This document shows, in pieces, positions 1 to 64,000 of a DNA stretch of 64,000 bases. This stretch comes from Eledone cirrhosa. Taxonomy: Eukaryota. Positions within the stretch are counted from its first letter, which is position 1. The number at the start of each line of letters is the position of its first letter. The notes below the pieces were generated by a model. That model did not search any database. It was not told where the DNA came from and saw nothing but the letters and a program-made list of their open reading frames with translations. Where the stretch lies: positions 112,282,001 through 112,346,000 of the forward strand of contig OZ024741.1 of assembly GCA_964016885.1 (NCBI GenBank). The letters run 5' to 3'. The position numbers and the translations under genes are program-made.

Positions 1-1130
1 AGATCTTCAGACCTATACTTTTCACCTTTCCCAGACATGTCAGCAGCTCTGACAAGATCCTTCAAAGACTCCACCAACTACACGGCCAGCTCAAACTTAA
101 TAGACATACTTTTACTATCAATGTTGTCTCCCTCTACATATCAGAACCCACTAATCCTGTGGTTAACCTAGTGATTGATTGCATAGTTTCTTCAAACCTT
201 TACTGCTTCAGACTCACCACATCTGACATACATCAACTTCTATCCATCATTGTGAATAACACATACTTCCCATTCCCTCATCATACCTACAAACAAACAA
301 CAGGTCTACCCATGGGATCCAGTCTGTCCGGTCTACTAGCCATCACATACATGAACTAGCTAGAACATTGAGCACTTAACACCTGTTGCTCCTGTGCCTT
401 CTTCTCCAGGTACATAGAAGACATGCACATCCTCACACCCTTCTGTGAAGAGGCTGATAAAATATCTACAATGCACACAAACACGGGTGATAATGTACAA
501 TTCAGTGTAACTGATGATAACAAAAGAAGGTGACATCCACACCAACCTCTACAGGAAAACTACCTGCAGAGATCTGTTTATTCATTACAAATCAGTTCTC
601 CCTTCCCCTGATGCTAAAACTGGAACAAATGTAACAAGGTTACATTTGTTCTGGATGCATTATGGCTATCCACCATAAGTCAACTTAGGAGCCGAAAATG
701 CTGGAAATATATGACCTCGTCTAGCACCAGCTTGCTGAAGTTACTGCACTTCCGTGAAAGAAGAACCATAGCGTTCTACAAAGCCCACTCTAGCCCTTCA
801 CTTTAAGAACACTTATCAAAAAAGCAGCTCAAGGACAACAACAGCATATGTCATATATAGCATTCAATGTGTCAAATGCAGAGATTTTTATATTGGTAGC
901 ACCGTTAGACCTCTTCGCATCTGTATTAGAGAACATTTCAACATACACACATCCTTCTTCAAGAAAAAAATAGACAAATGCAAACCATTAACAAAGACAT
1001 AACAGCCAGTATTAAAGCCAGGAAAAAGAATATTAGCAACCTTAGAATCAAAGAGGCAATACTAATAGTTAAGCTTAACCCACAAATCAGCACCAGATTA
1101 GAACTAATACTTAACATAAAAGTGCACACA
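1..1130 (+). mobile_element. Decayed Penelope-like retroelement (RT plus GIY-YIG endonuclease), 3' part
   Basis: RT motif YKQTTGLPMGSSLSGLLA (ORF 159..359). From 841: AYVIYSIQCVKCRDFYIGSTVRPLRICIREHF (GIY-YIG), then NLRIKEAILIVKLNPQI near 1040-1090. Frameshifts and stops present. Confidence 0.85.
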
Positions 1131-1528
1131 TTTAAATTTTGACACAAAAACACACACATAACCTAGTTCAGAATAACAAACTTAACCAGACAATTGTAAC
1201 TAGACTCTATATATGACATAAATATGTATGCACACACATCCCAAACACAACTCAATCCAGCTAACAAATCCAAACAATTACAAATCAACATGCAACATTT
1301 GCCAAAAGAAGATTTGACATATAAACGTAAACAAAAGTGCACAATATTTAACAGATACGTATGCACATGCAATGTTATACAGATGACAGTTCACAGGTGA
1401 CATCATCCTCTCACTATTTCTGCCAGGTATAATTAGACCACTGCTAACAAAGAAAGAAAGAAAGAAAGAAAGTAAGATAGCAAGCCTATAAAAACAAAAG
1501 CACACAGCTCTGAACCAGTTTCTTGTAA

Positions 1529-1566
1529 TCTTCTGATGAAGGGATTTTAGTCTCAAAATATTAAGA
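1529..1566 (+). ncRNA. Degenerate minimal hammerhead ribozyme downstream of the Penelope ORF
   Basis: TCTT-CTGATGA-A-GGGA-ttttag-TCTC-AAAA (G12 lost)-TATT-AAGA. Lies where Penelope pseudo-LTR hammerheads are expected. Confidence 0.5.
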
Positions 1567-1710
1567 CAGATAAATAAAATAACAGCTAACAGACAAACAT
1601 CTGGTTGCCTTCAATTTTTCTAAATTTATCATCCATTTCGCATTGTAGTAGAATTTGAATAACACTATAGTTCAAGCAAACTACAGTGTCTTCATACATA
1701 CACACTCACA

Positions 1711-1742
<32 letters not shown>

Positions 1743-1861
1743 GAATGTATGTATAGTATATTTGGCAATATACCGTATGTTTAATTAAAAATATTTAGAA
1801 GACCATACGCTATCAGTTTTAAAGTAGTGACTATGTCACTTACTTCTTTTCGGAGAAAGAA

Positions 1862-1922
1862 GGGAGAGAAGCTGACAGTCTGTTTCATGCTGGCTGGCGT
1901 TCATCAGAGCCACGTACTCCCC
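1862..1922 (-). ncRNA. Type I minimal hammerhead ribozyme
   Basis: Minus strand: GGGGAG..GGCU-CUGAUGA-ACGC-cagcca-GCAU-GAAA-CAGACUG-UC|AGCU..CUCCC. Intact core, GUC site, near-palindromic stem III, one stem II mismatch. Confidence 0.75.
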
Positions 1923-1974
1923 TGCTTTCACCGAAAATTATAGAAGCTGGATTCTTATAGAAATAGTGTTCCAT

Positions 1975-2630
1975 TAAAATGATGGGGAGATTGTATGATG
2001 CATGTATACAAACAGCAATATTGTATAGTAGTGAGATCTGGGCACTCTGTGCAGAAGACGTGCAAAGATTGGAAAGAAATGAAGCCTGCATGCTTCGATA
2101 TATATGTAATAGTAATATACATGGATGGCAAAGCGTAAATGAACTGAGAGAGAAATTGGGCATAAGAGGGATCAAATGCAGTGTGCTAGAGAGGAGATTG
2201 CATTGGTTTGGTTGTGTGATTCATATGAAGAATGACACTGTATAAAAAGATGCAGGGTGATCAAAGTTGACAGAAGCTATGGAGCAAGAAGACCCAAGAC
2301 CTGGGATGAGGTGGTAAATGCTGACCTTGCACAATTATACCTCTCAAAAACAATGACACATGATCAAGATCTTTGGCATTATGTAGTAATACAGAAGACC
2401 CACCTTCCTGTGTGCACAGACTGAAACATACATCTAGTAGGTACCTCTTAACCACTATACCCTCCTTCCATACACTTCCGACGCTCCAACACCACCCACA
2501 AACTGTAAATGTGGTTGGCATTAGGAAGGGCATCCAGCCGTAGAAGCCAAGCCAGAAACAGTTCTAACCATGACAACCCATGCTAGTGTGGAAAATGGAC
2601 AATAAACGATGATGATGAGGAGGATGATGA
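1975..2630 (+). mobile_element. RTE LINE 3' fragment, decayed
   Basis: GRLYDACIQTAILYSSEIWALCAEDVQRLERNEACMLR...RRLHWFG, then the RTE 3' UTR and a (GAT)n tail. Confidence 0.85.
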
Positions 2631-3431
2631 TATATCTACACACACATGTATACACGCACATATATATACACACATATATATAATTATACATATTGTCTAC
2701 CTATAACTATATCGTATATACTTTCCATTATTATTATTGTTGTATATTGCTTTATTTCGTTGAACATAAGGGTTTCTCTTTGATCTATCTCTTGCACATC
2801 TGACTGCACACAAAATCCTTTGATAGAAACATGAAATGTAATCTAAATTTGGATATGTCTTGCTAATATGACCATTTGTTGTAAACAGCAGACATGTCAA
2901 TGTCCACTCACAGTCTTAGATGGCATGCACGTACATATGTGGTGCCAGCTTTAATATTTCTGCTGTTAAAATATGGCTGCCGATAACAAATCTATTGGAA
3001 GCTTAGTTTTCTGTTTGTCTATTATCCATGCCAGATTATTTAAGAAGATGAAGATGGACATAGTTACTGAAATTGGTAATCTGTCGTTTATACAACCCCC
3101 CCCCCCCCCCCCCCCCACATGCAAATATATATATATATATACATACACACATATATACTTGTATGTACATATAAGATGAAAGAACCAATAGAATTGTGAG
3201 GTGAAGTATAGCTTCTACACCAGTTTTATTTGCTGTTTTATTGATATTGGCTCACTCATCTAAAAGTTCCAATTAAATGTTGTTGTATTGCTACTTTTAT
3301 TGTTGTTATTATTATTTTGATTTCATGTTTTTAATGATATAGTATCTATTCTCAATCACTCTTTACATACTTCTTATAGGAAATCACTGTAGGAATTTAG
3401 TTGGTGTCTATTAATAATAGAGTTTAGTTAA

Positions 3432-3600
3432 GGTACATTGCCTAGTGGTTAAATGGTTTGTCTGTGATGATCAATCATATTGCTGGTTCAATCCCTGAAC
3501 TGATTGTCATGTTGAGTTCTTGAGCAAAACATTTATTTTAGATTGCTCTAGTCAACTCATTTGAAAATGTGTACCAGTAGCAACACCTAGAGGTTAAACC
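3432..3600 (+). mobile_element. tRNA-derived CORE-type SINE, decayed
   Basis: A box TGCCTAGTGG, B box GGTTCAATCCC, followed by CORE-like TTCTTGAGCAAAACATTT. Confidence 0.6.
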
Positions 3601-3734
3601 TTTGAACAACTGACACTTGTTAAGGGAGAGGGAATCGTGTATTTTACTGTGATGTGGTTCCTTAGCCTGTTAGAAATAGCAGCCAAATTTCATTAAGGTT
3701 CCACTGTCTAAAGTCTGTTTGAAGCCTGGAGGTT

Positions 3735-3985
3735 CATAAGGTTAGTGCTTATCCCAGTTTCCTTGATGTGAAATGACTAAGAGTATAAACCTACCAACTG
3801 GAAAAGACACCAGTTCATCAGAGTGTTAAACAGCTATTGCTGGTAATAATTTTCAGCTGAGTATACTGGAGCAATGTGAAATGAAGTGTTTTGCTCAAGA
3901 ACAGAACACATAACCCAATCCAGGAATCAAATCCTCATTATGATTGTAAGACCAAACCCTTACCACTAGGCCATGCACCTCCACT
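3735..3985 (-). mobile_element. tRNA-derived CORE-type SINE, decayed
   Basis: Reverse-strand TGGCCTAGTGG A box and TTCTTGAGCAAAACACTTCATTTCACATTGCTCCAG body. Confidence 0.6.
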
Positions 3986-4704
3986 GATCCCACAGTATAC
4001 ATATAGTTCAAAATATAGAAAATAACAGAATGGTCATGGATAGAACATCTGCTTGATCAGGACTGACCTAGGACTATACAATTACAAAACAACAACTCCC
4101 TTAGATCTATACTCCTTAAATCCTCAATAGGTTTAATAAGTATTTTCTCACTCTCTGTGCTCATCAGATAGTATATATTAGCTTAATTTGTGTGAGTTCT
4201 AGATTAGTCTGTATGTATGAGTATGCATGTATGTGAGTGTGTGTGAGTGACTGTTTTCCACATCCTGAGAATGCTTCAACTAAATTCTAAATATACTCAT
4301 CCAAAATACTATACAAATGTGTGTCATTCTTATGCATTGTCTGAGTATGCATGCAGGTGTGTGTGTGTGTTCATATGGCTGTATAGATCCACTAAACTGT
4401 GTGTGAGCTCATTAATGGTTGCACCTGTTCGTTTACAGGTGTTTCTTTGTATATACTTGTGTTCACTAGACTATATTCAAGCATGTTTACTAAACTCAAT
4501 CACATTCTTTACATAATTTCCTTTAGTTCCCTTCTTTATATATATTTCTTTGTTTCCCTTTTTCTCTCTCACACATACACATTCTTTCCCCCCTTTTACT
4601 CTCTCACAAACTCTCTTTCTCTAATACACACACTCATTCACTCTCTATGTTTATATAAAGCACTTAACTATGATTAAAATATACACTACACTAAATCAAT
4701 GAAA

Positions 4705-4975
4705 GTGTATGGCTTAGTGCTTAGGGTATATGGTTTACAAACATAAGGTCATTAGTCTGACTCCCTGTGGCATGTTGTGACCTTGAGCAAAACACCTTAT
4801 TTCACATTCCTCCAATCCATTCAGCTGCAAAAAGTGAGTCATACCTATAGTTCAAAAGAATCAGCCATATCAGACTTATTGTCATGCTTAATCTACCTTA
4901 GAACTACATTAATTTCATGATCAGATTGTTCCATTTTTCAAGCAACTGGAATACTCATCGTTAAAGCCAATCGAA
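4705..4975 (+). mobile_element. tRNA-derived CORE-type SINE, decayed
   Basis: TGGCTTAGTG head and CCTTGAGCAAAACACCTTATTTCACATT body. Similar copy at about 46835-47130. Confidence 0.55.
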
Positions 4976-5682
4976 GCCCAAAATACAACATAGGCTAAAT
5001 CTAAATTTAGATATAGAATAATGAGAAAGAAAATAAAAGTTTAAGATGCATGTTCACTTTGCAGTCTAAACATTCACAATATTGTATATATGTTATTGGA
5101 TCTATGTTTGTTTCCATCAATCCACTTACCCAAACCTACCTAAATATAAGTTGATCATACATACTGCCAAACTTCAAAGTGACCAACATAAACACATAGA
5201 TACTAATACACATACATAGCTACACACATATCTATCTACCTATATCATCACTGTTTTTATGCCAGCTTATCATGGGTTGAAACAGATGTTTTTTTTATAT
5301 GGAATTCTATAGCTAGATGTCCTTCTTGTTGCAAACCCTTATTAGTGTAAAAAGTATCAACATCAAATTTGTAGTTGCAAATACTTGTGGCATATGCCTT
5401 TCTTTAATTATCTGAAGCTATTAAAGTAGCAACAAGGTAGGCCCGTCAACAGACTGTGGGCCATAGGGTGGGGATGAGGCTTCAGAACATTCTGAGTTGA
5501 CACACTAATAGTTTTATTATTGCTTAGTTTCAGAATAAATATATTGCTGTAAATATTTCTAAATCTGACGGATTGGTGGGGACTTCATTGACAAATAAAG
5601 TAGCAGTCTTCCTTTTTGGTGACAGAGAAAAGAAACCAACATGGCTACAGACTTTAAACACTATATGTTTCAATTAACAATA

Positions 5683-6183
5683 CTAGCAGAAAAACCACCC
5701 TTCGATTGATTTTCTGCTAGCATGTGTAGTGTGCATATTGATATTATACACAAATATACATGATTGTAGATATGATATGTCAAATAAAATCGTAATTGAC
5801 AATATCCACAGAAATTGAAGAGTGTCTGTGTTACACTCTCTTCTGCAATCAATAAAGTAATCCATGATACATTAAAAAAATATGATACTATATATGAACT
5901 GCATTAGGAGAAAATTAGCGATGGAAATATATGCGATGTTTTTGTAAGTGTTATAATATAACGGGCGCTAACCGGAAGTGTTGAAATTTGAAAATTTTAA
6001 AGAAGTGAATCTTTAAATAAGCAATAAAATTACTTAAATTTAATCAAGAGTTACGAAATTTAGTATATAAATTATGTAATATTCATTCATTATTTATTCA
6101 ATGTAATCCAACTTATTTTACAAACGGGATAAAAAAATATATTCTGGATGCAGTCCCGCACTCCTTTCTTTATTATAGTAAGA
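5683..6183 (-). mobile_element. Non-autonomous Helitron
   Basis: Minus-strand start TCTTACTATAATAAAG. End has CTAGCAGAAAA...TTTTCTGCTAG hairpin with terminal CTAG. Inserted between A and T with no TSD. Confidence 0.6.
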
Positions 6184-6486
6184 TACTTCTGTCATGTGTA
6201 TTTACATACACATGTAAATATGTATATTTAAGCACATGCATATATACACTATTGGATGGTGGTTGACGGGCGAATGAATTCAGGAAAGTTTTGTTTTTCA
6301 GTCCAGAGTGCAGAAAAATCACTCTCTACACCAAGAAAGCATGGTGGTGTAACTGATTTAGCTACAGATGATCTGATTGTAATGGATTTTATGCTATCAA
6401 TAGCATGCACAAGTGACCTGATGCTTATATATTTGATATATACAAACGTATTTTTCAACACAGACAGACCTATATATATATATATA

Positions 6487-6712
6487 TCCAGGGATAGTAA
6501 CGTGAAGTTACTGTAGGTTCACCCAGGTGAGCCCTTGATGTTTAGGTTAACGTCAGTAACAAGGTATCATTACAACAGTGGTAGTCCGACGAGCTTTTGA
6601 TTCCAGAGTCGAGCCAGATCGATACAGATCAAACCATGAGCTAGCGAAACGCGCATCACCAATCAATAAATGTAATGAAGGCTTAACAAATCGTTCTTGT
6701 ATTATTATTATA
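6487..6712 (+). mobile_element. Short non-coding element carrying a long-stem-II hammerhead (copy A)
   Basis: TA-flanked. CCGACGA at 6586, GAAACGCGCA-TC-ACC at 6646-6660. Homologous to 18172-18390, 40335-40435 and 53742-53918. Confidence 0.7.
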
Positions 6713-7140
6713 TATATAAATATATATATCACAAGGACAAATGTTAAACTAAAGGCAGTGTGGTTTGAAAGCTAACGGGCCTAACTTGCGTCTCCACTTT
6801 AATCCAGATCAAATTGTCCATTGTCCTCTGCACTGACGTCCACGTGGCTTACATCCGACTAAGGATGGCAGAACCACTTTCACACACTACTTTAAACACA
6901 TCCGCATTAGGCCACAACCTGATAATGAATGGACGCCCGAACCCTTATGTGACGTCACTCGGCCTTCCCTTCCGGTAAGATGTCCCCCAACTTCCGATAG
7001 TTTCTTTTCAGGAGCTCCACAAGAAGTTATACCAACAATGTTTTCCAGCTCCATGTAATTACATGATCATTGCAGGTATAACTCACAAAGTATCAGGAAC
7101 TAAACTTCGTGAAAGCAAATTCAATGAGTCGAATGATAGT

Positions 7141-7292
7141 TGTTTCTATTTTGGGCACAAGGCCAGCAATTATCCCAGTGCATTATTGGTACTTTATTTT
7201 ATAGACCCCTCGGCGGGATTTGAACTCAGACCATAAAGGGGCGTAACTCTATGCTGCAAAGGATGGTATCCGACCCTCTACCGATACTGCCA
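7141..7292 (-). mobile_element. tRNA-derived SINE (octopus-type family)
   Basis: Reverse-strand B box GAGTTCAAATCCCGCCGAGG and TTGCTGGCCTTGTGCC..AGAAAC 3' end. Same family as 22165, 22378, 35495 and 63772. Confidence 0.75.
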
Positions 7293-7574
7293 ATAATATA
7301 CATATATGTGTATAGCTCAATAAATGATAGCTAAAAAAGTTCACTCAGAGAATTTTATATATTAACTTATACATAGTTAGCTATAGGAAGATTCCTAGCA
7401 AAGCAACTTAAAATAAAACTACTCTACCGTTAATCTTGCCATTACTGATAAGACAATATTTGCCATTCTGTTATATAAGATGGACAATATTGAAGAAATT
7501 CGGGTTCAGCAGAAGGCATCTTTGAAAGTTTAAATTAATACTTAATTGCCTATAGCTAACTTTGTATAAATTAA

Positions 7575-8331
7575 TATATATAACAAAAGTAACGAAGATC
7601 GCTGGTATAAATACAGCGTCCCCCGGCCAGCGTCTAGCTCACTCAATGAATCTGGCGAATTGTAGTTATGCAGCTACAATCAACTTTTCAGAGTGCACAC
7701 ATTTAGTTTACCGTAGACAGTTGGCTGTGATTTTAGATAGATGTAAATCTTTCCCTCCTGGACGATCGTTTCTGTGCAATGTAACTTTACAAATGCAGAT
7801 TTTACTTCTGCAATGTTCAGAAAATCACGCAAAATCAGCGGATATTTACGCAATCGGGCTATTGCACGTCTTCAGCAGGATTGCCCAATTTTATGCAATA
7901 GTTCAGTGCAGCGTGAGCCAGACTTCACTACTGGATAAGCTATCTAGCAGTTCATGGCAGTCCCCCACTCTGGCTCTAATGAAAAGAGGAAGAATTTCTC
8001 GTAGACCATAACACGTGATTTTGGTAGTTGAATTCAAACAAATGAAGAACTCAACTGGCTTAATGCATATGTGCATATATACACATACATATATACACAT
8101 ATACAAGCAAATAAAATCTGATTTGTGATACAAAATCAAATATTCAATACTCAAAATTTAATTTTATTAAACATAAATAAGAAATATTGAAAAGTCTAAC
8201 CTTATACAGGAGTTCCAAATCAGCACAGAGTATAATATAACAAAAGTAACGAAGATCGCTGGTATAAATACAGCGTCCCCCCAGCGTCTAGCTCACTCAA
8301 TGAATCTGGCGAATTTCACACATTTAGTTTA

Positions 8332-8335
<4 letters not shown>
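7575..8335. repeat. Dispersed direct repeat (7575-7700 and 8236-8335) with terminal hairpin, possibly Helentron/DINE-like ends
   Basis: ACAAAAGTAACGAAGATCGCTGGTATAAATACAGCGTCCCC..CTAGCTCACTCAATGAATCTGGCGAAT occurs twice, with a CGCTG..CAGCG hairpin near a T-rich end. Class assignment is tentative. Confidence 0.45.
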
Positions 8336-8389
<54 letters not shown>

Positions 8390-8641
8390 TTATTAAGAAA
8401 AACTATGAAGTTTGATTTACATGTATTTAGGTTTTTACTGGGAATCGACACGTTACGCAAAGGATTGGCTCAAGACCACCCATAGGAGACGGGTCTTCTA
8501 TGGATGACCTTGAGCCATTCCTCTGTGGAACGTGTGTAACAGATCGATACACAACAACCTAAAAAAATGTTTTTTGTTTTTCTCACTATATGCACTTTGC
8601 TCATATTGGTAACACCACCAGATATTCACTGAATCACATAC

Positions 8642-10490
8642 ACTATATATCAATAAAACAGAAGATGTCTGTGTGTGTAAACCTTATGCAATTCTACAGT
8701 TTGCGACCGACCGATTTTTATCAAACTTAAGACATAGGTTACTTATGTACTCCGGATGGTCATGGGCACTTTCATTTTTCCAGGTTAAAGAGGGTTATCT
8801 TCCACCCGGGGTCCCTATAATCAATATCTGGAACAACGAAAGTGCCCATGACCATCCGGAGTACATAAGTAACCTATGTCTTAAGTTTGGTGAAAATTGG
8901 TTGCAAACTGTAGAAATGCATAAGGTTTACATACACGCGCGCGCACACACAGACAGACATCTTCTGTTTTATATATATAGAAATGCGGGCAAATCTGATT
9001 AGTTAACGTTACTTCCTTCCTCTTGGTGTTTTAATGAGTTGCCATTCGTCTTGAAAATGTTAACATTTTTCTGTTAATAATTAATTTAATTTCTGAATAA
9101 AGTGCGACATATTGGACGTGGCCTTTGAAAAGCGGTGAGAGTTTCCGTTTATGCATGCACTGAAATCGAGTTGATTCCGTAACCTATATAGCATTTACTG
9201 GAATTTTTCAACAGCGAAATTATTCCCAAATGACGATACATGGTAGAAACGAAGGAATATTTAAATTTAACTCCACAGCAAACTGAGATAACGTAACTTT
9301 ATTATACAATTGTGCTTTGGCTGTTCAAGAGTGGGAAGCAAAAAAGACCTCTTTGCATTCATTCCAGGGGGGGGGGGGGAACTAGGAATATTATCTACAA
9401 AGAAGTTTTGTAGATATCAAATTCACCCTACAAGCAATGCTATTGCTGTAGTTTTCCAAGGTGACCAGCACGTGTTGGAACCCAGGCATTTTTATGTTTT
9501 GATGTATTTTCCCGATGTTTTGCGTTCTTATGCTTTTATGTTGAGACGTATGTTTTGATGTTATGCTTTAATTTTTTATGTTTTGATGTTTTTGTCTTCT
9601 ATATTTTGCGTTCTTATGCTTTATGTTGAACGTACAAGGGCCCTCTTTAGGGCCTACGCATATGATTGATTTCTTGGAAGCCGTCTTTGTTGCCAACGCA
9701 GCAGCTCAGACGCGCCAGAGTGAACGCACAAAGGCCCTCTTTAGGGCCAACATATATAATTGTTTTCTTGGAAGCCGTCTTTGTATCCAACACAGCAGCT
9801 CACATATGATTGTTATCTATATACATTACTACCTCGCCTCACGTCGTTAATTGGTTCCAGAAGTAGCGACGTGAGTCGAATCGACACTAAATTTTAGATG
9901 TATTTAATTTCCAAATAGGCTTCCATTCAATGTTTGACTCATTTTTAGGGACCAGGCCATATCTGCACCTTATCGTGCAGTTTTACAATTGTGACTTTAA
10001 CTTCAAGCGCAATAACCTGACATTTGACATGCTTTTCGCTTAAAGCCTTGACCAACATAGAGAAAATTAAAATGTTTTACTTTTTGTTAAACCAGACAAA
10101 AAAAAAAAGAAAAAAAAATTGTCAAGCGAATGAGTGATGAATGATAGTGGTTGATGACTTGGGAACAAAGCAGTTAAAGCCCCTTCCCCCCGTTGATGGC
10201 GTTTATCAATTAAGGCCTTAAGAGAGACCTCCCAGCGTGAAACAAGTAAGCCAATTTTATTTTCGTTCAACCAGACAGCAAAAAAAAAAGAAGAAAACGT
10301 TTGTCAAGTGAATGCAAAAGTACGTAGACCACTTTTACCTGATCAAAGGTAAAGCAAACCAACGCGTTGCAACGTCATGAAACTGATTGACAACAATAAC
10401 AAAAAGCTTTAAGTGTAGTTTTCGACGCAGAACTGAGATGTTCACTTGACTGCTATTTAACACCCGAGCAACGCCGGGTACCTCTGCTAG
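8642..10490 (+). mobile_element. Non-autonomous Helitron with an inverted duplication of its 5' end
   Basis: 3' end ACCCGAGCAACGCCGGGT hairpin then CTCTGCTAG|T at 10490. 5' CTATATAT..TGTCTGTGTGTG..CCGATTTT..AAACTT is Helitron-like. 8644-8784 is repeated in inverted orientation at about 8828-8980. Confidence 0.65.
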
Positions 10491-10550
<60 letters not shown>

Positions 10551-10572
10551 GAAAACTAGACTAAGTATTACT

Positions 10573-10605
10573 CTGAGTTACACGTTTCCATTCATCAGAC
10601 GGCAG
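10573..10605 (-). ncRNA. Hammerhead relic with stem II deleted
   Basis: Minus strand CUGccGU-CUGAUGA-AUG-GAAA-CGUG-UA|ACuCAG, next to (TA)n. Confidence 0.4.
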
Positions 10606-12652
10606 GAAATGTTAGAAGCAGCATAGGCAATATATATAGCCTCTTTCAGAAAAGAGAAAATGTTTAAATGTAATGCTGGGTACTGATGTGATCTTCATTG
10701 GATGCTGGTTGGGGAGAAGGAGCAAACATCTTTACTTGTGTAATGTCTTTTTACTTTATTGTTAGATATAAGAATATATTAAAATAAATCTTTCTATAAA
10801 AAAAAAGCATAAATGTGTGTAAGAATAAACGAAAGACTTTACATAAAAAATAAAAATGTGAAAATATATATGGAAAACTTGTACATATCAACGTAAGACA
10901 GATAGGTATGGAAACCATAAATGGTTATGCTGTATCAGGATGAAGAATAAAGATAAGGGGGGAAATTATGATGGCTGATAGATTTATAAAAACGATGCTG
11001 GTTGTAAAAAAATATTTTGTTTTGTGCATTGAAAATTGTATGAATAAGATTTGCGATAAAAAATATGATTAAAAAAAAAGATAAAAAATACAATAAATAA
11101 TGCACACACACATATATGTATGTATGGCAAACAAATTATAATAAAATTTATAAATATAGACTTCTGAAAATTCAAGTGTAGAAATTGAAACTGATTAAAG
11201 AAATTGATTTAGAATAGATTATAAACGGAAAGGACTAAAAGGTTGAACGTAAAATTAATTTAAATTGACCTAAGGTCAAGTAAAGTGAATATTCAGAGAA
11301 AGAGATGATTTGCCAAGCATTGACAGAACAGCTACAGAAATACTATGTAAAACAATGGGATATTACTTCAGTAGGATTGTTAAGTGACCGGAAGTGATAA
11401 AAGTTCTTCAGAATGAAGTCAATGAAATATGACAAAGATGGCTACGAAGTTTCACAGCGTCACTAAACGTATTAATTTGCCAAACCAAATTTGTTATGTG
11501 TTAAAGCAATTTATAATTGATGCAAAATGTATTTTCGTTCGATTTTACAACCGTTTAATAGCTTCTTATCTGAGATTTAATCCGTTTTAAGCTTACTGCA
11601 GAATAAGCATTTTCCCAAGCAAGCACAATTTATAATTGCGTGTAGACTAGAAGCTTCCATGGCGATATAGCTGTGTATAGCTTAAGATGGACAAAAGAAT
11701 TCTGAAACTGTGGTCAGATATATTTCTGATAAAGATGTGCTGTTATGTTTATGCTGGCAAATTAATGGTTTAAGTTATTTTTGGTGAGTCTAGCGTACGA
11801 TTTATGTGAGGAGTAAGTGAACTTTGAGTGAGGACTGGTGGTTAGGTTTGATTCCTGGACCTGGTGGAGCGTTGTGTTCTTGATCAAAATACCTAATTTC
11901 ACGTTGCTCCAGAACAAATGGCTGAGAATGAGTGAAAAGACCGGACCATCATTAGTGCAGCAGGGGGTGTTTTTACTGTGGTTTGTGTGTTGGCTTGGAG
12001 CCCCGTTTCTGTTAGACACAAACAACAACAAAGGTAGTAACTGCAACCATATCCAACAGTACAACCACAATTCCAGTCAAAAACTGCTCCCTAAACAGGA
12101 AAATTCTTTTTTAGCCATGTTGAACCTTGCAAAAGAGATACAAAAAAAACTTTTAGCCATCACTCAACACCATCCTTTGCTATTACCCCTGTTCACCAAC
12201 CCCCCACATTTCTGTCACTAACACACAATCACAAAACAAGTCCCCCACAAGAGTCAGAACCAGCCACTACACTAGCCTCCACATTTCTACTCAATGTACA
12301 AGGTGTCAGCCCTTCCATCAATGCACAAAAATGGAAGATCCAATTCATTGACGATTGGGTTGGTAACCATCCACTCCACATCCCTTTCTTCATTCTTACT
12401 GAGACCCACCTCGACAACTCCCACTTGGAAACCAATGTGAAAGTGATGAATTTCACAACCATCCACACGGATCTTGTCAACAGAAGGAAGGGTGGAACTG
12501 CCATTTTCCTGTACGATTCCTTTATGGCTGGCAGATGGAAATATCACATTCTCTAATGGCTACTGTGAATCAGTCACCATGCACAACAAAGCCAATTACC
12601 TGATAGTAGTTGGGCTTTATAGGCCACCCCAAACACCCATAATGCGCTTTAA

Positions 12653-12857
12653 CCCTTTAATGTTCAAACCGGCCAAAATCGGCCAGAATTCTCTACCTTT
12701 TTCTGTTGAAACTGGCTGTAACTGGTCACTCAAACTTATGTTAAGGTATTGTTCTCAAAATAAATACTTTCAAAATCTCATAGATTCCATATTATGTGAG
12801 ATAATTATGTGAGTTAAAGCATTTACATGAACATATAATAGTATATATGCTAAAGGG
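12653..12857. mobile_element. piggyBac-type MITE inside the LINE endonuclease
   Basis: TTAA|CCCTTTA...TAAAGGG|TTAA. Removing it restores the LINE frame MRFKESLNNIKCFIQ. Confidence 0.85.
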
Positions 12858-12974
12858 TTAAAGAATCCCTCAACAACATTAAGTGCTTTATTCAACAGTA
12901 CCATTCTAGGAACATACTTATGATGGGAGACTTTAATCTACCCTGTGTTGATTGGTCTACAAACGGTTTGAAAC

Positions 12975-13110
12975 CATGGCTTAGTGGTTAGAGCATTTCG
13001 CTTGTAATCGAAAGGTTGTGAGTTCAATTCTCAGACCGGGTGATGTGTTGTTTCCTTGAGCAAGACACTTTACTTCAAATTGTTCCAGTTTACTCAGCTG
13101 TAGAAATGAG
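12975..13110 (+). mobile_element. tRNA/CORE SINE nested in the LINE
   Basis: TGGCTTAGTGGTTAGAGC, GAGTTCAATTC, CCTTGAGCAAGACACTT. Confidence 0.75.
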
Positions 13111-13134
13111 ATGATAGGACTGGGATTCCTATCA

Positions 13135-13408
13135 TTCCACTGCAAAGTTGTTGTGGAGGTGCCAAAAAATCACCCAGCCCACACTGTAAACTGGACGTGT
13201 AGGCACCACGGAAAAAAAAGCACCCAGCACTCACTGTAAATGAGGTTGGTGTTAGGAAGGGCATCCAGCTGTAGAAATCAATCCAGAATCAGTTCCCGTA
13301 TGAGCAAGACAAGGTAAGCCGACCGGACACTACCCACAACAGGACAACCTGTCTAACCCATGCTAGTGTGGAAGAACGGACGTAAAACGGTGATGATGAT
13401 GATGATGA
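13135..13408 (+). mobile_element. RTE family A 3' UTR fragment nested in the LINE
   Basis: Matches the 17590-17870 tail and ends in (GAT)n. Confidence 0.8.
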
Positions 13409-15910
13409 CACTCTCACCTCAGCTGCTGACAAAGAAGCAGTTGAGTCACTTCTCGACTTTATGAATGAGTTTTTTGTCCCAACTTGTCTTTGCACCAACA
13501 AAATATCAGAACATTTTGGACCTAGTGTTTAGTAACTACACTAACACTATACATAATATTATAGTGGAAAAAACCCTTCTCTCAGACCATGACATGGTTC
13601 TTTGTAACCTGAGATTCACCAGCCGAAAGCTAATTCTAGTGACCTCTCTCCAGCCCACCCATTTGATGACATGGTCTCTATAATGCCAACTGGGATGCAA
13701 TCATGAACGAGCTATCACATGTTGATTGGTCTTTTACACACGCACACATCTCTACCAACATCAAAACATCTTGGCAGATCTTTGTAGACACTGTCACACA
13801 CATACGTATGTGCAAAACACACCCCACCAAGACATGTTAACAAAGCTGCATGTTAACAAAGTGCAGAATCCTCTAAAACAGAAAAAAACTATTATCAGAA
13901 ATAAAAATAACAAACTAAAATACTGCCAACAGCATCACACACACACACATTCGATGGCTATCGCACTGTTTGAATAAAAAAAAAATACAATCTCCAACAA
14001 TGCAGGAAGACCATCATCAATAACCAAAGAAAAGCTGTAGATAAATGGGCCATTGAGAAAATCAAACTCAACCCCAAAGTGTTCTTTTCATTTGCGAAAA
14101 AACACAAGGTCACTGATGGCTCTCTAATTGATGAAAATGGCACTCTTCAAGATAATGCCAAAACCATGGGTGAGATACTGCATAAACAATACTGCTCAGT
14201 TTTCAGCAATCTTGATATGGCCAATCTGGGCTGTATCAGTGATGTTAATCCCCAATACACTATATCAGACATAACGTTTGGTGCCTCTGATGTCTTAGTG
14301 GCAATAAACGATAGTTTCCCTGCTTGTGTCCTCAAGGTGTGTCAACACTAACTTGTATCTCCTCTTGCTAATCTGTGGAGGAACTCACTGGATGCTTGCT
14401 ATTTTCCTGAAAACTTTCTGTCCCAGTCTGTTGTCCCAGTTTTCAAAAAGGGAAACAAGCCATTGCAGTAAACTTCCATCTGATCTACCTCATATCTCAT
14501 ATTATCAAGGTATTTGAGAGGGTGGTGAGATCACAAATAACCCCCTTTCTTGAAAGCAACAGACTGCTGAACTCCAACCAACATGGGTTCTATAATGGAA
14601 GGGACTGCCTAATGTAGCTCCTACATCCCTTTGATGATATTTTGAGAGCTTTGGAAAAGGGCTCCGATACTAATGTCATCTACCTTGATTTCAGCAAAGC
14701 CTTGACAAGATTGATCACAAGATTCTATTGAAAAAAACTATCCAGCATTTGTGTCTCTGGAAAGGTTACTACAGTGGATCAAGTATTTCCTGGGAGACAG
14801 AGCCCAACATGTAGTTGAAGGAGTAAAATCAAACCCAGCCTAAGTCAGCAGTGGTGTTCCGCAAGGCACTGTGTTGGGCCCACTTCTTTTCATAATCTAC
14901 ATTGACATTATTGGCATCATCAAGCACAGCAGCATAAGAATCTTTGCAGATGATTCCAAGCTCCAGAAATCATCGATGAAGTGGGTGACTGGACATAGCT
15001 TCAGTCAGACCTACTGGCTATTATCCAATCGGCGGAAAAGAACATGTTGCTGAACGAGGATAAATTTTAGTTAATCCACTTTGGAAAAGCGGATGCCCTG
15101 AAACTCCCATACTCCCTTCCTTCAGGTGAAACTCTTGGCATCCAACAACATCAGCGACTTGGGAGTAATTGTGGACAACAACATAAGCTGGGTCACTCGT
15201 ATAAACAGCAAAGTTGACATGGTCCACAGAATGTGTTCCTGGATTCTCAGAACCTTCCCGTCAAAAGATATCCACACGGTTATCCTTCTCTTCTCCACTT
15301 TTGCCCGACCCCACCTTGAAAACTGTGGTCCACTGTGGTCTCCTCACATGAACCAAAGTATCAACAAAATTGAAGCGAAAATTGAAGCTCCTCAAAGGTC
15401 AATCAGGAAAAAGATAGATGGCATGTCAGGCCTTGACTATTGGGGTCGACTAGTAAAACTCAAATTTCATTCTCTCCAATGTTGCCATGAGTGCTACATC
15501 ATTTGCATGATGTGGAAAATATTCCATCACCTTTGCTCAAATGATGTTGGCATCACTGTTAAGGTACACCCAAGGCTTGGGCCCCGTGCTATCCAACCAC
15601 AACAAGAATCATGTCACATCTCATAACAACAATGCGGCACAATTATTTCACCTCAATTAGCCCTGCTTTCTTTAACATTACACCAAAACACATTAAAACA
15701 GAAACAGACCCCATAAAGTTTGAGAAGTCTTTGAACAAATTCCTTCAAGAAATCCCGGATAAACCTCCTACACCCAGATATGTCTCTGTAAACAATAACT
15801 CTCTACTTGAGTAGGTCATGGTGTCCAAATCCTGGTTTGAAAGACTTCACTAAGTGGCGCTATTAAGTTACACAACCTGGGCCAATACTGGCCGCCGAAA
15901 CCTATTAAAG

Positions 15911-15985
<75 letters not shown>

Positions 15986-16149
15986 TATATATATATGTGT
16001 ATATGCATATATATATATGTGTATGTGCATATATATATATATCTATATCTGCATATATATATGTGTATGTGCATATATTTATATCTGCATATATGTGTAT
16101 CTGCATATATATATCTACATATATATGTGTGTGTATATGTATGTATAGA

Positions 16150-17870
16150 GGTATAAAGCTGATGGACCAGGTCATGAAAGTAACAGAAAGAGTTATAGCA
16201 TAGTTAATTAGGGACCGGGTGAAACTAGATGGGATGCAATTTGGGTTTGTGCCAGGAAGAGGCACCACTGATGCCCTCTTCCTTGTGAGGGAGTTACAGT
16301 AAAAGTACCTAGCTAAAAGTAAGCCGCTCTAGCTGACATTCGGCGATCTGGAGAAAGCCTTTGACAGAGTTCCCCATGCTATAATCTGGTGGGCTCTTAG
16401 ATAACTAGGAGTAGATGAATGGCTTGTGAAAGCTGTACAAACCATGTATAGGGGAGCAGTCAGCAAAGTTAGGATTAGCAATGAGTATAGCGAGGAATTT
16501 AGCGTACAGGTCGGTGTCCACCAGGACTCTGTTCTTAGCCCTCTCCTGTTCATCATAGTCCTGCAGGCAATAACGGAGGAGTTTAAGACTGGATCCCCAT
16601 GGGAACTCCTGTATGCAGATGACCTCGCAATTATAGCTGAATCTATGGTAGAACTAGAGAAGAAATTCCAAACTTGGAAGCAGGGACTAGAAAGAAAGGG
16701 TCTCAAAGTTAACCTGACAAAGACTAAGATTCTTGTAAGTAGACGAAAAAACAGAACCCAGATCCCCTCAGGGAAATGGCCTTGCTCAGTATGTAGGAAA
16801 GGTGTAGGTAGGAACTCCATTCTCTGCTCCAAATGCAAACAATGGGTACACAAGAGATGTAGCGGGATCTCGGGAAGCTTAATTAAGAATGTAGGATTCA
16901 CATGCAGCAGCTGTGCTGGGACAGCAAACAGCCACAGCAAACAAGTACCACTAAACTCTGGGAGGGCTCTGTAGAAACAGTAGACAGCTTATGCTACTTA
17001 GGCGACCGAATTAGCAGTGGAGGCGGGCGTTCGAAAAGTACAATAACTAGGGTAAGAACGGGACGGAAAAAGTTCAGGGAGCTACTGCTACTGCTAGCTG
17101 CAAAAGGCTTTTCCCTCAAAATGAAAGGCAGACTGTATGATGCGTGCATACGAACAGCAATGTTACATGGTAGTGAGACCTGGGCACTGATTGTGGAAGA
17201 CTTGTGTAGATTAGAAACGAAGCCTGCATGCTCCGATGGATGTGTAATAGTAATATACGCGAACGGCAAAGCATAAATGAATTGAGAGAGAGACTGAGCA
17301 TAAGAGGAATCAAATGCTGTGTGCAGGAGAGGCGGTTGCGTTGGTATGGACATGTGATGCGCATGAAGGATGAGAGCTGCATAAAAAGGTGCAGAGCACG
17401 AGAAGTCGATGGAAACCGCGGAGTGGGGAAACCCAAGAAGACCTGGTATGAGGTGATAAAAGCCGACTTTACCCAATTAACCTCTCAAAGGTGATGACAC
17501 ACGACTGTCACGCAGTAATACAGAAGACCCAACCCCCCACGGGTACAAGCCGAAGCTGAAGCATATAGACAATATGACCCCCACACCCTCCCACTGCAAA
17601 GAGGTCGTGGAGGTGCCACACAAAAAAAGCATCCAGCCCACACTGTAAAGTGGACGTGTAGGCGCCACTGAAAAAAAGCACCCAGCACTCACTGTAAATG
17701 AGGTTGGTGTTAGGAAGGGCATCCAGCTGTAGAAATCAAGCCAAAATAAGTTCCCGTATGAGCAAGACAAGGTCAGCCGACCAGACACTGCCCACAACAG
17801 GACAACCCGTCTAACCCATGCTAGCGTGGAAAAACGGACGTAAAACGGTGATGATGATGATGATGATGAT
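16150..17870 (+). mobile_element. RTE LINE family A, 5'-truncated and frameshifted
   Basis: DLEKAFDRVP, VGVHQDSVLSPLLF, LLYADDLA, Cys-rich insert, RRLRWYGHVMR, (GAT)n tail. Flanked by (TA)n on both sides. Confidence 0.92.
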
Positions 17871-18054
17871 ATATATATATCTACATATATATGTGTGTGT
17901 ATATACATATATATATATATATATGTGTGTGTGTATGCATATATATATGTGTATATGCATATTTATATATATCGCATATATGTATGTGTATATGCATATT
18001 TATATATATCGCATATATATATTTGTATATGCATATATATATATATATATATAA

Positions 18055-18172
18055 TAATTGTTTCTACGTTTGGCACAAGGCCAGCAATTACCCAGTGCAT
18101 TACTGGTACTTTATTTTATCGACCCCGTAAGGCTGAAAGACAAAGTTAACCTCGGCGGAATTTGAACTCAGG
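18055..18172 (-). mobile_element. tRNA-SINE fragment
   Basis: Same family as 7141-7292. Confidence 0.7.
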
Positions 18173-18390
18173 GGCGAATGGTTGCTCTTTCATTACGTCT
18201 ATTGGTTGGTGTCGTGCGTTTCCCTACTGATCAACTCAAGGTTCAATCTGTATCGATCTAGCCTGACTCTGGAATCAAAAGTTCGTCAGACCTCTGTAGC
18301 AATGACTATACACCTCAATACTTACGTGAACCTAAACATCGAGTGCTCAACTGGGTGAACCTACAGTAACTCTGCGTTCCCCTCCCTGGA
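18172..18390 (-). mobile_element. Long-stem-II hammerhead element (copy B)
   Basis: Minus strand GGU-CUGACGA-(~60 nt)-GAAA-CGCACG-AC-ACC at 18208-18292. Same 5' start TATCCAGGGA as copy A. Confidence 0.7.
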
Positions 18391-18461
<71 letters not shown>

Positions 18462-18464
<3 letters not shown>

Positions 18465-18590
18465 ATATAGAAATGGCTTCTACAGGACTAGTACTGTTCA
18501 TTCGAAGGAAACCATATATTAAATATTTATACTCTGCTATGTATTGAGTACCTTACTTACTGTGGGTACCCCCAAGTGAATCCGGGATAC
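18462..18590. mobile_element. Internally inverted fragment of the 52385 hammerhead element
   Basis: 18462-18524 matches 52456-52507 directly, while 18527-18590 is the reverse complement of 52385-52460. Confidence 0.7.
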
Positions 18591-18623
18591 ACACACACAC
18601 ACACATATATATATACATATATC

Positions 18624-18669
<46 letters not shown>

Positions 18670-18715
18670 TAAAAATATAAATATTAATAAAATAGATGTT
18701 CTTTTGATCAATTAC

Positions 18716-18768
18716 ATTTTATTATACATATTTCGGATGTACAACAGTACGTCCTCATCAGACAAAAT
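18716..18768 (-). ncRNA. Type I minimal hammerhead ribozyme
   Basis: AUUUUGU-CUGAUGA-GGAcGUAC-uguu-GUACaUCC-GAAA-UAUGUA-UA|AUAAAAU. Full core with a 7-bp stem I. Confidence 0.85.
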
Positions 18769-18985
18769 ATAATGATACATGACATACCCTGAGATGTTAA
18801 ATGGTTAAGATTTAATCAAGGTTTAATCAAGGTTTAATTAAGATTTAATTAATTCGTAGAGTGCTTCCAATCTACTGTAAAACTCATTCTTTGACAAAAT
18901 CATTGAATATTGTTTAACACTTTAATATATATATATGTATATATATATATATATGTGTGTGTATGTATATGCATATATACATACT

Positions 18986-19020
<35 letters not shown>

Positions 19021-19599
19021 GATATGTGTGTGTATATGCATATATACATATTACATATATGCATATACATACTACATATATGCATACTACATATATGCAT
19101 ATTACACCATACACACACATATACGGAGAAGAAATAGTCCTACTGATTACTAATATTCAAGAAAGTAGTAACAGCAGCAATTGTTTTCTTTTGCTTATTT
19201 ACTTATTTATTATTTCTGTTATCTTTTCCATTTTGTTCATTTATTTTATTCTCTTTGTTTGTTTGTGTCATTAAGTTGTTTCAGAAAATCGAAGTAAAAC
19301 TGGCAGAAAAAGAGAAACAACATTTCTATTGTTTTGGTTTGAGAAATTGGAAATTTAGAATAAATGTTGAAAAGGAGAAGGAAGAAGTGTGGTATATAGA
19401 GGAGGTTGAGTGTATGAGAGGTAGAGGAACGTGGGATTGGAAATAGCAGACGATACTAGGAAAAAAGGTGTGGGAATGTACTGCAATGGAAAAGACTTTA
19501 AAATGGGAATTAAACATAAGTTGAAGTGAGAAAGAAAAGAAAATTAAAGTGAAGAACAAAAACAGAAGAGTGATATAGGGAGAGTAGAAGTAATAGACA

Positions 19600-20080
19600 G
19601 AATAGATAAATGGGTAGTTAGATAGATATGTAAGTATATAGGTAGATAGATTGTTAGGTAGATAGGTTGTTAGGTATATAGGTAGGTAGATTGATAGACA
19701 GATATGTAGATGGATTGTTAGGTAGGTAGGTAGATCGATTGTTAGGTAGATAGGTAGGTAGATCGATAGACAGATATGTAGATAGATAGTTAGATAGATT
19801 GATACATAGAGAAATACAGCTAGTTAGATATATAGATAGATTGGTAAATAGACTAAAAAATAAATAGATTAATGAATGCGTGGATAAAAATAGCTAGATA
19901 AAGACAGATGGAGTGGTAGATAAATGGATAGAGACAGGCATATAAAGAGAGATAAACAGAGAGATAGTTGAATTGATAGATAAATATAAATGAAATGGTA
20001 GGTAGATTGATAAATGGATAGGGACAAACAAAGATAAATAAACAAATAGATATCTTTCTTTTAGACAGATAGATATACAC
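19600..20080. repeat. Degenerate (TAGA/TAGG)n simple repeat
   Basis: Direct inspection. Confidence 0.8.
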
Positions 20081-20555
20081 GGCTGTGGGGCATGTGACAG
20101 AAGTAGTAGTAATGGATGAAGAGGTGGTAGTATTGGTAATCATTTCAGAATATGGCTGTAATGCTAGGAGATGAGGATATCAGAACATGTAGAGTACAAA
20201 CATATTACATGCATGGCTAGGTACTATAAGTTAACTCTACTTCATACTGTTAGTCATAACAATACAGGAGTTGAATAGAGTGCTAGTGCTGCTCTCTATG
20301 TTGCTTTTGTTGCTGGTGCTGCAGCTGATATCTGCATAGCTGCAATTAACTGATGCACTCAACTGTAACAGAATGGTGGTATGCATAAAAACTAAAGTAG
20401 TGATTGTGGCAATTCAAAGAGATTTTGGCAGTGAAAATGGTGATAATAATGTGCATTCTGGTGATTGAGAATGGAAATATAAGGGTAGTGAATGGTAATT
20501 GTGGTGATAGTAGTAAAGTAAAGAATACAGGAATGTTTAACATGTTTCTATGTAA

Positions 20556-20595
<40 letters not shown>

Positions 20596-21136
20596 AAGAG
20601 TTGGAGCCAAACAGCTGAGCTCTTGCCATATCAACAGCTAATTCCCAGACTGTTGACAAAATAACTTGCAGTGGACTAGCCATCTTGTCAAGATTGTGGC
20701 TTAGGTGATTGACATGTTGGTAAAATGATAAGTTGCACATATAAGGGTATAAGCTGTCTGTATAACGGTAAAGTGTGTATGTGTTTGTTTCATTACTTAT
20801 ATGGGGATGGATAAAAAAAATTATGGTATTGTAGTGGTGAGGGAAGACTTTGGCTGATTTGAAGAATTGTCAAGGAGAAATAGAATATAGTTATCATCTT
20901 GATTTATTGGGGGGGGGGGGGGGGGCATGTATGAATGGCATTCACCATCTCTGCAGTCGGAGGGGTCAGAGAATTTTTCCAGCTTAATTGCAGACACTAA
21001 ACCAGCATTGGTGCCACCAAAAATCGCTAACATTCCCACTTGCTTGCTTCCATGATTGAACACCCTTAAAAAGAGTTTCAGTGTAGACATTATGAGGGTA
21101 GTACTGATTGATTGGAGATTTTGCTCCACTCATCAC

Positions 21137-21293
<157 letters not shown>

Positions 21294-21322
21294 TGTGTGT
21301 GTATGTATATATATATATATAT

Positions 21323-21542
21323 GTGAAGGCGTGTGGCTGAGTGGTTAGAGAATTGGATTCGCAATCCTAAGGTTGTGAGTTCGATTCCTGGACCAGGTGA
21401 TGCGTTATGTCCTTGAGCAAGACACTTTATTTCACGTTGCTCCTTCTACCTGGAGTTGCGACCGATATATAGTATTAGCAATTGGAAAGACCGACGGAAA
21501 CATTGTTCCCTCGGTCCGATTTGACGAAAGTCGATCGTTCCT
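21323..21542 (+). mobile_element. Young tRNA/CORE SINE with hairpin-rich 3' end
   Basis: TGGCTGAGTGG A box, GAGTTCGATTCC B box, CCTTGAGCAAGACACTT, then GACCGA..TCGGTC hairpin. Copies at 23508, 24033 and 60175. Confidence 0.85.
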
Positions 21543-21593
21543 ATATATGTGTGTATGTATATATATATATGTATGTGTATGTATATATATATA

Positions 21594-21632
<39 letters not shown>

Positions 21633-22164
21633 TTATGTATATATATGTGTGTTTATGTATATATATATATATGGGTATATATATATATATGTGTATGTAT
21701 ATGTATATATATATATGTGTATGTATATATATATATATATGTGTGTGTGTGTATATACTTGTTGTTGTGCTGATAATCGTTTTGGCATTGATACACTGGT
21801 TGGATACCCTTCCTAACACCAGCGCCAATTTACAGCATGGACTGTGTGCTTTTATTTTTTGCCACCAAGACTAGAGAGGATGTCTTACTGGACTCATAGG
21901 CTCTCTCTACCCCTCCATTTTACAGCATGGTCATAAAAAAAAAAACACTTATTGACACTCACGGCTCACACACACACTCACTCACACACCAACACCCATG
22001 CATACAAACACACACGCCACTCACACACCAACACTCATGCATACAAACACACACACGCCACTCACACACACATACATACATATATATATATATATAACCG
22101 TTAGTACTGATACAAAATCATGTCAACTGTTGACTTTTCCAGTTCAGTTTTTATATAATAATAA

Positions 22165-22562
22165 TAATTGTTTCTATTTTTGATACAAGGCCAGCAATTA
22201 TCCCAGTGAATTACTGGTACTTTATTTTATCGACCCAGTAAGGATGAAAGGCAAAGTCAACCTCGGCGTGATTTGAACTCAGATCGTAAAGGGACGTAAC
22301 TATGCTGGAGAGCATGGCATCCGACCCTCTACCGATACTGCCAATCCACCACCCTTTATATAATAATAATAATAATAATTGTTTCTACTTTTGATACAAG
22401 GCCAGCAATTATTCCAGTGCATTACTGGTACTTTATTTTATCGACCCAGTAAGGATGAAAGACAAAGTTAACCTCGGCGGGATTTGAACTCAGACTAGCA
22501 AGGGCCGTAACTCTATGTGTCAAAGCATGGCGCCCGACCCTCTACCGATGCTGCCAATTCAC
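22165..22562 (-). mobile_element. Two tandem tRNA-SINE copies
   Basis: 22165-22355 and 22378-22562, each ending in (TTA)n on the minus strand. Confidence 0.85.
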
Positions 22563-23111
22563 CTAATGATCATTATTATATAAAAACTGAACTGGAAAAG
22601 TCAAAGCAAAGAGAAACGGCACTCCACTCTCCGGGCCCAGAAGAAGGCACCAGCAATGCGCTGGGACAATCGCTGCCCCATGCCAAGAACAGAATAGTTA
22701 TTTAGTATTATAGTTGTTTTTAACCTCCCGTCCCACCCTTGAAAGCAGGGAAAAGCGGATGTAAAATGATGATGATGATGATGATAATAATAATGATGTG
22801 TGTGTATCATCATCATCATCATTTTACGTCCGCTTTTCCCTGCTTGCAAGGGTGGGATGGGAACTGATTCTGGCTTGATTTCTACAGCTGGATGCCCTTC
22901 CTTACACCAACCTCATTTACAGTGGGTGCTGGGTGCTTTTTTTTCTGTGGCACCTCTACGACCACTGTACACTGGATGATAGGGACCCCAGTCCTATCAT
23001 CTCATTTCTACAGCTGAGTAAACTGGAGCAATGTGAAATAAAGTGTCTTGCTCATGTATGTATATATATATATGTAGATATATATGTATGTATATATGTA
23101 TATATATATAT

Positions 23112-23410
23112 GGTGGCTGCCAACTCGTTTTCGAGTACGGCCACTACTTTATATCCATGTAGGAGAACCCCTACCGATGCGCTGAACGAGTGTGACTTTT
23201 TAGTCCAGCCAGCGACTTGAAAACTCTGGTACAAACACTACACTTGTGACAATTATTGACATATAGTGCTGGGCCCATGGTACCATGTGACGACAAGTAC
23301 AGAGAGACCTCCAGATATAAAGTAATGCCTGGGCCGTGAAGCTTTTATAGTGAGCACAAAGCCAGTCCCACTCTCTTAACTTGTTCTCCTTTTTGGTAAA
23401 TATCATCTTG
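23112..23410 (-). mobile_element. Non-autonomous LINE-derived element with zinc-finger 3' end (partial second copy at 23728-23870)
   Basis: Reverse complement of the 31530-31831 and 56490-56788 segments. Confidence 0.8.
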
Positions 23411-23474
23411 GTTATATGTATATATACATGTATATATATATATGTATGTATATATATATATGTATATATATATG

Positions 23475-23506
<32 letters not shown>

Positions 23507-23507
23507 G

Positions 23508-24253
23508 TGAAGGCGTGTGGCTGAGTGGTTAGAGAATTGGATTCACAATCTTGAGATTGTGAGTTTGATTCCTGGACCGAGCGATGCGTTATGTCCTTGA
23601 GCAAGACACTTTATTTCACGTTGCTCCTTCTACCTGGAGTTGCGACCGATAAATAGTATTAGCAACTGGAAAGACCGCTGAAAACATTGTTTCCTCGGTC
23701 CGATTTGACGAAAGTCGATCGACTTTTACCATGTGACGACAAGTGCAGAGAGACCTCCAGATATAAAGTAATGCCTGTGCCGTGAAGCTTTTATAGTGAG
23801 CACAAAGCCAGTCCCACTCTCTTAACTTGTTCTCCTTCTTTTTTTTTTTGGTAAATATCATCTTGGTTATATGTATATATATATGTATATATATATGTAT
23901 GTAAATATATACATGTATATATATATGTATATATATATAGTATGGAGAGATGCTGTGCTGAATAAGACCCGTCCCACCCTTGCAAGCAAGGAAAAGCGGA
24001 CGTAAAATGATGATGATGATAATGATGATGATAGTGAAGGCGTGTGGCTGAGTGGTTAGAGAATTGGATTCGCAATCGTAAGGTTGTGAGTTCGATTCCT
24101 GGACCAGGCAATGCGTTATGTCCTTGAACAAGACACTTTATTTCACGTTGCTCCTTCTACCTGGAGTTGCGACCGATAGATAGTATTAGCAATTGGAAAG
24201 ACCAACGGAAACATTGTTCCCTCGGTCCGATTTGACGAAAGTTGATCGTTCCT
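23508..24253 (+). mobile_element. Two copies of the 21323 SINE (23508-23725 and 24033-24253)
   Basis: Near-identical to 21323-21542. Confidence 0.85.
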
Positions 24254-24288
24254 TTTTTTTTTTTTATATATATATGTGTGTATGTATA

Positions 24289-24322
<34 letters not shown>

Positions 24323-24325
<3 letters not shown>

Positions 24326-25357
24326 TCATCAACATCATCATCATCATCAACGTTTAACGTCCGTGTTCCACGCTTGTATGGGTTTGGACGGGGGTTTTCC
24401 CACTTGAGGCAAGAGTGATTATCTTGCTCGCATAGGACTATCTGGCGGGTTTTCTACAGCTGGATGCCCTTCCTAACACCAACCACATTTACAGTGTGGG
24501 GCTGGGAGGTTTTTACCGTGTTGCCTACACGGCCACATTACATCGTGAACTGTGTGGTTTTTGACGTGACACCTACACGATCTCATTTGTTTCGGCCTGG
24601 ATGTTGTGGCACCAACATAACTTTACATTGAAAGGGGCGGTGTGGATGGGGTGAGGGTGGTGGGATGGGGGTGTATTTTGTTAGAGATGCCTACTGACTG
24701 TAGTAGGTTTTACTTTGTATTTAGGTAAGGCGGGTCTTCTCTATTACTGAGTACCGCCAAATGTCTCGGTCCAGTGACATTGTCTTGGTGAGGTGTAAGT
24801 GTGTGAGGTCGGAATTTATCAGCTCGTCCCAGGTTTTTCTGGGTCTGCCTATTCCGTGGCTACCGTCTATCTTTATTGCCCTACACTTTGTCATACAGCT
24901 ATCGTCCTTCATGCGCATCACGTGACCATACCAACGTAGCCTTCTCTCGAGTAAACAACATCTGATCCCTCTTATTTCTAATTTTTTCCTTAATTCGTTT
25001 ATGCTTTGCCGTTCACGTATATTACTATTACACATCCAGCGGAGCATGCAAGCTTCGTTTCTCTCTAGTTTGCGTATATCCTCTGCACACAATGCCCAGG
25101 TCTCACTGCCATGCAACATTGCTGTTCGTATGCAGGCATCATACAACCTGCCTTTCATTTTTAGGGAGAACCCTTTAGCGGCTAATAGTGGTATAAGCTC
25201 TCTGAACTTTTTTCATCCAGTTCTGACTCTAGCTACTGTACTTTCAGAGCACCCTCCCCCACTGCTGATTTTGTCACCCAGGTAACGGAAGCTGTCCACT
25301 ATTTCTATAGAACCCTCTGCGCAGTTGAAAGAGCTAGTATTTTGTGGGCACTTGCTG

Positions 25358-25360
<3 letters not shown>
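24323..25360 (-). mobile_element. RTE LINE family B 3' fragment
   Basis: VDSFRYLGDKISSGGG, MKGRLYDACIRTAMLHGSETW...RRLRWYGHVMR, (GAT)n tail. Confidence 0.92.
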
Positions 25361-25392
<32 letters not shown>

Positions 25393-25485
25393 AATATATA
25401 TTGATCTGTTGTTCAATATGCGCATATGTTTTATGTGTCTCTTGGGTTGAAAAGGAGGTCAAGTATGTTATAGATCAGAAAATAG

Positions 25486-25534
25486 TTGCTCCGAAGAATC
25501 CAAACCTCGGTTTGGAGGAAACAATTGTAAGCAA
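25486..25534 (+). ncRNA. Minimal hammerhead ribozyme with CCGAAGA (U4C) core
   Basis: UUGCU-CCGAAGA-A-UCCAAACC-uc-GGUUUGGA-G-GAAA-CAAUUG-UA|AGCAA. All three stems form and the stem III loop is palindromic. Confidence 0.75.
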
Positions 25535-25574
25535 ATAAATGACTTAAACTGAACTTTGATTATTATAATCTCTA

Positions 25575-25608
<34 letters not shown>

Positions 25609-26028
25609 TATATATATATATATATACACAAACATACACATACATATACATATATATACACATATATATAAATATACATATATATACACATATATACATA
25701 TATATATATATATACATATGTGTATATATATGTATATTTATATATATGTGTATGTTTGTGTATATATATATATATACATATCCGTCCAAACCCATGCAAG
25801 CGTGGAATGTGGACGTTAAACGATGATGATGATGATGATATATACATATATATATACACATATATACATACACATACACACACATATATATATATGCATA
25901 CATATACATGCATATATATATATGCATACATATACATACACATACATATATATATATATACACATACACATACATATATATATATAAATATATATATACA
26001 TACCCATACATATATATATACATACCCA

Positions 26029-26073
<45 letters not shown>

Positions 26074-26154
26074 ATACATATATATATATATATATACATA
26101 CCCATACATATATATATATATATACATACCCATACATACATAATATATATATAT

Positions 26155-26187
<33 letters not shown>

Positions 26188-26338
26188 AATATATATATTT
26201 GTGTATAGTGGTAGCTATGGTGCTTCCGTAGGTGGTATGCCAAAATTAGCACTCGATATTCATCAGAGTAGAGTGTAGATATTATCAAGAAAACCAAAAA
26301 TCAGTGATGCATCTGGACTTAGTTTATTTTGTGTTACA

Positions 26339-26557
26339 AATGTTTCGCCGGCATGTAGCTCGAGTCATGGTCCTTGTATGGATCTGGCTGATTCTACTTC
26401 TGCAGGTTCTTTCAGACATGGGTGTTATGTCCAGAGCAAATTTTATCTGATAAAATTTGCTCCGGACATAACACCGATGTCTGAAAGAACCCGCAGAAGT
26501 AGAATCAGCCAGATCCATACAAGGACCATGACTCGAGCTACATGCCGGCGAAACATT
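26339..26557. repeat. Near-perfect 109-bp-arm palindrome containing a long-stem-II hammerhead-like motif
   Basis: Centre at T26448 with few mismatches. Minus strand UGU-CUGAAAGA-(~61 nt)-GAAA-CAUUUG-UA|ACA at 26331-26419. Confidence 0.85.
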
Positions 26558-26579
26558 ATATAAATATATATATAAACAT

Positions 26580-26612
<33 letters not shown>

Positions 26613-26722
26613 GTAATTGTTTCTACTTTAGGCACAAGGCCAGCAATTAACCAGTGCATTACTGGTACTTTATTTCATCGACCCCCGTAAGGATGAAAGG
26701 CAAAGTCAACCTCGCATACAAG

Positions 26723-27101
26723 AAAGTAAAGCGGGATGTGAGGAAGGGCATTGCTATTGCATTTCCAGACGGTGAAGATCCTCCTATGGCGTTGACATGC
26801 ACCATCTGTGCGAGACTCTGCCTAAGCAAAGCTGGATTCAAAAGTCATCTTCGCAGTCATAAAGTGACCACTCATCATGCTTGCCAAGCATGTGCCAGAG
26901 AATGTAAATCAGCAGGAGGGCTCAAACGACATTCAAAAGTACATGAACTCCAGCAACGGCTGGCTTTTCCCAGTAAATGTTTTGGTTGCCAACTCTGTGC
27001 AAGACATTTTAGATCATTGGCTGGGCTAAAAAGCCACATTCGATCACAGCACTGTTAATTGCTATCATGTGTGTGTGTGTAGATATGTTTATGTGTGTCC
27101 A

Positions 27102-27162
<61 letters not shown>

Positions 27163-27280
27163 TATTATCGTTGTTGTTGTTGTTATCATTATTGTTGTTA
27201 TTATTATTATTATTGTTATTATTATGGGTTTTTTTTTCTCGTGCAATAGCCATACTCGATAACGAGGGGGCAGCCATAAT
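26723..27280 (+). mobile_element. LINE 3' end encoding three C2H2 zinc fingers
   Basis: [64 protein letters not shown]. The tail GCCATACTCGATAACGAG..GCAGCCA resembles those at 31800 and 56757. Confidence 0.65.
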
Positions 27281-27321
27281 CATATATATATGTATGTATA
27301 TATATATATATGTATGTATAT

Positions 27322-27434
<113 letters not shown>

Positions 27435-27449
27435 TGTATGTATATATTT

Positions 27450-29981
27450 TCTAGGGCGGGTAAAATTCCCGAGATCCATGGACGAGTTCTCTCCAGCGGT
27501 CTCTGTCCCTCATTATTGCTGCCATGTCCTGCATCTCCAACAGACCAGTGTCTGTCCTTAGGGCATCAACATACATTAACCTTGGTCTTCCTCTTCCAGT
27601 GTGTCTATGTAGGGGCTCCACAGGAGCACTGAGTGTAATGTCGACTCTGGATGTTGGTGAGCATGTCCAGCTAACCTCAGTCTCCTCTGTATCCCTTTTG
27701 AGCTGATTTTTGGGATGCTCCCATACAGCTCTGAGTTATTCATCCTCAGTGTATACTGATTAATGTTCAGAGCCATCCTCAGCATTCTCGTGTAGTACTC
27801 ATCCACCATCTGAGTGAGTTTCTTGGTCAGTGTCCAAGTCTCAGACCCGTACAGCAGCACAGACTCCACTACAGCAATGAAGAGGTGGATTTTCAGGTCT
27901 TTACGAAGGTCCGACTCCCACACCGGTCTCAAGCTGTGACACACTGCCCAGGCTTTGCTCTTCCTCTCAACTACATCATCTTCCGTATTCCCAATCTTTG
28001 CCCCCAAATACAGGAAGTCCTCAACCAATTCTAGCGGCTTCCTGCCTACATTAGTGATCCCCTGGCTTCTCAACATTCTCTACCAGATATTTTGTTTTAG
28101 TCTCATTCATTCTCAGCCTCACACTCATCGACACAGTCTCAACCTCCCGCATCAAATCCTCTGCCTTCTTCACTGTATTTGTCACCAAAATTATGTCGTC
28201 GGCAAATTCAGCATCTGATATCTTTTTCGCCTTAACTCTCCTACTCTGAGCCAGTGCTACAGTAAAGCCTGAGTCCTGGTGTTTCTCCAGTGCAAGGCAC
28301 ATTCAATAGTCCACTACGATGATTAAAAGGTATGGAGCCAATGTATCTCCCTGGAGCACTCCAGCCTGTATCTCAAAGAACTCTGTCATCGCATCAGGTG
28401 TAATGACTTGGGCTTTGGTGTTGGTGTAGAGCAGTGATATCAGGTCCACTATCTTCTTGGGGATTCCATAAGCCTGTAAGATCTTCATCAGGCAGTGACG
28501 GCCCACAGAATCAAAGGCCTTCTTATAGTCCAACTGAGGGAGACAGTGATGTGAGTGCAGAAGAGTTCAATGAGGAGGTGTGTAGAGCTGTCAATACCAC
28601 ACAAGCACACAACATCCTGCTTTCTTTGGGGGACTTCAATACACATCTGAGTAAGGAGGGCAGTGAAGATCCTTGCTGGTACTTCCATAACAATACCAAC
28701 CGAAATGGAAGACTACTGAGAAACACCCTGCCGGAGGCGAACTTGATAGTGACCAACCTAAGGTTTAGGAAGAATCCGGGGAAGATGTGGACCTACATCT
28801 CAGATTTGCACCTGTCAAAGTCCCAGACTGATTTCATTCTGGTGAGGAAAAAGTGGCGGAATAGTGTTCTGAACACAGAACCATACAACTATTTCAGTAC
28901 ACTGGGTAGTGACCACCGGCTTATTATGAGTGAGGTCTGGGTGAGCTTAAGAAAGAGCAAGGCTCAGCCCCGGAGAGCAATCTATGACTGGGGAGCTTTC
29001 AAGGAAGATGATAAGCTACAGGAGAGGTTCACAATGGAAGTGAGGAACAGGTTCAGTGCTCTGCGTGGAGAGACAGAGGAGAGAGAGATTGGATGGACTG
29101 ATGAGAGTGTGATGAAGAGGTACGGGCACTTAACCAATGCAGTGGCGGAAGCAAGTGAGACACTGGTGCCGAGGAGAAAGAACAAAAGGAAGCACATCAG
29201 CTCTGGAGACCCAAAAGTGTGTGCAGCCAGAGGACACCTGAAAGCTACCAAGGACCAATTCTATGCTGATCCTACGGAGGAGAGGATGGAGACTGTGGAG
29301 GTGATGAGGGAAGAACTCTGTACTGCTTACACTGAGGCCAGAGAGGAGGCACTGATAGAGAAGACCAGAAGTGTGGAGAGAACGGTTGACAGATCTGGAT
29401 GTAAGGAGAGCTGGATGATCATTAACGAGATCACAGGGAGGAAGAGAAGGTGTTCGAGTCAGATCCAGCGAACAGGGCCCGAGGATAGGAAGAGGAAATG
29501 GCTGGACCATTTTAGGACCTTACTAGGAGAGCCACTCTCCACAGCCCAAAGCACTGGGGAGATCAGGCGGCTGTTTGAAGAACTGGATATTGAGACAGAG
29601 CCCTTCACCAGAGAGGAGCTTCAGAGAGCCAAGAAGAAGATCATGGAGGGAAAGGCTCATGGAGAAGATGGAGTGGCATCAGAGGTGATGAAGAGGTGTG
29701 ATTTTGATGATATCATCCTGGGATTCTGTAACCAGGCACTGGAGAAAGGAGTTGCCCCGAATCAGTGGAGGATCAGTAACAACGTCCCAGTGCCAAAGAA
29801 GGGAGATCTCTCTAACACCAACAACTACAGGGGGATCTTACTGACGTCACTTGTGGCAAAGACCCTCAACAGGATGATTCTTAACAGGATCCAGCCTGAG
29901 ATGGAGAAGAAGCTCAGGGACAACCAGAATGGCTTCAGAGAGGGAAGATCAACCACCAGTCACATCCTGATGCTGAGGAGG
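27450..29981 (-). mobile_element. RTE-like LINE with twin-priming 5' inversion
   Basis: Plus strand 28533-29981 encodes APE (LGDFN, SDHRL) and RT start up to [17 protein letters not shown]. Minus strand from 28533 continues DYKKAFDSV, GVLQGDTLAPYL, FADDI, LLYGSETW, RRLRLAGH. Confidence 0.9.
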
Positions 29982-29985
29982 TATG

Positions 29986-30021
<36 letters not shown>

Positions 30022-30107
30022 TGTATGTATATATATGTATATATATGTATATATATGTATATATATGTATATATATATATCTCTTTCTCTTAATTTCGAG
30101 TATATAT

Positions 30108-31050
30108 TTTTTCACCAGCCACCTTCTTGGTGGCAAGGCTGTAAAAGAAAGATATTACCATCCCTTGAATCGCAAGAATGTTTTGCAAATTTTGAAGGTG
30201 CCAGCTATCACAACCATTGCAGACTATGAATTAGGGAGCTGCGCTCTTTGTCCGCAAATCCAAGTTCAGTCATACTTTGGTCTAAGTGGGTTGGCATATA
30301 ACCCGTAGCTCCAATAATGATGGGTATGAAGCTAAAGGTGTATCTTGGATACTGGATTTGTAAACTCCTCATCAATGGTCCGTAGATGTCCTCCTTCTCC
30401 TGTATTTTTCTGACAACGTTTACATCAAGTGGGCAGCTGACCTCCACAACAGAACACGTTTTCAATGTGGTCCCAAACAACAATATCAGGCCGGTTGTGC
30501 TTTAATTTGGTGGCAGTTTTTATTTTCAGGTTCCACCAGTATTCCTTAGTGCCATCTGTCTCAATATATTCTTCCTCGTTTGTTGTTAATTTTGTTTTCT
30601 GAAGTGCGTTCTAGATGGTTCTAGCTATCCCATCATGTCTCATGGGGAGGTAGTAGCGAGATGACATTCTTTCGCAGCTGGCAACAATGTGGCTTACATC
30701 CTCGATCTTTGTTTTACATAGCCTACATTTATTGTCAGCTGATGGCCCTCCCCTTTTGTGCAGCGGATATTTGGTAGGGAGTTCTTGTTCCTTTATTGCA
30801 TAGAGATGTCCCTCAAGGTGTGATGTCATAAATCTGTTGGAACTCCATGCCAGGCTTTTTGAATGGTTTATCCCCTCTATGGTCTGTGTTTTACGTCTCA
30901 AGTATCCATGCACAACTTTTTCTGTAAATTGGTCAATTTTTTCATCTTGTTTGAACATTGAATAGGATCTTCTGATTTCTCTGGGTGAGAGATTTATATC
31001 AGGCTTTATTCCATATCTCTCCTCCAGATCAGTGGTTATTCTAATGATAT
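30108..31050 (-). mobile_element. R4/Dong-type non-LTR element 3' fragment (CCHC plus restriction-like endonuclease)
   Basis: [58 protein letters not shown]. Embedded in TA-rich repeats. Confidence 0.8.
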
Positions 31051-31195
31051 ATTTTTTTTCATGCTCATAAACCTGTATATATGTATGTATATATATATGT
31101 ATGTATATATGTATGTATATATATATGTATGTATATATATATGTATGTATATATGTATGTATGTATATATATATATATGTATATATATATGCATG

Positions 31196-31241
<46 letters not shown>

Positions 31242-31311
31242 TATGTATGTATATATATATGTATATATATATATGTATGTGTATATAGATATATGTATGT
31301 ATTTATATATG

Positions 31312-31344
<33 letters not shown>

Positions 31345-31370
31345 GTATGTATATATATATATGTATGTAT

Positions 31371-31404
<34 letters not shown>

Positions 31405-31412
31405 GTATATAT

Positions 31413-31831
31413 AAGGGAGAGATGACCCCTTAGCCTTTGTCAAGGCAGAATTCTAGGAGAAGGAAAACTCTGATATAATACCTGCAACCCTGATGGTATC
31501 CAATGATGTTGACTTGTTCTTCTTTTTGGTAAATATCATCTTGGTTAAGAGAGTGGGACTGGCTTTGTGCAGTGCCTTTGCTCACTATAAAACCTTCACA
31601 GCACAGGCATTGCTTTACATCTGGAGATCTCTGATCTCTCTACACTTGTCGTCACATGGTACCATGGGCCCAGCACTATGTGTCAATAATTGTCACAAGT
31701 GGAGTGTTTGTACCAGAGTTTTCAAGTCGCTGGCTGGACTAAAAAGTCACACTTGTTCAGCGCATTGGTAGGGGTTCTCCTACATGGATATAAAGTAGTG
31801 GCCGTACTCGAAAACGAGTTGGCAGCCACCA
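31413..31831 (+). mobile_element. Bipartite non-autonomous element (RTE-type 5' UTR joined to zinc-finger LINE 3' end)
   Basis: Head GCCTTTGTCAAGGC..CTAGGAGAAGGAAAACTCTGA. Tail encodes [15 protein letters not shown]. Copy at 56401-56788. Confidence 0.7.
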
Positions 31832-31909
31832 TATGTATTTATATATATGTATGTATATATATATATATATATATGTATGTATATATATATATATATATGT
31901 ATATATATG

Positions 31910-31952
<43 letters not shown>

Positions 31953-31989
31953 ATATATATATATGTATATATATATATGTATATATATG

Positions 31990-32026
<37 letters not shown>

Positions 32027-32027
32027 G

Positions 32028-32064
<37 letters not shown>

Positions 32065-32083
32065 GTATATATATATATATATG

Positions 32084-32135
<52 letters not shown>

Positions 32136-32177
32136 TATTTTTATAGATATATATATATATATGTATGTATATATATG

Positions 32178-32222
<45 letters not shown>

Positions 32223-32293
32223 GTATGTATATATATATATGTGTATGTATATATGAATGTATATATATATATATATGTATATATATATGAATG

Positions 32294-32324
<31 letters not shown>

Positions 32325-32333
32325 GTATGTATA

Positions 32334-32442
<109 letters not shown>

Positions 32443-32446
32443 CTTA

Positions 32447-32509
32447 TATTCTGTCTGATGAAAATGTACTTAAACACCATTGTACCTTTGAAATATGTAT
32501 AATAAAATA
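32447..32509 (+). ncRNA. Type I minimal hammerhead ribozyme (relative of 18716)
   Basis: UAUUcUGU-CUGAUGA-AAAuGUAC..GUACcUUU-GAAA-UAUGUA-UA|AUAAAAUA. Confidence 0.8.
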
Positions 32510-33165
32510 CATATTTTGATTATGAGAATATTTTTCATTTATTAACATTTTGAATAATATTAAACACTCCAGGAAAATCTCCTCTCGAGTGCTTCTAATC
32601 TATTGTAAAATTGTATTTGTTGATGAACCATATTAATCTTTGGTTATATATATATGTATGTATATATAGGAACAAGTATGACCCCGACGGCAGAGCTCAA
32701 GCCGTTTCGACGGCTATTTCTGGACTAAATAAGAATTTTTAGCCTGGTAAATCAAGATTTATCAGGCTAAAATTCTTGTTCCTATTACCCACTCTAGTAC
32801 CCTAAGTATTGAGTACTTTGGTGCGTTATGGTCCATCTGGTTCCTTACCACAATTCCTTCGTTGTATGTATATATATATATGTATATATTAATTAATAAA
32901 AACAATGAATAAAAACAAAGAAACAGTTCCTTATATTCCCTATGATAGTTTGTAAAATTTTTACATAGATCTATATGATATACATACCAACACACACATA
33001 TATCTCCTAGAAACGATAGTAAAATGATGAATTTTTTAATATAAGGAACTGTTTCTTTGTTTTTATTCATTGTTTTTATTAATTTATCTTGACTCTGTTT
33101 TCCATTGATTTTCATCGAAAAAATTTGGACACTACCGTATATCTTGGTAGATTTATCTATATATG

Positions 33166-33200
<35 letters not shown>

Positions 33201-33221
33201 GTATGTATATATATATGTATG

Positions 33222-33253
<32 letters not shown>

Positions 33254-33363
33254 TATATATATATATGTATATATGTATGTATATATATATATATGTATAT
33301 ATGTATATATATATATATATATAGGTATGTATATATATATATATAGGTATGTATATATATAGG

Positions 33364-33437
<74 letters not shown>

Positions 33438-33536
33438 TATATATATATATATATTTATGTATATATTTATGTATGTATGTATATATATGTATGTGTATAT
33501 ATATATGTATGTATATATATATATGTATGTATATAC

Positions 33537-33567
<31 letters not shown>

Positions 33568-33793
33568 TATATGTATGAGTATGTATATATGTATGTATAT
33601 ATGTGTATGTATATATGTATGTATATATATATGTATGTATATATATATGTATATATATATGTATCTATATCTATATATATGTATCTATATATATATATAT
33701 GTATGTATATATATATGTATCTCTATATATATGTATCTATATATATGTATGTATATACGTGTATATATATATATGTATGTATAAATATGTATG

Positions 33794-33850
<57 letters not shown>

Positions 33851-33919
33851 GTATGTATATATATATACATGTATATATATATATTTATATATATGTATGT
33901 ATATATATATGTACGTATG

Positions 33920-33956
<37 letters not shown>

Positions 33957-34165
33957 ATGAGTACATATACGTATGTATATCTATGAGTATATGTATGTAT
34001 ATGTATGTATATATATTTGTATATATATATATATATATTTATGTATGTATATGTATGAGTATATATATATGTATGTATACGTATGAGTATATATATGTAT
34101 ATATATGTATGAGTATGTATATGTATGTATATATGTATGTATATGTGTATATATGTATGTATATG

Positions 34166-34264
<99 letters not shown>

Positions 34265-35271
34265 ATGTGTATGTGTGTAGCTGTGTGTGCAAGATCACAC
34301 ACACAATTGTATAGATATGTAATTTACCCTATAAATACCTGCATATTTAGTTGCTGATAACAATGATTAAAGTCCGGAAAGTGTCATGGAAAGAAAATAG
34401 AGATGGGTATAATAACAGTATTTATTTGATTAGGTGCATACAGACGTGAAGAGGGAATATAGGAGATGATAGATTTCTTACTAACTATAGCAACAACAAA
34501 AATATTGTAGCTAGCTGAAAAGGTATGTATGGACATTGGGTGAGGGAAAATGGTACAGTTCTTACAAACTATAGTCATAAGAACAGCTTATACAATGAAA
34601 TAACTGTATAAACAATAAGAATAGTACAATAATAATACAATAACAACAACAACAATATGAGTAACTTTAAAAACCAATATTCAAATTAATTCAAATGCAA
34701 ACAATATACTTCCACCTCCACCACCACCAATACTAATAATAATAGAAAAATATTATGACAATAAGAATAACAATGGTCTTTTTTGATAAGATGATGATGA
34801 TAATAGTAATGATGAATCTGATAATCTGATAGTGGTGATAATGATGACAAGTCTGATGGTGGTCATACTGATGATAATGATGATGATGAATAAAAAAAAT
34901 CTTTGGAAAATAGAATGGCAATTAAATTAACAACAACCCTGAATCACAAGAAAAACAAACTCACAAACAGAATTACCATATGTGTACACATCTGATACAC
35001 ACCAGCACTATACTCACATATACACCATAAGCATACATGCAAACACTATACATCCATATACTCACAGATACACAACTTACATCTACTCTATACACATACA
35101 CCATACACACACACACACATACACATTCACATACACACACATACACATACACACACACACACACAGGGATGCATAAAAGAACAACTATAACATAAACTGC
35201 AACAATAATAAAAATACATCAAGCAATAACAATTATTTATCATCAACATCAATGAAAAAAATAGCAACACT

Positions 35272-35292
35272 AACTACTACTACTACTACTAT

Positions 35293-35345
<53 letters not shown>

Positions 35346-35350
35346 TTACA
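35272..35350. repeat. (CTA)n microsatellite
   Basis: Direct inspection. Confidence 0.9.
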
Positions 35351-35494
35351 ACTAAAATAACTAGGTTACCGCGACAAAATATACAGACAATGCAAATGTA
35401 TTGTTTCAAATGTATTTCTTAAACAAGCAGTGGATGTGAAATGGAAATAATCAGTATTGATCATCCTTATCATCATCATCATATTATTTATTTA

Positions 35495-35710
35495 GGGCAG
35501 TGGATAGGTAGAATCATTAGTGTTAGAGAAAATACCTTGCAGTATCTGTTATAGCTCATTCTGAGTTCAGATCCTGCTGAGGCCAACTTTGCCTTTCATC
35601 CTTCTGAGGTCGATAACATAAAGAACCAGTAAAGTACTTGAGTTGATATCTTTCCCCTCGACTTTCCCCTCCCCCAAAATTGCTGGCTTTGTGCCTAAAT
35701 CAGAAACCAC
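35495..35710 (+). mobile_element. tRNA-SINE, decayed
   Basis: GAGTTCAGATCC..ACTTTGCCTTTCATCC..GGTCGAT..TTGCTGGCTTTGTGCC..AGAAAC. Confidence 0.7.
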
Positions 35711-36841
35711 TATTCTTATTGTAAATGGTAGACTGGCAGGATCATTATATTCTTAGATTGAATATTTAGTAGTTCTTTGTGGTATGATTTCAAATCCTGT
35801 GATTTCAAATCTTCTGAGGTCAATAAAAAAGAAACATTTCAATACTAGGGTGGATTCTTCCTTTTCTCTCTCTCTTCCCTTTTCTGTCAGAAATCTGGTG
35901 TGTTCAGATCTGGAGAGGGATAGGCTACATGAGGTTTAAAATTTAGTCAGGAATGATGGGTCCATACATACATTATTATTATTATAACATTTCAAACACC
36001 ACCTCTATTTTTGAATATGGGTTGGCAGAATTGTCACACCATTAGACAAAATGTTTTGAGGTATTTGTTCAGGCACTTAACATTCTTATTGCCAATCTTA
36101 CCAAAAGTATCCAGTGTACATTGTAAGCTGGTAGTGCTAGAATCGTAAAAAAAGTGATCCCAGTATACACTGTAAGGTGCATAGTATTAGGAATGGCATG
36201 CAGATGTAGAAACCAAGTCGAAGCAAAGCATACTAGTAGAAATTAGTCTTCTGACAGGTCTGGTCCTAGTATGCAACAGCCATCTAACCCATGCAAGCAA
36301 GGAAAATAAACGTTAAACAGAGAAAATAATTATATATATTAGCATAGGTAGCACTGTTATCACAGCCAATCTACCCTCCATTCTGAAAACTTCATTTGAA
36401 TGGGCTAAGTTTGAGTCTTGTTATTCTGGAGTTTCTCCTATGTTATGTGTGTGTAAGTGGATGTATATAAGTATGTATGCTTGCATAAAATTACTGCAGA
36501 AATATATTTAAAACCTCACATTAAGCATGATTAGAAAAATAATTTTAGTAACCTATGTCTATTTATATTTAAATTGTCATTATGCCGTCTGCATGTAGCT
36601 TGTTCAAAGTGAATATTGCTCTATCACTTGTGCCATTCTGCTAGTTTGTGTAGCTGGTAGGTTTATATAGATATTTTTGTGTGTATGTCATTGTGTGTGG
36701 GTTTGTCACTCTATCACATCAGCTAATCTTCTCTGATGGATATATTACTAATTCATTCTTCTTTTGATATGTATTGTTTATCTCACTAACATATACACAC
36801 ACAAACACACATTTTTATATATATTAGTATATATTTTTATG

Positions 36842-36873
<32 letters not shown>

Positions 36874-36952
36874 TATAGTGCAATCCATGGCAGCATAGGA
36901 AATGTTTGTGAAATGAATATATATATATATACATACATATATATATATATAT

Positions 36953-37023
<71 letters not shown>

Positions 37024-37561
37024 AGGAGAGGGGGTAATGGGAATGGTTTTGTCTGAAATGAATATCAATTTATCATTGCAGCCAATCAGATTGTCTATAC
37101 AGTTATAAATTCTGGCTATCATTTTGTGTGTGTATGAGTTTGTATTTGCATCTGAGTCTGCATCTATGACTATAAATATTTCTGCATGACTGTACATCCA
37201 TATATGTGTAACCATAGTTGCATGTAAGCTATTGTACTTTTGTGTGAATCGATGTGTGGATACAGCATGACCAAATGGTTAAAAGGTTAGGTTTTCAATC
37301 ATTATGTCCGATGTTCAATCCCACAGTATTGCATCTTGGGCAAGTATCATTCACTCTAGCCTCAAGTTAACACAAAGATTGGCAGTGAAACTGGATGGAA
37401 AGAAACTGTATTGAAAACTATCCAATGGACCATTTCTATAATTTAGAGGGTCAGCATTGTTACAAACAGAATCTCCCTGACAATTACATTATGGGTGTAT
37501 ATGTTTGTTGAATGCTCAGTTGTCCATCCACTGCATATCTATCTATCTATCTATCTGTCTC

Positions 37562-37594
<33 letters not shown>

Positions 37595-37616
37595 ATATAT
37601 ATATATATATATATAC

Positions 37617-37671
<55 letters not shown>

Positions 37672-38049
37672 TATTACTGATATGGCTTAAAGAGCCTGTT
37701 TTTGTAATTGCAAACAAATCGAATATTATTATTGATATTCAAAAAACTCAGATTACATTTATTATATTCAGCCATGTAGAGTGATAAACTATTTGTTAGT
37801 TATTTGAATATGGCAAAGCTGGCCATTAATCGCTCATATACATGAAACTGACTGGCCTATCTGCTGATATGCAAATCTGGCTGATCAGCGGGTCTACTAA
37901 TATGCAGATCTGACTGATCAGCCAGTCTGCTAATATGCAAATCAGGCCGAGAGATGTCAACATAAATGGACCTGTTATTTTTATCTAAAGACATTTTTTC
38001 CAATTCCATCCCGCCCATCCCCTCAATCTATCTTATTTCTCATTCTTTC

Positions 38050-38100
38050 TTCTGATGAAGGATTAGTGTCCGAAACGCTTCCTGCTGTATCAAGCGTTAA
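38050..38100 (+). ncRNA. Hammerhead core with weak stem I
   Basis: CUGAUGA-A-GGA-uuagug-UCC-GAAA-CGCUU..AAGCG-UU. Stem I is only 2 bp. Confidence 0.55.
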
Positions 38101-38324
38101 CCTAATATATCCCTCCATATACTGTACCGATTGTGTTGGTATTTCTGTTTACCTTTTACATACATATATATATAACAAATAGTTTATCGCTCTACATGGC
38201 TGAATACAATAAATGTAATCTGATCATTTCGAATATTAATATTAATATTCGATTCATTTGCAATTATGCAAACAGCCTCTTTAAAGCCATGTCAGTAAAA
38301 GGATCCCATCATTCTTGTTCTTGT

Positions 38325-38407
38325 GTTGGCATGTAAACAGAACTGCAGACGCTAATGTTTCTGGGTGATTACCCTTCATCAGTACAGTATACTGCTTACA
38401 TGCCAAC
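38325..38407 (-). ncRNA. Type I hammerhead ribozyme with long stem I
   Basis: GUUGGCAUGUAAGCAG-uau-ACUGUA-CUGAUGA-A-GGGU-aauc-ACCC-A-GAAA-CAUUAGCG-UC|UGCAGU-u-CUGUUUACAUGCCAAC. Confidence 0.88.
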
Positions 38408-38433
38408 TTTCAGAGGTAGTGAAAATATATGAT

Positions 38434-38478
<45 letters not shown>

Positions 38479-38481
38479 TAT

Positions 38482-39744
38482 AAAAGTAAGCCACTCTACT
38501 TGGCATTTGTCGACCTTGAGAAAGCCTTTGACAGAGTTCCACGTGCAGTAATCTGGTGGGCTCTTAGAAAACTAGGAGTAGATGAATGGCTTGTGAAAGT
38601 GGTACAAGCCATGTATAGGGGAGCAGTCAGCAAAGTTAGGATTAGCAATGAGTATAGCGATGAATTTAGCGTACAGGTTGGGGTCCACCAGGGCTCTGTT
38701 CTTAGCCCTCTCCTGTTCATCATAGTCCTGCAGGCAATAACGGAGGAGTTTAAGACCGGGTGCCCATGGGAACTCCTGTATGCTGATGACCTCGCACTCA
38801 TAGCTGAATCTATGGTAGAACTAGAGAATAAATTCCAAACCTGGAAGCAGGGACTAGAGAGAAAGGGCCTCAAAGTCAACATGACAAAGACTAAGGTCCT
38901 TGTAAGTAGACGAGAAAACAGAACCCAGATCCCCTCAGGGAAATGGCCTTGCTCAGTATGTAGGAAAGGTGTAGGTAGGAACTCCATTCTCTGCCCCAAA
39001 TGCAAACAATGGGTACACAAGAGATGTAGCGGGATCTCAGGAAGCTTAATTAAGAATGTAGGATTCACATGCAGCAGCTGTGCTGAAACAGCAAGCAAAC
39101 AGCCACCACAGGAAACAAGTACCACCAATCTCTGGGAGGGCCCTGTAGAAACAGTAGACAGCTTCTGCTACCTAGGTGACCGAATTAGCAACGGAGGTGG
39201 GTGCTCAGAAAGTACAATAACTAGGGTAAGAACGGGATGGAAGAAGTTTAGGGAACTACTACCACTGCTAGCTGCAAAAGGCTTCTCCCTCAGAATGAAA
39301 GGCAGACTGTATGATGCGTGTATCCGAACAGCGATGTTGCATGGTAGTGAGACCTGGGCGCTGAAGGTGGAAGACTTACGTAGATTAGAGAGAAACGAAG
39401 CCTGCATGCTCCGATGGATGTGTAACAGTAATATACGTGAACGACAAAGCATAAAGGAATTGAGAGAGAGACTGAGCATAAGAGGAATCAAATGCTGCGT
39501 GCAGGAGAGGCGGTTACGCTGGTATGGACATGTGATGCGTATGAAGGATGACAGCTGCATAAAAAGGTGCAGAGCACTAGAAGTTGATGGAAACCGCGGA
39601 GTGGGGAGACCCAAGATGACTTGGGATGAGGTGATAAAAGCCGACCTTACCCAACTACACCTCTCAAAGTCAATGACACACGACCGTGACTTCTGGCGTC
39701 ACGCAGTAATACAGGGTACCCGACCTCCCATGGGTACATGCTGA
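38482..39744 (+). CDS. RTE family A reverse transcriptase, 5'-truncated but open (~420 codons); element continues to about 40035
   Basis: FVDLEKAFD, GVHQGSVLSPLLF, YADD, C4HC3 insert, LHGSETW, RLRWYGHVMR with no stops. The N-terminus of the track ORF is microsatellite. Confidence 0.93.
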   Translation, partial: KSKPLYLAFVDLEKAFDRVPRAVIWWALRKLGVDEWLVKVVQAMYRGAVSKVRISNEYSDEFSVQVGVHQGSVLSPLLFIIVLQAITEEFKTGCPWELLYADDLALIAESMVELENKFQTWKQGLERKGLKVNMTKTKVLVSRRENRTQIPSGKWPCSVCRKGVGRNSILCPKCKQWVHKRCSGISGSLIKNVGFTCSSCAETASKQPPQETSTTNLWEGPVETVDSFCYLGDRISNGGGCSESTITRVRTGWKKFRELLPLLAAKGFSLRMKGRLYDACIRTAMLHGSETWALKVEDLRRLERNEACMLRWMCNSNIRERQSIKELRERLSIRGIKCCVQERRLRWYGHVMRMKDDSCIKRCRALEVDGNRGVGRPKMTWDEVIKADLTQLHLSKSMTHDRDFWRHAVIQGTRPPMGTC

Positions 39745-40039
39745 AGCATATAAACAATATGCCCCCACTCCCCCCACCGCAAGGTGGTCGTGGAGGTGCC
39801 ACGGCAAAAAAGCACCCAGCCCACACTGTAAAGTGGACGTGTAGGCGCCACGAAAAAGCACCCAGCACTCACTGTAAATGAGGTTGGTGTTAGGAAGGGC
39901 ATCCAGCTGTAGAAATCAAGCCAGATCAGTTCCTGTATGAGCAAGGCATGGTCAGCCGACCAGACACTGCCCACAACAGGACAACCCGTCTAACCCATGC
40001 TAGCGTGGAAGAACGGACGTAAAACGGTGATGATGATAT

Positions 40040-40129
<90 letters not shown>

Positions 40130-40334
40130 AGTCAGAACCAGTTCCCGTATGAGCAAAACATGGTCAGCCGACCGGCTACTGCACACAACAAGACAACCCG
40201 TCTAACCCATGTTAGCATGGAAGAACGGACGTAAAATGGTGATGATGATGATATATATATGTGTGTGGATGTGTATATATAAATGATAATAATAATATAG
40301 ACGAGGTGTTAAATTTTCATTACATATATTGAGG

Positions 40335-40435
40335 TCTGACACACATTTTGCAATTGATCAGCTCAAGGTTCGATCTATATCGATTGAGCCCAACTCTGGA
40401 ATCAAAAGCTCATTGGACTTCTGTTATTGTAATGA
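40335..40435 (-). mobile_element. Long-stem-II hammerhead element (copy D, CpG-decayed)
   Basis: Minus strand GU-CCAAUGA-GCUUUUGAUUCCAGAG...GAUCAAUUGC-AAAA-UGUGUG-UC. Confidence 0.6.
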
Positions 40436-40449
40436 CAATGATTTCCTTA

Positions 40450-40960
40450 TAGCATTGAGAAAATATACATCAATTCTCATTCATTTATGGTGGTCAATTT
40501 CACTTCATTTTGATTGGTGGTTTTGTGAGTATGTGGGATGTCAAAAGTAGGGTGTGATTTTTAGTATTTAGTAGTTATGCTCTTATGTAGAAGGTTGCTA
40601 AGTTTAGTGATAACTAATTTATATAGGTTGTTAGTATAAATGTTTTGTTGGAAGAACTAAAAGATTAGAGGTCTTTGTTTAATTTACATTGAAACTTGTT
40701 GGAGTATTTACAGAAGGAATATTGGGCCCTAAGCCTAGGATGTCTGTTTTGAAAGGAGAGAGGGTGTTAACTCTTGGGTATTAGTTCCTGGATCCTACAT
40801 TGTATCTATCAGCTGTTCCTGTGAGTTTTCTGTCAAAGGCCAGTGCTTTCATTGCTTAAATATTTCACCATGCCTTCCACATTCTGCAGAAGGACTTTTG
40901 AGTAGTATTGTTTGGAAGGAGCAGGAAAGTACTTTGAAGGGTAGTTTATTTCCAGAAGGT
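40450..40960 (-). pseudogene. Penelope-like (Naiad-type) ORF N-terminal relic
   Basis: INYPSKYFPAPSKQYYSKVLLQNVEGMVKYL followed by a frameshifted (R)WKA. Resembles the KNIPxPS..RMRWKA N-terminus recalled for this clade. Confidence 0.45.
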
Positions 40961-43327
40961 CCATATTAGTTAGGTAAGTTATTTGGATATAATAATTTAC
41001 CTGCCATCTTATCTGCCAGCACGATAATGTATCTTTTACAGAAGCCACTAAAATACTGTTTTAACCCAGGCTTATTATGAATAGACATTCCACCATCCAC
41101 CCTATCTGACTTATCTTACCTTCAACCAGGTTACCAACTCTTTCTTTTCAGCCACCAAATGCATCTCTAGCAATACCACTTTTAATGCCCAACTTATAAA
41201 TAAGTTCATAGATCAATTCCACCTCTCAAACCTCATAACATGATTGCTCTTCTAACCCATGCAATCATGGAAAATATATGATAAGCAGTGTTGGTGATGT
41301 GTATTTATATATATATGTACCTCTCTATATGTACCTCTATCTATATATACCTCTATATACACCTATATACCTGTATACATACATACATACCTATATATAG
41401 ACATATATTACAATACATATTTTTAGATAACAATACCTTATATAGGTTGCTTCATGTTTATAGTCATCACGTATCATTATATTTTGTCTTCCTAATGTCT
41501 ACATTTCTATACTATAAAAGTATACATTTCACACCTCTGAGAATTAATGTTCTACTTTTTTTTCTTTTTCAACTATATTGTATATTCTGTATTCTATTTT
41601 TATATCATAATCAAGATTATATGTGAGTGTTGGCAATGAGATGGGGGCATAGGGAAATATATATTGATGATGATGATTATGTTGATGACGATAAATGTGA
41701 TGAAGATGATCATAGTTGTGCTAGAGTATTACATAACTGAGAGTTGTTCACTAAATCAATACATGTTGTATAGTAATCTCAATACATACACAGTCACACA
41801 ATATACTTGGAAAGTTGCTTTTATTGTATGAATCCTTTAATTCACAATATGTATCATGTTATACAATAATTTGTTGGTCTTCAGTTACATTGTATATTTA
41901 TTTGTGCTGTAAACTTACTCTCCAAAGGAGAAATTAATGTCAATACTTGAAAACATCGCCTTTTTTATTCTTCTTATCAATTGAGAAACCTTACATTATT
42001 TTGTTTCCCTTAAGAATTCAGAGTGTAGATAAGCTGGCTCCATTTTTAAGAGCTTAGAAAGCACACTACATTGGCTGCATTAAAGTTTCTAACTTTTGGC
42101 CTTACTGTTTTACTTGTTTCAGCCATTTAATTGCTGAGGTATCACATTGAAGGGATTTAGTGAATCATATTGAACATTGTAATTAATTTTTCAAGTCTGG
42201 TACATAATTTATTTATCTCATTTTGTCAGACCCTAAGTTAAAAGACACCAACAAACTAAATGTAAACACATATATATATATACATATGCATACAGTAAAC
42301 CTTTAAAAAGGCTTGCCGAACACAAGCCAAAACTGCTTGGCTTGTGTTCGGCATTGTGGGCAGGCTTATACCCACTCTGCATGTTCCCATGCATTGAGAA
42401 CTCCCATGACTTGTAGTCTGCCTTGTCTCTGGATCGCTATATATATATATATCTTAGCTCCTTTGGTAGAGCATTAATTCCAACCCTAATCCACCCAGTA
42501 TATCCTTGAAAATGCTTGCTGAACCTAAACTGAAACTGCTTGGCATTGCAGTTGGGTTTATACCCCCCTCTCTCTCTCTAAATAATAATAACAATGCAAA
42601 AATCTATGAACGCTGGATAAACTCAACCCCACTGATATTACTGAGGAAAGTAGAGCTAAAACCGATCAATGATGAGTCAAAACCACAAAAACAACTATGA
42701 CAAAAACTATCACTTGAAAAAGTATGAAACGAAATTGAATAAATAAAATTACAAGCAAACTAAAATGAATGCAAATAGAATGACATTGATAAACAAATGG
42801 AAATCGAAATCTCAAAAAATAGATGGAGAACAGTTGGACCACATTCATAAACAATGGAAGCAGGAATGTGAGAACGAAGAACTAATCTCATTACAAAGAT
42901 GGGAGAAGAACGAAAACTGGTTCTCACTATGAAGAACAATTTATAATAGAATACAACACAGTTGAATTCGGTAAAAGTAAACAAAGATATATAAATAATC
43001 ATCAAATTACTTGGCACATTAATATAGAAACCTTCTAAATAACCAAAAGGTCAGTCATTGCATTCTTCAAACACTATTTTCCCTAGAACACTGATTTATT
43101 AGAGTGCTCATCTGTGAAGGTTATACTGTAGCATTACAAAGATAATCTGGTTTAAGCAGTTAAAAATCACTCCAATCATACATATCCAGCATTATGGTGG
43201 TGATTAAATGCGATGGAGTTTCCATTTATGAAATAAGGTTAAGACAGATATGTTTACATAATTGTATTTATTGAATTATACATATTTCAATGAAATATGT
43301 ATGATGAAATAACACCTGTCTTAATTT

Positions 43328-43364
<37 letters not shown>

Positions 43365-44965
43365 CTAGGGTATATTTGTCTGCATAACTTTTTCATAATC
43401 CATAAAAGTAGTTGAAAATTAAACTTTGTGTATGGAAATCCGATGAGCAGTTGATTGTGGTAATGTGGAGCACATAATAATAATAAGGCAAAGATAGCAA
43501 AGATGAAAATTAAGTCATCTTATTCTCCTAACACATGTAGAAACATGTTAGCGGAATAGAATAACTTAATTTTTGGTTTACTCAATCAAGACTAACTTGG
43601 TTAGTCTTGATTGAGTAAGCCTAAGCTAAAAAGTCATCAACATAACCATCTCCTTATTAGGATTGCATTATCCAGTGTGTCCTTTATCTAAATGCTTCAG
43701 TATTTAGATACAAATGTCTCTACATCTACACTCATCCTGATTTTTCTATAGTTTATCATGTTAAATAAACTTCATCCTGTATTTGGTTTTCCCTTCTTTC
43801 TCATAATTTTTGTCTAAATGTCCAAAGTAATAACATTTTTAACATTGTGTCTTCCTCCTTTATCACTTATAATGGAAAACATTAAATTAATAAAAAGAGA
43901 AGCAGCTGTTTTATAGTCGTGTATGATCATGGTTTCATTTTATATTCTTCTTGGGCTGCAAGAATAAAATTTTCCTACCTGTCTCCCCAAAAGTTTGCTG
44001 AATTTCTGTAATGGAATTCTAACTGTAAAATGTACCAACGTATTCTGTATTATCATCATACACTGCTTTGTTATAATCTGTATTTGTGTTGTAATATAAA
44101 ATGAAATTATAGTTAGTGAATTGTAGGAAGAAAAATGTTAGATATATTGGTAAATACCTATAATAATGTATGAAAAAGATATAATGAAATGTATTAATTT
44201 TGCAGTACAATACATATGAATAATGTATATATCCCCTCCTCCCTAGGTCGTATGTACAGGTCTTGATGTTATGCACATGTCAACTTATGGCCAGTTTAGT
44301 TTTAAGTTGTGGAGTACCTCTATTGTCATAGATTTAGATTTTAGTTGTTAACTATAGTTTTACCATTTTCCAATTTTTTATTTTGTCATTGGTCTTTTTG
44401 TCAGCAATTAATTGACTTGTCTCTTGTTCAGAACAATGAAGTGTAAAAATAAAATCTCTATAAAATTAAAACAACATATATTTTTACATTAGTTTTTATT
44501 TTCTCTTGATAGAAAAGAATGTGTAAAAAAATACAATATTTAGCTTTCATCTGTCTACCTGATTATCTGTCTTACTTATCAATTGAGCTTACCCCTTCAC
44601 TGTGTGTGTCTGCTGGCTGTCTTATTTGATGCTTATCTTGTGGTCATCCAGCTAAAACACTACTATAATTATATTGGCTACAAGAAAGACACCATTAAAT
44701 TCTTGTCTTTCTCTCAATGTCTTTATAATGGAAGAAATAAACAATAATAAAGAATTTCATAGAGATTTCAAATTCTAAAATAAATACCTCAACTTCTCTC
44801 TCCCATGACAAAAGTAAAAAGTCTTTTCATTTCTCTGCTGACTCTATGACAGATGTCAAGTTCACACAAAAAGATTAGACTTTGAATCTAGTTGATATAT
44901 TTTGTATAACAACCTTTTTTTTCCCCCCTACACCAACATGCAATTGTTCACTTAACATTATTTAA

Positions 44966-45662
44966 CCCTTTCATTGCCATATTCGTAAAACAAATAAACT
45001 GTATTTGTTAAGGCGTATGGCTTAGTGGTTAGAGGGTTAGATTTACAATCCAAAGATTGTGAGTTCAATTCCTGGACATGTTGATGTTTTGTGCCTTGAG
45101 CAAGACACTTTATTTCATGTTGCTCGAGTTCACTCAGCTGTAGAATTGAATTGCAGTATCACTGGTACGAAGCTGTATCAGCCTTTGCCTTTCATTTGGA
45201 CATCATTTGCATGGAGAGAGGAGACTGATATACATGGGTGACTGCTTGTTTTCCACAAAAACACCTTTCCTGATTTTATGTCATAAAGGGAAATTTTTAT
45301 ATGCAAAACTAATTGTCATTCAGAGTATTTTGACACTGTATTTGAATTAATGGAACATTTTGAGGGGTTGAATATATTTACTTGCTTAAGCATGAGTAGG
45401 TTGAAAAACAGAATGTAAACTCTCCTCATATTTCCCTACTTTAGAAAGTGGGAAAATAATTAGAAATCTTTCAATTCAGTTTTTTATTGTGTTAGCATAC
45501 TTTATTATTTCATTATTAAGATGGTAGTTGTAATATAATTTAACAAAAGGTCCTCAAGTAAAATTATGTTGGAATATTTTAATGTAAATAGGAACCCTTT
45601 AAAATGGGTTGTTTTGTTTCATAGAAGCAAAATTGGTTTTGGGCAGTTTTGTATTAAAAGAG
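44966..45662. mobile_element. Decayed piggyBac-type MITE with nested SINE (45010-45300)
   Basis: TTAA|CCCTTTC ... AAAAGAG|TTAA. Related relics at about 45838-46025 and 52200-52370. Confidence 0.55.
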
Positions 45663-48458
45663 TTAATACTTCAATTCAGTTTTTGGGGGCAATGTGTTGC
45701 TAGTGGCTTTAAAAAAGCCACATAAATTTAATACTTTTAAATGTCATTTTATTGTGCATAGCACTTAATTGACATTACGTTTTGAAACAGCTACTTGATC
45801 AATGTTAATGTTTTGTGTTGTGGTGTCTAACATTAATTTAATCCTTTCTTTACTACATTTCTAGTGAAATATACTGCTTATAATTTTCAAATAATTATTA
45901 AAATACTCAAGAATTTGAAAGGATTTAGAAAATTTAACTAACTTTCTCATTAGTAAGCTAGTGTTTGGAGCATAATTTAACAATTGTTCTTATATAAGCT
46001 TATGGTGGAAGATTTTTAGATAAACAAAATTGCACAGAGTAGATGTAGGCTCTATTAGCCATAGCACAGGCAACTCAACTAAGAGAACATTCACTCCAAA
46101 TCTATAAGACTGCATAGGATAGACATAGTAAAGGATAGGATAGACTCTGTAAGCCATAGTAAAAGACAAACCAACTAGGCGAGCAGATACTTGGAATAAA
46201 AACTGATACAGGATGGTGAGGACTCTTACATCCTAACAGACAACCTCTCTAGTGCTGTTGGAATGAAGAGTGCACCCAGTTTGTGCTGTAAAGTGGTTAG
46301 TGATAGGAAGAACATCCAGCCAGAAAACCCCAGCCAAATTATCAAATCATCATCATCACCATCATCAGTCCCACCCATGCAAGCATGGAAAAGTGAATGT
46401 GAAATGATGGTAAACACTTTCAAATGAACAGCACTAAGTAGCTTGGTATCAAGAGGGTAAACTCAAATATATTAGTTGTTTACTGTAATTGTAGTTGAAA
46501 ATATGATGGACAAAATAAGGGAGTTTGAGAAGCAAGGTGAGGAATGTAGATAAATGGCAAATGCCAATGAAAGATTACTGAACAGCATGTAGAATCAATG
46601 TGTAACTTTAAAGTCTTATGCTGCAAAAGTGATGATGGGGGAAGATAAAAATGAGGGCAATTGATAGCAGTAGCAAGTCAATAATTAATTAATGGAAGTG
46701 AAGAGAATATGTATATGTGTATCAGGTGGGTAGCTGTTGTTTAATCTCAGATCAGCTCTGACTGAGTAGATCTATGATCAAGAGGATTGCATCTGTGACC
46801 ATCTAGACTTTTATTCCTGTCGTATATATATAGGCTGAAAGGGTATGGCTTAATGGTTAGTGTTTGACTCACAATCGTAAGGTCATGAATTTGATTCCCA
46901 ATGATACATTGTGTCCTTTTGCAAGACACTTTTTCATGTCACTCCAGTTCACTGAGCTGGCAAAAATGAGTTGTGATTGAAAAGGTAAGTCTTTTCACAA
47001 TCTTTCCTCACTGAATCTCCTGAGAAATACATTAAGGGAGCTTGTATCTGTAACATCCTCAGCTACTTGTATGTAAATTTCATGAGAGGTCTGTTAATCA
47101 AACAGCTGGTATGCTTATTGTTGGAACCAGCAATCTAATAGCAGCAGCATTATTTCTTGAGCAATGCTATCTAATGGTTGCCTCTCTTTGACAGCTGGAA
47201 GGACATAATTTTTTGGGAAATTTGACTGCTCACTTTCACAGGTTGAATGAACAAGTAAGAGTTGTGGCTTGTCAAGTATGAAGTTGAAAATGAATAATTG
47301 GTGACAGTGTACAGAATGGCAAGGGAGATTGTGTCAGTGGAAGTTTTAAGCAAGGCAGCATGGTTGATATTTCAGAGGAAGCAGATGGCAACACTACTGG
47401 GAGATGAAAAATGAGGTGGGAGAGAGCTGCTGCAAAAAAAGCTAGTGGGGAAGGTTTTGGCAGTGGAATCTCAGTTGTAGATGGAAAGCAAGGTGCTGTG
47501 TATTTTATTCTTTTCAGTATTTTCCATATGGTAAGTTTCTGATAGCAAATCTTTTCTTTCTCTTGTGTTTCCTATTCAAGGTTTGTTCACAGATTAAAGA
47601 TTTTGTAATATAGGCAACAGATATGGCATAATGGTACCAGGAAATTTTGAGGCTCTGAAAAGGAGAGAGAGATGTGGTGATAATGATAGAAGATAAAAAA
47701 AAAAAAGCAAAACAAGGTATTGAGTCTTAACATGGATCAATATAAGAATATACATAAAATGTAATTCAGCAACACAAAGATATACATGTTTATGTATATT
47801 TTATTTTATATATATATATATATATATATGATGATTTCACACATCGCTTATATACATGTATGTTCTGTTCCACTCTCTCTCTCTCTATGTATAGTTACAT
47901 TAATGTACATGTAAATATCTGTATGCCATCATCATCATCACCATTTTCCAAGCTTGCACATGGAAGAAATATTACTAGTTAAGACTAGTATGGCTTTATT
48001 CAACTTAATACTCTAAATTTATTATAAGTTGGGGAACCTGGTGGTCAAGCTTAATTTCCCACCTGGCCATTAAAATAGTTTAATCTTCACTGTTGGGTTG
48101 CCCGTCTTATATATACACACACACACACACACATATGTGTGTGTTTTTTTGTATGAGTGTGTGTATGTATATATATATATCTATATATATACACACACAC
48201 ACACGCACATTCATACCCCCCCCCCGCCACATATATATATTTAGGGATTGTAGGTTCACCAGACTGTAGGTTTACCAGACTGACCACTTGATGCATAGAT
48301 TCTAGTAGGTATATTGTTGTCTAAGCAGAGTGTAACACTAATAAAATAAAAAGGACGTATTGTTAGATCTTCATTACAATAAACAAGATCTACAATAATG
48401 ATCTAACACTTCATCCTATTTATTTTATTAGTATCTATCTATCTATATATATATACTA

Positions 48459-50205
48459 CCTATCGGAGCCGTTCGCAATCATGCGTTCCATTCGACAGGG
48501 TTGCCCTCTCTCCTCCATTCTGTATGCATTGACACTAGAGCCACTACTGCGGAAGTTGGAGCTTTTGCAGTGCATCCCTTTAGAATCGGGACTGCGAAAA
48601 GCGGTGTTGGCCTATGCTGACGACATGACGGTAATGGTGTCGAAAACCTCAGAAATCGAGGTAATCGGCAACCTACTACAGGATTACGAAAGGTTCACAG
48701 GAGCAAAACTGAACCCAGACAAGTCTGTCGGTTTGCAACTCGGAACGTGGAGAAGCAAACCGATGCCGTCCGACAGCGTCGTCGGATGCTGGACGGAAGG
48801 ACCGGTGAAATTGCTCGGGGTCTGGTTCGGTCCAAACCTCCAGGTGGAGTAAAACTGGAACGAGGTCATGACCAAGGTATTTGCACTCACTCAGAAGTGG
48901 GCAGAGTGCAAACTGTCTTTGAAAGGTCGAGCAGAGGTGGCGAACACTTTCATAGCGTCCGTCATCTAATACCGCTTGACTGTGGTGCCTTGTCCCCATG
49001 AATACCTCACCAAGATGGAATGCATGCTCTTCCAGTTCCTGTGGAAGAAGCAGGCTCCACTGGTGAGGAGATCCGTCTGCTGTCAACACCCTTCCAATGG
49101 AGGGCTGGGCATACCGTGGCTAATAATGCACAAACATGCGCTGAGGCTACAATATTTTCAGGTATTCCTCACCGACCAACCGGTGTGGGCACCGTTTGTG
49201 AGACAGGCCTTCCCACAACTTGTCTCGCTGACGGAGCTGCAGTCCTGGGTCAAGCGAAGACCGAAGAAGATGGGCGCCTGGCACATTGAATGCACCCAGG
49301 CACTCACAGTCCTCTGTCAAGCGGGCACAGCAATCAGTGGAGACTCCACTTCGACATTCTATAGAGGGTTAGTACTTTACAAGTGCGACGACATGCTTGG
49401 GGAGACTCTAGGTGTCGAAGATGACGAGCTCACCAGTCTGTTCGGTAGGACTTTCCACCCGGGACCTATGGACAACTTCCAGACGTCCCTGGCAGTGCTA
49501 CCGAGGAGCTCTACCCATTCGAGATAAGATCTACAGGCACAGACGCCCCGGCAGGGATCCTTCCAAGAGGACGTGTCCAAGATGCGAGCAGGACATTGAT
49601 ACCATCTTGCACGCAATTGTACACTGCCTGGGTGTAAGCGCCCTGTGGAACTATGCAGAACAACTGCTGTCGCATATGGGACAAATCCAGTTGACTGCCA
49701 AGTCCATAGTAAGGATCAAACCACCAGCCTCTTTCAAAAATGAAAGAGAGGAGGTTTTCCTCTGTACAGTGGCTATGGTGAAAGAGGTTATATGGTGGAC
49801 GAGGACAGATGCCTTTCTCTCCGGACAATTGATTCCCTTCTTTAAGTATCACTTTAGAAGAAGAATCAGAGTGGAGAGAGAGGCACAGTACCCCAGTACA
49901 TTTACTGAAAGGTGGGTGAATGAAGCGAAAATGGTCCGAGTGATTGGGCCTTCTCTGTTTATAAGCTTGTAGGTTAAAGAAGACAGCAAAAGGAAGAAGG
50001 GAGCACTTGCACAACACACTCCTGAAGTTGAGGGTTGTTCTATCGACGGGGTATTAAACAACCCATTTGTGGCGTCTCCCCCCTATTGGGGATTTCGATT
50101 GTTATAATTGTTTGTTTTATATTTTTTTTACATGACTATGTAAAATCCCCGGCATGTGTCTTTGTATTGTCCCCTTTTCTTGTGCGCCCTTGTGGCAAAT
50201 AAAGA
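48459..50205 (+). mobile_element. Tx1/L1-clade LINE 3' portion
   Basis: RQGCPLSSILYALTLEPL, AYADDMTV, GGLGIP, CPRC..ILHAIVHC, then AATAAA and (TCTA)n. Confidence 0.9.
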
Positions 50206-50324
50206 AATCTATCTATCTATCTATCTATCTATCTATAGAATTCGATATCTTTATTGAGAAAAGGAGGACGTGTGAAGTGTAAACACTTGCATACTATAAC
50301 TTCGTATGCAGAAAAACATAAAAG

Positions 50325-50377
50325 ATTATTCTTATAACTGCATTTTAGACATTATTGTGTCCTCATCAGAGAATAAT
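50325..50377 (-). ncRNA. Hammerhead relic (G12A)
   Basis: AUUAUUCU-CUGAUGA-GGACA-caauaa-UGUCU-AAAA-UGCAGUUA-UA|AGAAUAAU. 8-bp stem I. Confidence 0.65.
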
Positions 50378-50605
50378 GATTCCCATGATTCTGTGTACAG
50401 AGGGCCACTGATATAATAATGCTTTATATGTCATAGAGAAAATACTTGAAATGATCAGTCTAATTTGCATGGAATGCATATATTTGGTAATGCTGTTTTA
50501 TGAGTTGTTGATCATTTGGGGTAATTTTTACGTGGGTATTTCTGCTTCTTTTGTTGTGGGAGTCTAAATTATATAAACACATAGCCTTTACTTGCACATG
50601 CATGT

Positions 50606-50975
50606 CATCATCATCATCATCACCGTTTTACGTCCGTTCTTCCACGCTAGCATGGGTTAGACGGGTTGTCCTGTTGTGGGCAGTGTCTGGTCGGCTGACC
50701 ATGCCTTGCTCATACAGGAACTGATCTGGCTTGATTTCTACAGCTGGATGCCCTTCCTAACACCAACCTCATTTACAGTGAGTGCTGGGTGCTTTTTCGT
50801 GGCGCCTACACGTCCACTTTACAGTGTGGGCTGGGTGCTTTTTTGCCGTGGCACCTCCACGACCACCTTGCGGTGGGGGGAGTGGGGGCATATTGTTTAT
50901 ATGCTTCAGCATGTACCCATGGGAGGTCGGGTACCCTGTATTACTGCGTGACGCCAGAAGTCACGGTCGTGTGTC
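50606..50975 (-). mobile_element. RTE family A 3' fragment
   Basis: Reverse complement of about 39668-40035. The 91-aa antisense ORFs in the track are identical. Confidence 0.9.
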
Positions 50976-52384
50976 AGAGATATTTAACTCTTAACGTCTT
51001 GTACCATATGAAACTGCATTAGCTAGGCATTCTTGAAATATATAAAACAGAACAATGACTACACATTAAAAAATAAATTCTTTACAGCAAATTTTCACTA
51101 CTAATCATACTATAAACATTTAAATTAACAAACCCAGTTTTAGGTACTTTCTACAAAATCATTACAGTATGTGGAAGAACAACAATTTACTAGTATTTCA
51201 GAATCGTTATCCCTCATCAATAACATTTACTCACTTAGTACTGAAGTTAATAAGCTAATGATAAGGATCCTGAAATACATATATATGGCATTCTCACATG
51301 GTTACTTACACAGCAAGAATTATGTATGCTTGTTATACATAAATATATTCTATACTCTTTCATATATACCCCTATTCTGAATTACGCTGTCTTAGTGCTA
51401 CTGTTTATCAATACTAGCCTATTAAGCCCACATATGCAAATGAGCATCCCCCAAATTGTATTTTTTTGCAATATTTATATATAAACTATTAACTTATTTA
51501 CCTTAGTGCTGAGTAAATTCCACTGATGATTGATAAAGACCCTGAAATACTCACACTGTACATTCTCACATGGTTACTGAAGTAACTGCAACTTGATCAT
51601 GACTTAAAATACCCACAGCGAGACTCATGCATGTTTATTATATATAAATATATTGTACATGCTTCCATATACAATATATTTATATATAATAAACATACAT
51701 AAGTCTTGCTGTGGGTATTTTAAGTCGTGATCATATACTCTTCTAATCATCTCTGCTATTCATGTGGTAATTTTTTTTTTAGAATATTTTAAAGAATTTT
51801 CTCATGATTGATTCTTAAATTATGGATAATATAAAAAATGTTTAGCAGGTGTATCCAGTTCAACAAACGGTTCGAAGGCATTGTAGAAAGTGTTCACCAT
51901 TAATGATAATGTAAATGCTAGCTAAAGGGAAACAGAAATACTGTTAGGGAATGAGGGAGGAATAAAAGAGAATTAGAATAGAGAATGAACTGTGAAGCTA
52001 GAAGCAACTGCTGATAGTTGATTGATCACCTGTGATGTTAGTGACATGATGACAACAATCTTATTATAGATGGTCTCAAGCTGATCATGGCTGTGTTTAA
52101 TATCTCCATGCTAGCAGAATGTATGTGTCACTGGGGAAACACAAATAAATTGATGTTGAACCAAGATGAAATACATAAAGCCAACTGAGTGGATTTTGTT
52201 TTGATCCTTTCATTACAATATTTCTAATGACTTATATAAAACCATGACTTTCAACTAATAGTGAAAATAATTAAGAGTTTGGGGAGATTTAGTAATGTAA
52301 CTAATTTTGTTATTATTAAGCTGGTGGTTTGTAACAACAAATATTCTTGCATAAAATCCTTATGGAATTTACATATATATATAT

Positions 52385-52945
52385 AAGTTATCCCAGGTTC
52401 AATCGAGGGTAACCACAATAAGTAAGGTACTCAATACAGTGCAGAGTATAAATGTTTAATATAGAAAAGCTTCTACAGGACTAGAACTGTTTCATTCATG
52501 AGAAATCATCAGGAAGCTGACTTTCCAAGTAAATATGGTGGTATTTATATCTTTTCTGATGGTAGGAGAGGGTCGGGATTGGGATGGATGGAGGTCATTG
52601 GTTGATGGATTTAAAGAAAAGGGAGTTCTTTAAAAACTAATTCTTTAAAGCTATAATTTATATTTAGAGTGACAAAGGCAGACAGAATTCTATAAACAAG
52701 TTCAAATTGTTGTCCCACTCCTAATTTTTATGTTTCTCTTAAGCTAACAATGCCTATACTTCAGGTGTCTACAAGATGGGTGGAGGTCATTGGTTGATGG
52801 GTTTAAAGAAAGGGGAATTCTTTAAAAGCTAATTCTTTAAAGATGTATTTAGAGTGACAAAGGCAGAAAGAATTCTATAAACAGGTTCAAATTTGGTGTG
52901 CTTCTCCTTATTGTTAAGTTACTCTTAAGCTATTCAGGTATATAC
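52385..52945 (-). mobile_element. Hammerhead-bearing element with tandem ~190-bp units
   Basis: Units at about 52583-52775 and 52775-52945. Inverted copy at 56878-57345. TA-flanked. Confidence 0.75.
52468..52518 (-). ncRNA. Type I hammerhead ribozyme
   Basis: AGCUUC-CUGAUGA-U-UUC-ucau-GAA-U-GAAA-CAG-uucuaguc-CUG-UA|GAAGCU. Confidence 0.8.
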
Positions 52946-53318
52946 AAGCACATTCACACACACACACATACACACATATATATACAGTGTTCGGCTACCA
53001 TCATTGCCCTTTTGTTCAACACTGACAAAGGAACGATGAACTAGTTTCTAACTTATTAGCTTAACACTGTACGGCTTAATTCGGGCTGTTTGTTTACAAA
53101 CAAACCAAGCATTATAATAAATGTTCGGTAAACCCATACGTACATATATGTATATGTGCATGTATGTATGTATATACATACTACTGTACGTCTGTATACA
53201 TATATGTATGTGCGTATACATACTTATATTTATATATATATACATATATATATATATATAAAACCGATACAATTCTGTCCTTCGACCAGCCACCAAATTT
53301 ATAAACTTTATGTGGTGG

Positions 53319-53362
<44 letters not shown>

Positions 53363-53580
53363 CGTATCCCAACGATTTTTTTTAGCCGTTGCTCGCACCA
53401 ACCGGAGGTATATGGTCTTTAAAGTGAAGAAATACCTGTGATGGTTGGAAGATCACTGACGAAGGACCACTTTATTCATATGTAACCCATTTGCAACCAT
53501 GCAGCACGTTTATTCTCATATGTAGATATATATATATATGTATATATGTATGTATGTGTGTATATGTGTATGCATGTATG

Positions 53581-53615
<35 letters not shown>

Positions 53616-53648
53616 GCATGTATGTGTGTATATGTGTATGCATGTATG

Positions 53649-53687
<39 letters not shown>

Positions 53688-53741
53688 GCATGTATGTGTG
53701 TATATGTGTATGCATGTATGTATATATATATATATATTGAA

Positions 53742-53918
53742 AGGATAACAAGGACGATTGGTTACTCCTTCATTACATTTATTGGTAGGTGACGCGCGTT
53801 TCACCACTGATCAGCTCAAGGTTCGATCTGTATCGATCTTACCCGACTCTATAATCGGCAGCTCGACGGACCCTTTAAAATGCTGTGAACCTGCAGTAAC
53901 TCCAAGTTACACTCCCTA
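53742..53918 (-). mobile_element. Long-stem-II hammerhead element (copy C)
   Basis: GGU-CCGUCGA-(60 nt)-GAAA-CGCGCG-UC|ACC at 53788-53872, followed by AAUAAA. Confidence 0.75.
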
Positions 53919-55195
53919 TCATCATCATCATCATCATCAACGTTTAACGTCCATGTTCCACGCTTGCATGGGTTTGGACGGGGGTTTTCCCACTTGAGGC
54001 AAGAGTGATTGTCTTGCTCGCATAGGACTGTCTGGCAGGTTTTCTACAGTTGGATGCCCTTCCTAACACCAACCACATTTACAGTCTGGACTGGGAGGTT
54101 TTTACCGTGTTACCTACACGGCCACATTACAACGTGGACTGTGTGTTTTTTTGTCGTGACACCTACACGATCTCATTTGTTTCGGCCTGGATGGTGTGGC
54201 ACCAACATAACTTTACATAGAAGGGGGCGGTGTGGATGGGGTGGGGGTGGTGGGACGGGGGTGTATTTTGTTAGAGTTGCCTACTGACTGTAGTAGGTTT
54301 TACTATGTGTTTAGGTAAGGCGGGTCTTCTCTATTACTGAGTACTGCCAAAGGCCTCGGTCCAGTGACATTGTCTTGGAGAGGTGTAAGTGTGTGAGGTC
54401 GGAGTTTATCAGCTCGTCCCAGTTTTTTCTGGGTCTGCCTATTCCGTGGCTACCGTCTATCTTTATTGCCCTGCACTTTGTTATACAGCTATCGTCTTTC
54501 ATGCGCATCACGTGTCCATACCAACGTAGCCTTCTCTCGAGTAAACAACATCTGATCCCTCTTATTTCTAATTTTTTCCTTAGTTCGTTTATGCTTTGCC
54601 GTTCACGTATATTACTATTACACATCCAGCGGAGCATGCAAGCTTCATTCCTCTCTAGTCTGCGTATATCCTCTGCACACAATGCCCAGGTCTCACTGCC
54701 ATGCAACATTGCTGTTCGTATGCAGGCATCATACAACCTGCCTTTCATTTTTAGGGAGAACCCTTTAGTGGCTAATAGTGGTATAAGCTCTCTGAACTTT
54801 TTCCATCCAGTTTTGACTCTAGCTACTGTACTATTAACCTGGCTAAGACCAAAGTTCTAGTTTGTAGGAAAGAAAATAAGGCGGCGTCCCTTCCGGGAAG
54901 TGGCCATGCTCAGTGTGTAGGAAAGGCGTAGGTAGAAACTCTATTTTGTGTCCGAAATGCAAAGTATGGGTGCATAAAAGATGTAGTGGGATCACAGGTA
55001 AGCTAACTAAGAACATAGATTTCACATGTGGCCGGTGCTCTGGTGCAATAAGTAGCAGCAAGTGCCCACAAAATACTAGCTCTTTCAACTGCGCAGAGGG
55101 CTCTATAGAAATAGTGGACAGCTTCCGTTACCTGGGTGACAAAATCAGCAGTGGGGGAGGGTGCTCTGAAAGTACAGTAGCTAGAGTCAGAACTG
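53919..55195 (-). mobile_element. RTE family B with twin-priming 5' inversion (junction about 54830)
   Basis: Minus strand carries the RT C-terminus and (GAT)n tail. Plus strand 54831-55195 carries the preceding KTKV..Cys-rich..ARVRT segment. Confidence 0.9.
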
Positions 55196-55269
55196 TATAT
55201 ATATATATATATATTGTTATATCGCAAAACTAATTCATCGCCGTTATATATATATATATATATATATAC

Positions 55270-55838
55270 CATCATCATCATTTTACGTCCGCTTTTCCCT
55301 GCTTGCAAGGGTTGGACGGGTCCTATTCAGCACAGCATCTCTCCACTTGTCACGGCGTTTCGTCATCTCCTTGGTGAGTTTCAGCGATCTGAAGTCTGCT
55401 CTCACCACCTCCGCCCATGTTGTTTGTGGTCTGCCTCTACTGCGTCTTCCTTCTACTGGGATTTCTTGGTACTTCTTTACCCAGCGGTCATCCTCCATGC
55501 GCATCACATGTCCATACCATCTCAACCTTATCTCCTACACACCACAACTTATCTCTCTTATACCCAGTTTCTTTCTCAACTCATCTATGCTTGGTCGTTC
55601 GCACACTGCACATCCAACGGAGCATACTTGCTTTGTTTCTATCCGCTTCATTTCTCTTGCTTCATTTCTCCGTCGCATATCTTCTGCAGTTGCTGCCCAT
55701 GTCTCACTACCATGCAGCATCGCGCATCTCCCACAGGCATCATATAACCGTCCTTTCGTACGCAGGGAGAAACCCTTCTTTGTCAACAGAGCATGCAGTT
55801 CTCTAAACTTCTTCCAGCCTGTCCTTATTCTAGATACT
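55270..55838 (-). mobile_element. RTE family C 3' fragment
   Basis: KGRLYDAC..MLHGSETW, RWYGHVMRM..GRPQTTW, short 3' UTR and (GAT)n. Tail pieces also at 22725-22860 and 23942-24030. Confidence 0.88.
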
Positions 55839-56177
55839 ATGTATATATATGTGTGTATATGTAAATATATATGTGTATGTGTGTGTATATATATATGTAT
55901 ATATATATATGTGTGTGTATATATATATATACATATATGGGTGTAAGAGTATGGTTTTTTGCGAGTTTGTGGGAGTAAAAGGTTTTATATATATGTATAT
56001 ATGTGTGTGCGTTTATATATATATCCAAAATTAATTAAATTAAATTAAATTAAAGGAGTCATGTCCGAGACATGCGCCATATCCACCGTAGAATAAGCTC
56101 AAAGATTCCAATGAATAGATCTGAGCATTTTATATCAACTAGAAATTGATTGACATATATATATATTTAAAATATAC

Positions 56178-56399
56178 ACATGAAACAATCACAGGGGATA
56201 ACTGTAAAGTGTGTAATCATACATAGCTAGGTAGGTAACTAATTAAAGTTTAACTAGAGCTTCAAATATTACCTTTTAAAAAATGATTAATCATTTTTTA
56301 AAAGGTAATATTTGAAGCTCTAGTTAAACTTTAATTAGTTACCTACCTAGCTATGTATGATTACACACTTTACAATTATCCCCTGTGATTGTTTCATGT
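56178..56399. repeat. Spacer-less palindrome with 111-bp arms
   Basis: Centre GATT|AATC at 56288/56289. One mismatch seen. Confidence 0.95.
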
Positions 56400-56400
56400 A

Positions 56401-56788
56401 TGTCAAGGCAGAATTCTAGGAGAAGGAAAACTCTGATGTAACACCTGCAACTCTGATGGTATCCAATGATGTTGACTTGTTCTTCTTTTTGGTAAATATC
56501 ATCTTGGTTAAGAGAGTGGGACTGGCTTTGTGCAGTGCCTTTGCTCACTATAAAAGCTTCACGGCACAGGCATTGCTTTATATCTGGAGATCTCTCTGCA
56601 CTTGTCGTCACATGGTACCATGGGCCCAGCACTATGTGTCAATAATGGTCACAAGTGTAGTGTTTGTACCAGAGTTTTCAAGTCGCTGGCTGGACTAAAA
56701 AGTCACACTCGTTCAGCGCATCGGTAGGGGTTCTCCTACATGGATATAAAGTAGTGGCCATACTCGAAAACGAGTTGGCAGCCACCAT
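56401..56788 (+). mobile_element. Bipartite non-autonomous LINE-derived element
   Basis: Homologous to 31413-31831. Confidence 0.75.
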
Positions 56789-56877
56789 GTATGTTTATAT
56801 ATATGTATGTATGTGTATATATATGTATGTGTATATATATGTATGTATATGTATATATGTGTGTGTGTGTGAATGTG

Positions 56878-57345
56878 CTTGTAGACACCTGAAATATAGC
56901 TTAAGAGAAACTTAACAATAAGGAGAGGCACCCAAAATTTGAACCTGTTTATAGAATTCTTTCTGCCTTTGTCACTCTAAATACAGCTTTAAAAAATTAG
57001 CTTTTAAAGAATTCCCCTTTCTCTAAACCCATCAACCAATGACCTCCACCCATCTTGTAGACACCTGAAATATAGCTTAAGAGAAACTTAAAAATAAGGA
57101 GTGGGACTCCAATTTGAACTTGTTTATAGAATTCTGTCTGCCTTTGTCACTCTAAATATAAATTATAGCTTTAAAGAATTAGCTTTTAAAGAACTCCCTT
57201 TTCTTTAAACCCACCCCAATCCCCACCCTCTCCTACCACCAGAAAAGATATAAATATCACCATATTTACTTGGACAGTCAGCTTCCTGATCATTTCTCAT
57301 GAATGAAACAGTTCTAGTCCTATAGATGCTTTTCTATATTAAATA
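56878..57345 (+). mobile_element. Inverted copy of the 52385 element, hammerhead mutated (CUGAUCA) at 57280-57330
   Basis: AGCTTC-CTGATCA-TTTCTCATGAAT-GAAA-CAG..CTA-TA-GATGCT. Confidence 0.75.
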
Positions 57346-57355
57346 TATATATATA

Positions 57356-58765
57356 CTAGCAGCAGTACCCAGCGTTGCCTGGGTAGGTAAAATAATATCT
57401 GCTTTGATGAAAAGGTGTTGATCTTAGCGACTGCTTCTCGATGACTCATCTATGGCCACACATAGGCCGTGCGGGGGAGGTGGTGATGACCTCTATCATT
57501 GAGAAACGTGGGTGACTGACGAAGGGGCATGCTGGGGGAGGGAATGACCTCTAACATTAAGCCAAATTTCCTCACGCTACTTGATTGGAAACCGATGAAT
57601 TCTCAAATACACAACTAAAAGCTCAGACGACGTCAGTGGCCATCGTTTTGCCTTTGACCCTCTATAAGATGTGCAATGATAGGTTCTATCGTAGTATAAA
57701 AGTTGAACCAAATAAATTGATTTATGTGTGAGGCGGAGCTGAAGTTTCGAATTTGAACAAAATCGGTTGAAAAATGTGGGAGCTAGAGCCGAAAAGGCAG
57801 AAATTTGAGGGAAAAGGTGGTATTTTCGAATATTTAAGCGGCTACCACGCCGTTCCTGAACAAAAAATCCAAAATGTAAAGACACTTTAAGATGTGAAAT
57901 AATCGCATGTAGTGTAGTGAAAAATTTGAACGAAATCGGTGGCAAAATGTGGGAGCTAGAGCCAAAAACCTTATTTTGGGATACATAAAAAAAGGTGACG
58001 CCCTATCGATTTTTATCTGCAGAACGACCCCGGAATAAAAAAACGATACGCTGATATATAGAAAACACTCACGATGACTAATCTATGAGCCTGTAAAGTT
58101 TCATGAAAATCGGTCGTAAGACGTAGGCCCCTATAAGTAATACACACACACATAGACACACACACACATACTTCATCATCATCAGGTTTAGCGTCCGTGT
58201 TCCACGCTTGCGTGGGTTTGGACGAGGGTTTTCCCACTTGAGGCAAGAGTGGTTGTCTTGCTCGCATAGGACTGTCTGGCGGGTTTCCTACAGTTCGATG
58301 CCCTTCCTAACACCAACCACATTTACAGTGTGGGGCTGGGAGGTTTTTACCGTGTTGCCTACACGGCCACATTACAGCGTGGACTGTCTGGCGGGTTTTC
58401 TACAGCTGGATGCCCTTCCTAACACCAACCACATTTACAGTGTGGGGCTGGGAGGTTTTTACCGTGTTGCCTACACGGCCACATTTACAGCGTGGACTGT
58501 GTGTTTTTTTTTGTCGTGACACCTACACGATCTCATTTGTTTCGGCCTGGATGTTGTGGGACCAACATAACTTTACATTGAAAGGGGCGGTGTGAATGGG
58601 GTGGAGGTGGTGGGACGGGGGTGTGTTTTGATAGAGATGCCTACTGACTGTAGTAGGTTTTTACTTTGTATTTAGGTAAGGCGGGTCTTCTCTATTACTG
58701 AGTACCGCCAAAGGTCTCGGTCCAGTGACATTGTCTTGGAGAGGTGTATAATTTTATATATATAC

Positions 58766-58768
<3 letters not shown>
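57356..58768 (-). mobile_element. Non-autonomous Helitron interrupted by an RTE tail
   Basis: Minus start A|TCTGTATATATATAAAATT. End ACCCAGGCAACGCTGGGT hairpin then CTGCTAG|T. Confidence 0.75.
58172..58746 (-). mobile_element. RTE family B 3' tail with internal ~110-bp duplication
   Basis: Matches 24340-24795. The GGACTGTCTGGCGGGTTT..GGCCACATT segment is repeated. Confidence 0.85.
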
Positions 58769-58822
<54 letters not shown>

Positions 58823-59629
58823 TAAAAAGGAAAAGAAAATGCTGACAAATTTTTCCCCAGTGAAAAATAGTTTACTGAGGAATAAGTATAAATTAGTAAT
58901 AAGTTTTAGTTAGTATTCAGTTTTAGTTTTAAGTTTGTACCGTATATTTGTTATTACAACAATATGACGCTCCCCAAGTATATATATACTTTAAAACAAA
59001 CATTTATATATCATAGGACCATGAGACGTTTTTGAGGGAATATTCTGTTTTAGGACATGAAAGGTATGATTGTTCTTATGAAATTCAAACTTCTAAGGAT
59101 TTGTAGCATTCTTGTGTCTAAAAGCTTCTTTTGAATGTCTTAGCTCCCTAATAATATGTACATTATTTTGTCCTTGATAATTTATTATTGAAAATTTGGT
59201 CTCCCAGAAGATATTTTCCACATCAACAGTCGATAATACAGAAATATTATCAGAATATTCAATATAAACTTATTTCTCATTGCTTGTACACTGCACAGGA
59301 GAGAATATCACTTGGATTATTCCCTTGTAAATTAATTAACAATGATTAAAGGAAATGAACTATACATGCACTACCGGTTATATAATGTGAGTGCACATAA
59401 ATGAGAGAGCACAAGTGATCTGAAAGAAAAGCTAAGTATAAGAGGAATCAAAAGTAGGGGACAAGAGAGATAATTTCACATGTGTGGCCATGTGATGTGC
59501 AATTTCTAGTTCTTTTATTCTCTTCTGTTATTTGTAAGTACACTGGATGCTCCACACCCATAACTCACAGATGATATATATTTAGAACTGATTACTAAAT
59601 TACTTAATGAACAGTTTTAGATGGAGGTT

Positions 59630-60000
59630 TACATTTCATATCTGGCCAGTGCCTATTATCAGCTTTGGGGGATTAAATCATACTTCTGGCTTGAGTCTAT
59701 TTCAGATCAAGCTTGAGCCTATTACCATTTTTGGAGACCTACATTTTGCATCAGGCCAGGGCCTATTACATTTTTTGAGAGCTACATTTTACATCTAGCT
59801 TGGGCTTATTACCAGCTTTGCGGATCTTCATTTCACATCTGGCCAGAAATTATTACAAGGTTTTGAGGTCTAACATTTTACATTCCTTCTGGACTTACTG
59901 CAATTTTCACATGGACCTGCTTATAGAGAACCAATGCCATTTTCTAACTGCTATCACTAGTTGCTATCACTAGCTGCTATCACTAGCTGCTATCACTAGT
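59630..60000. repeat. Degenerate ~43-bp minisatellite followed by (TGCTATCACTAG)x4
   Basis: Recurring ACATTT..ATCTGGCCAG..CTATTAC units. Confidence 0.7.
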
Positions 60001-60174
60001 ATGTCGATAATACATCAATAATTAAGTGTTGCTATTAGATCAGATTGGTCCTTTTCCTGATTACTTACTAACACAGATGAACCTGAGGAGTCTTAAAGTT
60101 TTTACTAAATGATTATTCATTTGGTCAAGTAACATATTTCTTTTATATATATATATGTATATCTATATAATCAG

Positions 60175-60302
60175 TGAAGTCACGTGGCTGAGTGGTTAGA
60201 GAATTGGAATCACAATCGTGAGGTAGTGATTTCGATTCCTGGACCGGGCTAGCAATTCGAAAGACCAATGGAAACATTGTTTCCTCAGTCCAATTTGACG
60301 AG
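60175..60302 (+). mobile_element. Internally deleted copy of the 21323 SINE
   Basis: tRNA head joined directly to TAGCAATT..AAGACCAATGGAAACATTG. Confidence 0.75.
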
Positions 60303-60479
60303 TTCCACCCCACTCGTTAAGCAAATGAGGTCTGAGATCTTGTTGACCGACTCTTGATATATAATCATTATCATCATCGTATTTATGTCGATTTTTCCAT
60401 ACAGGCATGGGTTTGACAGGATGTTTTGAGGCAATGCTTTACAGCCAGATGCCTTTCCTGATAACACTTTTATGACATG

Positions 60480-60765
60480 CAGGGATAGAGTGTACCTATT
60501 CTAAACTGGTTATACATAGTCATTGGAAGGCATTCTATGTTGATAAAGAAACAACTTACATGAATACCAATCATAGCACTCATAAACATGACAACTACAG
60601 ATTTAAATCTAGCAAGAACCCACAACACAACCTGCATTTGGATACCTTTCAAAGAGATATGATGGATATGGTCAGTAAAATAAAGTTTCACAAACATAAA
60701 CACTGGAATAACTTCCTGAAGAATCTTCAGCCAATAATGGAGAAATTAAGTAAAATGAAAGGTAC
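60480..60765 (+). pseudogene. Penelope-like (Naiad-type) ORF N-terminal relic
   Basis: HWKAFY...DNYRFKSSKNPQHNLHLDTFQRDMMDMVSKIKFH..NNFLKNL resembles the RWKA..YGFKS..FExDL..IKF pattern recalled for this clade. Confidence 0.55.
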
Positions 60766-60927
60766 ACATATATGCGTGCGCAGATTTTCTTGCGTCTTGT
60801 TCCGTCTTTTGTTTATTTTGATGTCACTATAACTTGTGCTGGGAAAGGCGTTCTTCGCCAGGGAAGGCCTTAGTATTTATTACAGTCTTGTGCCTAAAAA
60901 GTAAGTAATCAATTTGCCTTGTGTGTT

Positions 60928-61369
60928 GATGGAAACCGCGGAGTGGAGAGACCCAAGATGACCTGGGATGAGGTGATAAAAGCCGACCTTACCCAATTAC
61001 ACCTCCCAAAGGCAATGACACACGACTGTGACTTCTGGCGTCACACAGTAATACAGGGTACCCGACCTCCCATGGGTACAAGCTGAAGCATATAGACAAT
61101 ATGCCCCCACACCCCTCACCGCAAGGTGGTCGTGGAGGTGCCACGGCAAAAAAGCACCCAGCCCACACTGTAAAGTGGACGTGTAGGCGCCACGAAAAAG
61201 CACCCAGCACTCACTGTAAATGAGGTTGGTGTTAGGAAGGGCATCCAGCTGTAGAAATCAAGCCAAATCAGTGCCTGTATGAGAAAGGCATGGTCAGCCG
61301 ACCAGACACTGCCCACAACAGGACAACCCGTCTAACCCATGCTAGCGTGGAAGAACGGAGGTAAAACGG

Positions 61370-61404
<35 letters not shown>
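60928..61404 (+). mobile_element. RTE family A 3' fragment
   Basis: Matches 39585-40035, ends in (GAT)n. Confidence 0.9.
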
Positions 61405-62465
61405 TTCACCTGATTCATATAAAATCAGGTGGTTAGCTGGTTTCCTGAAATTTGAGTTGCAAATGTTTAACCCATTTGCATCTCAGAATTACAGGAGTCT
61501 CAGTTCCTCTTCATTCCTTGAGCCATAACTATAGCTGCCATGAGCTCCACTGATTCCATCCTCGTAGTGTCCTACATGTCCATTAAAGGTGTCTGCCAAG
61601 AGGATGTCTCTCTTGACAATACCCAAAGTTGTCTGTAAAAGTTCCTCATAGAACCTGCCCTTTTGGTCTTTACTCAGTCCTGCCTGCAGAGCCTAGGTAA
61701 ATGTAATTGTCACCATCCTATTTCCGATAGCTATTCTAAGCTTGATCATTCTATCATTTACTCTAACGACCTCTATAACCTTATCTATCCATTTCTAGGC
61801 TAGTAAAATGCCTACACCTCCTACCCCATTGTCATTTCCTACGCAGTAGAGTTTACATCTAAGTTGCTTGCCCCTGATTAGTCTTGGTGAGTTACCCCTA
61901 CATCTATTTCACTTGTACACAGCATACATCTACCCTTCTTCTTTCTAACAGCTCAGGGTACCAACATCGAGGATTGTGGTTACTTCTTTGGTTCGAGGTT
62001 CTATGTACTTGAAAGCGAAAGTGGTTGTGCGATTGCTTGATGACAATCGAGAGGTTCTCGCACATGGTTATTCTAGCCACCAAACCACCGTGTGTAACAC
62101 TGATATGACTGGAGTTAGCCCTGTGTTTGCAATTAATGAAAATTGTATTTGTCATGCTTTTCATAATTTAAGCTGGGTTTTGCTGGCTGGGTACCCTTCC
62201 TATAACCAACTACTTCATAATATGGAATGGGTGCATTTTCATGCCACTGGCACAAGAGAGGTTGTCTTACTGGACTTATGAGTCGTGTCCATCCATTATC
62301 AGATTTTATTTGGAGTATCCACTCTCCTAGATGAGTAGCCTTCACTACGGCTTACAGAGTCAATGTCTTCCCCATGCAGTTGTTTTTAATTGGAGTCACT
62401 GCTCTCCTAGTGAGGTTGCCTTCACTACAGCTTGTGAAATCCACGTCTGCCTTGTGTAGTTGTTT
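61405..62465 (-). mobile_element. Decayed RTE 5' end (5' UTR plus APE endonuclease relic)
   Basis: LLERRRVDVCCVQ, with later FNGHVG-like residues. Duplicated ~80-bp 5' UTR unit at 62310-62465. Confidence 0.6.
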
Positions 62466-63132
62466 ATAGTGTGTATATATATATATATATATTAAAATCA
62501 ATAAAAACAGTCATGTGAAACTTTCTCTTATATTTAATTTATACGCCCAGCCTTAACATTGAGTGCCAATGTAGAAACTACCACCAGTAAGCATCAAATT
62601 CCTGAAATTAATGACTAAACTATATATATATATATAACTTGATGCTTACTGGTGGTAAGCTCTTATTTATTTATTTATCTCTTTATATTTTCCATTCTCT
62701 CATTTTCTTACTTTTTTATGTACCCTATCTTATATTCTACTTTTACTTTTTACATCTAACCCATGCTAGCGTGGAAAATGGACGTTAAACAAAGATGATG
62801 ATGATGATGATGATGATGATCTGTAACTTCTCTACCTATTTACCATACATGTATTATTATTGATGTTATTGTTTAGATTATACGCTATTTTATTATTGAT
62901 GTTATTGTTTTAATTATATGCTATTTCTCTATATAAGTCTTGCCTCGAGTGAATTATTTTCATATCTACATACTCTGATGTGTTGACCATAGGTGAATAA
63001 TGTATTGGAGATTGAATAACGCAACATCAAGCGATTAGCAAACTCTAGACCCACATGATCAACGAACCAATTGTCAGTACTTTAAATAAAACCCTTATTG
63101 TACAGCCAACCATGTTAATCTTCATTCTTTAA

Positions 63133-63209
<77 letters not shown>

Positions 63210-63771
63210 GACAGAACAAAGGAGAGATCCAAAATAACGAATTAATCACTGAGGAAGTCATAGAATGTGTGACAAAAGAGCTTTGACATTAAATAAACAA
63301 CCATCCAGAAATTTGTAATAAATTGAAGTGAATATGAACAGGTGCATGTGTTTTTTATTGGAAGCATGAACCCCCCAAAATAAAACAATATCTACTTCAA
63401 CACACATTTTCAGATAAGAAATCTTGCAAAACGAACACAAAAACGAGGTGTGTGTGTGTATATATATATATATATGTATGTATCTATGTATATATGTATG
63501 TATGTTTGTATGTGTGTATATGAACGTATATGCGTGTGTGTGTGCGTGTGTATCTATATGTGTCTGTATATATACACAAGAGTAAAAGAGTATATGTGTG
63601 TGTGTGTGTGCATGGAATTTTTTGTCCATTGATTTTCATATTCATAAGAATGAAGTGTTTTATATTAGTTTACAGATAATATCCAATCCTGATTGAATAT
63701 GATAACATAGAAAGAGACATTCATCATTTGTAAATAAATCGTGATGTTTCTTATTCGTCACTATGATTATA

Positions 63772-63955
63772 TGGATTGGCAGTATCAGTAGAGGGTCGGA
63801 CGCCATGCTTTCCAGCATAGTTACGTCCTTTACGATCTGAGTTCAAATCCCGCCAAGGTTGACTTTGCCTTTCATCCTTACGGGGTCGATAAAATAAAGT
63901 ACCAGTAATGCACTGGGTAATTGCTGGCCTTGTGCCTAAAGTAGAAACAATTATT
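63772..63955 (+). mobile_element. tRNA-derived SINE, apparently complete
   Basis: TGGCAGTATCAG A-box region, GAGTTCAAATCCC B box, family 3' end AGAAACAATTATTA. Confidence 0.85.
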
Positions 63956-64000
63956 ATAATTCTGTGTAGGTAGCACATTCAAACACACTTCCCTACTAGA

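What the first reader, a model, noticed from the sequence alone, without database searches (positions are those of the whole stretch)
6487..6712. Multi-copy ~200-bp element with a hammerhead whose stem II is expanded to about 60 nt
Four copies (6487+, 18172-, 40335-, 53742-) give a hand-built consensus GGU-CCGACGA-GCUuUUGAUUccagagUCGGGcuaGAUCgauacaGAUCgaaCCUUGAgcuGAUCAGuAGC-GAAA-CGCGCG-UC|ACC, then AAUAAA. The insert folds as one long bulged helix (GCU/AGC, UUGAUU/GAUCAG, GAUC/GAUC). Copies A and B share the same 5' start (TATCCAGGGA) directly after (TA)n. Standard descriptors with short stem II limits would miss it. Inference: the insert may be a functional domain such as an RT-binding site or a tertiary contact.
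Basis: partly seen in the sequence, partly recalled or inferred. Interest (0 to 1): 0.82.

Follow-up and report, generated by a model that had tools for sequence, protein, structure and literature searches.

The report
Long-armed hammerhead in Penelope retroelement ends
The repeat is the truncated tail end of a Penelope-like jumping gene, and its hammerhead ribozyme motif carries a 60-base arm that four lineages kept while three of them altered the catalytic core, so the arm likely helps the element get copied rather than cut itself.

Summary
The four copies are real but are not a ~200-bp element. They are 5'-truncated 3' ends (pseudo-LTR) of a ~5-kb Hydra-clade Penelope-like retroelement; one genomic copy has an open 861-codon RT plus C-terminal GIY-YIG frame. 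The 'shared 5' start' is the element's 3' tail, read backwards in an inverted second cDNA. The family has roughly 30,000 copies (range 8,000-77,000). Helix II is 60 nt in three subfamilies and 61 nt in a sister family (RT ~59% identical); published Hydra-clade hammerheads have 10-24 nt. Only subfamily S has a canonical core. A carries U4C, D carries U4C+A6U, and the sister family has an extra A after A6. None of the four window copies is intact. No copy of 60 begins at the predicted cleavage site. The basal helix shows a few compensatory changes, not significant by my null test; the distal 42 nt are conserved in sequence. Best reading: a known PLE hammerhead whose long arm likely acts as a cis-element for copying while cleavage is dispensable. 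Cleavage and binding are untested. Long arms recur in this genome (46-96 nt) and have one published 53-nt precedent. Verdict: new variant of a known kind, interest 0.5.

The parts
6485..6560 (-). Copy A: inverted cDNA piece, the element's 3' tail in antisense, abutting (TA)n
   Evidence: blastn to sense tail 6490-6551, 82%; matches the sense tail of A-type copy L152
6566..6700 (+). Copy A: 5'-truncated sense 3' end (A subfamily) with hammerhead motif, AATAAA at 6665-6670
6586..6592 (+). Copy A core 3-9, CCGACGA (U4C variant)
   Evidence: C at position 4 in 20 of 23 A-type copies
6593..6645 (+). Copy A helix II domain, 53 nt (60 nt in the family; 7-nt deletion breaks the basal helix)
6646..6657 (+). 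Copy A GAAA, short helix III and predicted cleavage triplet (site after 6657)
   Evidence: family helix III is the palindrome ACGCGCGT
18303..18392 (+). Copy B: inverted tail piece
   Evidence: blastn 18306-18372, 85%
18171..18300 (-). Copy B: sense 3' end (A subfamily; core 18289-18283, helix II 18282-18223; C11.1G and U16.1A), followed by a SINE-like repeat
40290..40436 (-). Copy C: decayed sense 3' end (A subfamily; core 40416-40410, helix II 40409-40350), no tail
53885..53917 (+). Copy D: short inverted tail piece
   Evidence: blastn 97%
53733..53884 (-). Copy D: sense 3' end (D subfamily; core CCGTCGA 53869-53863, helix II 53862-53803, site after 53791)
26200..26440 (-). Sister family E: sense 3' end plus tail; core CTGAAAGA 26415-26408, 61-nt helix II
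26456..26558 (+). Sister family E: inverted partner copy

Best explanation
The copies are 5'-truncated, often inverted-pair insertions of the 3' pseudo-LTR end of a Hydra-clade Penelope-like retroelement into (TA)n, and the 60-nt helix II of their hammerhead motif likely serves as a cis-acting RNA arm for the element's own RT-endonuclease, with self-cleavage likely dispensable for copying. Shown: parent ORF, two fixed 3' endpoints about 58 and 154 nt past the GUC site, inverted architecture, arm kept in four lineages, core altered in three. Inferred by analogy with the anole PLE: the protein nicks both strands of (TA)n and starts reverse transcription at those two internal sites on an uncleaved read-through RNA, giving two cDNAs joined head to head. 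Inferred and untested: that the arm binds the protein, and that subfamily S still cleaves weakly as a dimer through its palindromic helix III.
For: Parent: L137:2014-4596 is an open 861-codon frame with DKT, YRDD, CxCx5C, IVY..YIG and no CCHH, fitting the Hydra-clade description. ESM Atlas neighbours are eukaryotic clusters carrying PF26215, PF28514 or RVT_1 in part of their members. The motif lies 3' of the endonuclease in 11 of 14 and 16 of 20 ten-kb loci. An inverted partner was flagged in 14 of 30 S and 13 of 30 D loci. Cores: S CTGAYGA 33 of 36; A C4 in 20 of 23; D CCGTCGA 64 of 79; E CTGAAAGA in all 24 correctly oriented loci of 25 and 17 of 20. U4C, A6C and an insertion after A6 are reported to lower activity (PMC3088659). 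D still amplified: 2336 candidates, best copies 98-99% alike. No copy of 60 starts within 3 nt of the GUC site. Hammerhead catalytic mutants did not affect insertion by the anole PLE in vitro (PMC11167929). The distal 42 nt match at 40, 40 and 38 of 42 between subfamilies, against 77% and 68% at third codon positions (binomial p 0.0015 and 0.0006).
Against: No binding or cleavage data. Covariation is thin: three subfamily-level double changes, all on the A branch. RNAalifold did not recover the basal helix. A random-substitution null gave p 0.11, 0.21 and 0.39. The 37 nt downstream are as conserved as the arm (35, 33 and 31 of 37), and the arm does not exceed overall coding identity (p 0.11 at 88%), so the constraint is not arm-specific. 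The distal arm is nearly invariant rather than covarying, as a DNA motif would also be. C3, G5, G8, A9, GAAA, the NUH site and helix III persist in all four lineages, which argues for residual catalysis. In monomer folds the hammerhead conformation lies 1.5-7.8 kcal/mol above the minimum. In the anole PLE the needed template maps downstream in the ORF, not to a long helix II. A religated circular template would also read through the site.
Confidence: 0.5

Rival explanations
1. The arm is a tolerated hairpin expansion, and its sequence is conserved for another reason: a DNA-level signal in the pseudo-LTR (internal promoter or endonuclease site), or homogenisation of 3' ends between subfamilies by template switching.
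For: The distal arm is invariant rather than covarying and the downstream 37 nt are equally conserved. Helix II length varies from 12 to 60 nt among 30 hammerheads in 400 kb of random sequence, 9 of them 45 nt or longer, and reaches 96 nt in the window, so expansions arise easily here. The apex GATCGATA resembles the DRE promoter element TATCGATA (recalled; lost in E). PLE pseudo-LTRs carry an internal promoter (PMC8557442 passage).
Against: Family E keeps the same length and hairpin topology with new pairs at 59% RT identity, while no shared upstream 3' UTR was seen. The basal stem changes in paired fashion.
Confidence: 0.27
2. All lineages are still working ribozymes. The arm supplies a tertiary contact to the helix I internal loop, or a dimer or protein-assist surface, that offsets the weakened cores, and cleavage makes circular or unit-length RNA.
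For: C3-G8, G5, A9, GAAA, NUH and a short helix III are kept in all four lineages. Helix I has a distal stem and an internal loop in each. U4C suffices in vivo for a viroid. The anole PLE hammerhead cleaves only with its protein.
Against: D combines two core changes, and A6U was not found tested in the paper read. No copy of 60 starts at the site. I found no conserved arm-to-helix-I complementarity by inspection.
Confidence: 0.2
3. A short non-autonomous SINE- or retrozyme-like element of ~200 bp with its own 5' end.
For: Copies retrieved with the window A query share both ends.
Against: The shared start is the antisense tail, the junction differs in every copy, and the same 3' end is joined to RT-EN frames.
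Confidence: 0.03

Closest known systems
Hydra-clade Penelope-like elements and their hammerheads (Craig et al. 2021, PMC8557442; includes Hydra-1_Obim)
   Same: C-terminal GIY-YIG, DKT and CxCx5C motifs, no CCHH, (TA)n targets, inverted 5'-truncated copies with a tail, type I hammerhead near the 3' end.
   Different: The Hydra-clade rows of File S2 have helix II of 10-24 nt and canonical cores. Here helix II is 60-61 nt, three of four lineages have altered cores, the tail is ~96 nt rather than 30-40, and the element is ~5 kb rather than under 3 kb.
Minimal type I hammerheads of metazoan PLE pseudo-LTRs (Cervera and De la Pena 2014, PMC4209133)
   Same: Short palindromic helix III implying dimer activity, G10.1-C11.1, mostly solo copies from truncated PLEs, opposite-strand pairs.
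   Different: Helix II of 7-8 bp there; a 60-nt irregular hairpin here, without the extra nucleotide after A9 in S, A and D.
PLE-X1_sMoe and PLE-X1_sTam deviating hammerheads, and Naiad 'HHR_half_core' cases (PMC8557442 supplements)
   Same: Long spacer between the core halves: 53 nt in PLE-X1_sMoe; 35-50 nt in eight Naiads including Naiad_Ovul.
   Different: Other clades (EN-minus plant elements, or N-terminal EN). No analysis of arm conservation or core decay was seen in the passages read.
Anole Poseidon element PAc (Frangieh et al. 2024, PMC11167929)
   Same: Two internal RT start sites defining a tail; cDNA made through the hammerhead site.
   Different: The PAc hammerhead overlaps the ORF start and has an intact core. 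Here it lies ~200 nt upstream of the ATG, and both endpoints end in TA-rich microhomology to the target.

Membership tests
Hydra-clade PLE | Single ORF with RT and C-terminal GIY-YIG endonuclease | tested here: met
   861-codon frame with YRDD and IVY..YIG; Pfam GIY-YIG only weak, E 0.018 and below cutoff, none on the full frame; Atlas neighbours include RT clusters
Hydra-clade PLE | DKT in place of DKG; RWK motif | tested here: met
   DKT in D and E frames; RWR in D1 and E, LWR in L137
Hydra-clade PLE | CxCx5C linker, no CCHH, CxxC and CxH beside the conserved E and N | tested here: met
   CNCKKRAEC, CRLC, CRH in L137 against the description
Hydra-clade PLE | Insertion into (TA)n | tested here: met
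   flanks (read by eye, not counted)
Hydra-clade PLE | RT phylogeny groups with reference Hydra elements | not tested
   reference proteins were not in the script box; collinearity with Hydra-1_Obim judged by eye
Type I minimal hammerhead of PLEs | Core CUGANGA, GAAA, NUH | tested here: inconclusive
   met in S (33 of 36); not met in A (U4C), D (U4C+A6U) or E (extra A, A.C at 10.1-11.1), nor in any of the four window copies
Type I minimal hammerhead of PLEs | Helix I closes across the site; short palindromic helix III | tested here: met
   GGU/ACC plus extension and ACGCGCGU in S, A, D; 5-bp helix I in E, whose helix III is an imperfect palindrome
Type I minimal hammerhead of PLEs | Short helix II (4-8 bp) and Rfam RF00163 gathering score | tested here: not met
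   60-61 nt; 22.2 bits against 34
Type I minimal hammerhead of PLEs | Self-cleavage | not testable with these tools
   needs an in vitro assay
Naiad/Chlamys PLE | N-terminal endonuclease | tested here: not met
   endonuclease is C-terminal
Non-LTR retrozyme | Non-coding head-to-tail tandem repeats each with a type I hammerhead (10.64898/2026.07.22.740005) | tested here: not met
   copies are dispersed, inverted and joined to a coding element

The most novel reading that the evidence does not exclude
A retroelement lineage has turned its hammerhead into a catalytically relaxed scaffold: a 60-nt helix II arm is the recognition element for the element's RT, and thousands of copies amplified after the core lost canonical U4 and A6. 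It would be natural evidence that PLE hammerheads are kept for RNP assembly rather than cleavage, in a genome carrying an estimated 2x10^5 hammerhead motifs with repeated arm expansions up to a branched 96 nt.
Probability: 0.3. Interest if true: 0.75.

Novelty: new variant of a known kind. Interest (0 to 1): 0.5.

Why it matters
What hammerheads do in Penelope-like elements is stated to be unclear (PMC8557442), and the one in vitro system found catalysis dispensable (PMC11167929). This family offers four natural variants with one shared long arm and graded core damage, plus a naturally open ORF, so catalysis and arm function can be separated directly. It also shows that descriptors with short stem II limits undercount hammerheads: 9 of 30 hits in a random sample had arms of 45 nt or more.

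Tried and rejected
Rfam on the whole window listed no ribozyme among the 150 of 209 rows shown. U1-, HDV-ribozyme- and MITE-like readings of the '5' part' were considered by eye and dropped once it proved to be antisense tail. RNA evidence: no RNA holder listed; laid runs were contigs of unknown kind and give no ends or levels. RNAalifold on 48 copies gave only the distal hairpin and a competing short helix, -5.9 kcal/mol. The random-substitution null was not significant, and used 11 and 6 substitutions for A and D where the true counts are 8 and 4, so real p values would be higher. PDB and Pfam gave nothing for the full ORF. A pairing of the apical AUACA loop with upstream UGUAU holds in S and D but not in A or E (by inspection), so it was rejected. 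The covariance model could not be run genome-wide, so other subfamilies may be missed. Tree limits: six rows under 180 residues were dropped, the L150 row is mixed with a second element, and S and A rest on one or two decayed copies. In one search locus L294 was mis-oriented and corrected; the extension was ungapped, so 5' lengths are minima; L336-L338 are one tandem cluster and some S rows are two halves of one insertion. Literature searches found no description of this family or arm. Repbase, Dfam and subscription papers were not searchable, so prior cataloguing is not excluded. Look-ups of earlier findings by sequence, place and words found nothing on this family.

Full report
Observation. 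The window is 36% GC and rich in (TA)n. It lies in a 3.0-Gb genome, probably a cephalopod; this is an inference from repeat types and likeness to Hydra-1_Obim, not tested. The four copies align as stated. Each is damaged or variant: A has a 7-nt deletion in the 3' strand of the basal helix, B has C11.1G and U16.1A, C has G5A and G12A, and D reads CCGUCGA.

What the repeat is. Genome searches gave 3776 and 2336 candidates. Many D-type hits come as opposite-strand pairs ~150 bp apart. Their flanks show that the supposed 5' part is the reverse complement of a ~96-nt tail following the 3' end in other copies; the A-type sense copy in L152 confirms this for window copy A. Four of 30 D loci shared upstream sequence, and one led to a GIY-YIG-type frame. 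In ten-kb stretches around such frames the motif lies 3' of the endonuclease in 11 of 14 and 16 of 20 loci. L137 holds an open 861-codon frame, and L139 shows pLTR-ORF-3'UTR-pLTR over ~5.1 kb. The motifs DKT, RWR, CxCx5C, no CCHH, CxxC and CxH fit the Hydra clade as described in PMC8557442 section 11. Pfam and PDB were nearly silent; Atlas neighbours were eukaryotic clusters with PF26215, PF28514 or RVT_1 in part of their members. The model R1 found 4 matches in 40 random 10-kb stretches, giving ~30,000 copies with a Poisson range of 8,000-77,000.

Subfamilies. Of 142 distinct copies held at that point, 138 fell into S (36), A (23) and D (79), all with a 60-nt helix II; 4 were unclassed. These sets were chosen by similarity to my queries and do not give true proportions. 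Cores were CTGAYGA in 33 of 36 S, C at position 4 in 20 of 23 A, and CCGTCGA in 64 of 79 D. A weak R1 hit at window 26313-26434 led to family E (1554 candidates, best copies 96-99% alike). E has core CTGAAAGA, a 61-nt helix II, a related tail, and its own Hydra-type ORF, 55% identical over the N-terminal 493 residues. In the RT tree S, A and D form one clade (support 99) with E as sister (84), and S groups with A (89) (limits listed under Tried and rejected). U4 and A6 are therefore probably ancestral.

Structure. Each helix II domain folds alone as one long irregular hairpin: z -3.1 (S), -2.1 (A), -1.9 and -1.7 (D), -1.9 (E); at most 1% of shuffles were as stable with closed ends. On 48 copies the named structure is 92% paired, with subfamily-level double changes at one helix I pair and two basal helix II pairs, all A against S and D. 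By inspection, E adds three changed-but-paired positions in the arm and one in helix I, breaks three basal pairs and the 10.1-11.1 pair, and keeps AUACA in the apical loop. Against this, RNAalifold missed the basal helix and a random-substitution null gave p 0.11-0.39. The distal 42 nt match at 40, 40 and 38 of 42 between subfamilies, above third codon positions (77%, and 68% for a single decayed A copy; p 0.0015 and 0.0006) but not above overall coding identity (p 0.11). The 37 nt downstream are similarly conserved. The arm is thus real and old, and the whole 3' end is constrained, but an RNA-structure function of the distal arm is not proven.

Mechanism. Insertions end at two points, about 58 and 154 nt past the GUC site, both in TA-rich microhomology. 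This matches the two internal RT start sites that define the tail in the anole PLE (PMC11167929). Queries made only of sequence downstream of the site retrieved 60 loci; none began within 3 nt of the site, the shortest extension being 6 nt. Templates were therefore uncleaved or religated. PMC3088659 reports low activity for A6C and for an insertion after A6, and reduced but viable activity for U4C; A6U does not occur in its main text. PMC11167929 found catalytic mutants did not alter insertion in vitro. I infer that cleavage is dispensable for copying and that the fold with its arm is kept for another role, most likely binding of the element's protein (0.5). The rivals are a tolerated expansion with DNA-level or recombinational conservation (0.27) and arm-assisted catalysis (0.2).

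Comparison. The Hydra-clade rows in File S2 of PMC8557442 have helix II of 10-24 nt and canonical cores; PLE-X1_sMoe has 53 nt. Eight Naiads, including one octopus family, are flagged as half cores with 35-50 nt spacing. A long arm is therefore not unprecedented. A relaxed descriptor found 34 canonical type I motifs in 464 kb (window plus random stretches) against 0, 1 and 0 in three shuffles, with helix II from 12 to 96 nt. The 30 random hits extrapolate to ~225,000 motifs (tandem arrays make the interval too narrow). Long arms have apparently arisen in several sequence-distinct families in this genome.

Papers seen. PMC8557442: passages, section 11, and supplement rows and part 2 of 59. PMC4209133: parts 1-2 of 4. 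PMC3088659: passages and section 8. PMC11167929: parts 1-2 of 4 and passages. 10.64898/2026.07.22.740005: part 1 of 5, supplements not seen. PMC13725137: passages, where 'long helix II' means 6-8 bp. Others as search listings only. The DRE motif is recalled.

Verdict. A real feature, a new variant of the known PLE hammerhead. Element identity is about 0.95 secure and the mechanism about 0.5. Interest 0.5.

Noticed in passing
window 7745-7890 (-), core at 7875; loci L348-L367: A different multi-copy hammerhead family (294 candidates) with canonical CTGAAGA core, mostly palindromic helix III and a 95-97-nt helix II predicted in most copies to branch into two hairpins; 16 of 20 loci fit the pattern. 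Parent element not identified.
   Followed up: partly
window 18761 (-), 32455 (+), 38382 (-): Three more canonical type I hammerheads of other families, helix II 20, 28 and 14 nt.
   Followed up: no
L196, L209, L214, L218, L103: A family with a 49-51-nt helix II and visible paired changes in its basal stem.
   Followed up: no
L220:456-3366 and L196:6638-7694: Tandem hammerhead arrays, 7 copies at ~482-bp and 3 copies at 528-bp spacing, retrozyme-like.
   Followed up: no
L211 downstream of 5192 (+) and L195 downstream of 2464 (-): Another Hydra-like family whose 3' hammerhead-like motif reads CTTGAGA with a short helix II, a further non-canonical core (read by eye).
   Followed up: no
window 18170-18030 (-); L002, L006, L009, L014, L015: The same SINE-like repeat directly follows the 3' end of several A-type copies; either repeated insertion into the ATT tail or co-mobilisation.
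   Followed up: partly
L175:1572-1607: The 3' strand of the arm contains CTGATCA just before GAAA, which RF00163 takes for a core; possibly a relic of a duplication that made the arm, but absent in family E.
   Followed up: no
L137:5883-9347: An open 1155-codon frame of a different PLE clade (CxxC-type GIY-YIG) lies downstream of the intact Hydra ORF.
   Followed up: no
L016-L028 (mostly G000 C20, 3.9-5.3 Mb): One A-type copy sits inside a large segment repeated at ~100-130-kb spacing.
   Followed up: no
L187-L226: Hydra-type protein remnants occur in 9 of 40 random 10-kb stretches, so this clade is very abundant in the genome.
   Followed up: partly

Follow-up and report, generated by a model that had tools for sequence, protein, structure and literature searches.

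A high-copy family of short animal repeats carries a minimal hammerhead ribozyme motif in which the normally invariant U at core position 4 is replaced by C, and this C4 is the fixed state of the family. The motif lies at positions 25486 to 25534 on the forward strand of the window, the whole 64-kb stretch of DNA analysed here, with its core CCGAAGA at 25491 to 25497, C4 at 25492 and a predicted cut after 25529. By its anatomy it would work like the minimal hammerheads of Penelope-like elements (PLEs), and we hold with about even confidence that it represents an attenuated, dimer-cleaving ribozyme of a family that is likely the end of a Penelope-like-type retroelement. The U4C substitution itself is already known, from a viroid, reportedly peach latent mosaic viroid, and from a relaxed CYGANGA core descriptor, which limits the surprise. 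The motif is therefore a new family-level variant in which both the kind of ribozyme and the substitution are already known, and the fixation of C4 in animal repeat families is what appears new, a novelty of moderate degree.

The three stems are arranged around the core in the type I order. Stem I has 5 bp (25486 to 25490 with 25530 to 25534), stem II has 7 bp and a 4-nt loop, the GAAA segment occupies 25518 to 25521 and the cleavage triplet is GUA. Stem III comprises 2 bp inside a perfect 8-nt palindrome, ACAATTGT (25521 to 25528, forward strand; A15.1 to U16.1), through which two copies are predicted to build a common stem III as a dimer; a palindromic 15.2-16.2 pair and loop III that allow dimerisation are characteristic of PLE minimal hammerheads and are present here. 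When compared with the canonical core (CUGANGA, GAAA and UH), U4 is the sole invariant base to depart, and the motif fits the relaxed CYGANGA core (PMC13481778). The closing pair G10.1-C11.1 of stem II is absent: A at 25498 stands opposite G at 25517, an arrangement open to two descriptions, as a mismatch of A with G or as a U-A pair flanked by a single unpaired base on either side. A25498 also corresponds to the extra base after A9 of the PLE type, which a second, long-stem-II family in the window lacks. The first-pass annotation, which had described the motif as a well-formed hammerhead, thus gave the core correctly and overstated the rest, since the conserved closing pair is missing family-wide and Rfam hammerhead models gave no match at E<=10 on 25402 to 25572, nor on 53740 to 53920 around one long-stem-II copy.

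A descriptor composed after the motif was seen, allowing any base at position 4 with a stem I of at least 5 and a stem II of at least 6, matched the 25486 site alone in the window and nothing in 150 dinucleotide-shuffled windows, so the motif is not attributed to chance; a second copy was sought in the window and none was found. Folded together, two copies reach their minimum energy, -31.0 kcal/mol as compared with 2 x -11.6, as a double hammerhead in which they share a stem III of 8 bp. Monomer folds do not yield a hammerhead, the exact probability of the hammerhead in a single copy being 0.007, and z-scores were -2.0 for 25484 to 25538 and -0.2 to -0.7 for the long-stem-II copies. Cleavage is predicted to be slow and to take place in the dimer, not in the monomer.

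The window is repeat-rich animal DNA, with (TA)n arrays, LINE fragments bearing reverse-transcriptase domains and a CpG observed/expected ratio of 0.48. RTE-like LINE copies occur at 38356 to 39744, 16314 to 17948, 24328 to 25360 and 53918 to 55198, in which a PHD-finger match follows the reverse transcriptase; they end in (GAT)n tails and form two subfamilies about 76% alike. A LINE ORF of the window has relatives in marine invertebrates (47-75% identity), and the DNA may bear a likeness to that of octopus. Long inverted repeats at 56226 to 56351, 26413 to 26483 and 51309 to 51713 are hairpins with no relation to the hammerheads; they give weak, sub-threshold matches to miRNA models and are possibly MITE-like. 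Among the 150 of 209 matches listed from an Rfam scan of the whole window no hammerhead was found, these being microsatellite-driven miRNA and similar models. The hammerhead-like motifs of the window outside the 25486 and long-stem-II families have canonical cores. These include a third minimal family (18711 to 18773, reverse strand; 32444 to 32508, forward strand) with the core CUGAUGA, a stem I of 12 bp and a near-palindromic stem III, of which a 5' fragment also occurs at 41467 to 41489, and further type I motifs at 38342 to 38388 and 50325 to 50377 (both reverse strand), the latter with G12>A. C4 is found in two of the five hammerhead-like families of the window, and in both of these an AATAAA lies within about 10 bases 3' of stem I (25535 to 25540, and after each motif of the long-stem-II family).

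As the 25486 motif is the only copy in the window, position 4 was tallied through sequencing runs. Four of the six listed public runs were aligned to 25402-25570 at 80% likeness, namely three contig sets from one sample and one RAD read set from another. The 438, 469 and 453 contigs and 2380 reads recovered are mostly 90-100% alike (the summed depth of the contigs is not a copy number), and the repeat is a high-copy, fairly young family. The aligned contigs and reads identify the sequence from 25402 to 25572 (forward strand) as a remnant of about 170 bp flanked by (TA)n arrays, and their loose ends show that family members reach further upstream than 25402; no second occurrence of the motif at these upstream loose ends was found in the window. 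T at 25492 accounts for 0 of 138122, 70.7 of 190111 (a single contig) and 0 of 141587 depth units in the three contig runs, that is 0, 0.04 and 0%, for family members at least 80% alike and in contigs, which drop rare variants. In the RAD set 61 of 1378 reads have T; they derive from two start sites, and the change resembles other single-locus changes. The family consensus is C4, not a U4 consensus with sporadic C4, and the explanation of C4 as a sporadic change in one decayed copy is rejected.

Variation elsewhere in the family is considerable. The changes include A>C at 25498 (9-10%), two at 25517 (G>A in 11-13%, G>T in 7-10%), A>G at 25524 (16-21%), T>C at 25525 (8-11%) and C>T at 25543 (55-68%). 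The changes at 25524 and 25525 would together preserve the palindrome if carried by the same copies, the alleles being unphased. The missing G10.1-C11.1 pair is the majority state of the family; with the less common alleles, which are C at 25498 and A or T at 25517, the facing bases could become C-G, A-U or A-A, and this constitutes a second natural core-adjacent variant. Besides 25492, no invariant-core position is variant at the 4% level among the 40 of 41 variant rows listed. However, stem II and its loop equal the core in invariance in the contig runs, and the invariance of the core is therefore no proof of selection.

The long-stem-II family consists of elements of about 210 bp, with four window copies 68-83% alike, on which its position-4 count is based. 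The first-pass annotation reported C4 in three of these, and the cores are as it gave them: CCGACGA (6586 to 6592) in the motif at 6583 to 6660 (forward strand; element about 6487 to 6700), CCGTCGA (53863 to 53869) with a 60-nt stem II at 53787 to 53873 (reverse strand), a decayed CCAATGA (40410 to 40416) at 40335 to 40419 (reverse strand), and the U4 core CTGACGA (18283 to 18289) at 18208 to 18292 (reverse strand; element about 18169 to 18389). The family fits a type I fold with a stem I of 3 bp proximal and 8 bp distal, a 60-nt stem II closed by G-C, a CG-rich palindrome and a GUC triplet. In this fold 86% of 115 cells are paired, and sliding the structure lowers the figure to 25-41%, the structure having been drawn from the same copies; no covariation was found among the four, with 0 pairs changed on both sides. 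The closing pair 10.1-11.1 is retained in three of the four (G-C in two, G-U in one). Each copy also departs elsewhere from the canonical core or triplet and is accordingly regarded as decayed: A6>U in the 53873 copy, G5>A and G12>A in the 40411 copy, C11.1>G and U16.1>A in the 18292 copy, and 16.2 G>A with a 7-nt gap in the 6584 copy. The earlier suggestion that the single U4 copy reflects CpG decay is in keeping with nine other CpG columns of the family, in which 12 of 36 cells have decayed, as against T>C in 7 of 114. The likelihood ratio for a C4 master is about 440 under a star model of independent copies, for these four decayed copies, and C4 is likely the master state of this family as well.

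Exact-pattern scans of IMG/VR were performed with the core and two common stem II types, and completeness of stems I and III was judged by a loose in-house rule. C4 occurs in 28 and 48 stretches, of which 21 and 26, respectively, are complete. The 47 complete phage C4 hammerheads represent 38 flank clusters, 31 of them being type I and 16 type III hammerheads, and 45 carry a GUC triplet (Fisher p=0.04 against the U4 forms). U4 forms are complete in 129 of 136 and 128 of 137 of the matches listed, with estimated totals of about 770 and 1100; complete C4 hammerheads amount to about 3% of U4 in phage contigs. Complete A4/G4 forms number 0/2 and 0/21, any change of G5 or of A6 gives one complete case in three each, and the transitions G5A and A6G give no complete case in the phage contigs. 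Of the changes tested at positions 4-6, C4 is the one that chiefly recurs. Rfam hammerhead models match 11 of 20 tested phage C4 loci at E<0.01, one of them above the gathering score. A partial sample of prokaryote genomes from GTDB, with 126 loci limited to U, C and G, contains complete hammerheads in 77/96 for U, 2/21 for C and 1/13 for G, which agrees with the phage C4 frequency and places C4 barely above G4. Many of the hammerhead matches with a GUCC/GGAC stem II in GTDB fall in Patescibacteria/Saccharibacteria genomes, some with two per contig. A single match from a metagenome pattern scan was rejected as chance, as it lies within bacterial-looking coding sequence. The proposal that C4 is a tolerated natural variant and not random decay is partly supported. 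C4 is not random decay, being fixed in the 25486 family, likely the master state of the long-stem-II family and recurrent in phage hammerheads far above other substitutions, and it is likely to be tolerated at the price of slower cleavage; the first-pass annotation was mostly right in its observation and largely right in its inference.

A ribozyme with C4 may be expected to be slow. The natural U4C variant of the viroid has much lower activity in vitro and retains infectivity (Ambros and Flores 1998, via PMC3088659), and a deep mutational scan reports low activity in all single mutants of the CUGA region (PMC9901934). U4 is described as contacting the A6-N7 phosphate (PMC3088659), and in the neomycin riboswitch's U-turn a protonated C can stand in for U (PMC4105743). 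In the proposed mechanism, two copies on one transcript would pair through the 8-nt palindrome to form stem III, as has been proposed for PLE hammerheads, stem I would close across the copies and cleavage would follow GUA. C4 would likely keep part of the backbone hydrogen bond of U4, possibly as a protonated C, the precedent being from another RNA. Reduced but non-zero activity of this kind would suffice for elements whose ribozymes are already slow.

Several observations favour the attenuated ribozyme. C4 is fixed while 25498, 25517, 25524 and 25525 vary at 8-21%; the predicted anatomy is that of PLE minimal hammerheads and the two-copy model folds as a double hammerhead; and complete hammerheads are found with C4 and not with A4 or G4 in phages; and infectivity is retained by the viroid variant. 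Counting against it are the missing G10.1-C11.1 pair and the GUA triplet stacked on C4, the low activity of CUGA mutants (PMC9901934), the predicted pairing of C4 into stem II, which would hinder monomer folding, the want of covariation in the long-stem-II family, the failure to find a PLE ORF among the 154 scanned, and the similarity of C4 to G4 in the prokaryote sample. The main rival is an inactive relic, in which function was lost in the master copy (through C4 and the loss of the 10.1-11.1 pair) and amplification went on regardless. The two non-canonical features occurring together, the CUGA mutants and a core no more invariant than stem II agree with such a relic, as do the Naiad PLEs, which reach very high copy numbers without canonical hammerheads according to PMC8557442, whose authors suggest that hammerheads may merely parasitise PLEs. 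However, subfamilies of the 25486 repeat differ at many flanking sites while, among the variant positions listed, no invariant core base has changed at the 4% level, the variants at 25524 and 25525 are compatible with the palindrome, and it is C4, not A4 or G4, that recurs in 38 clusters of phage hammerheads and in the long-stem-II family. The relic is accordingly given less weight than the attenuated ribozyme, though it is a real possibility; the low activity of CUGA mutants, the missing pair with GUA and the proliferation of PLEs without canonical hammerheads are what keep the two from standing further apart. A more far-reaching form of the active reading, in which C4 is a second active core serving as a rate dial through a protonated cytidine, fixed independently in two animal retroelement families, arisen in dozens of phage lineages and missed by CUGANGA descriptors and Rfam in whole high-copy families, among them one with a 60-nt stem II and one with no 10.1-11.1 pair, seems to us rather unlikely.

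Still less probable is a selected brake, in which C4 is favoured because the core strand can then base-pair with part of stem II, holding the ribozyme off until dimerisation or release by a chaperone. In the monomer, the predicted probability that position 4 pairs within the stem II region is 0.87 with C, against 0.10 with U. Positions 25489 to 25495 can pair with 25511 to 25517 over 7 bp (-7.0 with C4 against -4.1 with U4; shuffle p=0.028), and a matching duplex of core and stem II occurs in the long-stem-II copies 18292 (p=0.005) and 40411 (p=0.011), with complementary changes at both CpGs. The alternative helix was, however, noticed post hoc, the other two long-stem-II copies give no such signal (p=0.92 and 0.49), and at -9.8 the hammerhead fold remains lower in energy than the off helix at -7.0. 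Since C4 placed in the canonical hammerheads of the window also raises the pairing (0.94 and 0.56), the effect is a generic one.

Descent of both C4 families from one old C4 element, with a single origin in the genome, is doubtful to a like degree: both are flanked by (TA)n arrays, their distal stems I are alike and each has the AATAAA just downstream, but their stems, N7 and triplet all differ and, as the first-pass annotation held, they appear unrelated, with no cross matches by BLAST or nhmmer and local alignment scores that 205 and 131 of 300 shuffles also attained.

To our knowledge, no in vivo role has been established for PLE hammerheads, and an abundant repeat that is fixed for a core change lowering the rate offers a natural experiment on that role. 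If the 25486 family cleaves, a slow ribozyme suffices or is even favoured, and hammerheads are undercounted by standard searches, by about 3% in phages on the IMG/VR tally and by whole families in animals. If a protonated cytidine is involved, cleavage with C4 would be pH-sensitive. If the ribozyme is dead, it is dispensable for amplification, and a C4 that is 'tolerated' could mean just this.

The literature search found no earlier description of C4 as the fixed state of a repeat family in animals, although Lunse 2017 and Seehafer 2011 could contain such cases. The motifs of the two families were not matched in a plain-text search of the Craig 2021 supplement (Naiad, Chlamys and Hydra elements), where line breaks can defeat a match. 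The viroid variant is the same natural substitution, but occurs in an RNA replicon and not in the consensus of a genomic repeat (PMC3088659). The 2026 deep-sea RNA virome study (PMC13481778) used the CYGANGA descriptor, with C/T degeneracy in its logos, and so allowed C at position 4 as found here; its matches are loose pattern matches, apparently with no chance control, the cores described as tested are CUGAUGA, and its descriptor demands G10.1-C11.1, which the 25486 family lacks. Non-LTR retrozymes (PMC7761336; bioRxiv 10.64898/2026.07.22.740005) are likewise short non-coding animal repeats with type I hammerheads and are thought to be mobilised by PLEs. They are typically tandem with canonical cores, whereas the C4 hammerheads of the window are short, dispersed single remnants between (TA)n arrays, and none of the 154 ORFs scanned, from about 300 candidates in the window, gave a PLE or GIY-YIG domain. 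Fixation of a core change throughout a repeat family is also seen in the U3-A8 families of Schistosoma PLEs, with about 1,300 matches, but U3-A8 is a compensated base pair and C4 has no pairing partner (PMC4209133). PLE minimal hammerheads, as described in the same work, have U4 in all 56 representative animal families of its Fig. S3, although the descriptor largely required U4; they are expected in the pLTR of an element with a PLE reverse transcriptase and a GIY-YIG endonuclease, and they mostly close stem II with G-C or G-U, the G10.1-C11.1 pair being called highly conserved by Cervera and de la Pena (PMC4209133), unlike the 25486 family, and differ from the second window family with its 60-nt stem II. 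In other respects the 25486 motif resembles them closely, in its type I arrangement, stem I of 4-5 bp, long stem II, extra base after A9 and palindromic helix III, in its dispersed single copies and in its predicted cleavage as a dimer (PMC4209133).
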